Below, in pieces: positions 1-64,000 of a stretch of DNA of 64,000 nt (the stretch's first letter is position 1; each line of letters begins with the position of its first letter). The notes below the pieces were generated by a model, which saw only the letters and a list, made by a program, of their open reading frames with translations, was not told the DNA's origin and did no database searches. The translations under genes and the position numbers were made by a program. The DNA lies in the NCBI GenBank assembly GCA_963844715.1, contig CAWJPJ010000007.1, positions 1,024,001 through 1,088,000 of the forward strand, in the 5' to 3' direction. The stretch is from an uncultured Phycisphaerales bacterium (GTDB lineage Bacteria > Planctomycetota > Phycisphaerae > Tepidisphaerales > Tepidisphaeraceae).

Positions 1-1709
1 CGGGCGTGCTCGCACAGGGCGTCATCACCGAAATCCTCGGCCGGCGCGGCGAGAAGGACGTCGATCTCAGAAGCGTCATCATCCAGTTCAATCTGCCCGA
101 AAAATTTCCGGAAGAAGCCCTCGATGAAGGCCGCCAGGCGATCGATATCTTCAACGCCAGGCAGGAATGGCGCGATCGCGTCGACCTATCCGGCGAAACG
201 ATCTGCACGATCGACCCGGACGACGCCAAGGATTACGACGATGCGATCAGCCTGAAAAAGCTCCCCAGCGGAAATTGGGAACTCGGCGTGCATATCGCCG
301 ACGTTTCGCATTTTGTCCCGCCGGGCAGCGCCCTCGATACCGAGGCGCAGCTGCGCGGAAATAGCTGCTATTTCCCCGGCTACGTCATTCCGATGTTGCC
401 CGAGGTCTTATCCAACGGCGTATGCAGCCTTCAGGAGGGCGTTCCGCGCCTTTGCAAATCCGCGTTTATTACGTTGGATGACGACGCAAATCCCGTTTCG
501 ACGCGTTTTGCCAACACAGTGATTCGCAGCGCCAACCGCCTGCGTTATCGCGAGGCTCAAGCCATCATCGATAACGCCGATGTGATCCCGCATCCGGACG
601 GCCCGCGCAAGCGTGACAGTTACAGCCCGCGGGTCATCGAACTTTTGAATCAAATGAACGCCCTGGCCAAACGAATTCAAAAGCGCCGCGCGGCAGAGGG
701 GCAGTTGGTCCTCGAATTGCCCGAGGTGGAACTGGTTTTGAACGACGAAGGGAGAGTCTCCGGCGCCGAGGCCGAGGATACGAGCTTCACCCACACACTG
801 ATTGAGATGTTCATGGTCGAGGCCAACGAAGCCGTCGCCCGAGCGCTGGACAGCGTCAACGTCCCGTTCCTGCGCCGCATTCACCCCGAGCCGGAAATGG
901 ACGACTCGACCCGCCTTCGACAATTCGTCGAAGCCGCCGGGTATAAGATTCCCAAAATTCTGGACCGGAAAGCCCTCCAGGCGCTTCTGGCGAGCGTCAG
1001 AGGGAAGCCCGAATCGTTCGCCGTGAATCTGGCGGTGCTAAAAAGTCTGACGCGGGCCGAGTATTCGCCCAAAGCCATTGGGCATTACGCGCTGGCCAGC
1101 CAGTTTTACTGTCATTACACCAGCCCGATCCGGCGTTACGCCGATCTGACGATCCATCGTCTGCTCGATCAATATATTCAAGCGCAGGACCAGGCGGGCG
1201 GAAAAAAGAAAGTGCATCTGGAAAATGTTCCCAGCGAGGATGACCTGGTTACGCTCGGCAAACACTTGAGCTTCACCGAGCACCGCGCCGACGACGCCGA
1301 GCGCGAACTCCGCCAGGTGAAGGTCCTCGCTCTTCTGGAAAACAAGGTCGGCTCCGATTTCCCCGGCGTCATCACCGGCATCACCAATTTCGGAATCTTC
1401 GTGCAGCTCACCACCTGGCTCATCGATGGACTTATCCGTTACGAAGATCTGATGGACGACTGGTGGGACGTCGACGAAGCCCGCGGCGCCATTCGCGGCC
1501 AGCGCACCGGGCGGCGCATCGGCATTGGCGATACCGCCACCGTCCGAATCGTCCGCGTCGATCCTCCGCGCCGGCAGCTTGACTTGGCGATTGTCGAACT
1601 CAAAGGAAAAGGCTCGCCAACCCCGCCACCGAAGGTAAAAAAACCTCATCGCAAGGGCGCGCCGAGAGGCAGATTCAGCGCCCCTCAGAAACGGCGGCGA
1701 TCGCGCTAG
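1..1709 (+). CDS. rnr: Ribonuclease R (RNB + S1 domains), 5' end outside the window
   Basis: TIDPDDAKDYDDAIS and HYTSPIRRYADL RNB motifs, C-terminal S1 domain, basic tail. Confidence 0.93.
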   Translation, partial: GVLAQGVITEILGRRGEKDVDLRSVIIQFNLPEKFPEEALDEGRQAIDIFNARQEWRDRVDLSGETICTIDPDDAKDYDDAISLKKLPSGNWELGVHIADVSHFVPPGSALDTEAQLRGNSCYFPGYVIPMLPEVLSNGVCSLQEGVPRLCKSAFITLDDDANPVSTRFANTVIRSANRLRYREAQAIIDNADVIPHPDGPRKRDSYSPRVIELLNQMNALAKRIQKRRAAEGQLVLELPEVELVLNDEGRVSGAEAEDTSFTHTLIEMFMVEANEAVARALDSVNVPFLRRIHPEPEMDDSTRLRQFVEAAGYKIPKILDRKALQALLASVRGKPESFAVNLAVLKSLTRAEYSPKAIGHYALASQFYCHYTSPIRRYADLTIHRLLDQYIQAQDQAGGKKKVHLENVPSEDDLVTLGKHLSFTEHRADDAERELRQVKVLALLENKVGSDFPGVITGITNFGIFVQLTTWLIDGLIRYEDLMDDWWDVDEARGAIRGQRTGRRIGIGDTATVRIVRVDPPRRQLDLAIVELKGKGSPTPPPKVKKPHRKGAPRGRFSAPQKRRRSR

Positions 1710-2640
1710 ATCCTTTTCAACTTGACCCGGCGCTGGAGTCTTTGGACATCTTTCATCAAAAATATCCCTGATCCCGGCACGAGGGCGTTCGCCGTCGCGC
1801 ACGCCGTGGCAAGGCGGCACGCCTCGGGGACCTCTCGGCCATGACTAATCTCCCGGCTCAATCCCGCCGCAAACGCGTCTCCGCTCCCGATCGCGGATAC
1901 CGCGTCGATCTTCAAACCGGGGATTTCCCAGAAGGTCTTTCCATCACAAACCCATGCCCCGGCGCGTCCCAGGGTTACAATCACCCACTGGGCCCCCATA
2001 TCGCACAGGCCAAGCATGGCCCGCCGCAAGCCGGCGGCACTGTCCAGCGATCGTCCCAACGTCGCGGCCAATTCGGATCGGTTCGGCTTAACGACCAGGG
2101 GACGCTGTTCCAAGGCGCGCAACATTTCGTTCCCTCGCGCATCCAGAATGACGTTGACGCTATTCCTTCTGGCTGCCGCGCAGCAGTCGGCATAAAAATT
2201 CGCATGAACCCCCGGCGCCAAAGATCCCGAAAAAATCGCCATCTTTGACCCGGGCAGAACGCGCAGGAATTCCCGTTTCAACCCGGCAATTTCGGTCTTC
2301 CGCAATCTCTCGGATTCCTGCACCAGCTCGGTCGCCTCTTTCCGCGATTGATCGATCGCCGTCACGCACGTCCGCGTGCCCGCTCGCGTCTCCACAATGC
2401 GGCTTTCGATTTCCGATGCTTTCAAATCAGCTAGAAAGATTCTGCCTGAGTCTCCCCCGACCGGCGCACAAGCCACGGCTTCTTCTCCAAGCGTCTTCAG
2501 CCCGCGCCAACGTTGATTGACTTCCCCGAAGCATGATAGAAAACCTTCGTCGCCCGATTCACTTCCCCCTCGGCCAGGCGAGAAAAAATCATCGTCCCTT
2601 GCAATGCCGGCGTTGTTCCAAGGCAAACGTGCACAATTCA
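1706..2640 (-). CDS. PfkB/1-phosphofructokinase-family sugar kinase (frameshifted near 2503)
   Basis: VKPNRSEL and SAIGSGDAFAAG PfkB signatures; the true N-terminus (CLGTTPALQ..GEVNRA..ASGKSINVA) is in another frame at ~2630-2505. Confidence 0.85.
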
Positions 2641-2652
2641 TTCCTCGCTTGG

Positions 2653-2880
2653 CTACAGCAACGAACGGAATGTCTCCTCGGTCAACCCCGCCTGATTGAT
2701 AATCTTCTTTACCAATCCCCGACCCAGATCCCCCGGATGCATCGGCACGCCTGTCAGGAGTTTTTTGCTCTCGTGCCAAAGATAGAGGTGACTGCCTTTT
2801 TGGTTAATTTCCCGGAATCCCCCGCGCTTCAATGCTGCGACAACTTCTTTGGCTGTCAACGTCGGAAGCCGCCGGCTCAC
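2653..2880 (-). CDS. hicA: HicA-family toxin (mRNA interferase)
   Basis: 75 aa with GF...QKGSH and VPMH..DL..G...KII.QAG pattern. Confidence 0.9.
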   Translation of the reverse strand: MSRRLPTLTAKEVVAALKRGGFREINQKGSHLYLWHESKKLLTGVPMHPGDLGRGLVKKIINQAGLTEETFRSLL

Positions 2881-3179
2881 GCCGGCACCCGTAGCTTAAC
2901 CTGCACCTTTCCGATCATCGCGTCCTCGCGCCCCGCCTCCTCTGGAATCGGCTCGCCGAGTTTGGCCAGCGATTCCAAATATCCTTCGATCGCTTCCCGG
3001 GCACGCTCCATGCACTGCTCAACCGTCTTGCCTTGCGTAAAGCATCCCGGCAACGCTGGAACCTCCACCCAGAAAGATTCCTCCCCGGCTTCGCCAGGAT
3101 GAATCACGACGGTGTATTTCAGCGTTACCACCGAATTGGACCGTGGCCGAATGCTCTTTTGGACATGACGTTTGGCCAT
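2877..3179 (-). CDS. hicB: HicB-family antitoxin, short form
   Basis: YTVVIH..FWVEVPALPGCFTQGKTVEQCMERAREAI; 4-nt overlap with hicA. Confidence 0.9.
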   Translation of the reverse strand: MAKRHVQKSIRPRSNSVVTLKYTVVIHPGEAGEESFWVEVPALPGCFTQGKTVEQCMERAREAIEGYLESLAKLGEPIPEEAGREDAMIGKVQVKLRVPA

Positions 3180-3213
3180 AATATCGTTCCAGGCAGCGCA
3201 TTAACCCAAGTAC

Positions 3214-4052
3214 TTAGGGCCTGTCTGATGAATCCAAAATCCTGAAATAGCGACGGATCATGGCGAGCTTGGCCATGGCCTGAAAGTTCACCGCCAGTTT
3301 CTCGTAACGCGTGCCCAGGCGGCGATTCTCCTTCATCCAATTCACGCAACGCTCCACCACGTTCCGTCGGCGATACGCCTTGCGATCAAAGTTCTCCTGC
3401 GGCGGCTGATTCGATTTCGCCGGGATCACCGCTTGGATTCGGTGGCGACGCAGCCATCGCCGCACATTTCCGTAACTGTATCCCTTGTCGCCCGCCAGCC
3501 TCCTGGGGCGACGACGGCGGCGACCGATGCGCATCGCGTTCATCACCGGCTCCACGTACCGGCTCTCGTGGCATTGGCCGGCGCTGGCCTCGACGGCGAG
3601 CGGAACTCCCTGGCCGTCAGTAACCAGGTGGAGCTTGCTGCCCCACCCGCCTCGGCTGCGGCCCAACGCGTGATCCGCCGGTTCTTCCGGGACGGTTTTG
3701 ATTTTCTGGCTCCGGCGGCGGATCGACTGGCTCGCACATTGGTGCCGTCGATGCACCACAGGTCCCAGTCGATTCGTCCTTGCTTGTCCAACCTCATCTG
3801 CAGCCGCTGGAGGATTCGATCAATCGTTCCGTCCTTTCTCCAGCGGTTGAAGCGGTCGTAGACGCTTTGCCATCTGCCGTAACGTTCGGGCATCTCGCGC
3901 CATTGAGCGCCCGAGTGCAGAATCCAGAACATGCCGTTGAGCGTGGTGCGGTGGTCGTTCCACTGCCCGCCGCGCTTGCCGTTGCCGGGCAGCAGATCGC
4001 CGATCAACTCGTACTGCTCATCCGTGAGCTCATAACGTCGCATCCGTGACAC
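3214..4052 (-). CDS. IS5-family transposase in two overlapping ORFs (3543-4052 and 3214-3759)
   Basis: W..MPERYGRWQSVYDRFNRW, IDGTNVRA, GRSRGG..SKLHL..D, AGDKGY, YRRRNVVER..N..K..RRLGTRYEK. Confidence 0.92.
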
Positions 4053-4103
4053 CTCGTCTGAAAACCGCTATTTATAACCAAAAGCGATTCATCAGACAGG
4101 CCC
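3217..4103 (-). mobile_element. IS5-family insertion sequence (IS427-like group), 887 bp
   Basis: Perfect 18-bp terminal inverted repeats GGGCCTGTCTGATGAATC (3217-3234 and 4086-4103), flanked by TA on both sides. Confidence 0.93.
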
Positions 4104-4158
4104 TAGTTGCGTTGAGCCTCGCATACCCTGAGTGCCGCTGTCAAGCGGATTCGGTTTC

Positions 4159-4627
4159 CTACATCTCCATCAACATTTCGACCGTGCTGACCCGAAATCC
4201 GCAAGACGCGAACAGCTTTCTAGCCGGCTCATTCGCCGCTGCGGTGTCGAGGCGGACTTGTTTCATGCCCAGGGTGGCGAATTTTTCGACCGCCGCCATG
4301 ACCAATTGCCGGCCGATGCCTTCATGCCGGAAATCTTCTTCGACCCAAAGATCGTGGATGAAGCCGAATTCCTTGAGGCGATAGATCGGGATCTCTTTCT
4401 CCACCGTCCCGATGAGGAACCCCGCCAATCGCCCCTTCCCATCGTCCGCAACAAGGAAAACGGCGTTCTGCTCCCCAGCCTGTTTCCCAAGCCACCATTT
4501 GTATCGCTCCTCCGGATGCGGCAAAAACCCGTATTTCGCGGGGTCCCACGCCTCGTGAAGCGCAGATTTTCGCCACCATTGGCAGTACGCCGTCCACATC
4601 GCCGGGTTGCGCGGGCCGAATCTCCAT
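4159..4627 (-). CDS. GNAT-family acetyltransferase (frameshifted near 4560)
   Basis: N-terminal MEIRPAQPGD joins IHDLWVEEDFRHEGIGRQLV...N..ARKLFASCGF. Confidence 0.85.
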
Positions 4628-4701
4628 ACGACACCGGCCGGGAATATACCTCGCGGCAGGGATTTGAAATAATCGTCCGGCCAGTCAGAATGGAAGCATC
4701 G

Positions 4702-6163
4702 ATGCGGCGAAAACTGTACATGGAGACCTTCGGCTGCCAGATGAACGTCCTGGACAGCGAGCTTGTTCTCGGCCAGCTCCGCGCCCACGGCTATGAGTCC
4801 GTGGCCGACCGCGATTCCGCCGACGTCATCATCTACAACACCTGCTCGGTGCGCGACCATGCCGAGCAAAAAGTCTGGTCGCGCCTGGGGAACTCCGGCC
4901 GCGCAAGGCCGCCGACCCGGGCCTCATCATCGGCGTCATCGGCTGTCTTGCCGAGCGCGACGGGAAAAATCTCTTCCGCAAATATCCGCATGTCGATCTC
5001 CTCTGCGGCCCCGGCGAATTGGATAAGCTCGCCTCTCTTGTTCACAACGCGGCCGTTACATCTATCGATGATCGCCCCCGGCATCAATCGGCCCTGATGG
5101 GCGCCAATACCCGCCGCAGTTCGACGCTCGCCACCGCTGAAGATTCACTCGAAATGCTCGATCTTTCGCGTAGCTTCTCCTCATCAGAGGCGATCGCTCA
5201 GGCCTATGTCCGAATCACGCGCGGCTGCAACAAATTCTGCACCTACTGCGTCGTCCCCTACACGCGCGGCCCGGAAGTCCATCGCCCTCCTCAAAACATC
5301 ATCGACGAAGTCAAAAAATTAACCGACGCCGGCGCGATGGAAGCGACCCTGCTGGGTCAGACGATCAACCATTACGCTTACCAACATCCCGACGGGCGGA
5401 CGACCAGCTTCGCCGAATTACTCTACGCCGTTCACGAAGCGGTTCCCAAACTCCCGCGCCTGCGTTTCGTCACCAGTTTCCCGCGCGATTTCACGGATGA
5501 AGCGCTCCAGGCGATGCGGGACTGTCCACGCATTTGCCGATACCTCCATGTTCCCGCCCAGCATGGCTCTGATCGCATCCTCAAAATGATGAACCGCGGC
5601 TACACCGCCTCGCAATACCGCGATTTTCTGGGCCGGGCCAGGCAATATATGCCGGATATCTCCCTCGCCAGCGACTTTATCGTCGGGTTCCCTACCGAAA
5701 CTGACCATGAGTTCCGGCAAACCGTCGAACTGCTTCGCCAGAGCCGCTTTAAGAACAGCTTCATCTTCAAGTATTCCCCGCGCCCCGGCACCGCCGCGAT
5801 CGATCGCTATGATGACGACATCCCCGAGCCGGTGAAACGCGACCGAAACAACCAGCTTCTGGCCGCCCAGCAAGCCGTCAGCGAGGAATTGAATGCTCAG
5901 ATGGTCGGCCAGGAAGTCGAGGTGCTCGTCGAAGGCCCCAGCAAGCTGCACTCCGCCCGCCCGCCGGCGGTGGGGCGGTTGAGTTAGCATGGGAGATCAG
6001 AAATGGCGCAGACTCAAATGCCCATAGTCAATTGGTAGCGCGAACGCGAGGCGATCAAGTCGTCGTCTTTGATGGTGCGCAGGAACTCGCCGGCAAGATA
6101 TTGAAATTGAAAATCGCCGACGCCAGAAACATGACCCTCTTCGGCCGGCAGTTTACCGATTAG
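4702..6163 (+). CDS. miaB: tRNA-i6A37 methylthiotransferase MiaB (frameshifted)
   Basis: ETFGCQMN, NTCSVR, radical SAM motif GCNKFCTYC, SDFIVGFPTET, FKYSPRPGT; C-terminal TRAM domain in a shifted frame ending TAG 6161-6163. Confidence 0.93.
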
Positions 6164-6585
6164 CCCCCGCGCACAATCAATACGATCCACGCCACCATAA
6201 AGGTCGGCGGCAGCAGCACCGGCGCCAGCATTCCGAGAAAACGGGTCCCGCAAGTTCCTTGAAGCGCGGGCAATCCGGTCTCTCGTGCAGCGTCCAGCCA
6301 AGGTGAAAATCCGCGGCGCAAATCGCGCATCACTTTCAGTCCCGCAAATATCGACAGCGATATCAGCGCCCCCGCGATGATGGCGATGAGAGGAATAACT
6401 TTAAGCAGCAGCGCCATCCGCGGCGGACTGCTGATCAATATCGCGTACGCCGTAAACAGAAACGACTGACTCGTCAGAAACCAACTCAGCCGCTGCGTGA
6501 TAAGGTTGTCCTCGTGTTGAATCTGCCCGCGGACTTGGTTGTATCGATCAACGAGGCCAATGGAAGAATTTTGCTGCTGTGTCAT
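6160..6585 (-). CDS. Small membrane protein with about 3 hydrophobic segments
   Basis: 141 aa ORF, HEDNLITQRLSWFLTSQSFLF followed by TM helices. Confidence 0.65.
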   Translation of the reverse strand: MTQQQNSSIGLVDRYNQVRGQIQHEDNLITQRLSWFLTSQSFLFTAYAILISSPPRMALLLKVIPLIAIIAGALISLSIFAGLKVMRDLRRGFSPWLDAARETGLPALQGTCGTRFLGMLAPVLLPPTFMVAWIVLIVRGG

Positions 6586-6800
6586 CGCGTCTAATCCAAA
6601 TTCCTCATAGCCGTCTCAATCCATGTAATCCAAACAATCCATATAACCGGCAGGAGTACTCGGAAAGGGGCTTCTCAACGCCGATTTTTCATCATAACTC
6701 ATTATTTTGGAGTGCCATAAAATCGATCGTATCGGCTGGTTTTTTCGGAGCGTTTGACATGTATTTTCCACACTCGAAGACGGCTCGGGGCTTTCATCTT

Positions 6801-6820
6801 TTTATAATCCCAATTATAAA
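6801..6820. promoter_or_regulatory. AT-rich perfect inverted repeat, candidate operator
   Basis: TTTATAAT-CCCA-ATTATAAA in a 540-bp divergent intergenic region. Confidence 0.45.
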
Positions 6821-7125
6821 CGGCTTTTGACGGTAAGCCCGGTCACAAACTTCTCCTGAATAATGGGGTGAGCAGGAGATAGTAAGTCACCATATTGGCT
6901 GCCGACGAGTTGGCTGCGGTTTGTTCTGGAGCGGCCCGTTTTGTCCGATATTGAGGCTATGGGCCTTATTCGATTCTTGGTATCGCGAGGAGGCATGGCG
7001 CCTTCGCCGCGTTCTGTTCCGACCTACGATGTTGTTGGAGGCCACTGTTCCAGAGGCACTTGCGCTGATGGGCATCGGCGCATCAAACTGCCTAGTGTTG
7101 CGCACCGTAAGGAGTGAGACGATCT

Positions 7126-7373
7126 ATGGCTTCGAATCGAGCGATTATGCGCATCCAATTGGATGCGTCGGCAAAGACCGAACTGGATAAAATCTGCGAC
7201 AAGAGGGGGATGACGCAGATCGCGGTCATGAGCCGACTCGTCGGCTGGTTCGTGCGCAGGACGACGTCATTCAAACCGCCGTCATGTCGACACTTACGGA
7301 TGGCGCAATGGCGCACCTTGCCAAACAGATTCTCAAGCGCGCCTCCTCTGAGCGCGGCGACGACGGCAAGTAA
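7126..7373 (+). CDS. Small RHH-like DNA-binding protein, paralog 1 (1-nt frameshift near 7257)
   Basis: AAGGAG SD; reconstructed MASNRAIMRIQLDASAKTELDKICDKRGMTQIAVMSRLVGWFV.QDDVIQTAVM...KQILKRASSER aligns with the next ORF. Confidence 0.7.
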
Positions 7374-7461
7374 CAAACTAGCCTTCCCAGGGATTTCTCG
7401 TTAACCTTTGGGTTAGCTCTTTCCAATTGTTCTACCTCTTTTTTTCGAGGAACCTCCGCCT

Positions 7462-7713
7462 ATGGCCAACTCAAGCCAACCCCGACGCGTCATCATGCGG
7501 ATCGAATTATATCCGCACGCCAAGACCGGCCTCACACATATGTGTGACCGCCTCGGCATGACACAGGTTGCCGCCACCAGCCGCGTCATCGAGTGGTTTA
7601 CCGCCCAATCCGATGTGGTCCAGGCCGCGATTCTCGGCCTCTATCCCAAGGACATCCGCGCGGAAGTCGCTGAGATGATCCTTAAGAAAATGGCCTCAGA
7701 ACGCCGCAAGTAA
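7462..7713 (+). CDS. Small RHH-like DNA-binding protein, paralog 2
   Basis: 83 aa, IMRIEL..HAK..L..MCDRLGMTQVA..SRVIEWF; GAGG SD. Confidence 0.72.
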   Translation: MANSSQPRRVIMRIELYPHAKTGLTHMCDRLGMTQVAATSRVIEWFTAQSDVVQAAILGLYPKDIRAEVAEMILKKMASERRK

Positions 7714-7727
7714 GCCCCGTCTTAATT

Positions 7728-9035
7728 TCAGAACTCGCCGGCTGACGGTCGCTCCCTCGCGGATCCGCTAATGGATTTCCGCGCCTGCCCCGCCGCCAGG
7801 GTTTCCTCGATTTTCTCGATTCCCCGCAGAATATCCGCCGCTGAATTAAAGGCCGGATGCGCCGGATCGGCAGGCCTCAGGATTTGGCTGGTCATTTCCG
7901 AAAGCAATTTCGCCTCTTCGCTCTCTTTGTCATAGCGGATCAGTTCCTTCAATTCCGGGTTGCTGTGCGGGGAGTTGACCTGCACGGCAAGGTAAAAGAA
8001 ATCGACCGCCTTATCGACCTTGTGCAACCCGCCGCAGATGGTCTCGCTCGTCACCAATCCGCTTTGCGTCATTTTCAGCAGCATCCGCTGGATTTCGCTC
8101 GTCCGCATCAGTTCTTCGAACAGCCCCGACAGCAGGGGGCTTGCCGCCAAATCCTCTCCCACGCGCACCGCCGACCCAAAATCCACGAATCCGACTCCGC
8201 CCGGCGTAATCACGAAATTGTCCAATCGCAAATCCAGATGGATCACCCCCACTTCATCGTGCAAAACCCGCAGCAAATCCGCGCTCTGATGAGCAAACTG
8301 CAATTGCGAAATCGGGCTTCCCCCGTTTCGCAGCCATTGGAGATGCAGTCGCCGGGCAAATCCCTTCGGATCGACTTCCATATCCAGCAACTGCGGAATC
8401 CGCTCCTGGTACGGCCCGGCAAGATCGCGGTTGATGATCTTTAAAATGGCCGCTTCCCGCGTCAGAAATACCGGGAAAATCTTCTCCGAGAATTTTCTCG
8501 CCCGTCTTTCGAGGATCTCATCCGACAACTCCGGCCATTTGCTGTGCAGCCGCGCCTTCACCTGCTCGATCGTCGGCACTTCCTTCACGACTCGATATCC
8601 GTGCCCATCGTTACCATGGCTCAAATAGACGTGATACGTAAACCGATCCGACAAGTGCCCCGGCTGAACCAGTTGCACCTTCCGAGCCAAAAAATACCAG
8701 ACCGACCTGCGAAGAAAGGGAATGAACCCGCGATGAATGACGCCGATTTTCCCGATCGTTTCAAACCCGCGCTCCGCCAGGTGAATATTGAACTTAACGG
8801 CGTCGTGCCGATCCGCACTGACATAGAGCAGCAGTCCCCCCCAGCGCAGACGATCGAATAATTCACGAGCCGAATGTTTTTGATCCGACGTGCAGATGAT
8901 GGCGTCGGCCAGCTCCCCGCGCGTCAATCCCTCCGACCGCTTCGGCGCCGCCCGGGCGAATTCCTCGTTCTCAGCGAACACCCGGCGCATGACCGCCGAG
9001 ACATCCTCCGCCGCGATGGGCAGTTGGCCGCTCAT
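7728..9035 (-). CDS. Protein-kinase-like protein with an extra N-terminal domain
   Basis: VVKE (beta3 Lys), REAAIL (alphaC Glu), HLDLRLDN catalytic loop, VDFG. Confidence 0.7.
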   Translation of the reverse strand: MSGQLPIAAEDVSAVMRRVFAENEEFARAAPKRSEGLTRGELADAIICTSDQKHSARELFDRLRWGGLLLYVSADRHDAVKFNIHLAERGFETIGKIGVIHRGFIPFLRRSVWYFLARKVQLVQPGHLSDRFTYHVYLSHGNDGHGYRVVKEVPTIEQVKARLHSKWPELSDEILERRARKFSEKIFPVFLTREAAILKIINRDLAGPYQERIPQLLDMEVDPKGFARRLHLQWLRNGGSPISQLQFAHQSADLLRVLHDEVGVIHLDLRLDNFVITPGGVGFVDFGSAVRVGEDLAASPLLSGLFEELMRTSEIQRMLLKMTQSGLVTSETICGGLHKVDKAVDFFYLAVQVNSPHSNPELKELIRYDKESEEAKLLSEMTSQILRPADPAHPAFNSAADILRGIEKIEETLAAGQARKSISGSARERPSAGEF

Positions 9036-9044
9036 TGCGGATGA

Positions 9045-10450
9045 TCAGGCGACTCCAGCCGTCCCCGTCTCGATCGGCGCCGACACGAATTCCCGCGGAT
9101 CGGTGACGAATCCCTTGATTGCGCTGGCCGCCACCGTCAGCGGCGAGGCGAGATACACCGCCGACTTCGTGCTTCCCATTCTGCCTGGAAAATTCCGATT
9201 CGTCGTACTGATGCAGACCTCGCTCTTTTGCAGCCTGCCAAACGTATCCCCCGGCCCGCCCAGGCAAGCCGCGCATCCGCTCGCGCCGACCAGGCACCCG
9301 GCATCCACGAGCACATCCTCGATGCTCTTTTCGTTCGGACCTTTCTCCGCCCCACGCAGATTCAGGCGCTTCATATCCGCGTGCACTTCCGTGCTGCCGG
9401 GAACAACGAAAGTGGGAATCTTCACGCGGTTTCCCTTGAGAATATTGGCCGCGAAGATCATGTCCGTGATCTTTCCGCCCGTGCAGCTTCCGATGTAAGC
9501 CTGGTCGAGCTTCACATCCCGGCAGTTGTAGGCCGTGTCGCGATTGTCCGGAGAATGCGGCTTGGCGACCAGCGGCTCGAGCGTCCCCAGATCCCATTCC
9601 GTCTCAAAAACATACTCCGCATCCGCGTCCTCACGGACCACTTCCCAATTCGGCCGCTTGCTGCGCACCGCACATAACGCAGGGTCTTTTCATCGACATC
9701 GCAGATGCCGTTTTTTCCGCCCGCTTCGATGGCCATGTTGGTCAGGGTCATGCGGTCTTCGAGGGTCAGCGACGAAATCCCGTCTCCGGCAAAGTACATG
9801 CTCCGGTACGTCGCCCCATCGACGCCGATCTCTCCGATGACCGCCAGGATCAAATCCTTCGCTGTCAGATACGGCGGGATCGACCCGTGGAACGTGAACT
9901 TCATGGTGGGGGGGACCTTCAGCCAGGTTTTCCCCGTCCCCAGCGTAAACGCGGCATCCGTGTTCCCCACGCCGATGGAAAATTGCCCAAAGGCCCCGGC
10001 CGTGCACGTGTGACTGTCCGTCCCCATCAAAATCTCGCCCGGCCGGATATGCCCCTCCTCCGGCAGCGCCTTGTGGCAGACTCCCTTGTAGCTGGTCTTG
10101 GTCGGGTCCCGATACGGATTGGGCATCGTCGGCTCTGCCTTTACGAACTCCGCGTCGTAGAAATATTTCAGACCCTGCTCCTTCACGAAGTCGCGAAGGA
10201 TCTGCACGTTGCGATGGCACTTCTGATCGGCCGTAAAGATATAGTGGTCCGGGATGATCACCACGCGATCGACATCCCAAACCTTCGCCTTGGGCCCAAA
10301 CTGCTCATAAAAAATTCCGATGGTTCCCGGGCCGCACACATCGTGCGTCATCAAAACGTCCACATCCACCCAGACGTTCTCGCCCGGCTGAACCCTCTGT
10401 TTTCCAGAGTGCTTGGCCAGAATCTTCTCCGTCATCGTCATGCCCGGCAT
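9045..10450 (-). CDS. leuC: 3-isopropylmalate dehydratase large subunit / aconitase family (frameshifted near 9670)
   Basis: TMTEKIL, DH, GTDSHTCTAGA, IGSCTGG, GCAACLG, STTNRNFPGRMG. Confidence 0.88.
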
Positions 10451-10529
10451 TTCAAGTATCTCCAATTCGACTACGTTAACGGCCGCACTTGTGCGGCGTG
10501 TTTCCAGCACCACATTATATCACCCCCGC

Positions 10530-11391
10530 TCATACCTCGTCCAAACGGAAGAATTTGTTGCGATACCCGCTCCCGATGTTGATTGCGTCGATTTGTCCCA
10601 CGCGCGCCCGGCTCGGAAAATGGCTATGCCCGCAGTAAACCCGCTTCACATTGCCAAATTTGAGCAATAACTCCCCAATTTTCCCGCTTCCCAGATAGGC
10701 CTTTCCAAAATCCCATTGCGCTATGCGAAGGGGGCAAAAGCTGTGCAAAGGGCAGGCAATGCACCGCCGCCACCACCCGATCGGCATCCGAAACCCGGTG
10801 CAAATGCTCCTCCAGTTTCACAAGCACCTCGTCCAAAAACGCCTCATCGCTTCGGCCGAGTTTTACGTAAACGCCGTCGTTCCATCGGGCGAACAATTCG
10901 ATCATGTCGGGCGGAATATCGTCCGTCCGCGCGAGCAGATCGGCGAACTCCGCATGCCGCTGCGCCACGCCCGGCGAAACTTTTCTTTCGTAAAACCGCC
11001 GCGGAATTCCCAGCTCCGCCTGCGCGAACGAATAGTCGTACCATCCGAGCGATCCCACGATCGCCGCATCTCCAAATCGGAACGGCTCATCGGTCAGCCA
11101 ATGCCACCCGGCCTCCCGGCAGCGGCGGGGGAGTTCCTCGTTCAATATCGCATAACTGTCCGCGCGATTTGTCCACAATTCGTGATTTCCCGGCACCAGC
11201 AATTTCGGCCCCTCAAACTTGAACAACGAAAGACACTCTTCGAGGTCCTTGCCATCCGCGACTGCCGTATCCCCGACCACAAGCAAAACATCCGCCTGAC
11301 CCGCGGCGTTCATACGCTCGATCAAGTCAATCGCCTCCCGGTGGGACCGGACGTGATTGAAATGAAGATCGGCGGTAATCAGGATGCGCAT
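10530..11391 (-). CDS. Calcineurin-like metallophosphoesterase (frameshifted near 10720)
   Basis: ADLH, VGD, PGNHE and GHSH motifs. Confidence 0.85.
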
Positions 11392-11519
11392 GCCATGGGA
11401 CAGATTAATCGGTTTCGCCTCGACTGCCGAGTGCACCGGGCCGGCTTTGGTAACTCCTTGCGGGCCGAGTCCCTCCGGCTATAGTCATTTTCGACACCCT
11501 TTTTTGAGAGGAAACGTCT

Positions 11520-12261
11520 TTGCCCGCGCCTCCGCTATCCGTTCAGGACGTCACCAAGCGCTTCCGCCAGGGAGATCGCCTCGTCACCGCTCTTTCTTCG
11601 ATCACGCTGGACATTCAGCACGGCGAATTTCTGGCCATCATGGGCGCCAGCGGTTCGGGCAAAAGCACGCTCCTCCATCTCATGGCCGGTCTCACTCGGC
11701 CCGACTCGGGCAAAGTCCAAATCGCGGGCGAAGACCTCGCCCAAATGCCCGACCGTGAACTCACCATCTTCCGCCGAAGAAAAATCGGGCTGGTCTTTCA
11801 GGCATTCAATTTGATTCCGACTTTGAGCGCCGAAGAAAACGTCGCCATGCCCCTCATGCTCGACGGCGTCAATGGCTCCACTGCCTCCGGAAGGGTCGAG
11901 CACCTCATCAATCAGCTTGGCCTGGGAAACCGCCGCACGCATCGGCCGGACGCGCTGCAGCGGCGGCGAGCAGCAGCGTGTCGCCATCGGCCGGGCTCTG
12001 GTCGCGGATCCCGCCGTGCTTCTCGCCGACGAGCCGACGGGAAATCTCGACAGCGCCAGCAGCAAATCCGTTTGCGAGCTTCTGCGCGATCTGTCGCAAA
12101 CCGGCGGACGCACTATCGTGATGGTGACTCACGAACCGTCCGTCGCCGCATATGCCACACAGGTCGCCGTGCTCCGCGACGGCCAGCTTGTCGCGAAATT
12201 TCCAACAGGCGGCGCCGGCGGGCAGGAACTCGCAGCCCGCTATCAGGAAGCCCTCAAATAA
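11520..12261 (+). CDS. ABC transporter ATP-binding subunit, LolD/MacB-type (frameshifted near 11955)
   Basis: [42 protein letters not shown]. Confidence 0.92.
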
Positions 12262-12264
12262 CCG

Positions 12265-15012
12265 ATGGTCCTCACGCGCCTCGCCATGTCGAATCTTCTC
12301 GTCCGCAAGATGCGGACGGCCCTGACGGTGGGGGCCATCGCCATGTCGTGCGCCCTGGTCGTCGCCGTTACCAGCGGCTATCGATCCTTGGAAGAGTCGG
12401 CACTGCGGTTCATGAACCGGTACATGGGCACCGCCGATGCGTTCATCATCCCCGCGAATCAAATGGAGGGCCTGATCCCCGAAGATCTCGTGGACCAGCT
12501 CAACCAGGACCCGGCCGTCAGCCAGGCATCCGGAAGACTGACCACCTCGCCATAATGCGTCGCGCTTCCGGTTCCCGCCGGCCAAAGCCGTCCGAGCAAT
12601 ATCTCGCCGCCGGCGCTCTCCCCTCCGACGAAACCAACGTTGAATTCATTGGCTTGCGTCAATCCGGCGACTCGACCGCTGACTCCCTTGAAGTCTCAAA
12701 CGGCAAGTGGTTTGATCCCGACGGCGGCGACACCGCCGTTCTCGATCAGGTCGCTTCCGATCGGCTCGGTCTGGACCTGGGCGATTCGTTCAACGTTCCC
12801 GGCCTTCATCCGCTCACGCTTACGGTGATCGGCATCGTTCACAAGCCGGCCTTCTTCGCTGAGCGCCTCCCACCATTTACGTTCCCCTCAAGACCCTCCA
12901 GCAATTCACCGGGCAGGACAATCCCCCGCAGGTTTCGCGCATCACGATCTACCTGAAAACTGGGTCCGACTTCGACGCCTTCGTAAAGCGCTGGACCGAA
13001 AAACTCGCCGCCCTCAGCGGCAATTACCGTCTCCAGATGCGCCGCGATGCGCCGGGGGAACTGACCAAAAATCTCGAGGTCGTCCACATTGTCAGTTATT
13101 TCGGCGGCTGCGCATCGATGCTCACCGCCATGTTCATCACGTTCTCCGCCCTTAGCATGGGCGTGACCGAGCGCCACCGCACCCTCGCGATGCTGCGGGC
13201 CATCGGCGCTGTCCGTTCCCAGGTCTTTCGCCTCGTCGTCTTCGAAGCATTCCTTCTTTGTGCCATCGGTCTCATCGCCGGGGTTCTGCTCGGCATGCTC
13301 TGCATGATTCTTCTTTATTGGAAATACCCCGATGCGTTCCCGGCCGGCGTTTTCTATAGCTACGGCGGAATCGCCTTCGCCACCGGCGGCTCCCTTCTCA
13401 CCGCCCTCGCCGCCAGCGCCCTTCCGGCCTGGACGGCGTCCAGACTCAGTCCCGTCGAAGCGATGAGCGTTCAAGGCGCCGCGCCGGAATCCGGCCGCCC
13501 TCATTTGCTCTCCGCCTTTTTCGGGCTTCTGCTCATCGCCATCGATCCATTTCTCCTCTACGGGCCCCTCGAAACAATCTTGTCTCATCTGGGATTCAAA
13601 GATCCCGATCAAGCCGCCCATGCCATCCGTTTTTTCGGCCATTTCGCCCTTGGGGTAACCGGAATCATGTTCGGCTTCTTCCTCCTGGCGCCCACGATCA
13701 TCTGGATCATCGAGCGCGTCTTGGCCCCGGTCGTATCCGTTTTGCTAGTCCTTCCCGTGCGCCTGCTGCGACAGCAACTCACCAATGGAATCTGGCGCAC
13801 GGCAGGCACGGCTGCCGCCCTCATGGTCGGCCTCGCCACGCTCATTGCCATGCAGGTGCAGGGGCACACCCTCATCGGCGGCTGGCGGCTCCCCGACAAA
13901 TTCCCGGACATCTTCATTTACAGCCCCGACCCCATCTCATTTCAAGATCAGAAAACGCTGGATAACGTGCAGGGCATCCAACCCGGTTCGCTGATGCCCG
14001 TCGCGATCGCCTCGCCGACCGGGAATAGCGATGCCGCACTCATCGCCACCGCCGCCATGGGAGGGAAAAATGGCTCATTTTTCTTCTTCGGCGTCGATCC
14101 CGATCAGGCGATGCACATGGTTCAACTCGAATTCCGCGACAGCGACGGCCACGCCCTTCCCGAATCCCAGCAATATCCCGCGGCCCTCCACGCCGCCGAG
14201 GAACTCAAGAAAGGCCGACGTATCATCGTCACCGAAGAATTCCGCCTCGTCCGCCATCTCAAAGTCGGCGACACCATCCAACTCCTTACCACCCAGCATG
14301 GCCCGCAAACCTACACCATCTGCGCCATCGTCTGGTCCCCAGGCGCTGATCTCCTCGTCACCCTCTTCGATCTCGGCCGCGTCGTCGATCAGCAAACCGC
14401 TTCCAGCGTCTTCGGCTCCCTCGACGATGCCCGTAGTGATTTCGGCGTCACAGGCTGCCGCCTCTTTGCAGCCAACCTCGCCGGCGGAATCGACAAGAAA
14501 GACATCCTCAAAAACCTCCAGAAAACGCTGGGTGATCGCGGGCTCCGCGCCGGCGACGTCCGGCAGATCAAATACGCCGTCGAAACCGCCTTCTATCGCA
14601 TCCTGCTCCTCATCAGCAGCGTGGCCTTCTCCGCAATGGCCGTCGCATCGCTCGGCGTGACCAACACCATCATGGCCTCCGTCCGCTCACGCCGCTGGCA
14701 ATTCGGCGTCCTGCGAAGCATCGGGGCGGGGCGCGGACAGCTTTTGCGTCTCGTGCTCGCCGAGGCGGCGTTGCTCGGATTCGTGGGGATCGCCCTGGGC
14801 GTAGGCGCCGGCATGGAACTCGCCGCCGATGCCCGAAAACTCTCCGGCGTCGTCATCGGATTTATGCCGCCCATTAACATCCCCTGGGGTATCGTCGGCG
14901 CGGGTGCCTCGCCGTCCTGCTTGTGGCTCTGGTCGCAAGCCTCTGGCCGGCAATTGGCGTCGCGCGGGCTCAGCCCCTGGACCTCCTCCAGGCCGGTCGG
15001 GCATCCATGTGA
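12265..15012 (+). CDS. FtsX/MacB-family ABC permease with two FtsX domains (several frameshifts)
   Basis: RKMRTALT; ERHRTLAMLRAIGA; SRRWQFGVLRSIGA..Q..RLVLAEA; TGA at 15010-15012. Confidence 0.85.
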
Positions 15013-15020
15013 GGAGTTTC

Positions 15021-16875
15021 ATGGCGAAATCGAAATGGCCCGCGATTTTCGTCTGCGGACTCCTGCTGGCGATGTTCGCCGTCGTCAGCATGCGATCCTG
15101 GTGGAATCGCTGCTGCACATTCGATGAGCCGCTTCACCTCGTCGGCGCTTTTTCTGAAAATTATCTCGACGACTATCGCGTGAACTCCGAGGACCCGCCT
15201 CTCTGGAAGCATTTTGCGATCGCCGGAATGTCGAAAGATCGGATGGCGTTCGACACGTCGTCCCCCAACTGGAACGGCACCCTCACCAACTCCTCGAATC
15301 GCGACGCTTTCGTCTCGGACACCCTCTTCCACACTTCCGCCAACGATGCCGATTCAATCCTCCGCGACGCCCGCCTGCACATGATCTTTCTGGGAGTCGC
15401 CCTCGGCGCTGCTCATCACCTGGTGGTCCTGGCGTCTGGCCGGCCCGCTGGCGGCCTGCGTCTCCTGCGCCGCCTTCGCCCTCGATCCGAATTTTCTGGC
15501 GCACTGGGCGCTGGTTAAAAACGACGTGCCGATGACTCTCGTTTTTACCGCCTTGATGGCCGCCGTCTGGCTCTTGGGCGAGCGGGCCACCGGCCTCCGC
15601 TGCATCGCCGTTGCCATTATTCTCGGCGTCGCAATCACGACAAAATTTTCCGGAAGCCTGGCCATCCCGATTCTGGCGCTGGCGCTCCTTGCCCGAGTGG
15701 CGTCCTCTCACCCCTGGCCTGTCCTTCGCTGGACAGCGGTTACGCGGATCCAGCGCCTTTTCGCCGGCGCCTCAATCGGGCTCTTCTCTTTTCTGGTCGC
15801 CTGGATGATCATCTGGGCCACTTACGACTTCCGCTTCAGCCCCGGCCCGAGTCCCGACACGGTTACCGATCTATCCGACGTCATGAACGCCTGCGCTGCC
15901 TGCGAATCGATCGCCTCACATCACAACACAAACTGGGATTTAACCACCGCTCAGGTCGCCCAATGGGCTCAGGATTGGCAACCCGGCCCGATCGAACGCA
16001 CGTCCCTGTGGATCAACGACCATCGCCTCCTCCCCCAATCCTTCATTCACGGCTTTTTGATGACTTACGCGACCACCCTCTATCGCGGGTCATTTTTTTG
16101 CGGCGAACTGAGCTACTTCGGCCGATGGTATTACTTCCCAGCCGCCATGGCCTTTAAAACTCCCCTCGCCACTCTCGTCGCTCTTCCCCTGGCTCTTTTC
16201 GCCTGCCTGGCGGAGCACAAAAATATCGTTCACAAGGTCCGGGACATTCTGGCTTCCAAAAAGTTCTGGCCGTTCTGCGCCGCCGCGATCCTGCCCGCCT
16301 ACTACATGGCCTCGGCCATTCACGCCCAGGTGAATTTGGGATTACGTCACATCTTTCCCGTCTATCCATTCTTATTCATCTTCCTCGGAGTGGCCGCTGC
16401 CATCGCCTACGCGCAGCAACCGCGCATCGCCACGGTTTTCATTGGGGTGTTCGTAATCGGTCTCGTCGCCGAAACCTTCTGTGCCGACCCGGATTATCTT
16501 TCCTTCTTCAACGTCGCCGCCGGCGGCCAGCTAGGCGGCGCTGAAACTCCTCGGCGATTCCAATATCGACTGGGGCCAGGACCTTAAATCCCTCGTCGCC
16601 TGGCGAAAGGATCACCCTGAGGGCCAGCTTGCTCTGGCCTATTTCGGTTCCGTCGACCCGCGCTACTACAATCTCCATTACTTCAATATTTCCGGCAGCA
16701 TGGCCCCGGACGATGAAGCGCTCGGCAGAACGTCCCGCATGTCTACGCGGTCAGTGTTACACTCTTGCAGGGCGCTTATCTTTCCACGGCCCAACACCAG
16801 CAGATTTTGCAGCTTGAGCGTTATCCGATCAAAGCGAACCTCGGCGGATCAATTTATGTCTACGAACCTCAGTAA
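15021..16875 (+). CDS. GT-C fold (ArnT/PMT-like) glycosyltransferase, copy 1 (frameshifted)
   Basis: TFDEPLH, EDPPLWK, TKFSG, YYFP..FKTPL, LRHIFP, DSNIDWGQ; many TM segments. Confidence 0.82.
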
Positions 16876-18681
16876 GCCGATCGCGCTGGCGACGTGCGCG
16901 ATTCTTCTGGCGGTTTATGCTGCCACCGCCTGGGAGGCCAGCCTGGGAAAATGCGCCACCTACGACGAGCCCCTTCATTTCGTCGGCGGCTGGATCGAAA
17001 CCCACGATCACGATTTCCGAATTGACCCCGAAAATCCGCCTCTTTGGAAATACTATGCAATCGCCGGCACCCGCGCTTCCGATCTCACCCTCGAAAACTC
17101 CGGCGAATTCTGGCACACACTGCTCAGCGATCTGGGTTTCAATAATCCGTACGCGAAGCACGTTCTTTATGAGATTCCCGGCAACAAGCCGGACGAACTG
17201 ATCCAGGCTGCGCGCGGAAGAATGGTGCTTCTGGCCGCCCTGATCGGCGTGATCATCGCCTGGTGGTCCTGGCGTCTGGCCGGGCCGATCGCGGCTTGCG
17301 TTTCCTGCGCCGCATTCTGCTTCGACCCGAACTTTCTCGCCCACGGGCCGCTGGTGAAAAACGACGTTGCCACCGCGCGCTGCTTTTCCTGTGCCTTATG
17401 TTTACGGTCTGGCTCCTCGGCCAGCGCGCCACCCTCTGCCGCATACTTTGCATAACCGTGATTCTCGCCGCCATCGTCAACACGAAATATTCCGGACTTC
17501 TGGCGATTCCCATCCTCGCCATCACGCTGACCGTTCGCGCCGCGATGCCGGTGGACTGGCAAATCCTCCGCTGGACCGCCAAAACCTTCCCGGTGAAGTT
17601 TCTGGCCGCGGTAAGCATCGGCCTCTTCGCTCTGCTGTTTTCTTATTTCGCCATCTGGGCTTGCTATGATTTTCGATTCGCCCCCGCTCCCGACAGCGAC
17701 GAGCTTTCGCAACTCGACCAGCCGACCGCCATCTATGCCTCTTATCAATCGATGGCCGAACACGGCGCCACCGTCGACACTTCCCGCGAAGAAGCCCAGA
17801 AATGGATCGCACAGTGGCAGCCCGGGCCCGTGGTTCGCATCACTCAATGGCTGCACGATCACCGCCTCTTTCCCGAAACCTATCTTCGCGGGTTCCTCTA
17901 CATCGCCGGCGACACGCAATTGCGCCAAACCTTCCTCCTCGGCAAGCTCCGGATGACAGGTTGGTGGTATTATTTCCCCCTCGTCATCGCCTTTAAAACG
18001 CCGCTATCGACCCTCATTGCCCTGGCCGCCGCGACGATTTTCTGGCTCGTGCGCCGCCCCAATTTTAAATCCTGGTCCCTTTTCGCCGGTGCGTTCACTC
18101 CCGCCCTCTATTTCGCGTCGGCCCTGCACTCGAACACGGACCTCGGCATGCGCCACATTCTTCCGATCTATCCGTTCCTCTTCATATTCCTGGGCGTGGT
18201 CTCGGCCGCCGCGATCGCCCGTTACAGGAAATTCGCCATTCCCGTCCTTTGCGCACTATTCCTAGGCCTCGCCGCGGAGACGTTCTTTGCCTATCCGGAT
18301 TTCATCCCCTTCTTCAACGTCGCTGCCGGTGGATCGCGCGGGGGTCTGCATCTTCTGGCCGACAGCAATCTCGACTGGGGCCAGGACCTCAAGCTCCTCG
18401 CCGCCTGGCGAACGGCCCATCCCGACGGGCAATTGGCCCTGTGCTATTTCGGCTCAGCCGACCCGCGCTACTACGGAATCCATTACGTCAATCTCCCCGC
18501 CAGCGATGCGCCGGCCGACCAACCCGTGCGCACGGATGTTCCGCACGTTTACGCGTTCAGCGCCACGCTCCTCCAGGGGCTTTACATGGAATCCGATCAG
18601 CGAAAAGATTACCGGCAGTTTTACAACTACAAAATTGCCGCCGTGCTGGGCGGATCGATTTATGTCTACAACCAGCCGTAA
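16856..18681 (+). CDS. GT-C fold glycosyltransferase, copy 2 (frameshift near 17378)
   Basis: TYDEPLH, PENPPLWK, DPNFLAHGPLVKNDV, DSNLDWGQ. Confidence 0.85.
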
Positions 18682-20513
18682 CGCCGACGGCGCCACCGCG
18701 CGATTCCGCAGCGCCCACGGCGCCGCCCTGGGATTCTGCGCCCTTCTCCTGGCGATTTATGCCGGCACAAGCTGGCTCGCCTGGCAATCCAAGGGGTTGA
18801 CTTGGGACGAACCCCTGCATTTCGTCGGCGCGGCGATCCAGGTCCGCGACTCCGACTTCGCCTACGATGCCGAAAATCCGCCGATGTGGAAGTATTACTT
18901 CGCCCTGGGAAACCCGACGATCAAGCAGATGAAACTCGACGAGCCCGCCGGGGGATGGTCCGCCATCTCCGGCGCGCCCGCGCCATGCAGGACTATGCGA
19001 CCCGCGCCGTCTATCAGACTCCCGCCAACGATGCCCGCACGCTCATGCAATCCGCGCGGGCGAGAATGCTATTTCTGGCCATGCTCTTGGGAGCCATCAT
19101 CGCGTGGTGGGCATGGAGATTGGCCGGTCCGGTCGCCGCATGCGTCTCCTGCGCGCTCTTTTGCCTCGATCCCAATTTTCTGGCCCACGGCCTGCTGATC
19201 AAAAACGATGTCCCTATCGCGATGCTCTTTACCGCATTAACCGCGGCCATCTGGTCCGTCGGTCGATCCGCCGGAATTCTGAATGTTGTGACCGCGGGGC
19301 TTCTTTTGGGCGCGTCCCTGACCACAAAATATTCGGGTCTGCTCGAAATTCCGGTCCTCGGCGTTTTGTTGCTCGCCCGCGCACTGATTCCGACGGATTG
19401 GCCGATCTTGATGTTCACCGCGCGGGCTAGGACGCCGAATCGTCGCCGCCGCCGTCATCGGGCTTTGCGTCATCCTCATTTGCTGGGGTTTGATCTGGGG
19501 GTGCTACGGCTTCCGATATCTCTCGCCCGAGGACGATCTGTCGGACATGAACCCCGCCATCCTCCATTACGCCGCCGGTCGCATGATGGTGGACCACGAC
19601 GTTGACCGCGACACCCCTCCCGAGCAAATCCGCCAATGGCTGTCCGAGTGGCAAATAGATCCAACCGTGCGGTTCGTCCTTTGGGCCGACGCACACCATC
19701 TTTTCCCGCATGAATTTCTGCGCGGCTTCCTCTTCGCCACGGGCGACTCCTTCGGCCGCGCAGCTTTTCTCATGGGCGACGTGCGCGTCCGCGGCTGGTG
19801 GTACTACTTCCCACTGGCCATGTTGTTTAAAACTCCCCTGGCGGTTCTCGTCGCCATACCGCTTGCCGCGATTCTCTGGTTCTTCCTGCCGACGCGGCCC
19901 GACCCCTGGGCGATCTGCGGCATGGCCATCGCCCCGATTATCTACATGGCGTCCGCCATGCACTCGAATCTGAACGTCGGTATTCGCCACATTTTTCCGG
20001 TTTATCCGTTTCTCTATATTGTTCTCGGAATTACGGCCGGACGCGCGGTTGTTCGCTTCGGAAAGCCCGCCGTGGCGATCCTGGCGATAATGCTGATCGG
20101 CCTGGCCGCCGAGACGTTCGCCGCCTTTCCGGATTACATTCCATTTTTCAACGTCGCTTGCGGCGGCGCGCGGCGGCGCGCGGTTGCTCGGCGATTCCAA
20201 CATCGACTGGGGACAGGAACTCCCGGCGATCGCCGCCTGGCAGCGCAGCCATCCGGAATATCAACTCATGCTCTATTATTTCGCCGAAGCCGATCCGCGC
20301 TTTTACGGCATCCGCTATGCCAATCTTCCCGCCAGCAGCGCCCCCGCGGACCAAACGCACGCCACCGGGCAAAGGCCCTACTGGGTCATCAGCGTCGTAG
20401 CGCTACAGGGCCAGTCCCTTACCGCCAGAGGCCGCACGTTTTACCAACCATTCCAACACCGCCAACCCACGCAAATCATCGGCGGCTGCATGTATATGTA
20501 CGCCCCGTGGTAA
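18662..20513 (+). CDS. GT-C fold glycosyltransferase, copy 3 (frameshifted)
   Basis: TWDEPLH, AENPPMWK, DPNFLAHGLLIKNDV, DSNIDWGQ. Confidence 0.82.
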
Positions 20514-20533
20514 ATCCTCGGTATCCCATTTCC

Positions 20534-20562
20534 TTGTCCCATTTCCTCCCCGGGCTTAGACT
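20534..20562 (+). promoter_or_regulatory. Sigma70-type promoter of GT copy 4
   Basis: TTGTCC-17 bp-TAGACT; the same layout precedes copies 5 and 6. Confidence 0.75.
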
Positions 20563-20576
20563 GCCCCGATCGCTCC

Positions 20577-22376
20577 ATGACCCGCAATCTTTTCGCCGCG
20601 ATCTTTTGCGCATTTCTTCTGGCGGTCTACGTATCCACAAGCTGGCTAGCCTAGCAATCCAAGGGAATCACATTCGACGAACCCCAGCTTCTCGTCGCCG
20701 CGACGCTTCAAGCCCGGCGGGGCAATTTCGACGCTGACCAGGTCAACCCGCCTTTCTGGAAGGACTATTTCATCCTCGGCAATTCGGCTTCCCGCATGCA
20801 ACTGCCAGATACCGCCGGCGATCTTTCGAACGTCGCGATTTTTCAGGACTATGCCACGCAGACGATCTACGAGACTCCTGCCAACAACGCCCGGTCGCTG
20901 GTGAACTCCGCCCGTGCCCGCATGCTGCCCCTGGCGGTGCTTCTCGGGGCCTTGATCGCCTTCTGGTCTTTCAAGCTGGCAGGCCCGCTTGCGGCTTGTG
21001 TCTCCACCGCGGCCTTCTCCCTCGATCCGAATTTCCTCGCCCATGGCTTGCTGGTCAAAAACGATGTTTCCATCGCCCTCCTGTTCACAGCCTTGATGTT
21101 CACCCTCTGGCGTGTCGGCCGCGCCGCCACTCTCGTCAACTGCTCCGCCCTCGCGCTCCTCCTCGGTGCGACCCTCAACACGAAATTCTCGGGGCTCCTG
21201 GCCATCCCGCTGATCTCCGCCGTGCTTTTTCTCCGCGCCCTCATTCCCGCCGATTGGCGCGTACTGAGGTTGACCGCCGCGACATTCTCCCGGCGTTTCC
21301 TCGCCGCTGCCGCCGTGACGGTCTTCGCGCTCTTCGTCTCGTGGATTTTCGTCTGGGGATCGTATGATTTTCGTTTTCAGCCGGGACCCGGCCAATCTCC
21401 CGATCTCGACAATGCCATTCGCAGCTACTCGATGGCACAAACCATCGCCCTTCACGAATCGGAGTTCTTCGACGCCGACCCCGGCGAATTCCGTGCTTGG
21501 CTCGCCTCCTGGAGGCCGGATTGCCTAATCCAAGCCGTCAAATGGACCGACGCACATCATCTTCTTCCGCGGCCTTATTTGTGCGGGTTTCTATATGCCA
21601 AGGCCGATACCTCTGGCTCCGCGTCGTTTTTCCTCGGGCGGATTGGTCTGGGCGGCTGGTGGCATTACTTCCCCCTGGCAATGGCTTTCAAAACTCCTCT
21701 GGCCACCCTGATCGCCCTCGCCCTGGCCGCGATTCTCTGCTTCTTTTTGCCCCGCCCGCGCAATCCATGGCCTGCTCTGGTCCTTGGTCTCCCTCCAATT
21801 CTTTTCATGCTTGCGGCAATGCGCTCCGGCATGGACGTAGGAATCAGGCATGTCCTTCCCGTTTATCCCTTCCTCTTCGTTCTTCTGGGCATCGCGGCCG
21901 CCCGCGCCGTGCAAAGATTCGGCAAGCCCGTCCTCCTCCTACTGATCATTCTCCTTCTCGCACTCGCGGCCGAAACTTTCGCCGCTTTTCCGGATTACAT
22001 CCCGTTTTTCAACGTCGCTTGCGGCGGCCCACGCGGCGGAGCGCGTCTCCTCGGCGATTCCAACATCGACTGGGGACAGGAACTCCCCGGCCTCGCCAAA
22101 TGGCAAGCTTCTCACACCGACTACCAACTCATGCTCTATTATTTCGGCGCCGCCGACCCGCGCTACTACGGCATCCATTACGTGAACCTCCCCGGCAGCT
22201 TCGCTCCGAAGGATCAAACCAAACCCACCGGCCAAAAACCCTATTGGGCCATCAGCGCCGTCGCCCTCGAAGGCCAATACCTCAACTCCAAAGCGCGAGC
22301 GTTCTACGAACCCTTCCGCCATCGCCAACCCACGCAAATCATCGGCGGCGCCATCTACCTTTACGCGCCTTGGTAG
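20577..22376 (+). CDS. GT-C fold glycosyltransferase, copy 4 (in-frame TAG at codon 26)
   Basis: One frame from ATG 20577 to 22376 except TAG 20652-20654, where paralogs have TGG; TFDEPQL, DSNIDWGQ. Confidence 0.82.
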
Positions 22377-22408
22377 ATCCACCTCGCATCGTCTCGCCAT
22401 CTCCTTCC

Positions 22409-22437
22409 TTGTCCCAATTATCCGGCGCAGTTAGACT
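22409..22437 (+). promoter_or_regulatory. Sigma70-type promoter of GT copy 5
   Basis: TTGTCC-17 bp-TAGACT. Confidence 0.75.
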
Positions 22438-22453
22438 CGCTTGAAATCGCTCC

Positions 22454-24262
22454 ATGACCCGCAATCTTTTCGCCGCGATCTTTTGCGCACTTCTCCTGGC
22501 GGTCTACGCATCCACCAGTTGGCTCGCGTGGGAAAGCAAGGGACTCAGTGTTGACGAACCCCTGGGTCTTGTTGCCGCCGTACTTCAGGTCAAGCAAGCC
22601 AATTTCCGTCTCGACGCCGAAAATCCGCCTTTGTGGAAATATTATTTCGTGCTCGGCACGCCGGCCCTGAACATGGAACTCGCCCCTCCGCCCGGGGGTG
22701 ACTCGGACCCCATTCCCTCAACGGTCGGCATCGCCGCCTACGCCGTCAAGGTGATCTACCAAACTCCCGCTAACGACGCGCAAGCCCTGGTGAATCCCTG
22801 CCGCGCCCGGATGCTCTTCCTGGCGGTGCTCCTGGGCGCCGTGATTGCCTTCTGGTCGTTCAAGCTCGCCGGCCCGATCGCCGCCTGTACCGCCGCAGCC
22901 ACCTTCTGTCTCGACCCCAATTTCCTCGCCCATGGCCTCCCCATCAAAAACGATGTCCCCATGGCCCTGCTTTTCACGGCGGTCATGTTTGCCCTCTGGC
23001 GCGTGGGCCGCGCCGCCACCATTCTCAACTGCTGCGCCCTGGCTCTTCTTATCGCCGCCGCCCTCGGCACGAAGTTCAGCGGGCTCCTCGCCCTGGGCGT
23101 CGTCGCGCCCATCCTGGTCCTCCGCGCCGGGATGCCGATCGACTGGCCCGTCCTCAAATACACCGCCCGAACCTTTCGCGCCAAACTCCTCGCCGCCGCC
23201 TCAATTATTATCCTTGCCCTCTTTGTCTCATGGATTTCCATCTGGGCCAGCTACGATTTTCGCTTCGCTCCCCCAGGCGGCACCGATTCCGATTTCCACG
23301 ACGCACTATCCGTCTATGGCGCGTCTCACACCCCGGTCGGCGACAACGTCACCCTCGATTCGCCTCAGGACCAACTCATCAAGCTCGTTGCCCGCTGGAA
23401 GCCCGATCGCGCCGAGCGAGTTGTTCTTTGGCTGAATGCCCATCGCCTCTTCCCGCAGTCTTATCTGACGGGCTATCTCCTGGCCGCCTCCGACAACGCG
23501 GGCCGCTCCTCGTTCCTGGACGGTCACGTCAGTCTGAACGGGTGGTGGTACTACTTTCCTCTGGCGATGCTCTTCAAGACGCCGCTGGCGACCCTCATCG
23601 CTCTCGCCCTCGCCGTCGTCATCTGCTTCGTCGTTCCGCGAAAGCTCGACCGCTGGCTTCTTTACGTCCTCGTGTTCCCGCCTCTTATTTACATGCTCGC
23701 GGCGATGAAATCCGGCATGAACATCGGCATCCGACACATCCTTCCCGTCTACCCCTTCCTATTCATTTTCCTCGGCATTGCCGCTGCCCGCGCATTCCAA
23801 AAATTCGGAAAATACGCGGTTGCCGTCCTGGCCGTTCTTTTGCTCGGACTCGCCGCGGAAACCTTCGCGGCTTTCCCCGATTTTATCCCCTTCTTCAACG
23901 CCGCTGTGGGCGGGGCTCGCGGTGGAGCCCGGCTGCTCAGCGACTCGAACATCGACTGGGGGCAGGAACTGCCCAATATCGCCCGATGGCAACGCGCCCA
24001 TCCGCAATACCAACTCATGCTCAGCTTCTTCGGCTGCGCGGACCCGCGCTACTACGGCATCCGCTACGTCGATCTCCCCGGCAGCTTCGCCCCGGTTGAT
24101 CAACCACGTGACCCCACTCGAACACCCTATTGGGCCGTCAGCGTCATCGCCCTCCACGGCGAATATCTCTTCGCCGGTCCCCGTGCCTACTACGAACCCT
24201 TCCGCCACCGCCAGCCGAAGCAAATCCTCGGCGGGTGCATCTATCTCTACGACTCCCGGTAG
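22454..24262 (+). CDS. GT-C fold glycosyltransferase, copy 5 (intact, 602 aa)
   Basis: SVDEPLG, AENPPLWK, DPNFLAHG, TKFSG, GIRHILP, DSNIDWGQ, DPRYYG. Confidence 0.88.
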   Translation: MTRNLFAAIFCALLLAVYASTSWLAWESKGLSVDEPLGLVAAVLQVKQANFRLDAENPPLWKYYFVLGTPALNMELAPPPGGDSDPIPSTVGIAAYAVKVIYQTPANDAQALVNPCRARMLFLAVLLGAVIAFWSFKLAGPIAACTAAATFCLDPNFLAHGLPIKNDVPMALLFTAVMFALWRVGRAATILNCCALALLIAAALGTKFSGLLALGVVAPILVLRAGMPIDWPVLKYTARTFRAKLLAAASIIILALFVSWISIWASYDFRFAPPGGTDSDFHDALSVYGASHTPVGDNVTLDSPQDQLIKLVARWKPDRAERVVLWLNAHRLFPQSYLTGYLLAASDNAGRSSFLDGHVSLNGWWYYFPLAMLFKTPLATLIALALAVVICFVVPRKLDRWLLYVLVFPPLIYMLAAMKSGMNIGIRHILPVYPFLFIFLGIAAARAFQKFGKYAVAVLAVLLLGLAAETFAAFPDFIPFFNAAVGGARGGARLLSDSNIDWGQELPNIARWQRAHPQYQLMLSFFGCADPRYYGIRYVDLPGSFAPVDQPRDPTRTPYWAVSVIALHGEYLFAGPRAYYEPFRHRQPKQILGGCIYLYDSR

Positions 24263-24278
24263 ATTCCCGCCCTGTTCC

Positions 24279-24307
24279 TTGTTCCATCTCCTCCGCGCGT
24301 TTAGACT
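24279..24307 (+). promoter_or_regulatory. Sigma70-type promoter of GT copy 6
   Basis: TTGTTC-17 bp-TAGACT. Confidence 0.72.
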
Positions 24308-24321
24308 GCCCCAATCGCTCC

Positions 24322-26133
24322 ATGACCCGCAATCAATTCGCCGCGCTTGCCTGCCCCTTTCTGCTCGCCGCTTATGCCGTCACCAGTTGGACCGCCTGGG
24401 AACCCAAGGGGATCACCTTCGATGAACCGGTCCACTTTGTCGCCGCGGCCCTTCAGACGCGCGAATCGAATTTCCGACTCGATCCCGAGAATCCGCCTCT
24501 GTGGAAATATTACCTCGCCGTGGCCAATCCCGGCATGAATCTGAAACTCGACGCTCCTCCCGGCGGCGACTCCGATCCGCTGCCCGAGGATCAAACCGTC
24601 CTCGACTATGCGACGACTGCGCTTTACCGCACCCCCGGAAACGCCGCGGGGCGCTGATTAACTCGGGTCGTGCCCGCATGCTCCCCCTTGCCGTGCTTTT
24701 GGGCGGACTGATCGCTTGGTGGTCCTGGCGACTGGGCGGCGCGATCGCCGCCATTGCCGCCACCGCCGTCTATTCCCTCGATCCCAATTTTCTCGCTCAC
24801 GGCCTCCTCATCAAAAACGACGTACCCGTGACTCTGTTGGTCGTTGCCCTGATGTACGCCGTGTGGCGCCACCGGCCAACGCGCAACCATTCTCAATTGC
24901 CTCGCGATCGGGCTTTTCCTCGCCGCCGCGATCTGCACAAAATTCTCCGGGGTCCTCGCTATTCCTCTTCTGGGCGCCTGTCTTTTCATCCGCGCACTCA
25001 TTCCGACTCCATGGCCGATCCTTCGCCGCACCGCCAAATCGTTCGCCCTGCGCCTCCTTGGCGCAATAGCCATCGGCCTTTTCGCGCTGCTTTTTTCCTG
25101 GCTCTTCATCTGGGCCAATTACGAATTCCGTTACGAACCATCCCGCGGAATGGTGACGACCGACATCGACCACGCCACGCAAATTTACGCCACTACCGAT
25201 ACCGTCGTCCGTTTTAACATCCAGATCGATACTCCGCCCGACGAATTTCACCGTGACATCGCCCTCTGGAAACCGGATCAATTCATTCAATCCATCCGAT
25301 GGGTCGATGCACATCATTTGTTTCCCCAATCGTTTCTCGTGGGTTTCATCTACGCGGCGTCATTTACCAAAGCCCACGCCGCGTTCCTGCTGGGAAAGGT
25401 TGCCTTTCGCGGCTGGTGGTATTACTTCCCCCTCGCTATCGCATTCAAAACCCCGCTCGCAACGCTTCTCGCCCTGGCCCTCGCCATCGGAATGCGTTTC
25501 GCCCTCCCACCCCCGCGCGATCTCTGGCTTCTCACCGTCCTGGTCCTCCCCCCAATCGTCTTCATGGCCTCGATGATGCACTCCGCCCTCGACGTCGGCA
25601 TCCGCCATCTCTTTCCCATCTACCCGTTCCTCTACGTTTTCCTCGGCGTCACCGCCGCCCGGGCGACCGCCAAATTCGGTAAACCCGCGATTGTCATCCT
25701 TGCCCTTCTTTTCCTCGGCCTGGCTGTCGAAACCTACGCCGCGTTTCCCGATTTTATTCCTTTCTTCAATGTCGCCTGCGGAGGCTCGCGCGGCGGCGCT
25801 CGCCTCTTGAGCGACTCCAACATCGACTGGGGCCAGGAACTCCCCGATCTGGCCAAGTGGCAGGCCAACAACACCGACTACCAACTCATCCTCTTCTATT
25901 TCGGCTCCGGCGACCCGCGCTACTATGGCATCCATTACGGAAACCTCCCCGGCAGCTTCGCGCCCCCAGACCAACTTTCTCCCACAGGGCAACGCCAGTA
26001 TTACGCCGTAAGCGTCGTGGGACTCCAACTCGGCCCCTACCTAAGCGGCACCGGCGGCCAAATCTTCGACCCCCTAAGAAAAAAAGACCCCGCCAAAATT
26101 CTCGGCGGCGCCCTATACCTCTACGCCCCATAG
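24322..26133 (+). CDS. GT-C fold glycosyltransferase, copy 6 (frameshifted)
   Basis: TFDEPVH, PENPPLWK, DPNFLAHGLLIKNDV, DSNIDWGQ. Confidence 0.83.
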
Positions 26134-26213
26134 TGAGGGACTTGCTGCCTCCCCGGCTTCTTCCTCATTTCCCTTTTTCCAACGCACTCTTTAACTTAAA
26201 CTCCCCCTCCTGG

Positions 26214-27302
26214 ATGCAATCCGAACGCTCCCAAAACCTGGTCTCGGGGACCGGCGCCGCCCGCCCCTCGCTCGGCGGCACGCGCGAGCAGTTCTCGGCC
26301 GAGGAATTGGCCGTCGTTCTTTCCAACTTCGACATCGGCACCGTTGAATCCGTCGTCGAATTCCCCCGCGGCTCCCGAAAAGCCCCCAAGCTCCTCATCG
26401 TCAGCGAGCAAGGCAAATTCCTCCTCAAACGAAGAGCCCGCGGACGTGATGACCCCTTCAAGGTCGCCTTCACCCATTCCCTTCAGCTCTATCTCGCGGC
26501 CAAGCAGTTCCCGCTCCCGCATCTGATCGGAACCAAGAAGGACAACAACTCGATGCTCCAATGGCGCAACGGCGTCTACGAGCTTTTCGAGTACATCCCC
26601 GGCCAGGCCTTTCCCCAAACCCTCGAGGCCACCTTCGACGCCGGCCGCGTCCTGGGGCTGTTCCATAAGCTCCTCGAGGATTTCAAATCCGAGTGGCAAC
26701 CCCCCAGCGGCAGCTATCATGCCGCCGGCGCCGTCGAGCAGGGCCTGCGATCCATTGGCAACAATATCCCCGCCGGCGAGGAAAACACCGCCCTTCAGCA
26801 GGTCGTCCAATTCCTTTCCTCGAGCTACCGCAAGGGAGCCGAAAAGGTGCAGTCCGCCGGCATCGACAACTGGCCCAAGCAAATCGTCCACGCCGACTGG
26901 CACCCAGGAAACATGCTCTTCCGCGACAACCACGTCGTCGCGGTCCTCGATTACGACAGCGGCCGACTCCTCCCCCGCATCATCGATATCGCCAATGGCG
27001 CCCTCCAATTCTCCATCATCGGCGGCGACGAAGACGTCTCCAAATGGCCCGAATACATCGACGAAACTCGTTATAAACGCTTCCTCCGCGGCTACGACGA
27101 AGTCATGCTCCTCTCCCAGGCCGAAATCCGCACCCTTCCCCCGTTGATGATCGAAGCCCTCATCGCGGAAGCCGTTTTCCCCATCGCCGCCACCGGCTCT
27201 TTCGGTAAAGTGGACGGCATGCCCTTCTTGCAAATGGTGCAAAGAAAAATCGCCTGGCTGCAAAAAAGCTACGATCACCTCGTCGAAGTCGCCGAAGGAT
27301 AA
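26214..27302 (+). CDS. APH / homoserine kinase type II-family phosphotransferase
   Basis: FLLKRR, HADWHPGNMLF (Brenner motif), VLDYD. Confidence 0.82.
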   Translation: MQSERSQNLVSGTGAARPSLGGTREQFSAEELAVVLSNFDIGTVESVVEFPRGSRKAPKLLIVSEQGKFLLKRRARGRDDPFKVAFTHSLQLYLAAKQFPLPHLIGTKKDNNSMLQWRNGVYELFEYIPGQAFPQTLEATFDAGRVLGLFHKLLEDFKSEWQPPSGSYHAAGAVEQGLRSIGNNIPAGEENTALQQVVQFLSSSYRKGAEKVQSAGIDNWPKQIVHADWHPGNMLFRDNHVVAVLDYDSGRLLPRIIDIANGALQFSIIGGDEDVSKWPEYIDETRYKRFLRGYDEVMLLSQAEIRTLPPLMIEALIAEAVFPIAATGSFGKVDGMPFLQMVQRKIAWLQKSYDHLVEVAEG

Positions 27303-27319
27303 TGGGGTAATAGAGGGGT

Positions 27320-27716
27320 AATGACGAAATTCGAATGACGAATGACGAATCAATTTTCGAATGTCCGAATGACCGAATGACGTTTCGCTCATTCGGTCAT
27401 TCGTCATTACCACATGAAATCACGTCCTATGGCCGTGCGACCCTGTATGGCTCTGCCGCTCCAGAAATTTATCCCCTCTCCCCATGTACCCATGGGGAGA
27501 GGGCTAGGGTGAGGGGCGATTTTCGATCGTCGAGTGCCGCCCCTCACCCTAGCCCTCTCCCCGGAGTACCGGGGCGAGGGGACAGATGCGCGAGGCGCCG
27601 ACAAAAGTCCGAGCGTCGAAAACCCCCACGCCCCCTTCGAGGGGGCCACCTGAAGCCACCCCCTATGGGGGTGGAGCGTTCACTCATTCGTCATTTGTCA
27701 TTTATCATTCGTCATT
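27320..27716. repeat. Heptamer (GAATGAC) inverted-repeat element enclosing GC-rich REP-like hairpins
   Basis: Left 31 nt and right 20 nt are identical to the element at 40773-40893; internal CCCTCTCCCC / AGGGTGAGGGG palindromes at ~27472-27583. Confidence 0.8.
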
Positions 27717-28451
27717 CCGCAGCAGCTTGCATTCTGGTCCTTCTCGCGACCCTCCTTATTCCAAGCCTAAAGCTTCTCGCGGACGCCTCGCCTTCCACAC
27801 CTTCCACGCAGCCCGACCTTACTCAATATCGTCAGTGGATCACTCAGCTCGCCGACGCCGATCCCGAAGTGCGAGCAACCGCCTCTCAGAATCTCATGGG
27901 GCTAACCCGGAATGATCTTCCCGAACTTCGTCAGGACGTCCTCAGTCTGCAACCGCTTCTCCCCGTTCAGGCGGATGCCTTGCATGACATCGTTCGGCAG
28001 GTCTATCTCTCCTCCGAGCCCTATCCTCCTCTTCCCCGAGAAGGCTTCCTTGGCGTGAGTTATGAGGCGACCAGAATCGGCGATACTCCCGGCCTGTTGG
28101 TGGCCCAGCGCATTCCGGGATTTGAGGGGTTTCGAATTTTGCCGCAATGGTGATGTCATCGTGAAAATACTGGACATCCCCAATCCGCACTCGCAAAATT
28201 CGCTCGACCTCAAATCCGTCGTGCAAGCCCTCGGTCCCGGCAGTTCAATCGGACTGGAAATCCTTCGCGACGGACGATCGATTGATGTTTCCATCCGCCT
28301 GGCGGCGCGTCCCAGGGACTTGCCGGACTTTGGCTTGGACGGCTCGATCTGGTTCATGGTCCGCGCCCGGAATGCCGAAAAGTATTGGAAGTCCAACTTT
28401 TCCTTCCTGGATCACGATGCTGCCGCCACAGAAGCGGCCTCTAGCCCATGA
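27665..28451 (+). CDS. Exported PDZ-domain protein with a HEAT-like helix (frameshift near 28140)
   Basis: Signal-like N-terminus, QLADADPEVRATA, GFLGV, GDVIVKI, LEILRDG. Confidence 0.65.
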
Positions 28452-29444
28452 TCGACCTCTATCGCCCCCTCATCGATCGTCTTTCAAAGAGCCGCCGCGT
28501 GCTCATCACCACGCACGTGCGCCCGGACGGCGACGCCCTTGGCACGTCGGCCGCGATGAGCCTCGCCCTCCGCGCCAAAAACATCGATAGCTACGTGCTG
28601 CTCCTCAGCCGCATGCCCGACAAATACGCCTTCATTTTCCGCGATCACAAAATCGATCACTGCAATCTTGAAGCGAATTGCTCCGATCTCAAGTTCGAGA
28701 ATTTCGATTCCCTCCTCGTCGTCGACACCGGCACCTGGTCCCAGCTCCCCGGCCTGAAGGACCGCCTCAACGGCTTCCCCGGCCCGCGCCTTGTCATGGA
28801 TCATCATCTCACCCAGGAAGATTGGGCCGACGTAAAGCTCGTCGATCCCAAGGCCGCCGCGGCCGGTGAAATCGCCGCCGAGTTGCTGAAGCATTGGCAA
28901 ATCCCGTACGACCCGCCCATCGCCACGGCATTATTTCTCGCCCTAGCAAGCGACACCGGGTGGTTCCAGTTCAGCAATACAACCCCCCACACGCTGCGCC
29001 TGGCCGCCGATCTCATGGAAGCCGGCGTGCAGACCGATCGCATCTATCGTCTGCTCTATCAGAACGAGCGCATTCAGCGCCTAGAGCTTCAAACCCTCGC
29101 CCAGCAATCGCTGGAACTGTTCAAGGACAATCGCTTGGCCGTCATGACTCTCCGCCGCGCCGATTTTGAAAAATGCGGCGCCGATATGACCGACACGGAA
29201 AATCTCATCAACATTCCTCTACAGGTCCAGAGCGTCGAAGCCGCCATGCTAATCGTCGAGCCGCTGGATTCCGGCCCCATCCGAATCAGCCTCCGCAGTA
29301 AAAATCATATCGACGTCGCCAAATTCGCCGAACAATTCGGCGGCGGCGGCCACGCCCGCGCCGCCGGCCTGAAAATCCCCGGCCAAATCGAAGAAGTAAG
29401 AAAAAAAAATCGTCGATTCCCTTCTCTCCGACATGTCACATTGA
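28448..29444 (+). CDS. nrnA: DHH/DHHA1 phosphoesterase (NrnA-like)
   Basis: THVRPDGDA, VVD, MDHH, SDTG.F, GGGGHARAAG; the end probably shifts at the A-run 29401-29409. Confidence 0.87.
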
Positions 29445-29451
29445 ACAGCGC

Positions 29452-29556
29452 TGGCACAGAGAGCACAGAGAGCACAGAGGACACGGAGAAAGGCCAAATC
29501 TGAGTTTTAAATCTCAATTTTGAATTCTCTCTGTGTCCTCTGTGTCCTCTGTGCCA
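29452..29556. repeat. 9-mer (CACAGAGAG/CACAGAGGA) tandem units in inverted arrangement
   Basis: TGGCACAGAG...CTCTGTGCCA ends with 3-4 units per arm and an AT-rich spacer. Confidence 0.8.
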
Positions 29557-29618
29557 AAGCTTTTGCTTTTCTGCGACTACCCCATTACGATTTCGCCTCC
29601 AATTTTCAAAGGATTTCC

Positions 29619-30638
29619 ATGCCCGCTCCCCTGAAAATGATCTACGAACAGGACGCCCCCCTCGACGCCTTGAAAGGCAAAACCGTCGCCATCCTCGGCT
29701 TCGGGTCCCAGGGGCATGCCCATGGCCTGAACCTGCGCGACTCCGGCGTCAAAGTCATCGTCGCCAATCGCAAGGATTCCCCCAACGGCAAGCTCGCCAT
29801 TCAGCACGGCTTCGATCCGATGTCCGTCGAGGATGCCGTCAAGGCTGCCGATCTGGTCATCGTCACCCTCCCCGACGAAGTGCAGCCCGGCGTTTACGCC
29901 AAAAGCATCGCCCCGCACCTCAAAGCCGGCAAAGCCTTCGGTGCGACCCACGGCTTCAACATCCATTTCAAAACCATCGTCCCCCCCAAGGATGTCGACA
30001 TCGTCATGGTCGCCCCCAAAGGTCCCGGTCATCTCGTCCGCAGCGAATTCGAAAAAGGCGGCGGCGTCCCCTGTCTCCTGGCCGTCCATCAAAACGCCTC
30101 CGGGAAAGGCCGCGACATCGCGCTGGCCTGGGCCCGAGGCATCGGCGGCGCCCGCTCAGGCGTCATCGAAACCTCCTTCAAGGACGAATGCGAAACCGAT
30201 CTCTTCGGTGAGCAAGCCGTTCTCTGCGGCGGTCTCTCCGCCCTTATCAAGGCGGGATTCGAAACGCTCACCGAAGCCGGCTATCCCCCCGAAATGGCCT
30301 ACTTCGAATGCGTCCACGAAGTGAAGCTCATCGTCGATCTCATCTACCAGGGCGGCCTCGATTACATGCGCTACAGCATCAGCAACACCGCCGAGTACGG
30401 CGATCTCACCCGCGGCCCCCGCATCATCACGCCCGCCGTCAAAGCCGAAATGAAAAAAATCCTCGGCGAAATCACCTCCGGTCAATTCGCCAAGGAATGG
30501 CGCGACGAATACGAAACCGGCATGAAAAATTTCAAACGCCTCTACGAACAAGACAACAATCACCCGGTCGAAGTCACCGGCCGGCGCCTAAGAAAAATGA
30601 TGCCCTGGCTAAAAGCCAAAGAACCCCCCAAGTCCTAA
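29619..30638 (+). CDS. ilvC: Ketol-acid reductoisomerase
   Basis: [41 protein letters not shown]. Confidence 0.96.
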
Positions 30639-30650
30639 TCGATTGCGAAG

Positions 30651-30672
30651 CCGGGGGTGCTTGCACCCCCGG
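30651..30672. terminator. Perfect hairpin between convergent genes
   Basis: CCGGGGGTGC-TT-GCACCCCCGG; no U-tract. Confidence 0.5.
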
Positions 30673-30678
30673 ATCCCT

Positions 30679-31315
30679 TCACAACTTGATAATCACCGCC
30701 TGCCCCGTGGGAAAATAGACCGGCCGCTCCGGTTTTTCCCGGAAAAAGTCATCCACCGCCTTTTTCGCCCCCGGACACGAGGGGAAACCGTAATCGTCGA
30801 ATACGATGATTCCCGCCCGATTCATTCGCGGATAAAAAAACTCACAGCAAGCCAGCACCGATGAATAAATATCCACGTCCACATGGACCAGCGCGGAACC
30901 GTCTCCCCTCGATCGCTTCCGCCGTCGCGGGAAACAGCCCTGGATAGATCTTTGCGTTAGGCATATCGGACAAAAACTGTCTCACCGATTCAACCGACGT
31001 GTCCGCGAACTCCCCTGTTTTGTGCCAGTCTTTTTTCGGATCGACGGTCGGCAATCCTTCAAACGTATCGAAGAGGTCAACAATTTTGCCCGATTTGCGC
31101 AACACCGCCGCCAATAGCCGCGCCGTTCCTCCCCGATAGACGCCCACTTCTGCCGCGCCGCCCTCCAGTTTCTCCACGGCCAGGGCGAATTGATAAAGCA
31201 GATACATTCGCCCCGGATCCACCAGACTTCGCGTCTTCGCCTGCGCCAGGAGTGTTCGAAACATCTCGTCCGTCTCCCAGAGCTGTAGTACCCGATGATC
31301 GATCGATTCGCCCAT
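30679..31315 (-). CDS. TylF/MycF/NovP-family O-methyltransferase (frameshift near 30890)
   Basis: AEVGVYRGG, LFDTFEGLP, G.FP.T, DVDIYSS, FDDYG..CPGA..AVD. Confidence 0.88.
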
Positions 31316-31330
31316 GCCAAACAGTCTAAC

Positions 31331-31375
31331 AAAAAAAGAAGCCCCGGCGTCTCGAGTGAGAGTCCCCGGGGCTTC
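31331..31375 (-). terminator. Intrinsic terminator
   Basis: GAAGCCCCGG / CCGGGGCTTC 10-bp stem followed by T7 on the minus strand. Confidence 0.85.
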
Positions 31376-31440
31376 GATTTTAGCCGCAAGCTGCTGCAAG
31401 CAGCCGCGTTCATCGCGGGAGTCTCACCCGCGAAAGCTGC

Positions 31441-31476
31441 TTACGGCAGCTTGCTCGTACAGTCACAATAGGTCAC
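31441..31476 (-). CDS. Candidate 11-aa micro-peptide MTYCDCTSKLP
   Basis: GTG start 7 nt after GGAGG within an extended SD GGAGGTGATCC; TAA stop lies in a hairpin loop. Confidence 0.5.
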   Translation of the reverse strand: MTYCDCTSKLP

Positions 31477-31639
31477 AGGATCACCTCCATTTCTGACTTG
31501 AGCGGCACAAACGAGGCCGTCTCAAGGGCCACGCCAAGCCGTCACGGAGCCATCGCTCCGCCGCCGGGCTCTCACTCCCGGAAACGCCTTTCCGGAAACG
31601 TCAGACAAGGTCGCCAGGGAGCACTCAGGCGACCCGCCC

Positions 31640-31669
31640 ATCTTAGCCAAACCGCAGACAAATTTTCAA
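31640..31669 (-). promoter_or_regulatory. Sigma70-type promoter for the structured RNA
   Basis: TTGAAA-18 bp-TAAGAT. Confidence 0.55.
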
Positions 31670-31762
31670 TGACGCGGTTCACGCTTCGCGAGATATTTAG
31701 CGGCGCGTGCCCGGCACCATGTTCCTCTCCCCCGAGCCGCACCCCCCAGCTACAATGAGTTC

Positions 31763-31993
31763 ATGCCTCCACCCCAACTAACCCCCGACCAGATCGATCA
31801 AACCTTCCTCGAAATCCGCTGGCGCACCCTCTCCCTGGGCGCCGATCTGGATCGCCTCGACAGAGCAAGGATAAATGACCCGCGCCGCGAAAAACTGAAA
31901 CAAGCCCTGCGAATACTTTTGGAAGAAAACAGCCCCACGAGAGCCGAGAAAATCCAGCTTCTCCACAGCGACCCCCTGGCAACTGGCAACTAG
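31763..31993 (+). CDS. Small helical hypothetical protein
   Basis: 76 aa, FLEIR..LSLGADLDRLDRA; TACAAT 6 nt upstream of the ATG. Confidence 0.7.
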   Translation: MPPPQLTPDQIDQTFLEIRWRTLSLGADLDRLDRARINDPRREKLKQALRILLEENSPTRAEKIQLLHSDPLATGN

Positions 31994-32026
31994 CCGCAGG
32001 GCCGTCGCGGCGGCCAACTGGCAACT
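31976..32026. repeat. ACTGGCA heptamer repeats
   Basis: Same unit as 47399-47475. Confidence 0.55.
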
Positions 32027-32033
32027 ATTCCCC

Positions 32034-32840
32034 ATGCTCATCGACCCCCACATCCACTGCGTCAGCCGCACAACGGACGATTATCTCTTCATGGCCCGCG
32101 CCGGCGTGGTCGCCGTGAGCGAGCCCGCCTTCTGGGCCGGCTTCGACCGCTCGACCGCCGGCAGCTTCGCCGATTATTTCCGCCATCTCACGGATGTCGA
32201 ACCCAAGCGCGCCGCCCGCTATGGCATCGATCACTATTCCTGGCTCTGCATCAACGCAAAGGAAGCTGAAAACGTCTCGCTTGCCAGGGAAGTGATCCAA
32301 CTCATCCCGCCGATGCTCGATCACCCGCGCGTCCTGGGCATAGGCGAAATCGGCCTGAACAAGAATACCAAAAATGAAATCCAAATCTTCGAGGAGCAGG
32401 TCGATCTCGCCGCCCGCTATGACCAGCTCATCTTGATCCACACCCCACACCTCCAGGACAAACACAAAGGCACCTCCATCATCGTTGACATTCTGAAAAA
32501 CGACCCCAGAATCAAACCCGATCGCGTCCTCATCGACCACTGCGAGGAACACACCATCAAATTGGCGAAGGAAGCCGGTTTCTGGTGCGGCCTCACGATC
32601 TACCCCATCACCAAAGTCACCCCCCAACGCGGCGCAGACATCCTCGAACAATTCGGCCCCCAAAAAATCTGCGTCAACAGCGCCAGCGACTGGGGCGAAT
32701 CCGGCCCCCACATGCTCATCGACACCATGCTGGAATTCCGCCGCCGAGGCCACACCCAAAAAGAAGCCACCGAAATCTTTTACAATAACCCCTGCAAATT
32801 CTTCGGACAGTCCGGTAAGTGGAAGCTTTCACCTGTCTGA
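32034..32840 (+). CDS. TatD-related metallohydrolase (EboB-like)
   Basis: IDPHIH, EPAFW, GIGEIG, IHTPH, IDH, NSASDWG. Confidence 0.85.
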   Translation: MLIDPHIHCVSRTTDDYLFMARAGVVAVSEPAFWAGFDRSTAGSFADYFRHLTDVEPKRAARYGIDHYSWLCINAKEAENVSLAREVIQLIPPMLDHPRVLGIGEIGLNKNTKNEIQIFEEQVDLAARYDQLILIHTPHLQDKHKGTSIIVDILKNDPRIKPDRVLIDHCEEHTIKLAKEAGFWCGLTIYPITKVTPQRGADILEQFGPQKICVNSASDWGESGPHMLIDTMLEFRRRGHTQKEATEIFYNNPCKFFGQSGKWKLSPV

Positions 32841-32941
32841 ATTGCATTTAAATTGCCGGGCGCCCTCGTTTACATTGACGCCTTCATTCCATCAGCATAC
32901 GATCCGCTGCCCAAGAGATTGCTCTATTTCAAGGAGGCCGA

Positions 32942-33625
32942 TTGCCATCCCCGTTTGATCCGAAAACGCAACCCGTTTCCATGCCCATCGCCGTGCCGGG
33001 TCAGCAGGGCCCGGGGTACAACCGCTATCGCGAAATGACACTCGAGGAGATGCTCCTCGAAAACCGCGTACTTTTTCTTGTCGGTGAGATCAATCACGTT
33101 TCCGCCAGCCGGATCATGATGCAGATGCTCTATCTCCAGAGCGTCAAACGCGACCAGGACATCAATCTTTACATCAATTCGCCCGGCGGCGTTGTCGACG
33201 ACACGCTGGCCATCTACGACATCATGAAGTTCCTCAATTGCGACGTCGCCACCTATTGCATCGGCCGCGCCGAAAGCGGCGGGGCGATCGTCTTCATGGC
33301 AGGAAAAAAGGGCAAACGCTTCATCCTGCCCAACGCCAAGGTCATGATTCACCAGCCCTTCGGCGGGGTCTACGGGCAGGCCGCCGATATCCAAATCCAG
33401 GCGGATGAAATCCTCAAAACCAAGGAAACCCTCATCAATGTGATGGCCAAATGCACCGGCCAGACCATCGAGCGGATTCGCGAGGACAGCGAGCGCGATC
33501 GGTTCTTCGACGCGGCGCAGGCCGTCAAATATGGAATCTGCGACGAAGTCCTCGGCGAAGATTCCGCCGCCGCCGTGGTCGCCGCTGCCAGCAACGCGGC
33601 CTCGTCTCCTGACGCCAAAAAGTAG
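32942..33625 (+). CDS. clpP: ClpP protease subunit 1
   Basis: YINSPGG, GRAESGG (Ser), MIHQP, ERD. Confidence 0.92.
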   Translation: MPSPFDPKTQPVSMPIAVPGQQGPGYNRYREMTLEEMLLENRVLFLVGEINHVSASRIMMQMLYLQSVKRDQDINLYINSPGGVVDDTLAIYDIMKFLNCDVATYCIGRAESGGAIVFMAGKKGKRFILPNAKVMIHQPFGGVYGQAADIQIQADEILKTKETLINVMAKCTGQTIERIREDSERDRFFDAAQAVKYGICDEVLGEDSAAAVVAAASNAASSPDAKK

Positions 33626-33635
33626 GGGACGATTC

Positions 33636-34043
33636 ATGCTATTCGTTTCCATCGATCATCCCGCCATCAGTTGCCGCGACGTGAATCGCCAGGCCGATTG
33701 GTACTGCCGCAACCTCGGCATGCAAGTCGTCGCCTCGGACGGCAAAACGCCCCCAAGCATGCTGCTGGGATACGACGCCAGGTCAGTCGCCGGCGCCATG
33801 ATCGAACTGATGCCTGTCCGCGACCCGGGCCCCGACCCCGACGCCTTCGCACGGTATCAACCCGGCCTCCGCCACCTGGCGCTGCGCGTCTCCAATTTCG
33901 ACATGGCCTATGATCAATTGAAGTCACTCGGCGTGAAATTTCTATTCGAGCCCGCCAACAACGCCGTCGGCGGCGGAAAGATCGTCTCCTTTCGAGACCC
34001 CGAAGGAAATGAGCTACAAATCGTTCAAAGGACCGGCAATTAG
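33636..34043 (+). CDS. VOC/glyoxalase-family protein
   Basis: IDHPAI, MIEL, GLRHLAL.V, FRDPEGNELQI. Confidence 0.88.
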   Translation: MLFVSIDHPAISCRDVNRQADWYCRNLGMQVVASDGKTPPSMLLGYDARSVAGAMIELMPVRDPGPDPDAFARYQPGLRHLALRVSNFDMAYDQLKSLGVKFLFEPANNAVGGGKIVSFRDPEGNELQIVQRTGN

Positions 34044-34058
34044 CAAGCGAACACAACT

Positions 34059-34699
34059 ATGAGCATCAACCAACTCATCCCCATCGTCATTGAAAAAAGC
34101 GGCCGAGGAGAACGCGCCTACGACATCTACTCCCGCCTCCTCAAGGACCGCATTATCATCCTCGGCGGCGCCGTCACCGATGAATCCGCCAACACGATCA
34201 TCGCGCAGCTCCTTTTTCTCTCCAACGACGATCCCAAAACCGATATCCAGTTCTACATCAACTCCCCCGGCGGCAGCGTCTCGGCGGGACTTGGAATCAT
34301 CGACACCATGCGATTCCTCCGCTGCGATGTGGCCACAACCTGCATCGGCATGGCCGCCAGTATGGGCGCCTGCATCCTCGCCGCGGGAAAAGCCGGAAAA
34401 CGTGCCGTGCTGATGAACAGCCAGGTCATGCTCCACCAACCTCTCATCGGCGGCGTCCTACAGGGGCCGGCGACCGACCTGGGGATCGAAGCCCAGCACA
34501 TGCTTCGCCTTCGCGACCGCCTCTATAAAATGATGGCCTCCTACACGAACAAGACCCCGGACGTCATCCACCGCGATTTCGATCGCAACAAATGGCTCTT
34601 TGCCGAGGAAGCCGTCGAATACGGCTGCGCCGACCGCGTACTCGATCGAGCCCCGGAAATCGTCCCCATCGCGCGCCCAATGAGGAGCCGATCGAATGA
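34059..34699 (+). CDS. clpP: ClpP protease subunit 2 (C-terminal frameshift near 34675)
   Basis: [37 protein letters not shown]. Confidence 0.93.
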
Positions 34700-35313
34700 T
34701 CGGCCGCTGCGCAACTGCCGCCGCGATGGGACTCGCCGCGATCTGCCTGACCGCTTGCGGCGGGCCGAATCAGGCGAACATCCAGTTGCGCAAAGACAAC
34801 CAGCAGCTATCGGCCCAGATCGATACCCTCAATCGCCAGCATGCCGCCGATTCCGCTACCATCAACGCCCTCCAGGCCACCAACGCCGTCAAAACCCTTC
34901 CTGCATCGACGCTAAACGAGCTTTACACCGTCGCCGGCCTTCGCCTGGGCAAACTCACTGGCGGATTTCATCCCGATCCCAATACCGCCGGTGACACCAC
35001 ACTGAAGGTCTACGTTATCCCGACCGATCAGGACGGCGACCCGATCAAAGCCGCCGGGACCTTTCACATCCAACTCTTCGATCTCGCCCTTGCCAAGGAC
35101 AACTGCATCGGCACATGGGATTTCGATCTCCAGCAGGCCCACGCCAACTGGTACTCGCAGCTGTTCATGTACACGTACGTTTTTAGCTGCCCATTTCAGG
35201 TTCAGCCGGTGCATTCGGATCTGCTAGCGCGGATTACCTACACGGATGCGCTGACGGGCCGCGTCTTCACGGTTGATCGGGATATCACCGTTCAATTGCC
35301 CCCAACGAAGTGA
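34696..35313 (+). CDS. Putative lipoprotein
   Basis: Lipobox LTAC, coiled coil, beta-rich domain with [11 protein letters not shown]. Confidence 0.7.
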
Positions 35314-35320
35314 AACCGCT

Positions 35321-36003
35321 CTATGCCCCGCGGGTCAGGGTGCGGATGGACTGTTCGTCCGCCACGATCGCCATCTCCGCCATGTTCAGGAACAGACCCG
35401 ATTCCACGATTCCCGCCCGCAATCGGAGCTGTTTGTCCAGCCCGGCCGGATCGTCAATCCCCGGAAATCGGCAATCGAAGATGTAATTCCCATTGTCCGT
35501 GACGAAGACCGCCCCGTCCGGATGCCGCCGTAGTCGCGGCGTGCTTCCCAGGTCGCGCAAGAACCTTTCGTGAGCCTCGTAACCAAACGGCGTCACTTCC
35601 ACCGGCAGCGGTGACTTCTCCCCCAGCTTGCTCACGACCTTCGAATTGTCGGCAATGATAATCAGGCGATTGGAGTTTTGAGCGACGATTTTCTCTCGCA
35701 GCAGCGCCCCGCCCATTCCCTTGATCAGCTCCAGCCCCGGCGCGATTTCGTCGGCTCCGTCTACGGTTACGTCGATCTTCGTCACCTGCGAAAATCCCGC
35801 GATCGCGAGCCCCGATTCACGCGCCAGCCGCTCCGATGCACTGCTGGTCGGAACGCAGCGCACGTTATGCAATCGCCCGGCCCGTAAACCTGACGCCAGG
35901 GCCGCTATAAAGAACTTGGCGGTCGATCCGGTGCCAAGACCGACGACCATCCCGTCCTTCACGAATTCCACCGCCGCTTCGCCTGCGCCTGCTTGGCTTC
36001 CAT
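35321..36003 (-). CDS. rpiA: Ribose-5-phosphate isomerase A (5' frameshift)
   Basis: GLGTGST, DGADEI, IKG.GGALLREK, TDNGN. Confidence 0.95.
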
Positions 36004-36113
36004 GGTTAGGAGAATAAGACCGCGCGGCCCGCGGGTAAAGTCGAGAATCCGGGGGCGATAATAGAGGAACCCGCTGGCGACGCCGCCGGGGATCGGCGGG
36101 GGGACTGTTACCC

Positions 36114-36994
36114 TCAGCCGAACACGGCCGAAGCCGCCAAAACCTGGGCGGGAAGATTGGCCTTGATCTGTTCGATCAGGGGGGGCTGGATATTCGCCTC
36201 GGCCAGAAGCTGTGGGTCAAGTTGCTGATGGGCGGCCGTCAGGTTGAATCCAAGGCCCGTTTGGCAGCAAATCGTATCGGCGACGTAGATCAGCGTAACC
36301 AACTGACGCGACTCCTTCGCCACTGAATTCGGATTGTGATGCGACCCGGCTATCAATCGGCAGCAGGCGGGGAACTTCCATTGCTCGGCCAGCGCTTCGC
36401 CCAGCGCTCTGATGGTCCACCCCCAGCGCATTGCGCTCCGCCTGGCAGAAATCTCCGCCCGAGGCGGCGACGCCGTTGCAGATCGCCCGGGTCTTTTCCG
36501 GCCAAGCCTGAAGCGCAGACCAATATCCCCGCGTCGTGGATCATTCCCCCGAGGAAAGCCTCATCGACTAGGTGAAGTTTCAGCCCCTTGGCCAATTCCC
36601 GCCCCGCGACGGCAACCGCAATGCAGTGCGTCCACAGATCGCGGGCGCTGAACTTGTCGCAAAGCCGAACGCCGCGAAAGAGTTGTCCAAGGCTCGCGGC
36701 GATCGCAATGTTCTTCACCGCATTCAATCCAAGCAAAACAATCGCGCGATCGATGCTCCCCACCTGCCCGGGCAGGCCGTAGAACGCGCTGTTGACGAGC
36801 TTGAGGATTCGCGTCACCAAGGCCGGATCGTGAGTGATGATCTTGTGCAGATTGGCCGCCGAGCTGCGCGGATTCTCCACCGTCGCGATGATGCGCGCCG
36901 TCACTTCGGGCAGCGTCGCCAGAGCGGTGACGCTCTTGATCGCGTCTCGGGCCAGACTGTGGGTATCGGGAGTGGGTGCCGTGGCTGTAGTCAT
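36114..36994 (-). CDS. HDOD-domain protein (frameshifted)
   Basis: DPALVTRILKLVNSAFYG, AIVLLG, W.H, GMIHD.G, W.FP, HH.P. Confidence 0.88.
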
Positions 36995-37090
36995 GCGGAT
37001 TCCTCTTATGTCATATCGATAAACGCGTGCCTCAACTTGAAGCGGTCCAACCTGCCGCTCGATTACGCAGCGTCCGATAGAAAAGAGTTT

Positions 37091-38231
37091 TTAGTAAGTG
37101 ATCAGCTTGCGAAGAAAACGATGATCCAGGCGCAATTGGCAAGAATCCCCGCGATTTTCAGCCCCGTATCGCGCCCGGCGTAAGGATTAACACTCTTTCC
37201 CCGACGTGGATTTCCGCCGTTCCAGATTCGTCGCGCCGCCGCCGCGATGGCTGATTGCCCATACGGCACGCTCCTCACATCTTTACATCGCTCTCTTCCC
37301 CTCTGCCGCGGGCCGATGTCAATAACCGGCGTTCCAAAGCTCGCCGCCTCGATAATTCCCGCCGAGCTGTTCCCCGCGAGAAACGCCGCATCCCGTAAAA
37401 GTGCCAGGAACTCCGGGCGGAAATATCCTTATGGACAGTCAATCGCGGGTCATCCTTGACGGATTGCCAGTATCGAATGATTCCACCGCTGCCGGGATCG
37501 TTATTCGGATAAATGATCACCGCGCGATCGACGCCCGATTGAAGGACGCCATGCAAAACCATTCGGGCCCGCTCGAATTCCATCGCCTCGTCCATTTCCG
37601 CCGGATGGAGCACCACCAGGGCGAAACTTCGCGGCTTAAGCCTGGATTTGCCTGCCTCTCGATTAATCCCATCAATTCCCGGCGACCCCACGCAATGCAC
37701 GCGAGCCGGATCTTCCCCCAGCCGCACGATTCGCCGCGCACTCTCCTTCGTGGCGGGGAAATGAATATGAGCCAGCTTGGTGATCGCATGTCGCAGGGAA
37801 TCGTCCACTTGCCCCAAAGCCCGATCCCCGCCGTGCACATGCGTCACCGCCAGTCCCAGAATATGTCCCGCCGCCGCGGCCGCGAAGGCCTCGACGCGAT
37901 CCCCGACTACGAGAACCACGTCTGGGCGCAGCTTCTCAAAATTTCGCGCCAACCCCGCTATCGCGTTTCCAGTGGCTTCGGCCCGGGAACCGCCTTTCCA
38001 AGAAAGGATCGCATCGATTTTCCAACCCGCCTTGCCAACGCGAGCAATGCTCCGCCCATGCCGGCGATCGAGATGCATCCCCGTAACGACGATCTGCAAT
38101 TTCAACTTTTTCGATTTTTGAATCGCGAGCAGAACCGAACGCATGAGCCCGAATTCAGCCCGGGTCCCGGTGACGAAGCAAACTCGCCTTTGGTTGCGCC
38201 AGCCATTGCTCGGACTGTATATCACGGCCAT
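37091..38231 (-). CDS. neuC: UDP-GlcNAc 2-epimerase, hydrolysing NeuC-like (frameshifted)
   Basis: VTGTRAEFGL, TGMHL, GDRVE, HVHGG, RHAITKLAHIH, YPNND, GNSS.GIIEA. Confidence 0.9.
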
Positions 38232-38298
38232 ACCAGGTATTGCCATCCAACCTGAATTCTTCAGATGGTATTGCCGATATCGAAAAAGGCAATACAAT
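38226..38298 (+). promoter_or_regulatory. TA promoter overlapped by operator repeats
   Basis: TTGCCG-16 bp-TACAAT; GGTATTGCC at 38236 and 38267; inverse GGCAATAC at 38288 and GGCCATACC at 38226. Confidence 0.65.
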
Positions 38299-38305
38299 AG
38301 ATAAT

Positions 38306-38545
38306 ATGAAGACCATTACCTGCAAGCTATCCGAAAAACTGGACGCGGAGTTGGAGGCCGTCGCACGTGAGCAGCGCACCAGCAAATCGGAAGTTGTGCG
38401 CAACGCACTTGAAGACCGGGTCCGCCGAAAACGAGGGCAGAGGGCACCGCGAGCCTTCGATTTAGTCAAGGACCTTGCCGGGAGCGTCAAGGGCCCTGCC
38501 GATTTATTGACCAATCCAAAATATTTCGAGAACTTCGGTGCCTGA
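38306..38545 (+). CDS. vapB: RHH/CopG-type antitoxin
   Basis: MKTITCKL...SKSEVVRNAL; C-terminal GPADL.TNPKY; overlaps the PIN gene. Confidence 0.85.
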   Translation: MKTITCKLSEKLDAELEAVAREQRTSKSEVVRNALEDRVRRKRGQRAPRAFDLVKDLAGSVKGPADLLTNPKYFENFGA

Positions 38546-38960
38546 GCGCACTGTCATCGCCGATACGGGGCCTCTTGTCGCCTTCTTGGTCGAGCGGGAA
38601 CCGCGGCACGTCTGGGCGGTAGAGCAGTTCAAATCATTGCCCGCGCCGTTTCTAACTTGTGAATCCGTGCTCACCGAAGTGTTTCACTTGCTCAGCCGCG
38701 CTCGGGAAGGTCCCCAAAGGTTTTTTGAGTTGATCAACCGAGGGGTGGTTATCGTCGATTTCTCGACTGCATCAGAGATCGTGCCGCTGGAAAGGCTGAT
38801 TCGGAAATATCGTGACTTGCCAATGTCGTTGGCTGATGCGTGCCTCGTCAGGATGGCGGAGATTCATCCCAGCGCTGTTGTGCTGACGCTGGACCAGCAT
38901 TTCAAGATTTATCGCAAACTCAACCGTCAGCCAATCAGGTGCATTATGCCGGCCGAGTAA
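38538..38960 (+). CDS. vapC: PIN-domain VapC toxin
   Basis: ADTGPLVA, V.TE, MSLADA, TLD.HF. Confidence 0.9.
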   Translation: MPERTVIADTGPLVAFLVEREPRHVWAVEQFKSLPAPFLTCESVLTEVFHLLSRAREGPQRFFELINRGVVIVDFSTASEIVPLERLIRKYRDLPMSLADACLVRMAEIHPSAVVLTLDQHFKIYRKLNRQPIRCIMPAE

Positions 38961-38978
38961 GCGATCGGCGACATTGGA

Positions 38979-40031
38979 TCACGCCGCGTCATTAATTGCC
39001 TGCCAAGTCAAAAGTTGGCCGGATCGTATCGCCTTATCGACCTTGCACCCAATCAGCGACGGCAGCGCCGACGCCGGAATGCCCGTCCCCGGTCGCTGGA
39101 CCATCAGATCGGATTCTTCGATCAAATGCCCCGGTTGCAGGTCTTTCGCCGCGACCACGCTCTGCCGGCTGGCGGTGCGCACATCCTGCTCGATCTGCAA
39201 AACGCGCTTGCCCGGCAGCCCGCGCATGCGCTCGGCCAAGCGCAGGAACTCAATGTACTGGGCGAATTGCCCGGGATCGAAGCTCGAAGAGTGGTCCGGA
39301 CCCTGCGCGTTTCGATCGTAGGTGAGATGCTTTTCCACGATCGCGGCTCCCGCGGTCACAGCCAGCGCGCCGGCCAGAATTTCCGTCGAATGATCCGAAA
39401 AACCCGTCACCACGCCGAACCGGCGTTGCAGTTCGTCAATCCAGCAGAGATTGGCCTCGTCCACCGGCGTCGGATAGCTGCTGATGCAATGAAGCAAAGC
39501 AAAGGGCGATTCCCAGCCGCGCAGCCAGGCGACGCTCGAGCTGATTTCGTTGATGCTCGCCGCGCCCGTCGAAACAAGCAGCGGCAGCCCCGTGGCCGCG
39601 GCGCCGCAAGAGAGGCCAGTTCACAATATCCGGCGACGCGATTTTAATCCCCGGCAAATCAAGCGCCTCGATCTCATCCACGTCTTCCAGTGAGAAAGGC
39701 GTCGCCAGCGGGATCAACCCCTGCGCCGCGGATTTCATCCACGACGGCGCGGCATGTCCGCCTCGCTCAGCTCGAATCGCCGCAGCATGTCGGCGGGAGT
39801 TGGATCGTGGAGGAGCGTCTTCTGATAGCGGGCGAAGACCGAGGACCGGTGCATCAGCCGATCCGCCGAAAAGATCTGCAATTTCACGGCATCCGCGCCC
39901 GCCTGCTGGGCAGCGCGGACGAGTTGAAGGGCCCGGTCGAGCCGGCCGTCGTGATTCACGCCGATTTCCGCTACCACGAGCACCGGTCCGTTCCGGTCGA
40001 CGGGGCAACCGTCCAGTTCGAGATCGATCAT
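38979..40031 (-). CDS. neuB: N-acetylneuraminate / nonulosonate synthase with SAF domain (frameshifted)
   Basis: AEIGVNHDG, ADAVKLQ, KIASPD, HCISSYP, GFSDH, VEKH.T, RPGTGI. Confidence 0.9.
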
Positions 40032-40757
40032 GCTACCCTCGATTTCAAAGCGGCCGACTCGCGCAAAATGGCTTCGGCCAGGTAAAGGTCGCGCAGTTCG
40101 TCTATTTCCACGGTTTGTCCGATTTCTGTGCGGATACCGCGCCGATCCATTCCGAAGAAGGCATGGGGATCGCCGGGACTCTGCTTGCCGCGAAGCATCG
40201 AAGCCCGCGACACCGCTACGATCGCGCCATCGTGCAAAAAGAGTGCCTCGAGGTCCTGGCGGCGATGAATGCTATTGGGTTGAAGCGGCACGACCTCCTC
40301 CCCGTCGAGACGCGACATCCAGGCGGGGTGCCATTTTCCCACCGGACAAAACGACCGCACCGAGTCGCAACCGGACTTTTCGAGCATCTCGATGGCCCGA
40401 TCGATCGAGCCCGCCGGACGAATCGGGACGTTTCCGTACAGAACCGCCAGCGCGTCCGCCTTGAATGGTCGCTTGGCGAATTCGAATTCCTGGAGTCGCG
40501 TGGAGCATGGCGTCCTGGACGCTTGCCGAAGCCGTGGCCAAATCCGCCGGGCGGTCGATGACCCACAGCCCGCGCGATCGTGCCAGTTGCTTGATTTGCG
40601 GGCAATCGGTCGAGACGCAGACCGCCGAAAGGCGGCGGCTATTCGCGGCGTGATCGAAGGTGTATTCGATTACGGGGCGACCATCGAGGAGACGCAGATG
40701 TTTATTCAATAACCCGGCGCTGCCGGCGCGGGCGAGGATGATTCCGAGAACGTTCAT
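40028..40757 (-). CDS. neuA: Acylneuraminate cytidylyltransferase (frameshifted)
   Basis: ILARAGS.GL..K, VSTD, RPADLAT, RRQDL, EID...D. Confidence 0.88.
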
Positions 40758-40772
40758 GAGTTCGGTCTCCTC

Positions 40773-40893
40773 AATGACGAAATTCGAATGACGAATGACG
40801 AATGTCGCCGCGGCGACCTCGAATGTCCGAATGAACCTTAATCATTGGAACATTGAAATTTGATTCGTCATTCGTCATTTATCATTCGTCATT
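40773..40893. repeat. Short GAATGAC-heptamer inverted-repeat element (MITE-like)
   Basis: AATGACGAA...TTCGTCATT ends; shares exact terminal sequence with 27320-27716. Confidence 0.8.
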
Positions 40894-42492
40894 AAGTTCT
40901 ATGCCAATCGCTGCACCCGGCGCAGCACCGGGTGTCGCTGCCAATTTCCCAACTTGTGGTCGGATCGCAGACTGCCCATCGGGCCGTTCCAGATTGACGC
41001 GATCGAATCCTGCCCGATCCGGCCCAGCGTCTGTTTTCCGCGCAAATCCTGCTCGCAGGAGACGACTCGCCCATCCGACAAGATCGTGATTTTCGAATTA
41101 AGCCGTGCGCACGGTCTCCGTCGCGGCGGTTCCATGCGGGCGGCCGAGAGATCCGGTATCGTCGCCGAAAAATCGCTCGGCCCGACGATCACCGCGCACC
41201 CCAGAACGCGCAGCCAATGGTCGTACCACGGTTCCATCTCGGCGAAATTCGCCTGGAGCTTGGTAAACGCGGGAACGATCAAGGTGGTCGGGGCGCTCTG
41301 CTCGATCAATCTCTGAATATTTGCCACGCAGGTTTTGAATCCATCGGTCTGCATGACGGCTTGATAAGTCGCCGCGGTCACGGCGGGGAAATGAACGGAA
41401 ATCACGTCCACACCCGATTTTGCCAGACCATCGATCGTCGATTCATCGCTCCCGAGCAGATCGGTTTCGATCGCGACGGCGATCTTGAGAGCAATGGCGT
41501 ATTGAGCAATTTCGAAAAACCCCGGCGACAGAATCGGATCGCCCGCTCCCGCCAGAACAAGCCGGAGGTCGTCGATCCCGGCCAGTTCATCAAGCAGTTT
41601 CTTCGCCGCAACCACGGCCAAATCCTCGCGTTCCACCAGCGGCGGCATATAAATCGGTTTGGCGATCCGCCGGGTGGTCAATTCCAGCACGACTTCCCGA
41701 ACCGTCGAAGCTGGCCCAGCGTTATCAAGCAGATGCAACAATTGCTCGGCGGAGGTGTGAATCAGTTCGCCGTTGAGATGTGCCGTGGCCTGGCCGATCC
41801 GATCTAACTGCCGATCGGAATCGAGTGTGAATCGATGCACATTTCGAGCCAAATTCGCCGCCACTGGGGCACACGCCGGCGTAGATATCGGGTCGCGCTG
41901 CGGCAGATCAGGCCGATACGCAAGCAGCGACCCCGGATGCGCCGCATTCTTTGCCAATTTCTCGACCAGCGATTTCCGAATCATCACCCCGCACAGCCCC
42001 GGCGCGGCGGGCGTGAAGAAGAAGTCGATCTCCTCGTTGGCCCCGGCGTGATCGAGCACCGAATCGACCAGGTCCGGATCGACCAGCCCCGCGGCCGGGT
42101 CGACCAGAAACGCCGCCTCCCCTCCAAGCTGATTCAGCAGGTCCAGAAGCAACGGGGCGTGGAATCCCCGGTCAAACTCGCATGTGTTCAGAAGTCCGCC
42201 GCGCCACCCGTCCGACCACCGGCGGGCGACCGTGATCGTATCCAAAGCCGGCAGCGCCACCCGCGCCGACGGCGCCACGCAGCGCGCCCGAATTCCGCGG
42301 CGATTTTCTTTGCTTCCTCCTGCTGGTCCTTCCAGCAGAGGATTGCCATCTGGCTAAGGTTGGCGCATCGAGACAGCCGAGAGAGCGTCCACGCGAGCAC
42401 CGGGCGATCATGAAACCGTCGGCTTGCGCTCCCCGGCGCTGTGCCGGCTCATGCAGCATCGAAGCGACCGCGATGACGCCCGGCTGGCTCAT
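40892..42492 (-). CDS. Nucleotidyltransferase-like N-domain + degenerate radical SAM barrel + SPASM domain (frameshifted)
   Basis: LELTTRR without CxxxCxxC, GAGDP, IET; SPASM PC...DG....C..D...LG...SI..IW. Confidence 0.72.
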
Positions 42493-44417
42493 GCGGCCTC
42501 CTTGGCGCGTCCAGATGGCGCTCCGCAATCAGCCGATCGATCTGAGTTGACACCTCGTCAAGCAGTTGCACAAATTCCCCGGCCGCGATTTCCACCGTGC
42601 GGCACATTATCGATGTCGCGCTCCACCTGGCGTTTCTGCTTTTCCATCCCGTCGATTTTCTCGGCCGCAAGGAAGCGGTCCTTTTCGAATCGCTTGAGTT
42701 CGTCCTGCTGGCAGAACTGCATGACCTGCTCATAGGTGCGGCCGAATTGCTCCATGCGGATTCGCAATTCGTCAACCCGGGCAATCGCCTGATTCACCCG
42801 CCGCTGGTCGCAAATATTCTCATGGATTTCTTCCAAAAGAGGCTGAACTTCCCGGCTGATCTGGGCGATCTGATTCGCCTCCTGCCGCCGAATCGCCAGA
42901 CTTTCCCTGCACTGAGGGAGCAAATCCCATCGCATCGGGGCGGTTTTTTCCTGGCCGATTTCCGGAATAGTTTCCCGGCAGAATTGGTCGATCGCCTGAT
43001 GAAGCGGCATGTTGGTTGCCCCGCGCTTCGATGCGCCGCCTTCCGTGCAGTCGATGATGCGCGCTCGCGATTTGGCGAAGTCGCGCTCGAACTGGTGCAG
43101 ATAGGCATACAGCCGCTCTTCCGTATACATCGGCCGACCGTACCAATCGGGGATTTTTCGCAGGATCGGCCTTTCCCGGATGATCTGCTCCCACTGTTTC
43201 ATCTCAACCGTGCAGAAGCGGGAAAGTTCCGGACGCCAGACGTCCTCGTAGCTGGTCCCGGGCGTATAGCAAAGCCCGTCGCTGAAGCCGAGATCCTGCC
43301 CGACAAAGATGATCGGATCGCATCCCAGGAATTCTGCCGCGTAAAACGCCAGATGCGCCACCGTCGCCGCGCTGGCGAGCGTCGCTTTCTTTAGATTGAT
43401 CTCGCGCACCAGCCCCTCGGCAAAGTCGTTGCCGATAAGCGTGATCGGTCCGCCGAACATCTTGAAGATCGCCTGGGTCGCCTTGGCGTCGGCGATCAAT
43501 TCCGTATTCAGGGACTTAGGCAGTCTTTCAAAAAATCGCGTGCAGATTTCGTGGTAGTCCAGCGAGGTTACGAAATTCGGCTCGATCCCCATTTCAAGCA
43601 GTGGCTGCAACGTCGTCTGTACGGCGATCAGCACCGCCTTGTCCCGGCATTCGGGGAGCAAATGCTTGTTCTTGCGCAGCGAAGGCCCTGCCGAAACAAT
43701 TACCGCCGGCCGATTTCGATATCGGTCGCGAAGCCGCTGAAGATCGGGGGTAGCGATGTACCACGCGATGTTGGCGGCAATGTTGCGGGCGCTGGTTGTA
43801 CTGTTCAGGACCAGTGTATTCATGCTCGTCCGGCAATACGCCGCAAATTCCGCAATCCATGTCTCCACCTGCTGAAAATAACTCGGGTTCAGGGACCGGC
43901 TCGACGCATGAACCAAGGTTTCCGCCCCCACGGAGATCATCGACAGGTGCGGATTCAGCCGGGAAAAGAGTTCCGCCTTGCCCGCCCGATGAAACCAGAG
44001 CAGCCTATGGCTTCGGATGAGTTCGGAAAGGTCCCGATGTTCCAACGCTGTCCGGATCATCCGCGCATCCGGCTCGAACACGCAAAAGATCGATTCATGC
44101 CCGGACCGCTCGAAAAGCGTTTGCAGGTGATACCCCATCCCCAGGCCCAGTACGTAATACACCAGCCGCCGCTCCGTCGGGACGGTATCGATGAGTTTGC
44201 GGGCCTCGTCGAGCGGGTGATAGCGGCTGTGGACGTAAATTCGCCGCCCGTCGCCGGTCTCGACTGCAACCGTCGGTTCCCCGGATTTACTCGGCTCGAC
44301 CGCATACGATTCCGGGATGGATTCAATCTCATCCGCCAACAGAGGCTCCGTCGCCCAGAGAGCGGCGAGGTTCGCCAGAAGGGGGGAGGTTTTGCTCGTG
44401 TCGGCGAACGCGGTCAT
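42489..44417 (-). CDS. Maf / DUF115 (MptE-like) motility-associated glycosyltransferase
   Basis: HSRYHP..EA, LGLGMGY, VSAGPSLRKN, TVAH.A...A..LGC.PI.FVGQDL; C-terminal frameshift. Confidence 0.85.
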
Positions 44418-44529
44418 GCGAAATTCCGTCCAAACTTGCCCCCAGCGCAAGGCGCCGATAGCGTCTTGCGCCAGGCCGCAATTCCTTGGGTTTATCGGAC
44501 CTGCGGCCGGGAAAGGTTGAGTCAATTCA

Positions 44530-45114
44530 ATGGCGGACCTGCTCCAATATTTTCTCCATATGCCCTGGTGGCTGGCACTCCTGATCGCCGTTGTGGGCGT
44601 CTGGCTCTTCGTATTGGGTAACAAACGTCTGGATAAGACGTTGCGGCGCGTCGGGATGGCCGTCGTGCTGGGGGCCCTGTTCCTGGGGATGCTCGGATTC
44701 TTTTACCTCACGCCCCTGCAAAAGGCCGTTGGCAGAACCAAGGCGCTGATTCATGATGTCGATCGCCAGGATTGGAACGGCCTGTCCGCGCTTCTGGACG
44801 ACGATACCGTCGTGCAAGCCGCCACCCGCACGATGGCCGCCGGACGCGACGATTGCGTCAATCGCGTGAAGGGCGCTTACGACCGGTTCGGCGTGAAGTC
44901 GGTCTGGGTTCTCAGCGTTGACGGAATTCAAACCGACACCCTGATCACGGTCACGGCCACCGTCGTCAGCCAGCAGGATTACACCGAGGGGCAGCCCGTC
45001 ACCAGCTCCTGGCAACTGGATTTCCAGCAAAATGAATCCAAGTGGGAATTGGAGAAAATCACTCTTATCCGCGTTGGCGGGGAAGACAGCCAGCATCCGT
45101 TCAATCCGTTTTAA
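44530..45114 (+). CDS. Membrane-anchored protein with an NTF2-like C-terminal domain
   Basis: Two N-terminal TM helices, then D..DW..L..LLD and beta strands ending W.L..I. Confidence 0.6.
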   Translation: MADLLQYFLHMPWWLALLIAVVGVWLFVLGNKRLDKTLRRVGMAVVLGALFLGMLGFFYLTPLQKAVGRTKALIHDVDRQDWNGLSALLDDDTVVQAATRTMAAGRDDCVNRVKGAYDRFGVKSVWVLSVDGIQTDTLITVTATVVSQQDYTEGQPVTSSWQLDFQQNESKWELEKITLIRVGGEDSQHPFNPF

Positions 45115-45123
45115 GCATTCGCC

Positions 45124-45779
45124 ATGATCCGCCTATCAAGGGAACAAGTTCGCCGCATCGACCGCTTGGCACAGGAGCGCTATCACATTCCCGGCGCCGT
45201 CCTCATGGAAAACGCCGCGCGGTCTGCCGCGGATATCGCCTGGGACATGCTCGGCGGGAACACCGATGTGCTCGTCGTCTGCGGGGGCGGGAATAATGGC
45301 GGCGACGGCTTGGCCGCCTGTGCGCCACCTGCACAATCGCGGCGCGCGTCCGCATCTTCCTCACGGTCGATCCCGAAAAATATCGCGATGAGGCGAAAAT
45401 CAATTGGGATATCTGCGCGGCGATGCACTTGCCGGTCGTGAAGGAAATTTCCCAATTGCCCCGGCCCAATCTCGTCCTCGATGCCATTTTCGGCACCGGC
45501 TTAACCCAACCTCCCAGAGCGCCCTTCGCCCAAGTTGTCTCGGAAATCCAGGGCCTTTCCGTGCCGATTCTCGCCATCGACATCCCCAGCGGTCTCGACT
45601 GCGACACCGGCAAGCCCCTCGGCGACGCTTGCATTCGCGCCACGCGAACAATCACCTTCGTTGCCGAGAAACTCGGATTCGGAGAATCCTCGGCTCAAGA
45701 ATACCTCGGCCAAGTCACCGTCGCGGGAATCGGCGCTCCGCCCGAGCTGATAGAGGAAGTGGCGGCCCAAAACCCCTAG
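45124..45779 (+). CDS. nnrE: NAD(P)H-hydrate epimerase, YjeF_N domain (frameshifted)
   Basis: LMENAA, CG.GNNGGDG, DAIFGTG, AIDIPSG. Confidence 0.9.
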
Positions 45780-45790
45780 AATGCCCCCCG

Positions 45791-46518
45791 ATGACCAAGC
45801 TCAGCGTCAACGTAAATAAAATCGCCACGCTGCGAAACACGCGAACCATCGGAATCCCCAGCATCGTCGACGCCGCCCGCATCTGTCTCGATGCCGGGGC
45901 GCATGGAATTACCGTTCATCCCCGCCCCGATCAGCGGCACATCCGTCCCGGCGACGTGACGGACATAGCCAAACTCCTGAAGTCTTACCCCAAAGCCGAA
46001 TTCAACATCGAGGGGAACCCATTTTTTGAATACATGCGATACGCGCACGAAGTGCGCCCGGCGCAATGCACGCTCGTTTCCGATTTGCCCGAGGCCGAGA
46101 CCAGCGATCGGGGATGGGATTTGCGCAAGATGGGGAACGACTGCGCCCGATCGTCGCGGAATTAAAATCATTAGGTTGCCGCGTGAGCTTGTTCATGAAC
46201 GCGGAAACCGGCAGTTTGGAAATCGCCGGTAAAATCGGAGCTGATCGCGTCGAGTTCTACACGGCTCCCTATGCCCATGCATTCGCCAAGGGAGATCCGG
46301 CCGCGGCAACGCCGTACAAGATCGCGGGTTTGGAGGCGCAGCGGCTTGGCCTGGGCGTGAATGCCGGGCACGATCTGAATCTCAAAAACTTGCCCAATTT
46401 AGCGCGGGCCATCCCCAATTTGCTCGAAGTTTCCATCGGCCACGCCCTGATTGCCGATGCCCTCGAATTTGGCCTGCGGGAAACCATTCGGCGATATTTA
46501 GCCTGCCTTGAGAATTGA
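45791..46518 (+). CDS. pdxJ: Pyridoxine 5'-phosphate synthase (frameshift near 46125)
   Basis: LSVNVNKIATLRN, ITVHPRPDQRHI, NAGHDL, EVSIGH. Confidence 0.95.
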
Positions 46519-46544
46519 GCGTGGCGGTCTAGAATCAACTCCCT

Positions 46545-47414
46545 ATGAATCTCGGCGGAGCAATGACGGCGATGGTAACCCCTTTCCACGAAGGAAAGAT
46601 CGACGAACAGCGTCTGCGCCAGCAGGTCGAGTTTCAAATCAAAGGCGGAATCGACGGCCTCGTTCCCGTCGGCACCACCGGCGAATCTCCCACCCTCGAC
46701 TTCAAGGAGCATGCCCGGGTCATCGAATTGACCGTGCAATATGCCGCCGGAAGAGTCCCGGTTATCGCGGGGACCGGGGCCAACTCGACCACTGAAGCAC
46801 TGGAATTGCATTCGATCGCCAAACGGGCAGGGGCCCCGGCGTGTTTGTCCGTGAATCCCTACTACAACAAACCCACGCAGGAAGGCCTCTACAGGCATTT
46901 CACGACGCTCGCCGATCGCGTCGATTTGCCGATTATTTTGTACAACATTCCCGGCCGCACCGGCGTCACCATGTCCGCCGCGACGGTCTCCCGCCTCGCC
47001 AAGCATCGAAACATAGTCGGAATCAAAGAGGCCACCGGCGACCTCAACATGGCCATCGAGATCGCTTCCCTCTGCGACATCATGATCCTCAGCGGCGACG
47101 ATTCCTTAACCGTCCCCATCATGTCCGTCGGCGGCAAGGGCGTGATCAGCGTGCTCTCCAATCTCATCCCATCGCAAATCAAGAACCTGGTGAAACTCTG
47201 TCTTTCAAATCAGTACGACGAGGCGGCGGCCAAACTGCGGAAGCTCTTTCCGCTCATTCGGTCGATGTTCATGGACGGGAATCCCGTCGGGATCAAATAC
47301 GCGATGAAGGTCGCGGGGCTGGACACCGGCGAATTGCGTCTGCCTCTCTGGGAAGCCGGCGATAACACGAAAAAATTGATCGAGCAGTGCGTGCAGGAAG
47401 TTGCGAGTTGCTAG
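46545..47414 (+). CDS. dapA: 4-hydroxy-tetrahydrodipicolinate synthase
   Basis: GTTGESPTL, PYYNKP, YNIPGRTG, GIKEATG, LSGDD. Confidence 0.96.
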   Translation: MNLGGAMTAMVTPFHEGKIDEQRLRQQVEFQIKGGIDGLVPVGTTGESPTLDFKEHARVIELTVQYAAGRVPVIAGTGANSTTEALELHSIAKRAGAPACLSVNPYYNKPTQEGLYRHFTTLADRVDLPIILYNIPGRTGVTMSAATVSRLAKHRNIVGIKEATGDLNMAIEIASLCDIMILSGDDSLTVPIMSVGGKGVISVLSNLIPSQIKNLVKLCLSNQYDEAAAKLRKLFPLIRSMFMDGNPVGIKYAMKVAGLDTGELRLPLWEAGDNTKKLIEQCVQEVASC

Positions 47415-47475
47415 TTGCCAGTTGCCAGTGAAGACAAGCGCGTTAACTGGCAACTGGCAACTGATAACTGGCAAC
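47399..47475. repeat. TGCCAGT / ACTGGCA heptamer inverted-repeat element
   Basis: About 4 units per arm, between dapA and aroDE. Confidence 0.75.
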
Positions 47476-47476
47476 G

Positions 47477-48997
47477 ATGACTTATCTCTGCGTACCCATC
47501 TTCGTCACCGATGACCTCGGGAAGAGCCGGCGCGATATCGCGACCGCCGTCGAAGCGGGCGCGGAGATGATCGAGTTGCGCATTGACCGGCTCGAGGACA
47601 CCGAGAATTTCGAACCCCTCGTGATCAATCAATCCGTGCCGATCATCGTGACCTGCCGGCCGCAGTCGGAAGGGGGGCAATCCGAGTTGAGGGACGATGC
47701 GCGCTTGCCCCTCCTTGCCTTCGCGGCGGAGACCAATCCTTCGAATTATGTCGACATCGAGCTGAAGAGCATGCGCGGGAGCGAACACATCGCCACCAGC
47801 CTGCCCCGGGAATTCACAACCGATTCGCGCGGGGGGCTCATCGTCAGCTATCACGATTTTTCGACCCGGCCCGATCGAATGTATAATCTGGTCGCGGAGA
47901 TGAGTCGTCTGCCGGCCCAGGTCAACAAAATCGTCTGGCAGGCGCGAAGCGTGCGAGACAACATCGAGGCGTTTGAGATTCTCGTGCATCGCCAGAGGCC
48001 GACCATCGCCCTCTGCATGGGGGAGGCCGGCATCCCCAGCCGTATTCTGGCGAAGAAATTCGGCGCATTTCTGAGCTTCGCATCCTTGCGCCCAGGGGAA
48101 GGCACGGCAGCGGGACAAGTAACGATCGAGGAGATGAAGAATCTTTATCGTTGGGACGCGATTGGTCCGCAAACGAAAGTTTACGGCGTGGTGGCGCACC
48201 CCGTGAAGCATTCGATGTCGCCGGCGATTCACAATGCCGCCTTCGACGCGGCCGACCACGACGGGGTATACCTGCCGTTTCTCGTTCAGCCGGAATATGA
48301 GAGTTTCAAAGCGTTCATGGAGAATTACCTCCATTTCGAAAAGCTGGATTTGGCGGGGCTATCGATAACGATTCCGCACAAGGAGCACGCGCTCAAGTAC
48401 CTGCTGGACACCGGCGCCAAAGTCGAGCCATTGGCCCAAAGCATTGGCGCCGTGAACACGATCGCGATCGAGAAGGGAAAGCTCACCGGCAGCAACACCG
48501 ACTTTGCCGCCATTCTGGAATGCATCTGCCGGGCCGCCGGGATCGACCGGGCGGGATTGAGCGCGCTGCGCGTGGGAGTGATCGGCGCCGGCGGCACCGG
48601 GCGCACGGCGGTCGCGAGCTTGGCGCATTTCGGCGCGACCGTGCTCGTCTGCAATCGCACCGCTGAACGCGCCAAGCATCTCGCCGCGGAATTCGACGGC
48701 CGCACCGGAAAAGTCTCCCCTGTTTCCCTTCAAGAACTCGACGGCTGCGACGTCTGGATCAATTGCTCCTCGGTCGGGATGCACCCCAATGTCGACGGCA
48801 ATCCGCTGGGCGACTTCACGCCCAAATGGACCAGTCAAACCGTCGTCTTCGACGCAGTTTACAATCCCATGCGCACAAAATTTCTCCAGCAGGCCGAGGC
48901 CGCTGGAGCCAAAACAATCAGCGGCGTAGAGATGTTCGTCCACCAGGCGGCGGCGCAGTTCGAAACCTGGACCGGAAAAGCGCGCCGCGCGGCGTGA
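47477..48997 (+). CDS. aroE: Bifunctional type I dehydroquinase / shikimate dehydrogenase
   Basis: IELRID, SYHDF, MGEAG..SR; HSMSP.IHN, TIPHK, GAVNT, NTD, GAGG. Confidence 0.92.
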   Translation: MTYLCVPIFVTDDLGKSRRDIATAVEAGAEMIELRIDRLEDTENFEPLVINQSVPIIVTCRPQSEGGQSELRDDARLPLLAFAAETNPSNYVDIELKSMRGSEHIATSLPREFTTDSRGGLIVSYHDFSTRPDRMYNLVAEMSRLPAQVNKIVWQARSVRDNIEAFEILVHRQRPTIALCMGEAGIPSRILAKKFGAFLSFASLRPGEGTAAGQVTIEEMKNLYRWDAIGPQTKVYGVVAHPVKHSMSPAIHNAAFDAADHDGVYLPFLVQPEYESFKAFMENYLHFEKLDLAGLSITIPHKEHALKYLLDTGAKVEPLAQSIGAVNTIAIEKGKLTGSNTDFAAILECICRAAGIDRAGLSALRVGVIGAGGTGRTAVASLAHFGATVLVCNRTAERAKHLAAEFDGRTGKVSPVSLQELDGCDVWINCSSVGMHPNVDGNPLGDFTPKWTSQTVVFDAVYNPMRTKFLQQAEAAGAKTISGVEMFVHQAAAQFETWTGKARRAA

Positions 48998-49031
48998 TGC
49001 GGGAAGTCGTGATGAAGCGCTTGGGCGCAGC

Positions 49032-49685
49032 TTAAACGGCTTTCTTCGCCGCGATGGGAATCACAACAATACTTTTCGGCGTGGTCGGGCAATCCTGTTG
49101 GCAAATCCCGCAGCCAATACACCCAAGGGGTTTCACCGCGACGCGGTTATCTTTCAGTTCGATGGCCGCCGTCCCCAGCGGGCAATGATCCACGCAGATC
49201 CTGCAACTATCCCCCGTCGATCGCAGGCACGTCTCCTCCCACCAAACCGCCGTCCCCATGTCGATGTCGTTGATGCTGGTCGGTTTCAACGCGCCGCTGG
49301 GGCAGACCTGCATGCACTTGAGTCCCGTGCAAACCGCGCACGCCGCGGAATCCGCCACAATGTAAGGCAGTCCGAATCCCTTTCTGCCCGCCGGATCGAT
49401 TTTGATCGCCTGCACGGGGCACGCCTGCACGCAGTCGCCATGGCGCGTGCACGTGGCGGTCAGATGCGGTTCGTCCAACGCCCCCGGCGGGCGAAACCAG
49501 ACATTGGCCGGGATTCTCGTCCGCGGCGCGGCCGGTGAACCCAGCTTTTCCAGGTTTTCCAAATGTTTAACCGCCTGTTGCAGCGGCGCGGCTGCCGAGG
49601 CCAGTGGGCGGAGAAGTTGCGAGATTCCCAATCGGAAAAATCGGCGGCGATCAACCGGCTTTTCCGGATCGGGAAGCGGAGCCAT
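49032..49685 (-). CDS. NapG/MauM-type 4Fe-4S ferredoxin
   Basis: RRRFF N-terminus, RPPGA, multiple CxxCxxxCP motifs. Confidence 0.82.
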   Translation of the reverse strand: MAPLPDPEKPVDRRRFFRLGISQLLRPLASAAAPLQQAVKHLENLEKLGSPAAPRTRIPANVWFRPPGALDEPHLTATCTRHGDCVQACPVQAIKIDPAGRKGFGLPYIVADSAACAVCTGLKCMQVCPSGALKPTSINDIDMGTAVWWEETCLRSTGDSCRICVDHCPLGTAAIELKDNRVAVKPLGCIGCGICQQDCPTTPKSIVVIPIAAKKAV

Positions 49686-49694
49686 ACCCCGATT

Positions 49695-50969
49695 CTACCT
49701 GTTCACGCTCAATATCAAGGCGCTATTTTTGCTCCCAAATGCGATGCAGTTACACAGAGCGATCCGGGCGCTCGTGGGGCGGGATTCCCGAGGGACGTAA
49801 TCGAGATCGCAGAGCGGATCGGGCGTATCGAGGTTGATCGTCGGATGAAGATGCCCCGCTCGCAGAGCGAGAATCGTCGCGGCCACACCGGCCGCGCCGC
49901 ACGCCCCCTGCGGATGCCCGATCATCGACTTGGTGGAACTCATCGGAATATCCTGGCGGCGCTGGCCAAACGATTTGCGGATCGCCGCCGTCTCCATGCG
50001 GTCGTTCAGTTCGGTGGACGTCCCGTGGAGATTGACATACCCAATGTCGTCCTTGGCAACGCCCGCATCCGTCACGGCATTGTCGATGGCCCGCGCCGGC
50101 TCGACCACGTCAGGGGCGATTTGCACCCGGTGGTAGGCGTCGCACGTGCACCCGTACCCGGCGATTTCCGCCAGGATCGGAGCCCCGGCATCCGCGCGTA
50201 TTCCAAATCTTCCAGCACGAACATCCACGCCCCTTCGCCAAGCACAAATCCATCGCGGTCTGCGCGTCAAACGGCGCGAAGATTGCTCCGGCCGGTCCCA
50301 CCGCCGCGTCGAGACAACGCGCATTTTCTCGAAAGCCGTCAGAATTCCAGGCGCGACCGGCGCATCGGCGCCGCCGCACAAAACGGCACGCGCCAATCCA
50401 GCCCGGATCATCATGCGGGCGTACCCGATCGCGTCGGTGCTGCTCGCGCAACCGGTTGAGATGACATGGGACGGGCCGCGCAAGTGCAAAGCGATGGAGA
50501 GTTCGCTGGAAAGATTGCCGTGCGTGCCGCCCGTGATGGAGAATAGCGAGCCTTTGCCCTGCGTGAAGTAAGTCCGGTATTGCTCCTCAACAAAGGCCAG
50601 CCCGCCCCCGCCCGTCCCAAGGACGACGCCTATATCGCGCTGGAGTTCGACATTTTCCGGATCGATTTTAAGCCCGGCGGATTCGATGGCTTCCCGCGAA
50701 GCGGCCAGCGCCAGCGCGACCATGCGAGGCAGCCGGCGCGCATCGACCGAGTCCAGCGAATCCGTCGCTTGAAAGTCGCTCACGATGGCAACCGCGCTGG
50801 TGCGGAGCGCGGCGAAATCCGGCCCAGCCAGCGCACGCAGCCCGCTTTGCCCGCGCCGGCACGCCAAATCGAACGCGCCTGCGCCGATCCCGTTGGGGCT
50901 GACGACGCCAATCCCCGTCACAACCACGCGCTTGCGGTCAGGTATGGACACCGCGTCGATCTTAGGCAC
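49695..50969 (-). CDS. fabF: Beta-ketoacyl-ACP synthase II family (internal compensating frameshifts)
   Basis: RVVVTGIG, STGCASS, HGTST..ND, KSMIGH. Confidence 0.85.
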   Translation of the reverse strand: MPKIDAVSIPDRKRVVVTGIGVVSPNGIGAGAFDLACRRGQSGLRALAGPDFAALRTSAVAIVSDFQATDSLDSVDARRLPRMVALALAASREAIESAGLKIDPENVELQRDIGVVLGTGGGGLAFVEEQYRTYFTQGKGSLFSITGGTHGNLSSELSIALHLRGPSHVISTGCASSTDAIGYARMMIRAGLARAVLCGGADAPVAPGILTAFEKMRVVSTRRWDRPEQSSRRLTRRPRWICAWRRGVDVRAGRFGIRADAGAPILAEIAGYGCTCDAYHRVQIAPDVVEPARAIDNAVTDAGVAKDDIGYVNLHGTSTELNDRMETAAIRKSFGQRRQDIPMSSTKSMIGHPQGACGAAGVAATILALRAGHLHPTINLDTPDPLCDLDYVPRESRPTSARIALCNCIAFGSKNSALILSVNR

Positions 50970-51729
50970 AACGCCGACGCGGCATCAAAAGAAATGCATA
51001 ATTAGCAATTTGAATGGAAAACGATCGCCGATCCCTCTGCGCCGCCACGGGAGCGATCGGCAAAACCCCCAGGCGCGCCGCGTAGTCGATATCCCCGTCC
51101 AGGCCCGCGGCAATCACGTTCCGCCCGCCCTGTCCGTCACGCAACAAGGCAGGCAGATTGTCGCGCGTGGAAAGAAATAGCCGATGCGCGATGCGCCCGG
51201 CGTCGTCGCCGAGCGAAAAATCCCCCATCGCCAAAAGCTGGTCGCAAACCGCCCCGCAGCCGACGGCGTCTTCAATGGAAATCTCTCCCGCCGTACCGGA
51301 ACAGAGAAGCAGGATGTCGCGCTCCGACCGAGCCGCGGCCGCGGCCACCGTCGGCGCATTCACCAGGGCGCCCGCGAACATTTCCGCGGCCGTTCGCGCG
51401 GCGTAGGCGGTGCGCGTGCCGTTCGTGGTCGCCAAAAACACGTCTCGCCCCGCGTGCTCCGGCAGGAATTGCCGCGGACTGTTTCCCAAATCAAAACCCG
51501 GCGGAGGGAGCGTCTTGATCTCTCCGCAAAGAATCGGGCGTGGATTCGCCGCCTCCGCCGCGGATTTGGCCTCGACAACCGAGTCAAAAATACGCACCTC
51601 GCGCACACCCGCCGCCAGCGCGGCTGTAATGGTCGTCGTCGCACGGAGAACGTCGAAGACGATCACCGTGTAATGCGACAAGTTGCGTTCGTGCAGATGC
51701 TCGGGCAGCAGAACAACTTCGATATTCAT
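50962..51729 (-). CDS. comB: 2-phosphosulfolactate phosphatase family
   Basis: DVLRATTTI, LCGE, GFDLGNSP, TTNGT, IED; exact 3' end uncertain. Confidence 0.88.
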   Translation of the reverse strand: MNIEVVLLPEHLHERNLSHYTVIVFDVLRATTTITAALAAGVREVRIFDSVVEAKSAAEAANPRPILCGEIKTLPPPGFDLGNSPRQFLPEHAGRDVFLATTNGTRTAYAARTAAEMFAGALVNAPTVAAAAARSERDILLLCSGTAGEISIEDAVGCGAVCDQLLAMGDFSLGDDAGRIAHRLFLSTRDNLPALLRDGQGGRNVIAAGLDGDIDYAARLGVLPIAPVAAQRDRRSFSIQIANYAFLLMPRRRCA

Positions 51730-51786
51730 ATTTCGTTCGTCCGGCAAGCAGAGTAACGGTAGGATGCGACAAGTAAAGGAGCCGAT

Positions 51787-53127
51787 ATGACCGCGCGCGT
51801 TTGTGTCATTGACCTGCCCGGTTTGAGCAAAGAATTGTGCGGGGCCATCTCGCCCAACAGTGCATTGGGAAAATGGATAAGCGGGAAGCCGATCACAAAT
51901 CTGCGCCCCAGCTTTCCCGCGGTGACATGCAGCGTGCAGGCCACGCTTACAACAGGCGTGCCGCCGTCGAAGCATGGAATTATTGCCAACGGATTGCCGA
52001 CTTTTCGGTCCGCTGACGACCAGCGGCTTGTCGATGCCAGCAACTTCGCGGAATATCGCCGGCAAATCAGCTTTTGGGAGCAATCCAATCAGTTTCTTCA
52101 AGTCCCGCGCTTCTGGCAACGCCGATGGAAGACGGCGATGTTATTTTTTCAAAACTCGATGCCGGGGTTTTCAGGGGAATTGAAACCGGCGGCGGACATC
52201 GTCCTGACCCCCAAGCCCGATCATGGCCCGGACGGCAAACTTACCAGCCTATGCTGGTCGCAACCGCGGGAATTGGTGCCGCGTTTGTTCTCTGAATTGG
52301 GCCCATTTCCTTTGATGAATTACTGGGGCCCAATGGCCGGCATTGCCGCAAGCCAGTGGATTGCCAAGGCCGCCGCCATCGTCTGGAAAGAGCAATCGCC
52401 CCAGTTGCAGTGGACCTATGTGCCTCATCTGGACTACGACTTGCAAAGATTCGGTCCGAATTCGCCCCAGGCAAACCAAGCCGTCCTTGATGTCGCCGCC
52501 GCGCTAGATCCCCTATTCGAGCAAGTCCTCAGCGGCGGCGGAAAAATCGCCGTGCTGAGCGAATATGCCGTCAAAGATGTGAACTCCTTTGTCCAGCCGA
52601 ATCGGATTCTCGCCGAGTCGGGATTGCTCGCGACGCGGCAAACGCCGGATGGCAAACTAATCGACTTCGATAAATCCGCCGCCATGGCCATGGTGGACCA
52701 TCAGGTCGCGCACCTCTATTTGCGCGATCCGTCGGATGCGAAGCGCCGTGACGGCTCTACTCAATCGCCCCGAGATCGCGTCAATTGCCGCGCCCGTTGA
52801 GTCTCTGCGACACCGTGCGCCGGAGATTTGGTTTGCGAAGTGGCGCCGGGCGCCTGGTTCGATTATCGTTGGTGGTCGGATCCCGCCGATGCGCCGGCGT
52901 TCGCCAAGACGATCGACATTCATCGCAAACCGGGATATGACCCGTGCGAATTATTCTGGGATCGGCAGATTAACGGGGTTACACAAAATCCCGCACTGGT
53001 GCGCGGCAGCCACGGCGTGATGACGGACAATGAGGGAGTCTGGATCGGCGATGGGGGGTTCCCTCCGCCAACCGCGGCCGAGGATGTCGCAGGCGTCCTC
53101 GGCCGAATGCTCGATCAGGCAACCTGA
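51787..53127 (+). CDS. Alkaline phosphatase superfamily nucleotide pyrophosphatase, EboF-like (frameshifted)
   Basis: PAVTCSVQ, HGIIANG, YVPHLDYDLQRFG, DIHRKPGYDP.EL, RGSHG. Confidence 0.85.
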
Positions 53128-53348
53128 CGCTTGGCGTTGGAAAGAATGCTGCCAGGCCGGGGAGTTCTCTCCCAACTGGCGGCGTTGCACTTCGGGCAGA
53201 CATCCGGAGGCACCACCGCGTCCGGCGCCTCAAATCCACAAAAATGGCACATCACCTGGAAGATCGGGATATGACCCGCTTGCGGGCGATAGGCGTCGTA
53301 GGTCGCAAAATGGCCGTGCGATTCAAAGCATTCCATACTGATTGACAT
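53115..53348 (-). CDS. Small Zn-ribbon / rubredoxin-like protein
   Basis: CHFC...CPKC; AGGAG SD; sigma54 promoter upstream. Confidence 0.72.
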   Translation of the reverse strand: MSISMECFESHGHFATYDAYRPQAGHIPIFQVMCHFCGFEAPDAVVPPDVCPKCNAASWERTPRPGSILSNAKRQVA

Positions 53349-53398
53349 GACCAATCTCCTGACAGAGTTGACGGCATCTCATTCACAAGACCTCAAAG

Positions 53399-53413
53399 GC
53401 AATGGTCATGCCA
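53399..53413 (-). promoter_or_regulatory. Sigma54 (-24/-12) promoter
   Basis: TGGCATGACCATTGC, with GG-N10-GC spacing. Confidence 0.8.
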
Positions 53414-53497
53414 GCCCGCAGGCTGGGTCCGAAAGCAGAAAACGCCCCGTAAAATGGGCCCCAGCACAGGAATAAACCGACCTATCTAGCAAAAACT

Positions 53498-53532
53498 GCG
53501 ACAATTTGTCTATATATAAGACATATTGTCGT
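53498..53532. promoter_or_regulatory. Tandem palindromic enhancer sites (GACA-N3-TGTC twice)
   Basis: GCGACAATTTGTCT and AGACATATTGTCGT, ~20 bp apart and ~100 bp upstream of the -24 box. Confidence 0.7.
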
Positions 53533-53559
53533 ATTTGGATAGATTTTGACGTGCTTCGC

Positions 53560-54948
53560 TTAGCTATGAGAAGCCACTTGAAGCTCCGTTTCGTACTGGC
53601 GCAGCTTGCGTTGAAGTGTTCGCACTGAGATTCCCAGCAGATCCGCCGCATGGGTGCGATTGCCGTGGCATCGGTCTAGTGCGTTGGTGATTGCCAGCCT
53701 TTCCAACTGATCCATGGTCAGACCCGTGGGGATTTGGCTCGCTACGGTGGCCGAATCGCGACTCCCCCCGGACGCGGTCAGCACTCTCTCCGGGAGATCG
53801 CGCTCGGTCATTACTTCGCCGTCGGCAAGCACAATCATGCTTTCCAGCGTGTTGCGAAGTTCGCGAACATTCCCGGGCCATGGATAGGTCTGGAAGCGTT
53901 CGATCACCTCGCGCGAAATTCGCCGCGCGGCGGTGTGCTTCTGTTCGGTGATCTCCTTCAGGAAATACTCCGTCAACAGCGGAATGTCGTCCGGCGCTGC
54001 CGCAAGGGCGACAGATGAATCGTCACGACGTTCAGCCGATAGAAGAGATCCTCGCGAAACGTGTGCTGTTGAACCATTCCCGGAATATCGCGGCTGGTCG
54101 CGGCGACCACTGCGCACGTCGACCTTGTGATCCTCCTGCCCGCCCACCGGTGTCACCGTGAACGTCTCCAGCACGCGCAGAAGTTTTGCCTGAAGTCCCA
54201 ACTCGAAGTCCCCGATTTCGTCCACGAAGAGCGTTCCGCCGCTCGCTTGTTCAAAGCGGCCGATGCGTTTGTCCGTTGCGCCGGTGAAAGCGCCGCGCAC
54301 ATGCCCGAAAAGTTCGCTTTCCACGAGGGTCGCCGGTACCGCGGCGCAATTCACCGCCACAAACGGCCCCTTTCGCCGCGGGCTGTTTTGGTGCAGCGCC
54401 TGGGCGACCAGTTCTTTTCCCGTCCCGCTTTCCCCCAAAATGAGAACCGTACTGTCGACCGGCGCCGCGCGCCGGATCTTGTCGAACACTTCCATCATCT
54501 GCCGCGATTGTCCGATGATTTGCGTCAGGCCGAATTTCTGATCCAGCCGCCGGCGAAGGTTGTCGATTTCGCGATCCTTGTTCAGCGTCTCGATGGCCCG
54601 GCTGATCAGCAGGATCAGTTCATCAAAATTGACCGGCTTGGTGAGATAGTCGAACGCCCCAGCCTTGATCGCCTCGACTGCCGTGTTAACGCTCGAATGC
54701 CCCGTCAAAAATATAAACTGGGTATCCGGCTTCTTCTCCTTCCATAAATTCAGCAATTCGATTCCGCTGACGTCGCCCAGATGGAGGTCGGTCAGCACGA
54801 CATGAATATCCTCGCCGATATAACTCAGGGCTTTATCAGCGCTTTCAACCGCCATCACCGTTAAACCCTCTGATTTGAGGATCGAGGTGACGGCTTTCCG
54901 CTCTGATTCATGGTCTTCGACGACCAGTACGCGGCCCGATATGGGCAT
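53560..54948 (-). CDS. NtrC-family sigma54-dependent response regulator
   Basis: REC domain, [29 protein letters not shown], Fis-type HTH; compensating frameshifts at ~54110-53995. Confidence 0.93.
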
Positions 54949-55132
54949 GGCTAAGCCTCCGAACTATCGTCGCCCTGCGATGGTTATCCGCGACGATAGG
55001 TCGTTCATATCATAGAGTGTGAAAATGGGGCAACGGCCAAAATGTCGCGGATATCAGGGTCATTTGTACCCCCCGAGTGCCGTTTTCGAGGGTGGAGCGG
55101 CGGTGGCCGGGGGCGGGTAGAATAGCCGCGGG

Positions 55133-56752
55133 ATGCGAAAACGCCTCGATGATGTGCGAATTTCGCTGGCGGCAAAGTGCCAGATTCTCTTTGGCGCGGC
55201 CGTCATCCTGATCATCGCCACCGCGCTCTATGTCCCGTGGAAGCGGATGGAGCAGATCATTCAGGACGTGAACCAGCAGACCGCCAAAGGGGTAGCCGAC
55301 CAGATGATCATGGAGCACGCCGCTCGGCCGCAGGCGCCGATCGGGCTGGGAGCGCCCACCGACGCCGATTTCGCATGGCCGCGGCTGCTTTCGATCAATC
55401 CCCCAAAGGGAACCCGGCTCGATCGGTTCGAGCGGCAATCGCTGCGCGAGATCGTAGATAAGCCGGATTTGACGCACATCGGTTTAACCTATCGCCTGAA
55501 AAATGTGGATCGGTATCGATATGCCCGGCCGGAATATAACGAGCCGTCCTGCATGTCTTGCCACAACGGAAATACCGCGCCGGTTGGCATGATGATTTCG
55601 GCGGTCCCCGTCTCCTCGGATGCGAGCCGGCCTTCGCCGCGCGCCCTGCTCGGGCTCATGGAAGTCGATATTCCTTCGCAGGTCACGGAAAACCAGCTCT
55701 TCCTTAATCGCGTCTTTATCCTCCTTGCCGGGACGCTCGCCGGAACGCTGGCGATTGGCGCGCTTTATTTCATCGTTAGCCGCCTGATCCTCCAGCCGGT
55801 GCGAGTCTTGCAGGAAACAGCCGAAAAAGTCAGCCAGGGTGATTTAAATATCCGCTCCGACATCAGTTCGCGCGACGAATTTCAGCAGTTGTCCGAAACC
55901 TTCAACACGATGCTCGCCAATCTTCAGACCCGCGACGAGCAGCTCCAGGCCAGCAACAAGGCGCTCGATTTGAAATTGGGCCAATTGGCCCAGACGAACG
56001 TGGCCCTTTATGAGTCCAACCGATTGAAGAGCGAATTCCTGGCCAACGTCAGCCACGAACTGCGCACGCCGCTGAATTCGATCCTCGGGTTTGCCGAATT
56101 GCTGCGCGAAACGGCGGCAGAGAACGCGGACCCCAAACCCGGCCGCTATCTCCAGAACATCCTCCTCGCCGGGCGGAATTTGCTCGATTTGATCAACGAC
56201 CTGCTCGATTTGGCCAAGATCGAAGCCGGGCGGATGGACGTCCGCAGCGAGCCGTTGAGCGTGGGGGACGTCTTTGAAGGCCTCATCAATCTTCTCAAGC
56301 CGCTGGCGGAGGCCAAAACCCTGAATATCGTCACGTCGGTTGCCGCCGAGGTGCCGATTATTCAAACCGATCCCGCGAAACTTCAGCAAGTGTTGTATAA
56401 CTTCCTGTCCAACGCGATTAAGTTTTCCCCTCAGGGCGGGCGCGTTGATTTGTCGGCTGCGATGGACGGACCCGAAAACGTGCGCATCAGCGTCACCGAT
56501 CGCGGTCCGGGCATCGAGCCTGAAAAACACGAAATGATTTTCGAGAAATTCCGCCAGATCGACGGCTCGGTCACGCGCCAGCACAGCGGCACCGGACTGG
56601 GCCTGGCGATCTCGAAGGAATTGACGGCGTTGTTGGGCGGAACGATCGGAGTGCAAAGCGTCGCCGGCGAAGGCGCTTGCTTCTGGATCGTTCTGCCGCT
56701 TCAGATTCAACCGGGTACAAGGGACGTTCGGGAGAAAGCGCAGGTGGCGTGA
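55133..56752 (+). CDS. Sensor histidine kinase with periplasmic CxxCH, HAMP, HisKA and HATPase domains
   Basis: CMSCH between two TMs; SHELRTPLN, N..SNAIKF, D.G.GI, GTGLGL. Confidence 0.92.
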   Translation: MRKRLDDVRISLAAKCQILFGAAVILIIATALYVPWKRMEQIIQDVNQQTAKGVADQMIMEHAARPQAPIGLGAPTDADFAWPRLLSINPPKGTRLDRFERQSLREIVDKPDLTHIGLTYRLKNVDRYRYARPEYNEPSCMSCHNGNTAPVGMMISAVPVSSDASRPSPRALLGLMEVDIPSQVTENQLFLNRVFILLAGTLAGTLAIGALYFIVSRLILQPVRVLQETAEKVSQGDLNIRSDISSRDEFQQLSETFNTMLANLQTRDEQLQASNKALDLKLGQLAQTNVALYESNRLKSEFLANVSHELRTPLNSILGFAELLRETAAENADPKPGRYLQNILLAGRNLLDLINDLLDLAKIEAGRMDVRSEPLSVGDVFEGLINLLKPLAEAKTLNIVTSVAAEVPIIQTDPAKLQQVLYNFLSNAIKFSPQGGRVDLSAAMDGPENVRISVTDRGPGIEPEKHEMIFEKFRQIDGSVTRQHSGTGLGLAISKELTALLGGTIGVQSVAGEGACFWIVLPLQIQPGTRDVREKAQVA

Positions 56753-56786
56753 ATTGGTCCAAGCCCCATACCCTGGGACGCCGGCG

Positions 56787-57419
56787 CTAGCGTGATTCCA
56801 GAGTGGCTCCGGAAGCGGCAAAGCGCGGGAGGAACCGCCCGGTATGACGCCGGTATTCTTCATACGCCGGCCCATGCAAACGCAGCAGATGCGCCTCTTC
56901 GCGCCGCGCTTCAAACACCAGAAGCAGCAAATGGAGAGCGGCCACCAGCAGCATAAGCGGCGATGCGCACGCCACGGCCGTGCAAAGAATCAGTTGCGAC
57001 GACAGAGCATAAATCGGATGCCGCACCAGCGAATATAATCCCGTCGTGACAAGCGGCGTGTTGTCGCTCGGATCGATTCCCATCCGCCACGCCCGTCCCA
57101 TGATCTTCCAGCAAACCCAGCTTCCACCCAGCGCCACCAGCGCCAGCGCCACCGCCATCCAATTGAGCGCCGCGATCGAAAACAGCGGCTGAAGCCACCA
57201 TTGGCGCATATGCCCCAGGGCCGTGACGAATGGAAGTACGATCCAGAGAGCAGTCACGGGAATCCAAACCATGCGCGTCAGTTTCCCAACTATTTCGCCC
57301 GGAATGAAATTAGCCGAGTGCCCGCAAACCCGCCGCGATTTTTGCGCCATGCGCAGGACCCTGCCCCAATAGATCATTACGATGACTCCGATGAGCAATG
57401 TGGGGAGCCGCTCCATCAT
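56787..57419 (-). CDS. Isoprenylcysteine carboxylmethyltransferase-family membrane protein
   Basis: LVTTGLYSLVRHPIY, REE..L...G..Y..Y......FLP. Confidence 0.85.
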   Translation of the reverse strand: MMERLPTLLIGVIVMIYWGRVLRMAQKSRRVCGHSANFIPGEIVGKLTRMVWIPVTALWIVLPFVTALGHMRQWWLQPLFSIAALNWMAVALALVALGGSWVCWKIMGRAWRMGIDPSDNTPLVTTGLYSLVRHPIYALSSQLILCTAVACASPLMLLVAALHLLLLVFEARREEAHLLRLHGPAYEEYRRHTGRFLPRFAASGATLESR

Positions 57420-58299
57420 GATCGCCCCCCTTTGCGGCCGCGCGGCCTCCCAGCGCCCTCTTGTCCCCTCTCCCTGTCCTCCGATAGTTTCCGCAGGATC
57501 GGGTGAGGGGCGGTTCCGGAGGCAGCGATCAACACGTGACCGGCTACGACATGGTGGACTGTTCCCCGGCGGCGCAGAAGGAGCCGTCCCCTGTCGTCGA
57601 TTCCCTGACATTTCCCCGCCAGCGGCGGTTCGTCCGCGCCCGTGACCAGGATCGACTTCCCATTCAATCCGTCATGCTGCGCGATAATCCCGCACGAAGA
57701 CCGCAAACGGCTGTTCAAGCCGCTTGCGCATATGGCGCCGCAATTGGTCGGCCAAACATCGCCAGAACGTCCGTCAGATCGAATTTCCTGCCGCTGATGG
57801 AACTCAAGGAAACGATCCGATCGCGCAGATTCGCCGGCGCGCTGTCGGGATTGAGGTTGACGTTGAGCCCCACGCCGATCAAATCAACCCGATCGATCCG
57901 CTCGCACAGCAGCCCGGCCAGTTTTTTGCCCTGGAAGACGATGTCATTCGGCCATTTGAGTTGAATGCGAGATTCTCCGGTCAATTGCTCGGCCACATCG
58001 CGCATCGCCAGCCCCGCCAGGATCGGAACCTCCTGCGCCGGAATTCTTTCGCGCACAGCCAATGCGAAAGTCACCGTCAGTGACGCCCCCGACCCCGCCT
58101 TGGAAAACCAGGTATTCGCCCCGCGCCCGCGCCCGGCGATTTGCCTCGGCGTCAGCACGATCGCCGGCGCGAAGAGTTTTCCGCGCCGCCGCAGCCGAGC
58201 CGCGTGGTCGTTGGTGCTCCGCACCGTTGGAAAGAAATAAAGTCGAAATGGTTTGACGGCGGCACGCAGACGCCCAAGCTGAAACTGGCCGCGCGGCAT
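57416..58299 (-). CDS. birA: Biotin-protein ligase, no HTH (frameshifted)
   Basis: STND, Q.AGRGR, KWPND, KLAGLL.E, GVGLN, GIDD.G.L; 3' end uncertain. Confidence 0.88.
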
Positions 58300-58305
58300 G
58301 GAGAT

Positions 58306-61300
58306 TTACCCTTCCAACAGAACGATCAGGTCCCCGGCGCTGACAACCGAACCGGGGTTGACCAGGACCTCGCCTACCGAAGCGTCGCGCGGCGAATATA
58401 CCGCCGTCTCCATTTTCATCGCCTCGATGGAAAGCAGCCGATCTCCCGCCTTGATGACCGCGCCTTTTTTGACCGAAACGGTCGATACCTTCCCCGGCAT
58501 CGGGGCCGCGACGTGATTCGGATTGTCCGGATCGGCCTTGGGCTGCTTTTGCGCCGTCGATTCACGCGACCGATCAGAAACCACGATTTCCCGCGGCTGC
58601 CCGTTGAGTTCAAAAAATACCGTGCGCGTCCCGTCTTCCCGCGCGTCGCCCGTAGTCAGATATTTCACGATCAGCGTCTTCCCCGGTTCGATCTCGATGG
58701 AAACTTCCTCCCCGGCCGAAAGCCCGTAAAAAAACGCCGGCGTCGGAAGAACCGACGTATCCCCGTGCGAGCGCAGATGTTTCTGGAATTCCTGAAACAC
58801 CTGCGGATACATCAGGTAACTCATCACGTCGACATCGCGAAGCTCGGAATCAGTCTTTCCCGCCAATTCCTTCCGCACATTAGCGAAATTGGCCGGCGCA
58901 AGCTGGGCCCCGACCCGCCCTTTGATCGCCTTCGCCCCCGCGCTATCCAGGATGATTTTTTGCAGCACCTTCGGCCACCCTCCCTGCGGAAAGCCGATCG
59001 CCCCCTGCATCATCTCCACCACGCTCTTGGGGAAGTTCAATTTCTTGTCCGGCATCAGCACGTCCATCGCCGTCAGCCCGTTGGTCACCATGAACAGGGC
59101 CATATCGCCGACAACTTTGCTCGACGGCGTGACCTTGACGATGTCCCCGAAGAGCTGATTGACCTGGGCGTACATGTCGGCGATGTCGTTCCAGCGGTCC
59201 TCCAGTCCGAGGCTTTTGGCCTGCTGGCGCAGATTCGTATATTGCCCGCCCGGCATCTCGTGGTGGTAGACGGCCGCCGTCCCCGATTTCATCCCCTCCT
59301 CGAATGGATAATACTGCTGCCGCACCGCTTCCCAATAATCCGACAGCCGGTTCAAAGCATCCAAATCCAACCCCGTGTCGCGCGGCGTGTGCTGGAGCGC
59401 CGCCACGATGGAATTGAGATTCGGCTGGCTCGTCATCCCGCTCATCGGCGCCGAGCGCGGCGTCGGCAATGTCCACCCCCGCGTCGCGCGCGCCCGGAGC
59501 ACGCTCCCCGCGTTGACCCCGCTGGTGTCATGCGTGTGGAAATGAATCGGAACGTCCACTTCCTCGCGCAAGGCTTTTACCAGTGCATGTGCCGCATACG
59601 GTCGGCAAAGCCCGGCCATGTCCTTGATCGCCAGGATATGCGTCCCCATCTTCACCAGGTCCTTGGCCAGCTTCACGTAATACTTCAGGCTGTATTTGCT
59701 TCGCCGGGGATTCAGGATGTCGCCCGTGTAGCAGATGGCCGCCTCGCAGATCGAATTGGTCTTCTCGCGAACTGCCGTCATGGCGACCTTCATGTTTTCC
59801 AGCCAGTTCAGCGAATCGAAAACGCGGAACACGTCAATCCCATGCTCCGCCGAGCGAACCACGAATTCTTTCACCACATTATCCGGGTAATTCGTATATC
59901 CCACGGCGTTGCTCGCGCGCAAGAGCATCTGGAAAAGAATATTCGGCACCCTGGCCCGAAGCTGATCGAGCCGATCCCACGGGTCTTCCTGAAGAAACCG
60001 CATCGCCGTGTCGAACGTCGCCCCTCCCCACATCTCCAGGCTGAAATACCTCGGAGCCAGATGCGCAACCGCATCCGCAATCGCTAGCAGGTCGTACGTT
60101 CTCACCCGCGTCGCCAGAAGCGACTGGTGCGCATCCCGGAATGTCGTGTCGGTGAGCAGGAGCGGCTTCTGCTTCCGAACCCACTGGCCGAATTTTTCCG
60201 GACCCAGCTCGATCAATTTTTGCCGCGTACCGGCAGGGGGCTCATCCGCGTCGCAAATTGCGGAATCGGCGCATGCGGGAAATGCCGCGTGGGATCGACC
60301 TTCCCCTTAACGTCGGGCCGTCCATTGACGATCACATCGCCTAGATAAGCCAATAGCCGCGTCGCCCGATCGCGCTTCATGCCGGAATCGGAACAATTCC
60401 GGCGTGTCGTCGATGAATCGCGTCGTGGCCGCCCCCGACATGAACTGCGGATGATGGATCAGATTTTCGAGGAACGGGATATTGGTCTTCACCCCGCGCA
60501 CGCGAAATTCCCGCAGCGAGCCGGTCCATCCGATGGACCGCCTCCTCGAACGTGTTGCCAAACGCGGTAACTTTCACGAGCAGGGAGTCGTAATAGGGCG
60601 TAATCACCGCGCCGCTGAATGCCGTGCCGCCATCGAGCCGAATTCCGAAACCCGCGGCGGATCGATAGCTCGTCAGCCGCCCGTAGTCCGGAATGAAATG
60701 ATTCTGCGGGTCTTCCGTCGTGATCCGCGCCTGGATCGCAAACCCGCGCGTACGAATCTTTTCCTGCTTCGGAATCAAAATCGGCGCCTCGTGCAGCTTG
60801 TAATCCTGGGCGATAAGGATCTGGCTTTTGACGATATCCAGCCCGGTCACGACTTCCGTTACTGTGTGCTCGACCTGAACGCGGGGATTCACCTCAATGA
60901 AATAAAATTCCTGCGTATCCAGATCCAGCAGAAACTCGACGGTTCCCGCGTTTCGATAATTCGCCGCCGACGTGAGCCTCACTGCCGATTCGCAAATGCG
61001 CTCCGCAACGCTTGCGGCAGATTCACCGAAGGGGCGATCTCGACGACCTTCTGATGCCGCCGCTGCACCGAACAGTCGCGCTCCCAAAGGTGCACCAGAT
61101 TCCCGTGCTGATCGGCCAGAATCTGCACCTCGATGTGCTTCGCCCGGGAGATGTATCGCTCCAAAAAAACGTCGGGCCGTCCGAACGGCGTCCCCGCCTC
61201 GCGCTGCGCCTCTTCCACTTTGGAAATCAAATCCTGCGGCTTAAGCACCACGCGCATGCCCGCCCGCCCCCGCCAAAACTCGCTTTCACCATGAGCGGAA

Positions 61301-61766
61301 AGCCGATCTGCTTCGCCCGCTGCCTTGATTTCGGCCGGGTCGGTCAGCGGCCTCGTCCGTCGCCGGGAATCGTCGGAACGTTGTTTTCCATCGCCAATTT
61401 CTTGGCGGCGACTTTGTCCCCGAACGTCTTCAGAATGTCCGGCGTCGGCCCGACGAAGGTGATCCCAGCGTCTTTGCACGCCTGGGCAAAGTTGGCGTTC
61501 TCCGATAGGAATCCATACCCCGGATGGATCGCGTCCACTTGATAACGCTTGGCGATTTCGATGATGGCCGGGATATTCAAATAACTTGTGACCGGCTCGC
61601 CCCCCTCCGCCGGGCCGATCAGGTAAGATTCATCCGCTTTGAATCGGTGCAGGGAGAATCGGTCTTCGTAAGTGAATATTGCAACCGTGTCGCAGATCCA
61701 GTTCCGTCGCGGCCGGAAGACACGGATGGCGATTTCACTTCGATTGGCAACCAGGAGTTTTCGCAT
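58306..61766 (-). CDS. pyc: Pyruvate carboxylase (several frameshifts)
   Basis: [52 protein letters not shown]. Confidence 0.95.
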
Positions 61767-61838
61767 AGACTTCTTCGAGATGCTAAGCGAGACAAGCATT
61801 CAAGGGAACAGCGGTCGGTTGGGCCGGAATCATACGCG

Positions 61839-62561
61839 ATGATGTGGTCGTTATTGAAGAGACTCGCCGGCGGAAATCGGTCGGGCATGGACCTGACCGA
61901 CCTGGGCGGGCTTTACCATGATTACGCCATATTCGGCGTGCGCAGCCGACAATTGCCGGGGATTTTCGCGGCAAATCAAGCCGCCAAAGCGCCTATCCTG
62001 CGGGCCTATATCCAACTGGCCATTGCGAAATCGAAGCCCCACGGCCCGGTATCGTTCACCGAACTCTTCTGCGCCGACGGATACTACACCATGGTCGCCC
62101 GACATTTCGGCGCGGATCGCGCCGTCGGCATCGACAACGACCGCGACGGCCATCTCCGCAACGCGGCAAATATCGCAAATCGACTCGGGCTAACCGAAGT
62201 GCGATTCATCCAGGCCGACGTGACGAACATGACCAATTTCGAGCCGACGGACATCGTCGCAAATCTCGGCGGTTTATATCACGTCTCCGACCCGCGAAAA
62301 GTCCTGACCGATTCGTGGAACCTGGCCCGGCGATTTCTGATCGCGCAGACCGTCTATAGCCTGGAAAAAACCGACGCCGATTATTTGCAGGTCCCCGCCC
62401 CCAAGTGGGATTGGGGCTGCCGCTTCAGCCTCGCCTGGCTGCAATCGCGCATCGCCGACCTTGGCGGGAAAGTGATCGACCAGCACACCAACGAGTTGAC
62501 CGCCAATCCCAATCCACAGGATCGGGGCAGCGCCTACTTCCTGGTCGAAAAACCCGTGTGA
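61839..62561 (+). CDS. Class I SAM-dependent methyltransferase
   Basis: ELFCADGYY, GA..AVGID, D.V..LG.LYHVSDP. Confidence 0.75.
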   Translation: MMWSLLKRLAGGNRSGMDLTDLGGLYHDYAIFGVRSRQLPGIFAANQAAKAPILRAYIQLAIAKSKPHGPVSFTELFCADGYYTMVARHFGADRAVGIDNDRDGHLRNAANIANRLGLTEVRFIQADVTNMTNFEPTDIVANLGGLYHVSDPRKVLTDSWNLARRFLIAQTVYSLEKTDADYLQVPAPKWDWGCRFSLAWLQSRIADLGGKVIDQHTNELTANPNPQDRGSAYFLVEKPV

Positions 62562-63705
62562 CGAGCCGCGCGCAGGCTGCAAATCCACACTACGATGAGC
62601 ATGAAAATGATGACGCCTGTTCGCCACTGGTCCAGCACCGGGCTGTGCGCGCGGCTCACCAATCGCTCCGGAACGAACAGCAGTAGCGTCAATCCCGCCG
62701 CGATCATGCCAACGCCGTTGCCGCGGCGACCGTAAACCCAAAGGGCCGCCCAAAGTGGAATCAGTCCCACGTAGTCGTAGTCGTGGCTATAGCCGACGAA
62801 TACGAACGTGAGGCCCATAAGAATGGCCAGCACGTCCCCCCGGTTCCAGTGACGACGACCCAGCCAGGCGAGAATCGTGCATGCCACACCGCTCGCCGCC
62901 ATCGCGGCGCTGGACACCTTGATTCCGGCCGCTCCAAGCAGTGAGTCAATCCCAACCTTATGCGGCGAACCCGGCGCGTTGTAGATCAACGAAGAATAGC
63001 TCAGTTGAATCGCGGCATGCCACGCCTTGATCATTCCAACCGGACCCTGATCGAAAATCGGATAAGCACTCAGAACAATCGCCGTCGCCATTGCCGCCAG
63101 GAGCAGCTTCCATCTTTTTTCCAAAAGAAACCAAACCCCCAGCAGCAGGCAAAGTTGCGGTTTGAAGCTTGCCACACCCAGGCAAAAACCCGCAAACGCC
63201 CAGGACGGCGCGAATTCATACGCCGCGATGGTCGCGGCAATCGCAACCAGCGACGTCTGCCCCATCCAGACGACGTGCGCCGTAAACGGATTCCCGATAA
63301 TCACGACGGCGAGTACCCAAGGTCCGCACCGATCGCCGGCGTCGCGCCGTGCAATTGCCGGCCTGTCATCCAAATAATCGCGACGACGCAAAAGAGATTA
63401 ACCCCCAGCCAAAAAATCCTGGCGATCCTGTATTTAAACAGCCCCAGCAGGACGCAAATTCCCGCCGCCTGCGGAGGATAAAAGAACAGTATCCGGACGA
63501 CACTGACCGACCCGCGGGCATGCTCCGCCAACTGATCGTGGTCATACGGATTGGCGTGTGCCAGCCAGCATCGTCCCGCCGCCCAGAGGACCGCCCCATC
63601 GAAATTCTGTTGCCCACCTCGGCCGATTCCCACGATGCCAAACGCGCCCAACGAGCCGATTGCCGCCAGCAGACAGACGGCTGCGATAACGTGCCTTCTT
63701 CCCAT
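62534..63705 (-). CDS. GT87 / DUF2029-type membrane glycosyltransferase (frameshifted)
   Basis: D....WAAG......NPYD, FFYPP, GQ, FKPQ, HDYD; multiple TMs. Confidence 0.75.
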
Positions 63706-63708
63706 GAT

Positions 63709-64000
63709 TCACCGCAGCCACGATTGAAAAAGCGTGGCCAGCCCCAATAGGCTCGCTAGTCCGGTCACGTCGGTGACGGTCGTCGCAAAAATCGTCGCCG
63801 ATTGAGCCGGGTCAAACCCGAGTTTGCGCATGACAAACGGAATCCCGGCCCCGCTGATGCAAGCCAGGGTCTGCGTGATGACCAGCGCCGTCGCAACGAT
63901 GGCGCCCAGCGCCCACCCGTGCTTGTATTGCCACAACCACGCGATAATCGCGGTGGTCAGTCCAATTGCCGTCCCGGTAAGAAATCCCACGATCGCTTCT
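63709..64000 (-). CDS. mgtE: MgtE magnesium transporter C-terminus (5' part outside the window)
   Basis: P....KLGFDPA..A..F.TT.TD..G. Confidence 0.85.
   Translation of the reverse strand, partial: EAIVGFLTGTAIGLTTAIIAWLWQYKHGWALGAIVATALVITQTLACISGAGIPFVMRKLGFDPAQSATIFATTVTDVTGLASLLGLATLFQSWLR

What the first reader, a model, noticed from the sequence alone, without database searches (positions are those of the whole stretch)
31331..31669. Self-contained structured transcript with a near-perfect 16S-complementary SD, an 11-codon ORF and a terminator loop complementary to upstream loops
Seen on the minus strand, in order: promoter TTGAAA-18-TAAGAT (31669-31640); hairpins GGTCGCC/GGCGACC, CCGGG-AGTGAGAG-CCCGG, GGAGC/GCTCC and CTTGAG/CTCAAG; AGAAATGGAGGTGATCC (31494-31478); GTG ORF MTYCDCTSKLP (31476-31441) with its stop in a hairpin loop; hairpin TCGCGGG-TGAGACT-CCCGCGA; and a 10-bp terminator with T7. 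The terminator 5' arm and loop (CCGGGgaCTCTCACTC) complement GAGTGAGAG-CCCGG at 31577-31564 and match the second loop GTGAGACTCCC at 10 of 11 nt. A MEVIL micro-ORF also overlaps the SD. Established: the canonical 16S 3' end is GGATCACCTCCTTTCT, so this site matches it with one bulge; UGAGA-type T-loops occur in tertiary-structured RNAs. Inference: this is a ribosome-capturing sRNA, a type I TA-like mRNA with 5'-3' pairing, or a Cys-containing leader-peptide attenuator for the TylF methyltransferase starting 16 nt after the U-tract. I do not recognise it as a known family.
Basis: partly seen in the sequence, partly recalled or inferred. Interest (0 to 1): 0.8.

Follow-up and report, generated by a model that had tools for sequence, protein, structure and literature searches.

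The report
Ribosome-docking mini-mRNA with kissing-loop latch
This is a real, free-standing small RNA gene shared across planctomycete bacteria: it has an oversized ribosome landing site and a tiny reading frame whose peptide sequence is not conserved, and its two ends appear latched together by a loop-to-loop contact that a translating ribosome would have to open; related designs are known in other bacteria, but nobody knows their job.

Summary
The element is real, but it is not a conserved tylF leader or a toxin mRNA. It is a single-copy, about 305-nt stand-alone RNA gene with no Rfam match, found across Phycisphaerae and in Gemmataceae-type planctomycetes. The family keeps a promoter, a 5' hairpin with a G-R-C-G loop, an extended Shine-Dalgarno (SD) and a mostly GUG start. 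A 9-13-codon ORF follows, with an in-frame stop at a fixed site in a 3' rod (81 of 92 and 79 of 87 sequences), then a terminator. The peptide is not conserved. New here: the 5' loop and an ACG-Y loop in the rod co-vary as a pair (G:C 84, A:U 40 of 143; best of 2,700 cross-domain pairs), and the loops swap places in 14 of 15 Gemmataceae-type copies. This points to a kissing-loop latch spanning the SD and ORF; phylogeny-corrected support is suggestive only (p about 0.06). The closest known kind is rreB/rreR (Hahn 2016). This scan has noted a planctomycete RNA of this kind before (e1-7668654).

The parts
31640..31669 (-). sigma70-type promoter (-35 31669-31664, -10 31645-31640); start site inferred near 31634
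   Evidence: a promoter-like pattern lies upstream in 76 of 115 family members against 8.5 expected from shuffles
31609..31634 (-). variable 5' hairpin, not conserved in sequence
   Evidence: differs among relatives
31576..31597 (-). conserved 5' hairpin with G-R-C-G tetraloop (GGCG at 31588-31585), the 5' partner of the proposed kissing contact
   Evidence: at least 8 of 9 stem pairs in 28 of 28 relatives; stem pairs are among the top covarying columns
31533..31569 (-). P stem (31569-31563 with 31539-31533) with a GACG internal loop (31543-31540), capped here by a short hairpin (31559-31546); many relatives carry a domain of about 80-175 nt at this place
   Evidence: at least 6 of 7 pairs in 28 of 28 relatives
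31497..31526 (-). variable hairpin closing just before the SD
31478..31494 (-). extended Shine-Dalgarno: 11 contiguous nt (31488-31478) complementary to the genome's own 16S 3' tail, plus a bulged 5' extension
31441..31476 (-). 11-codon ORF, GUG start, UAA stop; family ORFs mostly 9-13 codons, frame and stop position conserved, peptide not
31386..31454 (-). 3' rod: region 1 (31454-31446, last codons) pairs with region 4 (31394-31386); region 2 (31440-31436) pairs with region 3 (31404-31398); the stop lies in the internal loop
31413..31433 (-). T-loop-like arm at the rod tip, found in the Tepidisphaeraceae-type members
   Evidence: 4 of 7 pairs compensatory; loop tally; the T-loop label is from my own knowledge
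31406..31409 (-). ACG-Y element (ACGC), the 3' partner of the kissing contact; inferred pairs G31587:C31406, C31586:G31407, G31585:C31408
31331..31375 (-). intrinsic terminator (10 bp plus U7); its loop (31364-31348) is private to this genome
30679..31315 (-). downstream TylF-family methyltransferase gene, split over two frames near 30890; not part of the conserved unit
   Evidence: Pfam PF05711 hits on both pieces

Best explanation
A stand-alone, translated mini-mRNA whose working part is the RNA and its handling by the ribosome, not the peptide. Shown by comparison: own promoter and terminator, a single copy, an extended SD, a conserved start, frame and stop position, a conserved 5' hairpin and 3' rod, and co-variation between the 5' G-R-C-G loop and the rod's ACG-Y loop. 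Inferred: (1) At rest the two loops kiss through two CG pairs plus an R:Y pair, closing a ring over the SD and ORF. (2) A 30S subunit docks tightly on the long SD. The ORF is never shorter than 9 codons, so the rod base (about +19 or later) sits just beyond an initiating ribosome's footprint, and docking need not open the latch. (3) Only an elongating ribosome unwinds the rod, and it has done so when it terminates at the embedded stop, which releases the latch. The RNA is therefore a two-state device toggled by productive translation: closed and ribosome-parked when elongation is slow, opened and probably turned over when translation is active, as reported for rreB. Its likely role is to sense or buffer ribosome activity. 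The physiological output is not shown.
For: Conservation: 18 of 36 same-family genomes by BLASTN; 37 of 151 class genomes with model R1; 41 of 401 class genomes by exact pattern, one copy each, reversed control 0. Frame: stop in frame at the structural site in 81 of 92 and 79 of 87 in a second, metagenome set that partly overlaps it, where the pattern did not require frame. All three start codons are used; one relative has a 36-nt in-frame insertion that keeps the ORF end. Peptides: 70 distinct of 81. Floor: 0 of 41 matches have a gap of 7-21 nt although the pattern allowed it. Rod covariation. Kiss: G:C 84, A:U 40, A:G 11, A:A 6, A:C 1, G:U 1 of 143; rank 1 of 2,700 cross-domain column pairs, and again rank 1 among the 68 non-T-arm rows; R changes 10 times and Y 11 times on a 73-row tree. 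Loop swap in 14 of 15. GACG loops form loop-loop contacts in murine leukaemia virus RNA (PMC5874298, passages). rreB binds 30S, is weakly translated, and its half-life rises from 10 to 37 min without the start codon (PMC5711450). A 163-nt metatranscriptome contig identical to 31435-31597, and relatives' contigs over 31397-31606, were laid in 4 RNA runs.
Against: No experiment on this RNA. The phylogeny-corrected test of the kiss has only 5 well-supported independent pairs (4.7 same way, 0 opposite, p about 0.06; 2 pairs). 18 of 143 rows lack an R:Y pair. Two rows (L050, L055) were dropped by eye as mis-picked hairpins, and 66 loci failed automated extraction. A protein that recognises both loops could also produce co-variation. 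10 of 92 and 8 of 87 members stop earlier or read past the site, and 5 of 19 close relatives miss the stop. The SD is not predicted to be unusually accessible (median unpaired probability 0.35, the same as the whole RNA). Contiguous complementarity is only 11 nt here and reaches 16 or more in 8 of 92. Overproducing rreB did not slow growth (PMC5711450), which argues against bulk ribosome sequestration. The RNA contigs cannot show strand, ends or level, and the runs were chosen for holding this stretch.
Confidence: 0.55

Rival explanations
1. The peptide is the product: a small lineage-specific effector or metal-binding peptide, with the structure and long SD serving only to keep its output low or conditional.
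For: Frame and stop are conserved. Within Tepidisphaeraceae-type members a D-C-x-C-G-L-L ending recurs. RreB and RreR peptides are conserved within their clades (PMC5711450).
Against: 70 distinct peptides of 81, and 31 of 81 have no Cys. The conserved last codons form a stem and are partly forced by my search pattern. The D-C codons are complementary to a loop in the optional 5' domain (25 of 25 with that loop keep them, 19 of 25 without; classification noisy). Frameshifted members keep the RNA fold.
Confidence: 0.15
2. A trans-acting regulator (base-pairing sRNA or protein sponge) whose ACG-containing loops bind a protein or target; translation only controls its stability or availability.
For: Three ACG/GCG-containing loops recur (5' loop, P-stem internal loop, rod). 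It is a stand-alone unit with varied neighbours.
Against: The two loops co-vary as a Watson-Crick pair and swap places, which is more simply explained by contact with each other. No target or partner was searched for.
Confidence: 0.17
3. A leader-peptide attenuator controlling the downstream gene (tylF here). As the family's function this is unlikely; as a private read-through switch in this genome it is possible.
For: In this genome the terminator's 5' arm and loop pair with the 5' linker. That fold is the minimum-energy fold of the nascent RNA (-146.8) and lies 3.8 kcal/mol above the terminated fold at full length. tylF starts 16 nt after the U-tract, and the consensus scan found no promoter between them.
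Against: TylF is downstream in 0 of 33 other loci; the same-genus relative has convergent ilvC instead. The pairing occurs in 1 of 64. It would have to displace the earlier-formed P stem. tylF is split over two frames here.
Confidence: 0.07
4. A type I toxin-antitoxin mRNA kept silent by 5'-3' pairing.
For: Strong SD, long structured untranslated regions and a long-range contact, as in type I toxin mRNAs (own knowledge).
Against: Peptides are 9-13 aa, mostly polar and unconserved. One copy per genome with partly stable synteny. No antisense promoter on the + strand over the element in the consensus scan.
Confidence: 0.03

Closest known systems
rreB / rreR small mRNAs with extended Shine-Dalgarno, Alphaproteobacteria (Hahn et al. 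2016, PMC5711450; abstract and main text read, figures and supplement not seen)
   Same: Stand-alone small transcript, SD extended towards a GUG start, short ORF, terminator. In 20 Rhodobacteraceae loci fetched here (19 with the 18-codon ORF), the ORF end also pairs with downstream sequence and the stop lies in a rod.
   Different: Contiguous complementarity is mostly 11-15 nt rather than 16-17. The peptide is not conserved. There is a 100-260-nt structured 5' domain, which the rreR loci appear to lack (promoter-like site just upstream of the SD). The G-R-C-G/ACG-Y loop pair and the T-loop arm were not seen in those loci. Model R1 scores them at SD level only (at most 16.4 bits), so homology is not shown.
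Rfam RF01867 CC2171 (Caulobacter sRNA)
   Same: Best Rfam hit; shares the extended SD followed by GUG.
   Different: 21.6 bits against a gathering score of 75; the match is essentially the SD.
GACG tetraloop kissing contact of murine leukaemia virus stem-loops C and D (PMC5874298 and PMC516450, passages; Kim and Tinoco 2000 seen only as a reference title)
   Same: GACG-type loops at both partners; some members carry GACG on both sides.
   Different: Here the contact would be intramolecular, extended by a covarying third pair, and would span a translated ORF.
tmRNA (architecture only; own knowledge)
   Same: Short ORF with its stop in a helix, a T-loop-like arm, and a ring of structure around the coding part.
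   Different: It has its own SD and start codon, and no acceptor stem or CCA end after the arm. The genome has a normal tmRNA elsewhere.

Membership tests
rre small mRNAs (rreB/rreR) | 16-17 nt contiguous complementarity to the 16S 3' end | tested here: not met
   11 nt contiguous in this genome, 16 with one bulge; 16 or more in 8 of 92 family members
rre small mRNAs (rreB/rreR) | short ORF with a mostly GUG start directly after the extended SD | tested here: met
   GTG 78, ATG 7, TTG 6 of 91; 9-13 codons in the 81 with the stop at the site
rre small mRNAs (rreB/rreR) | stand-alone transcript with its own promoter and terminator | tested here: met
   RNA contigs over the element; transcript ends not mapped
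rre small mRNAs (rreB/rreR) | peptide conserved within the clade | tested here: not met
   70 distinct of 81 across the phylum; partly conserved within Tepidisphaeraceae-type members
rre small mRNAs (rreB/rreR) | sequence or structure homology beyond the SD | tested here: not met
   R1 on 20 rreR-type loci: at most 16.4 bits, all starting at the SD; rreB itself was not tested
rre small mRNAs (rreB/rreR) | tight 30S binding, weak translation, start-codon-dependent decay | not testable with these tools
   needs gradients, toeprints and half-life measurements
leader-peptide attenuator | constant downstream gene on the same strand, matching the regulatory codons | tested here: not met
   TylF in 0 of 33 other loci; neighbours varied and often convergent
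leader-peptide attenuator | conserved antiterminator competing with the terminator | tested here: not met
   the proposed pairing occurs in 1 of 64; it is possible in this genome only; other antiterminator folds were not searched
type I toxin-antitoxin | hydrophobic toxin peptide of about 18-60 aa (own knowledge) | tested here: not met
   9-13 aa, mostly polar
type I toxin-antitoxin | antisense RNA | tested here: inconclusive
   no + strand consensus promoter over the element; no stranded reads available
tmRNA / RNase P / SRP / 6S RNA | match to the Rfam model | tested here: not met
   no gathering-level hit in the window or in 10 loci, 7 of this family and 3 rreR-type; tmRNA, RNase P and SRP lie elsewhere in the genome; RF00013 found no 6S in this 85%-complete genome
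Rfam RF02471 Ms_IGR-5 | match to the model | tested here: inconclusive
   no hit in the genome, but the control genomes gave none either

The most novel reading that the evidence does not exclude
The RNA is a clamp for the ribosome. The SD helix holds it at the mRNA exit side, the rod sits at the entry side, and the kissing loop closes a ring around the small subunit that only a full round of elongation and termination can open. It would be an RNA-only device for parking or testing ribosomes, and the most elaborate member of a widespread, undescribed class of ribosome-docking RNAs that includes the rre genes.
Probability: 0.2. Interest if true: 0.88.

Novelty: new variant of a known kind. Interest (0 to 1): 0.62.

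Why it matters
Extended-SD mini-mRNAs have had no known function since rreB was described in 2016. This family separates what selection keeps (SD, frame, stop position, a minimum start-to-structure distance, a loop-loop contact) from what it lets go (the peptide sequence, the neighbours). That argues the RNA-ribosome interaction is the function, and it supplies exact compensatory mutations to test it. If the latch closes around a docked ribosome, it would be a new way for an RNA to sense or store ribosomes.

Tried and rejected
Rfam at gathering score: nothing in the window or in 10 loci; E-value mode gave 7 sub-threshold hits. A phylum-wide search with R1 was insensitive: 5 of 151 genomes, 1 outside the class and borderline, although the pattern scan shows members in Planctomycetia. 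The loose pattern matched at the level of its reversed control and was discarded. An smRNA/SmpX-like tmRNA paralogue (recalled) was rejected: no paper was found, no CCA end follows the arm, and no SmpB-family neighbour appeared. The Rhodopirellula-1 motif (PMC2864571, table row and supplement passages) has a different consensus. A pseudoknot between the optional 5' domain and ORF codons 4-6 is inconclusive: no covariation and noisy classification; the domain is absent in this genome. The exact rre-type pattern found nothing in 5 unrelated genomes. Literature searches found no description of this planctomycete RNA; the library lacks most subscription journals, and the Hahn supplement and figures were not seen. 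PMC10117765 and PMC11109978 (passages) and PMC13009471 (abstract and outline) added nothing specific.

Full report
Observation. The listed features are in the sequence at the stated places. The 313-nt stretch folds better than all 100 shuffles (z -4.88). Rfam gives nothing at gathering score; its best sub-threshold hit, CC2171, rests on the SD. The element is single-copy in the genome. tmRNA, RNase P and SRP genes lie elsewhere, and no 6S was found in this 85%-complete assembly. The genome's own 16S end pairs with the site by 11 contiguous bases plus a bulged extension; the site is third by duplex energy among 20,112 SD-like seeds, the first being the 16S gene's own opposite strand.

Distribution. 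BLASTN finds the element in 18 of 36 same-family genomes and 0 of 24 genomes of other families. A covariance model of the SD-to-rod part (R1, 18 sequences) hits 37 of 151 class genomes and 5 of 151 phylum genomes. An exact pattern gave 119 loci in the genome collection and 120 in metagenomes, both scans capped. Of the genome-collection matches that carry the ACG element, 93 of 97 are labelled Planctomycetota: 59 Phycisphaerae, 20 Planctomycetia, 14 unspecified. Tepidisphaeraceae records carry the same T-loop-arm type as the window, which suggests the window belongs to that family (inference). In 401 class genomes the pattern matched 41, once each, and its reversed control matched none. Several families gave no match, which may reflect divergence.

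It stands alone. A promoter-like pattern lies upstream in 76 of 115 members against 8.5 expected. Of 133 flanking frames from the window and 33 other loci, TylF was hit only in the window. Downstream genes vary, and ilvC is convergent in 3 loci, including the same-genus genome; a TatD-family gene lies upstream in 8. In 4 of 24 listed RNA runs laid on the region, one 163-nt contig is identical to 31435-31597, and relatives' contigs cover 31397-31606. Contigs show presence only, not strand or level.

The ORF is selected for frame, not for sequence. The pattern fixed a stop triplet in the structure but not its frame. Of 119 loci, 97 had the full rod and 92 were unique: 81 have the stop in frame at that site, 7 stop earlier, 3 read past it and 1 has no start. 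In the metagenome set, after removing 25 without a rod and 8 duplicates, 79 of 87 do. Chance would give one in three, though kin are not independent and the two sets partly overlap. Starts are GTG 78, ATG 7 and TTG 6. Lengths are 9, 10, 11 or 13 codons; 70 of 81 peptides differ; 50 contain Cys. Among 19 close relatives, 13 have the 10-11-codon ORF, one has a 36-nt in-frame insertion and 5 miss the stop. With the gap allowed down to 7 nt, none of 41 matches is shorter than the 9-codon spacing. The rod therefore begins at about +19 or later, just beyond the +16/+17 toeprint of an initiating ribosome (established knowledge; the link is my inference).

Structure. The 3' part is a rod in which region 1 pairs with region 4 and region 2 with region 3, with a T-loop-like arm at the tip: 95% of cells are paired and 8 of 22 pairs are compensatory. 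The alternative local hairpins (1:2 and 3:4) can also form but show no compensatory change. For the window, this comparative fold equals the minimum-energy fold.

The latch. The 5' hairpin loop is G-R-C-G, and the rod carries A-C-G-Y at its tip or in the bulge next to the arm. Over 143 unique sequences, R and Y read G:C 84, A:U 40, A:G 11, A:A 6, A:C 1 and G:U 1. This pair is the strongest of 2,700 cross-domain column pairs by corrected mutual information, and it stays first among the 68 members without the arm. The 60 new metagenome rows, which are part of the 143, give G:C 47, A:U 9 and 4 others. On a 73-row tree built without those two columns, R changes 10 times and Y 11 times. Only 5 independent pairs lie on well-supported branches: 4.7 go the same way and none the opposite way, p about 0.06 (2 pairs). 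Two rows were dropped as mis-picked hairpins, and 66 loci failed automated parsing. Separate support comes from a swap: in 15 Gemmataceae-type copies the GACG tetraloop sits at the rod tip, and 14 of them carry at the 5' hairpin the 7-nt ACG-U loop that other members carry at the tip; the fifteenth keeps CGU. GACG loops are known to kiss in retroviral RNA (PMC5874298, passages). I infer an intramolecular kissing loop spanning the SD and ORF.

It is real here (-26.5 kcal/mol; shuffle p 0.00025 locally, 0.012 anywhere) but private: 1 of 64, median -9.9. In this genome it gives an antiterminated fold that is the minimum for the nascent RNA and 3.8 kcal/mol above the terminated fold at full length. 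It may allow read-through into tylF, which is not found in the same-genus genome G002 with this query and is split over two frames here. This is a single-genome observation.

Mechanism. Shown by comparison: a stand-alone gene, an extended SD, a conserved frame and stop position, a free peptide, a minimum spacing, two folded domains and co-varying loops. Inferred: a ribosome docks without opening the latch; elongation to the embedded stop unwinds the rod and opens it; the state of the RNA, and probably its decay, reports or buffers ribosome activity (0.55). Against this: the SD is not predicted to be especially open, about one member in ten lacks the stop at the site, and rreB overproduction had no growth effect.

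Comparison. The nearest kind is rreB/rreR (PMC5711450; abstract and main text read), a lead taken from earlier notes of this scan. Twenty Rhodobacteraceae loci of that type share the SD, the GUG start and a stop within a rod, but show no 5' domain or loop pair and score only at the SD with R1. The element works like an rre mRNA but fails the 16-17-nt and conserved-peptide criteria, so I do not file it as a member. Nine literature searches found no description of it. Word searches of the scan's notes for a kissing loop returned nothing.

Verdict. A real, conserved ribosome-docking mini-mRNA that I did not find in print, and a new variant of a known but unexplained kind. Its main addition is a testable long-range latch. 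Interest 0.62.

Noticed in passing
window 30679-31315 (-): The TylF-family gene is split over two reading frames near 30890, and both pieces hit PF05711; it could be an assembly indel or a pseudogene.
   Followed up: partly
G000 C6:952626-956065 (outside the window): A tight array of 24 tRNA genes on one strand, covering most amino acids.
   Followed up: no
L003, L006, L013, L034-L036 and others, between the P-stem strands: An optional domain of about 80-175 nt with an AGUA/GAA (loop E-like) helix and a loop complementary to ORF codons 4-6; a possible second pseudoknot, absent in this genome.
   Followed up: partly
L016 1428-1620 (+): A 36-nt hairpin-like insertion inside the micro-ORF keeps the frame and the ORF end.
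   Followed up: partly
L335-L354: The rreR-type loci of Rhodobacteraceae contain a second purine-rich, SD-like stretch inside the ORF that pairs with a pyrimidine-rich stretch before the terminator; one locus has a 26-codon ORF.
   Followed up: no
window 31763-31993 (+): A 76-aa ORF without a Pfam hit, divergent from the RNA gene; similar upstream sequence was seen by eye in several relatives.
   Followed up: no
L002, both flanks of the element: The same palindromic repeat of about 30 nt occurs upstream and downstream of the RNA gene.
   Followed up: no
L086 and L087: Full family members lie on contigs labelled Bacillota and Acidobacteriota; mis-binning or transfer.
   Followed up: no
G000 C6:1096633 (+): A 14-nt perfect complement of the 16S tail, slightly stronger than this element's site; its context was not examined.
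   Followed up: no
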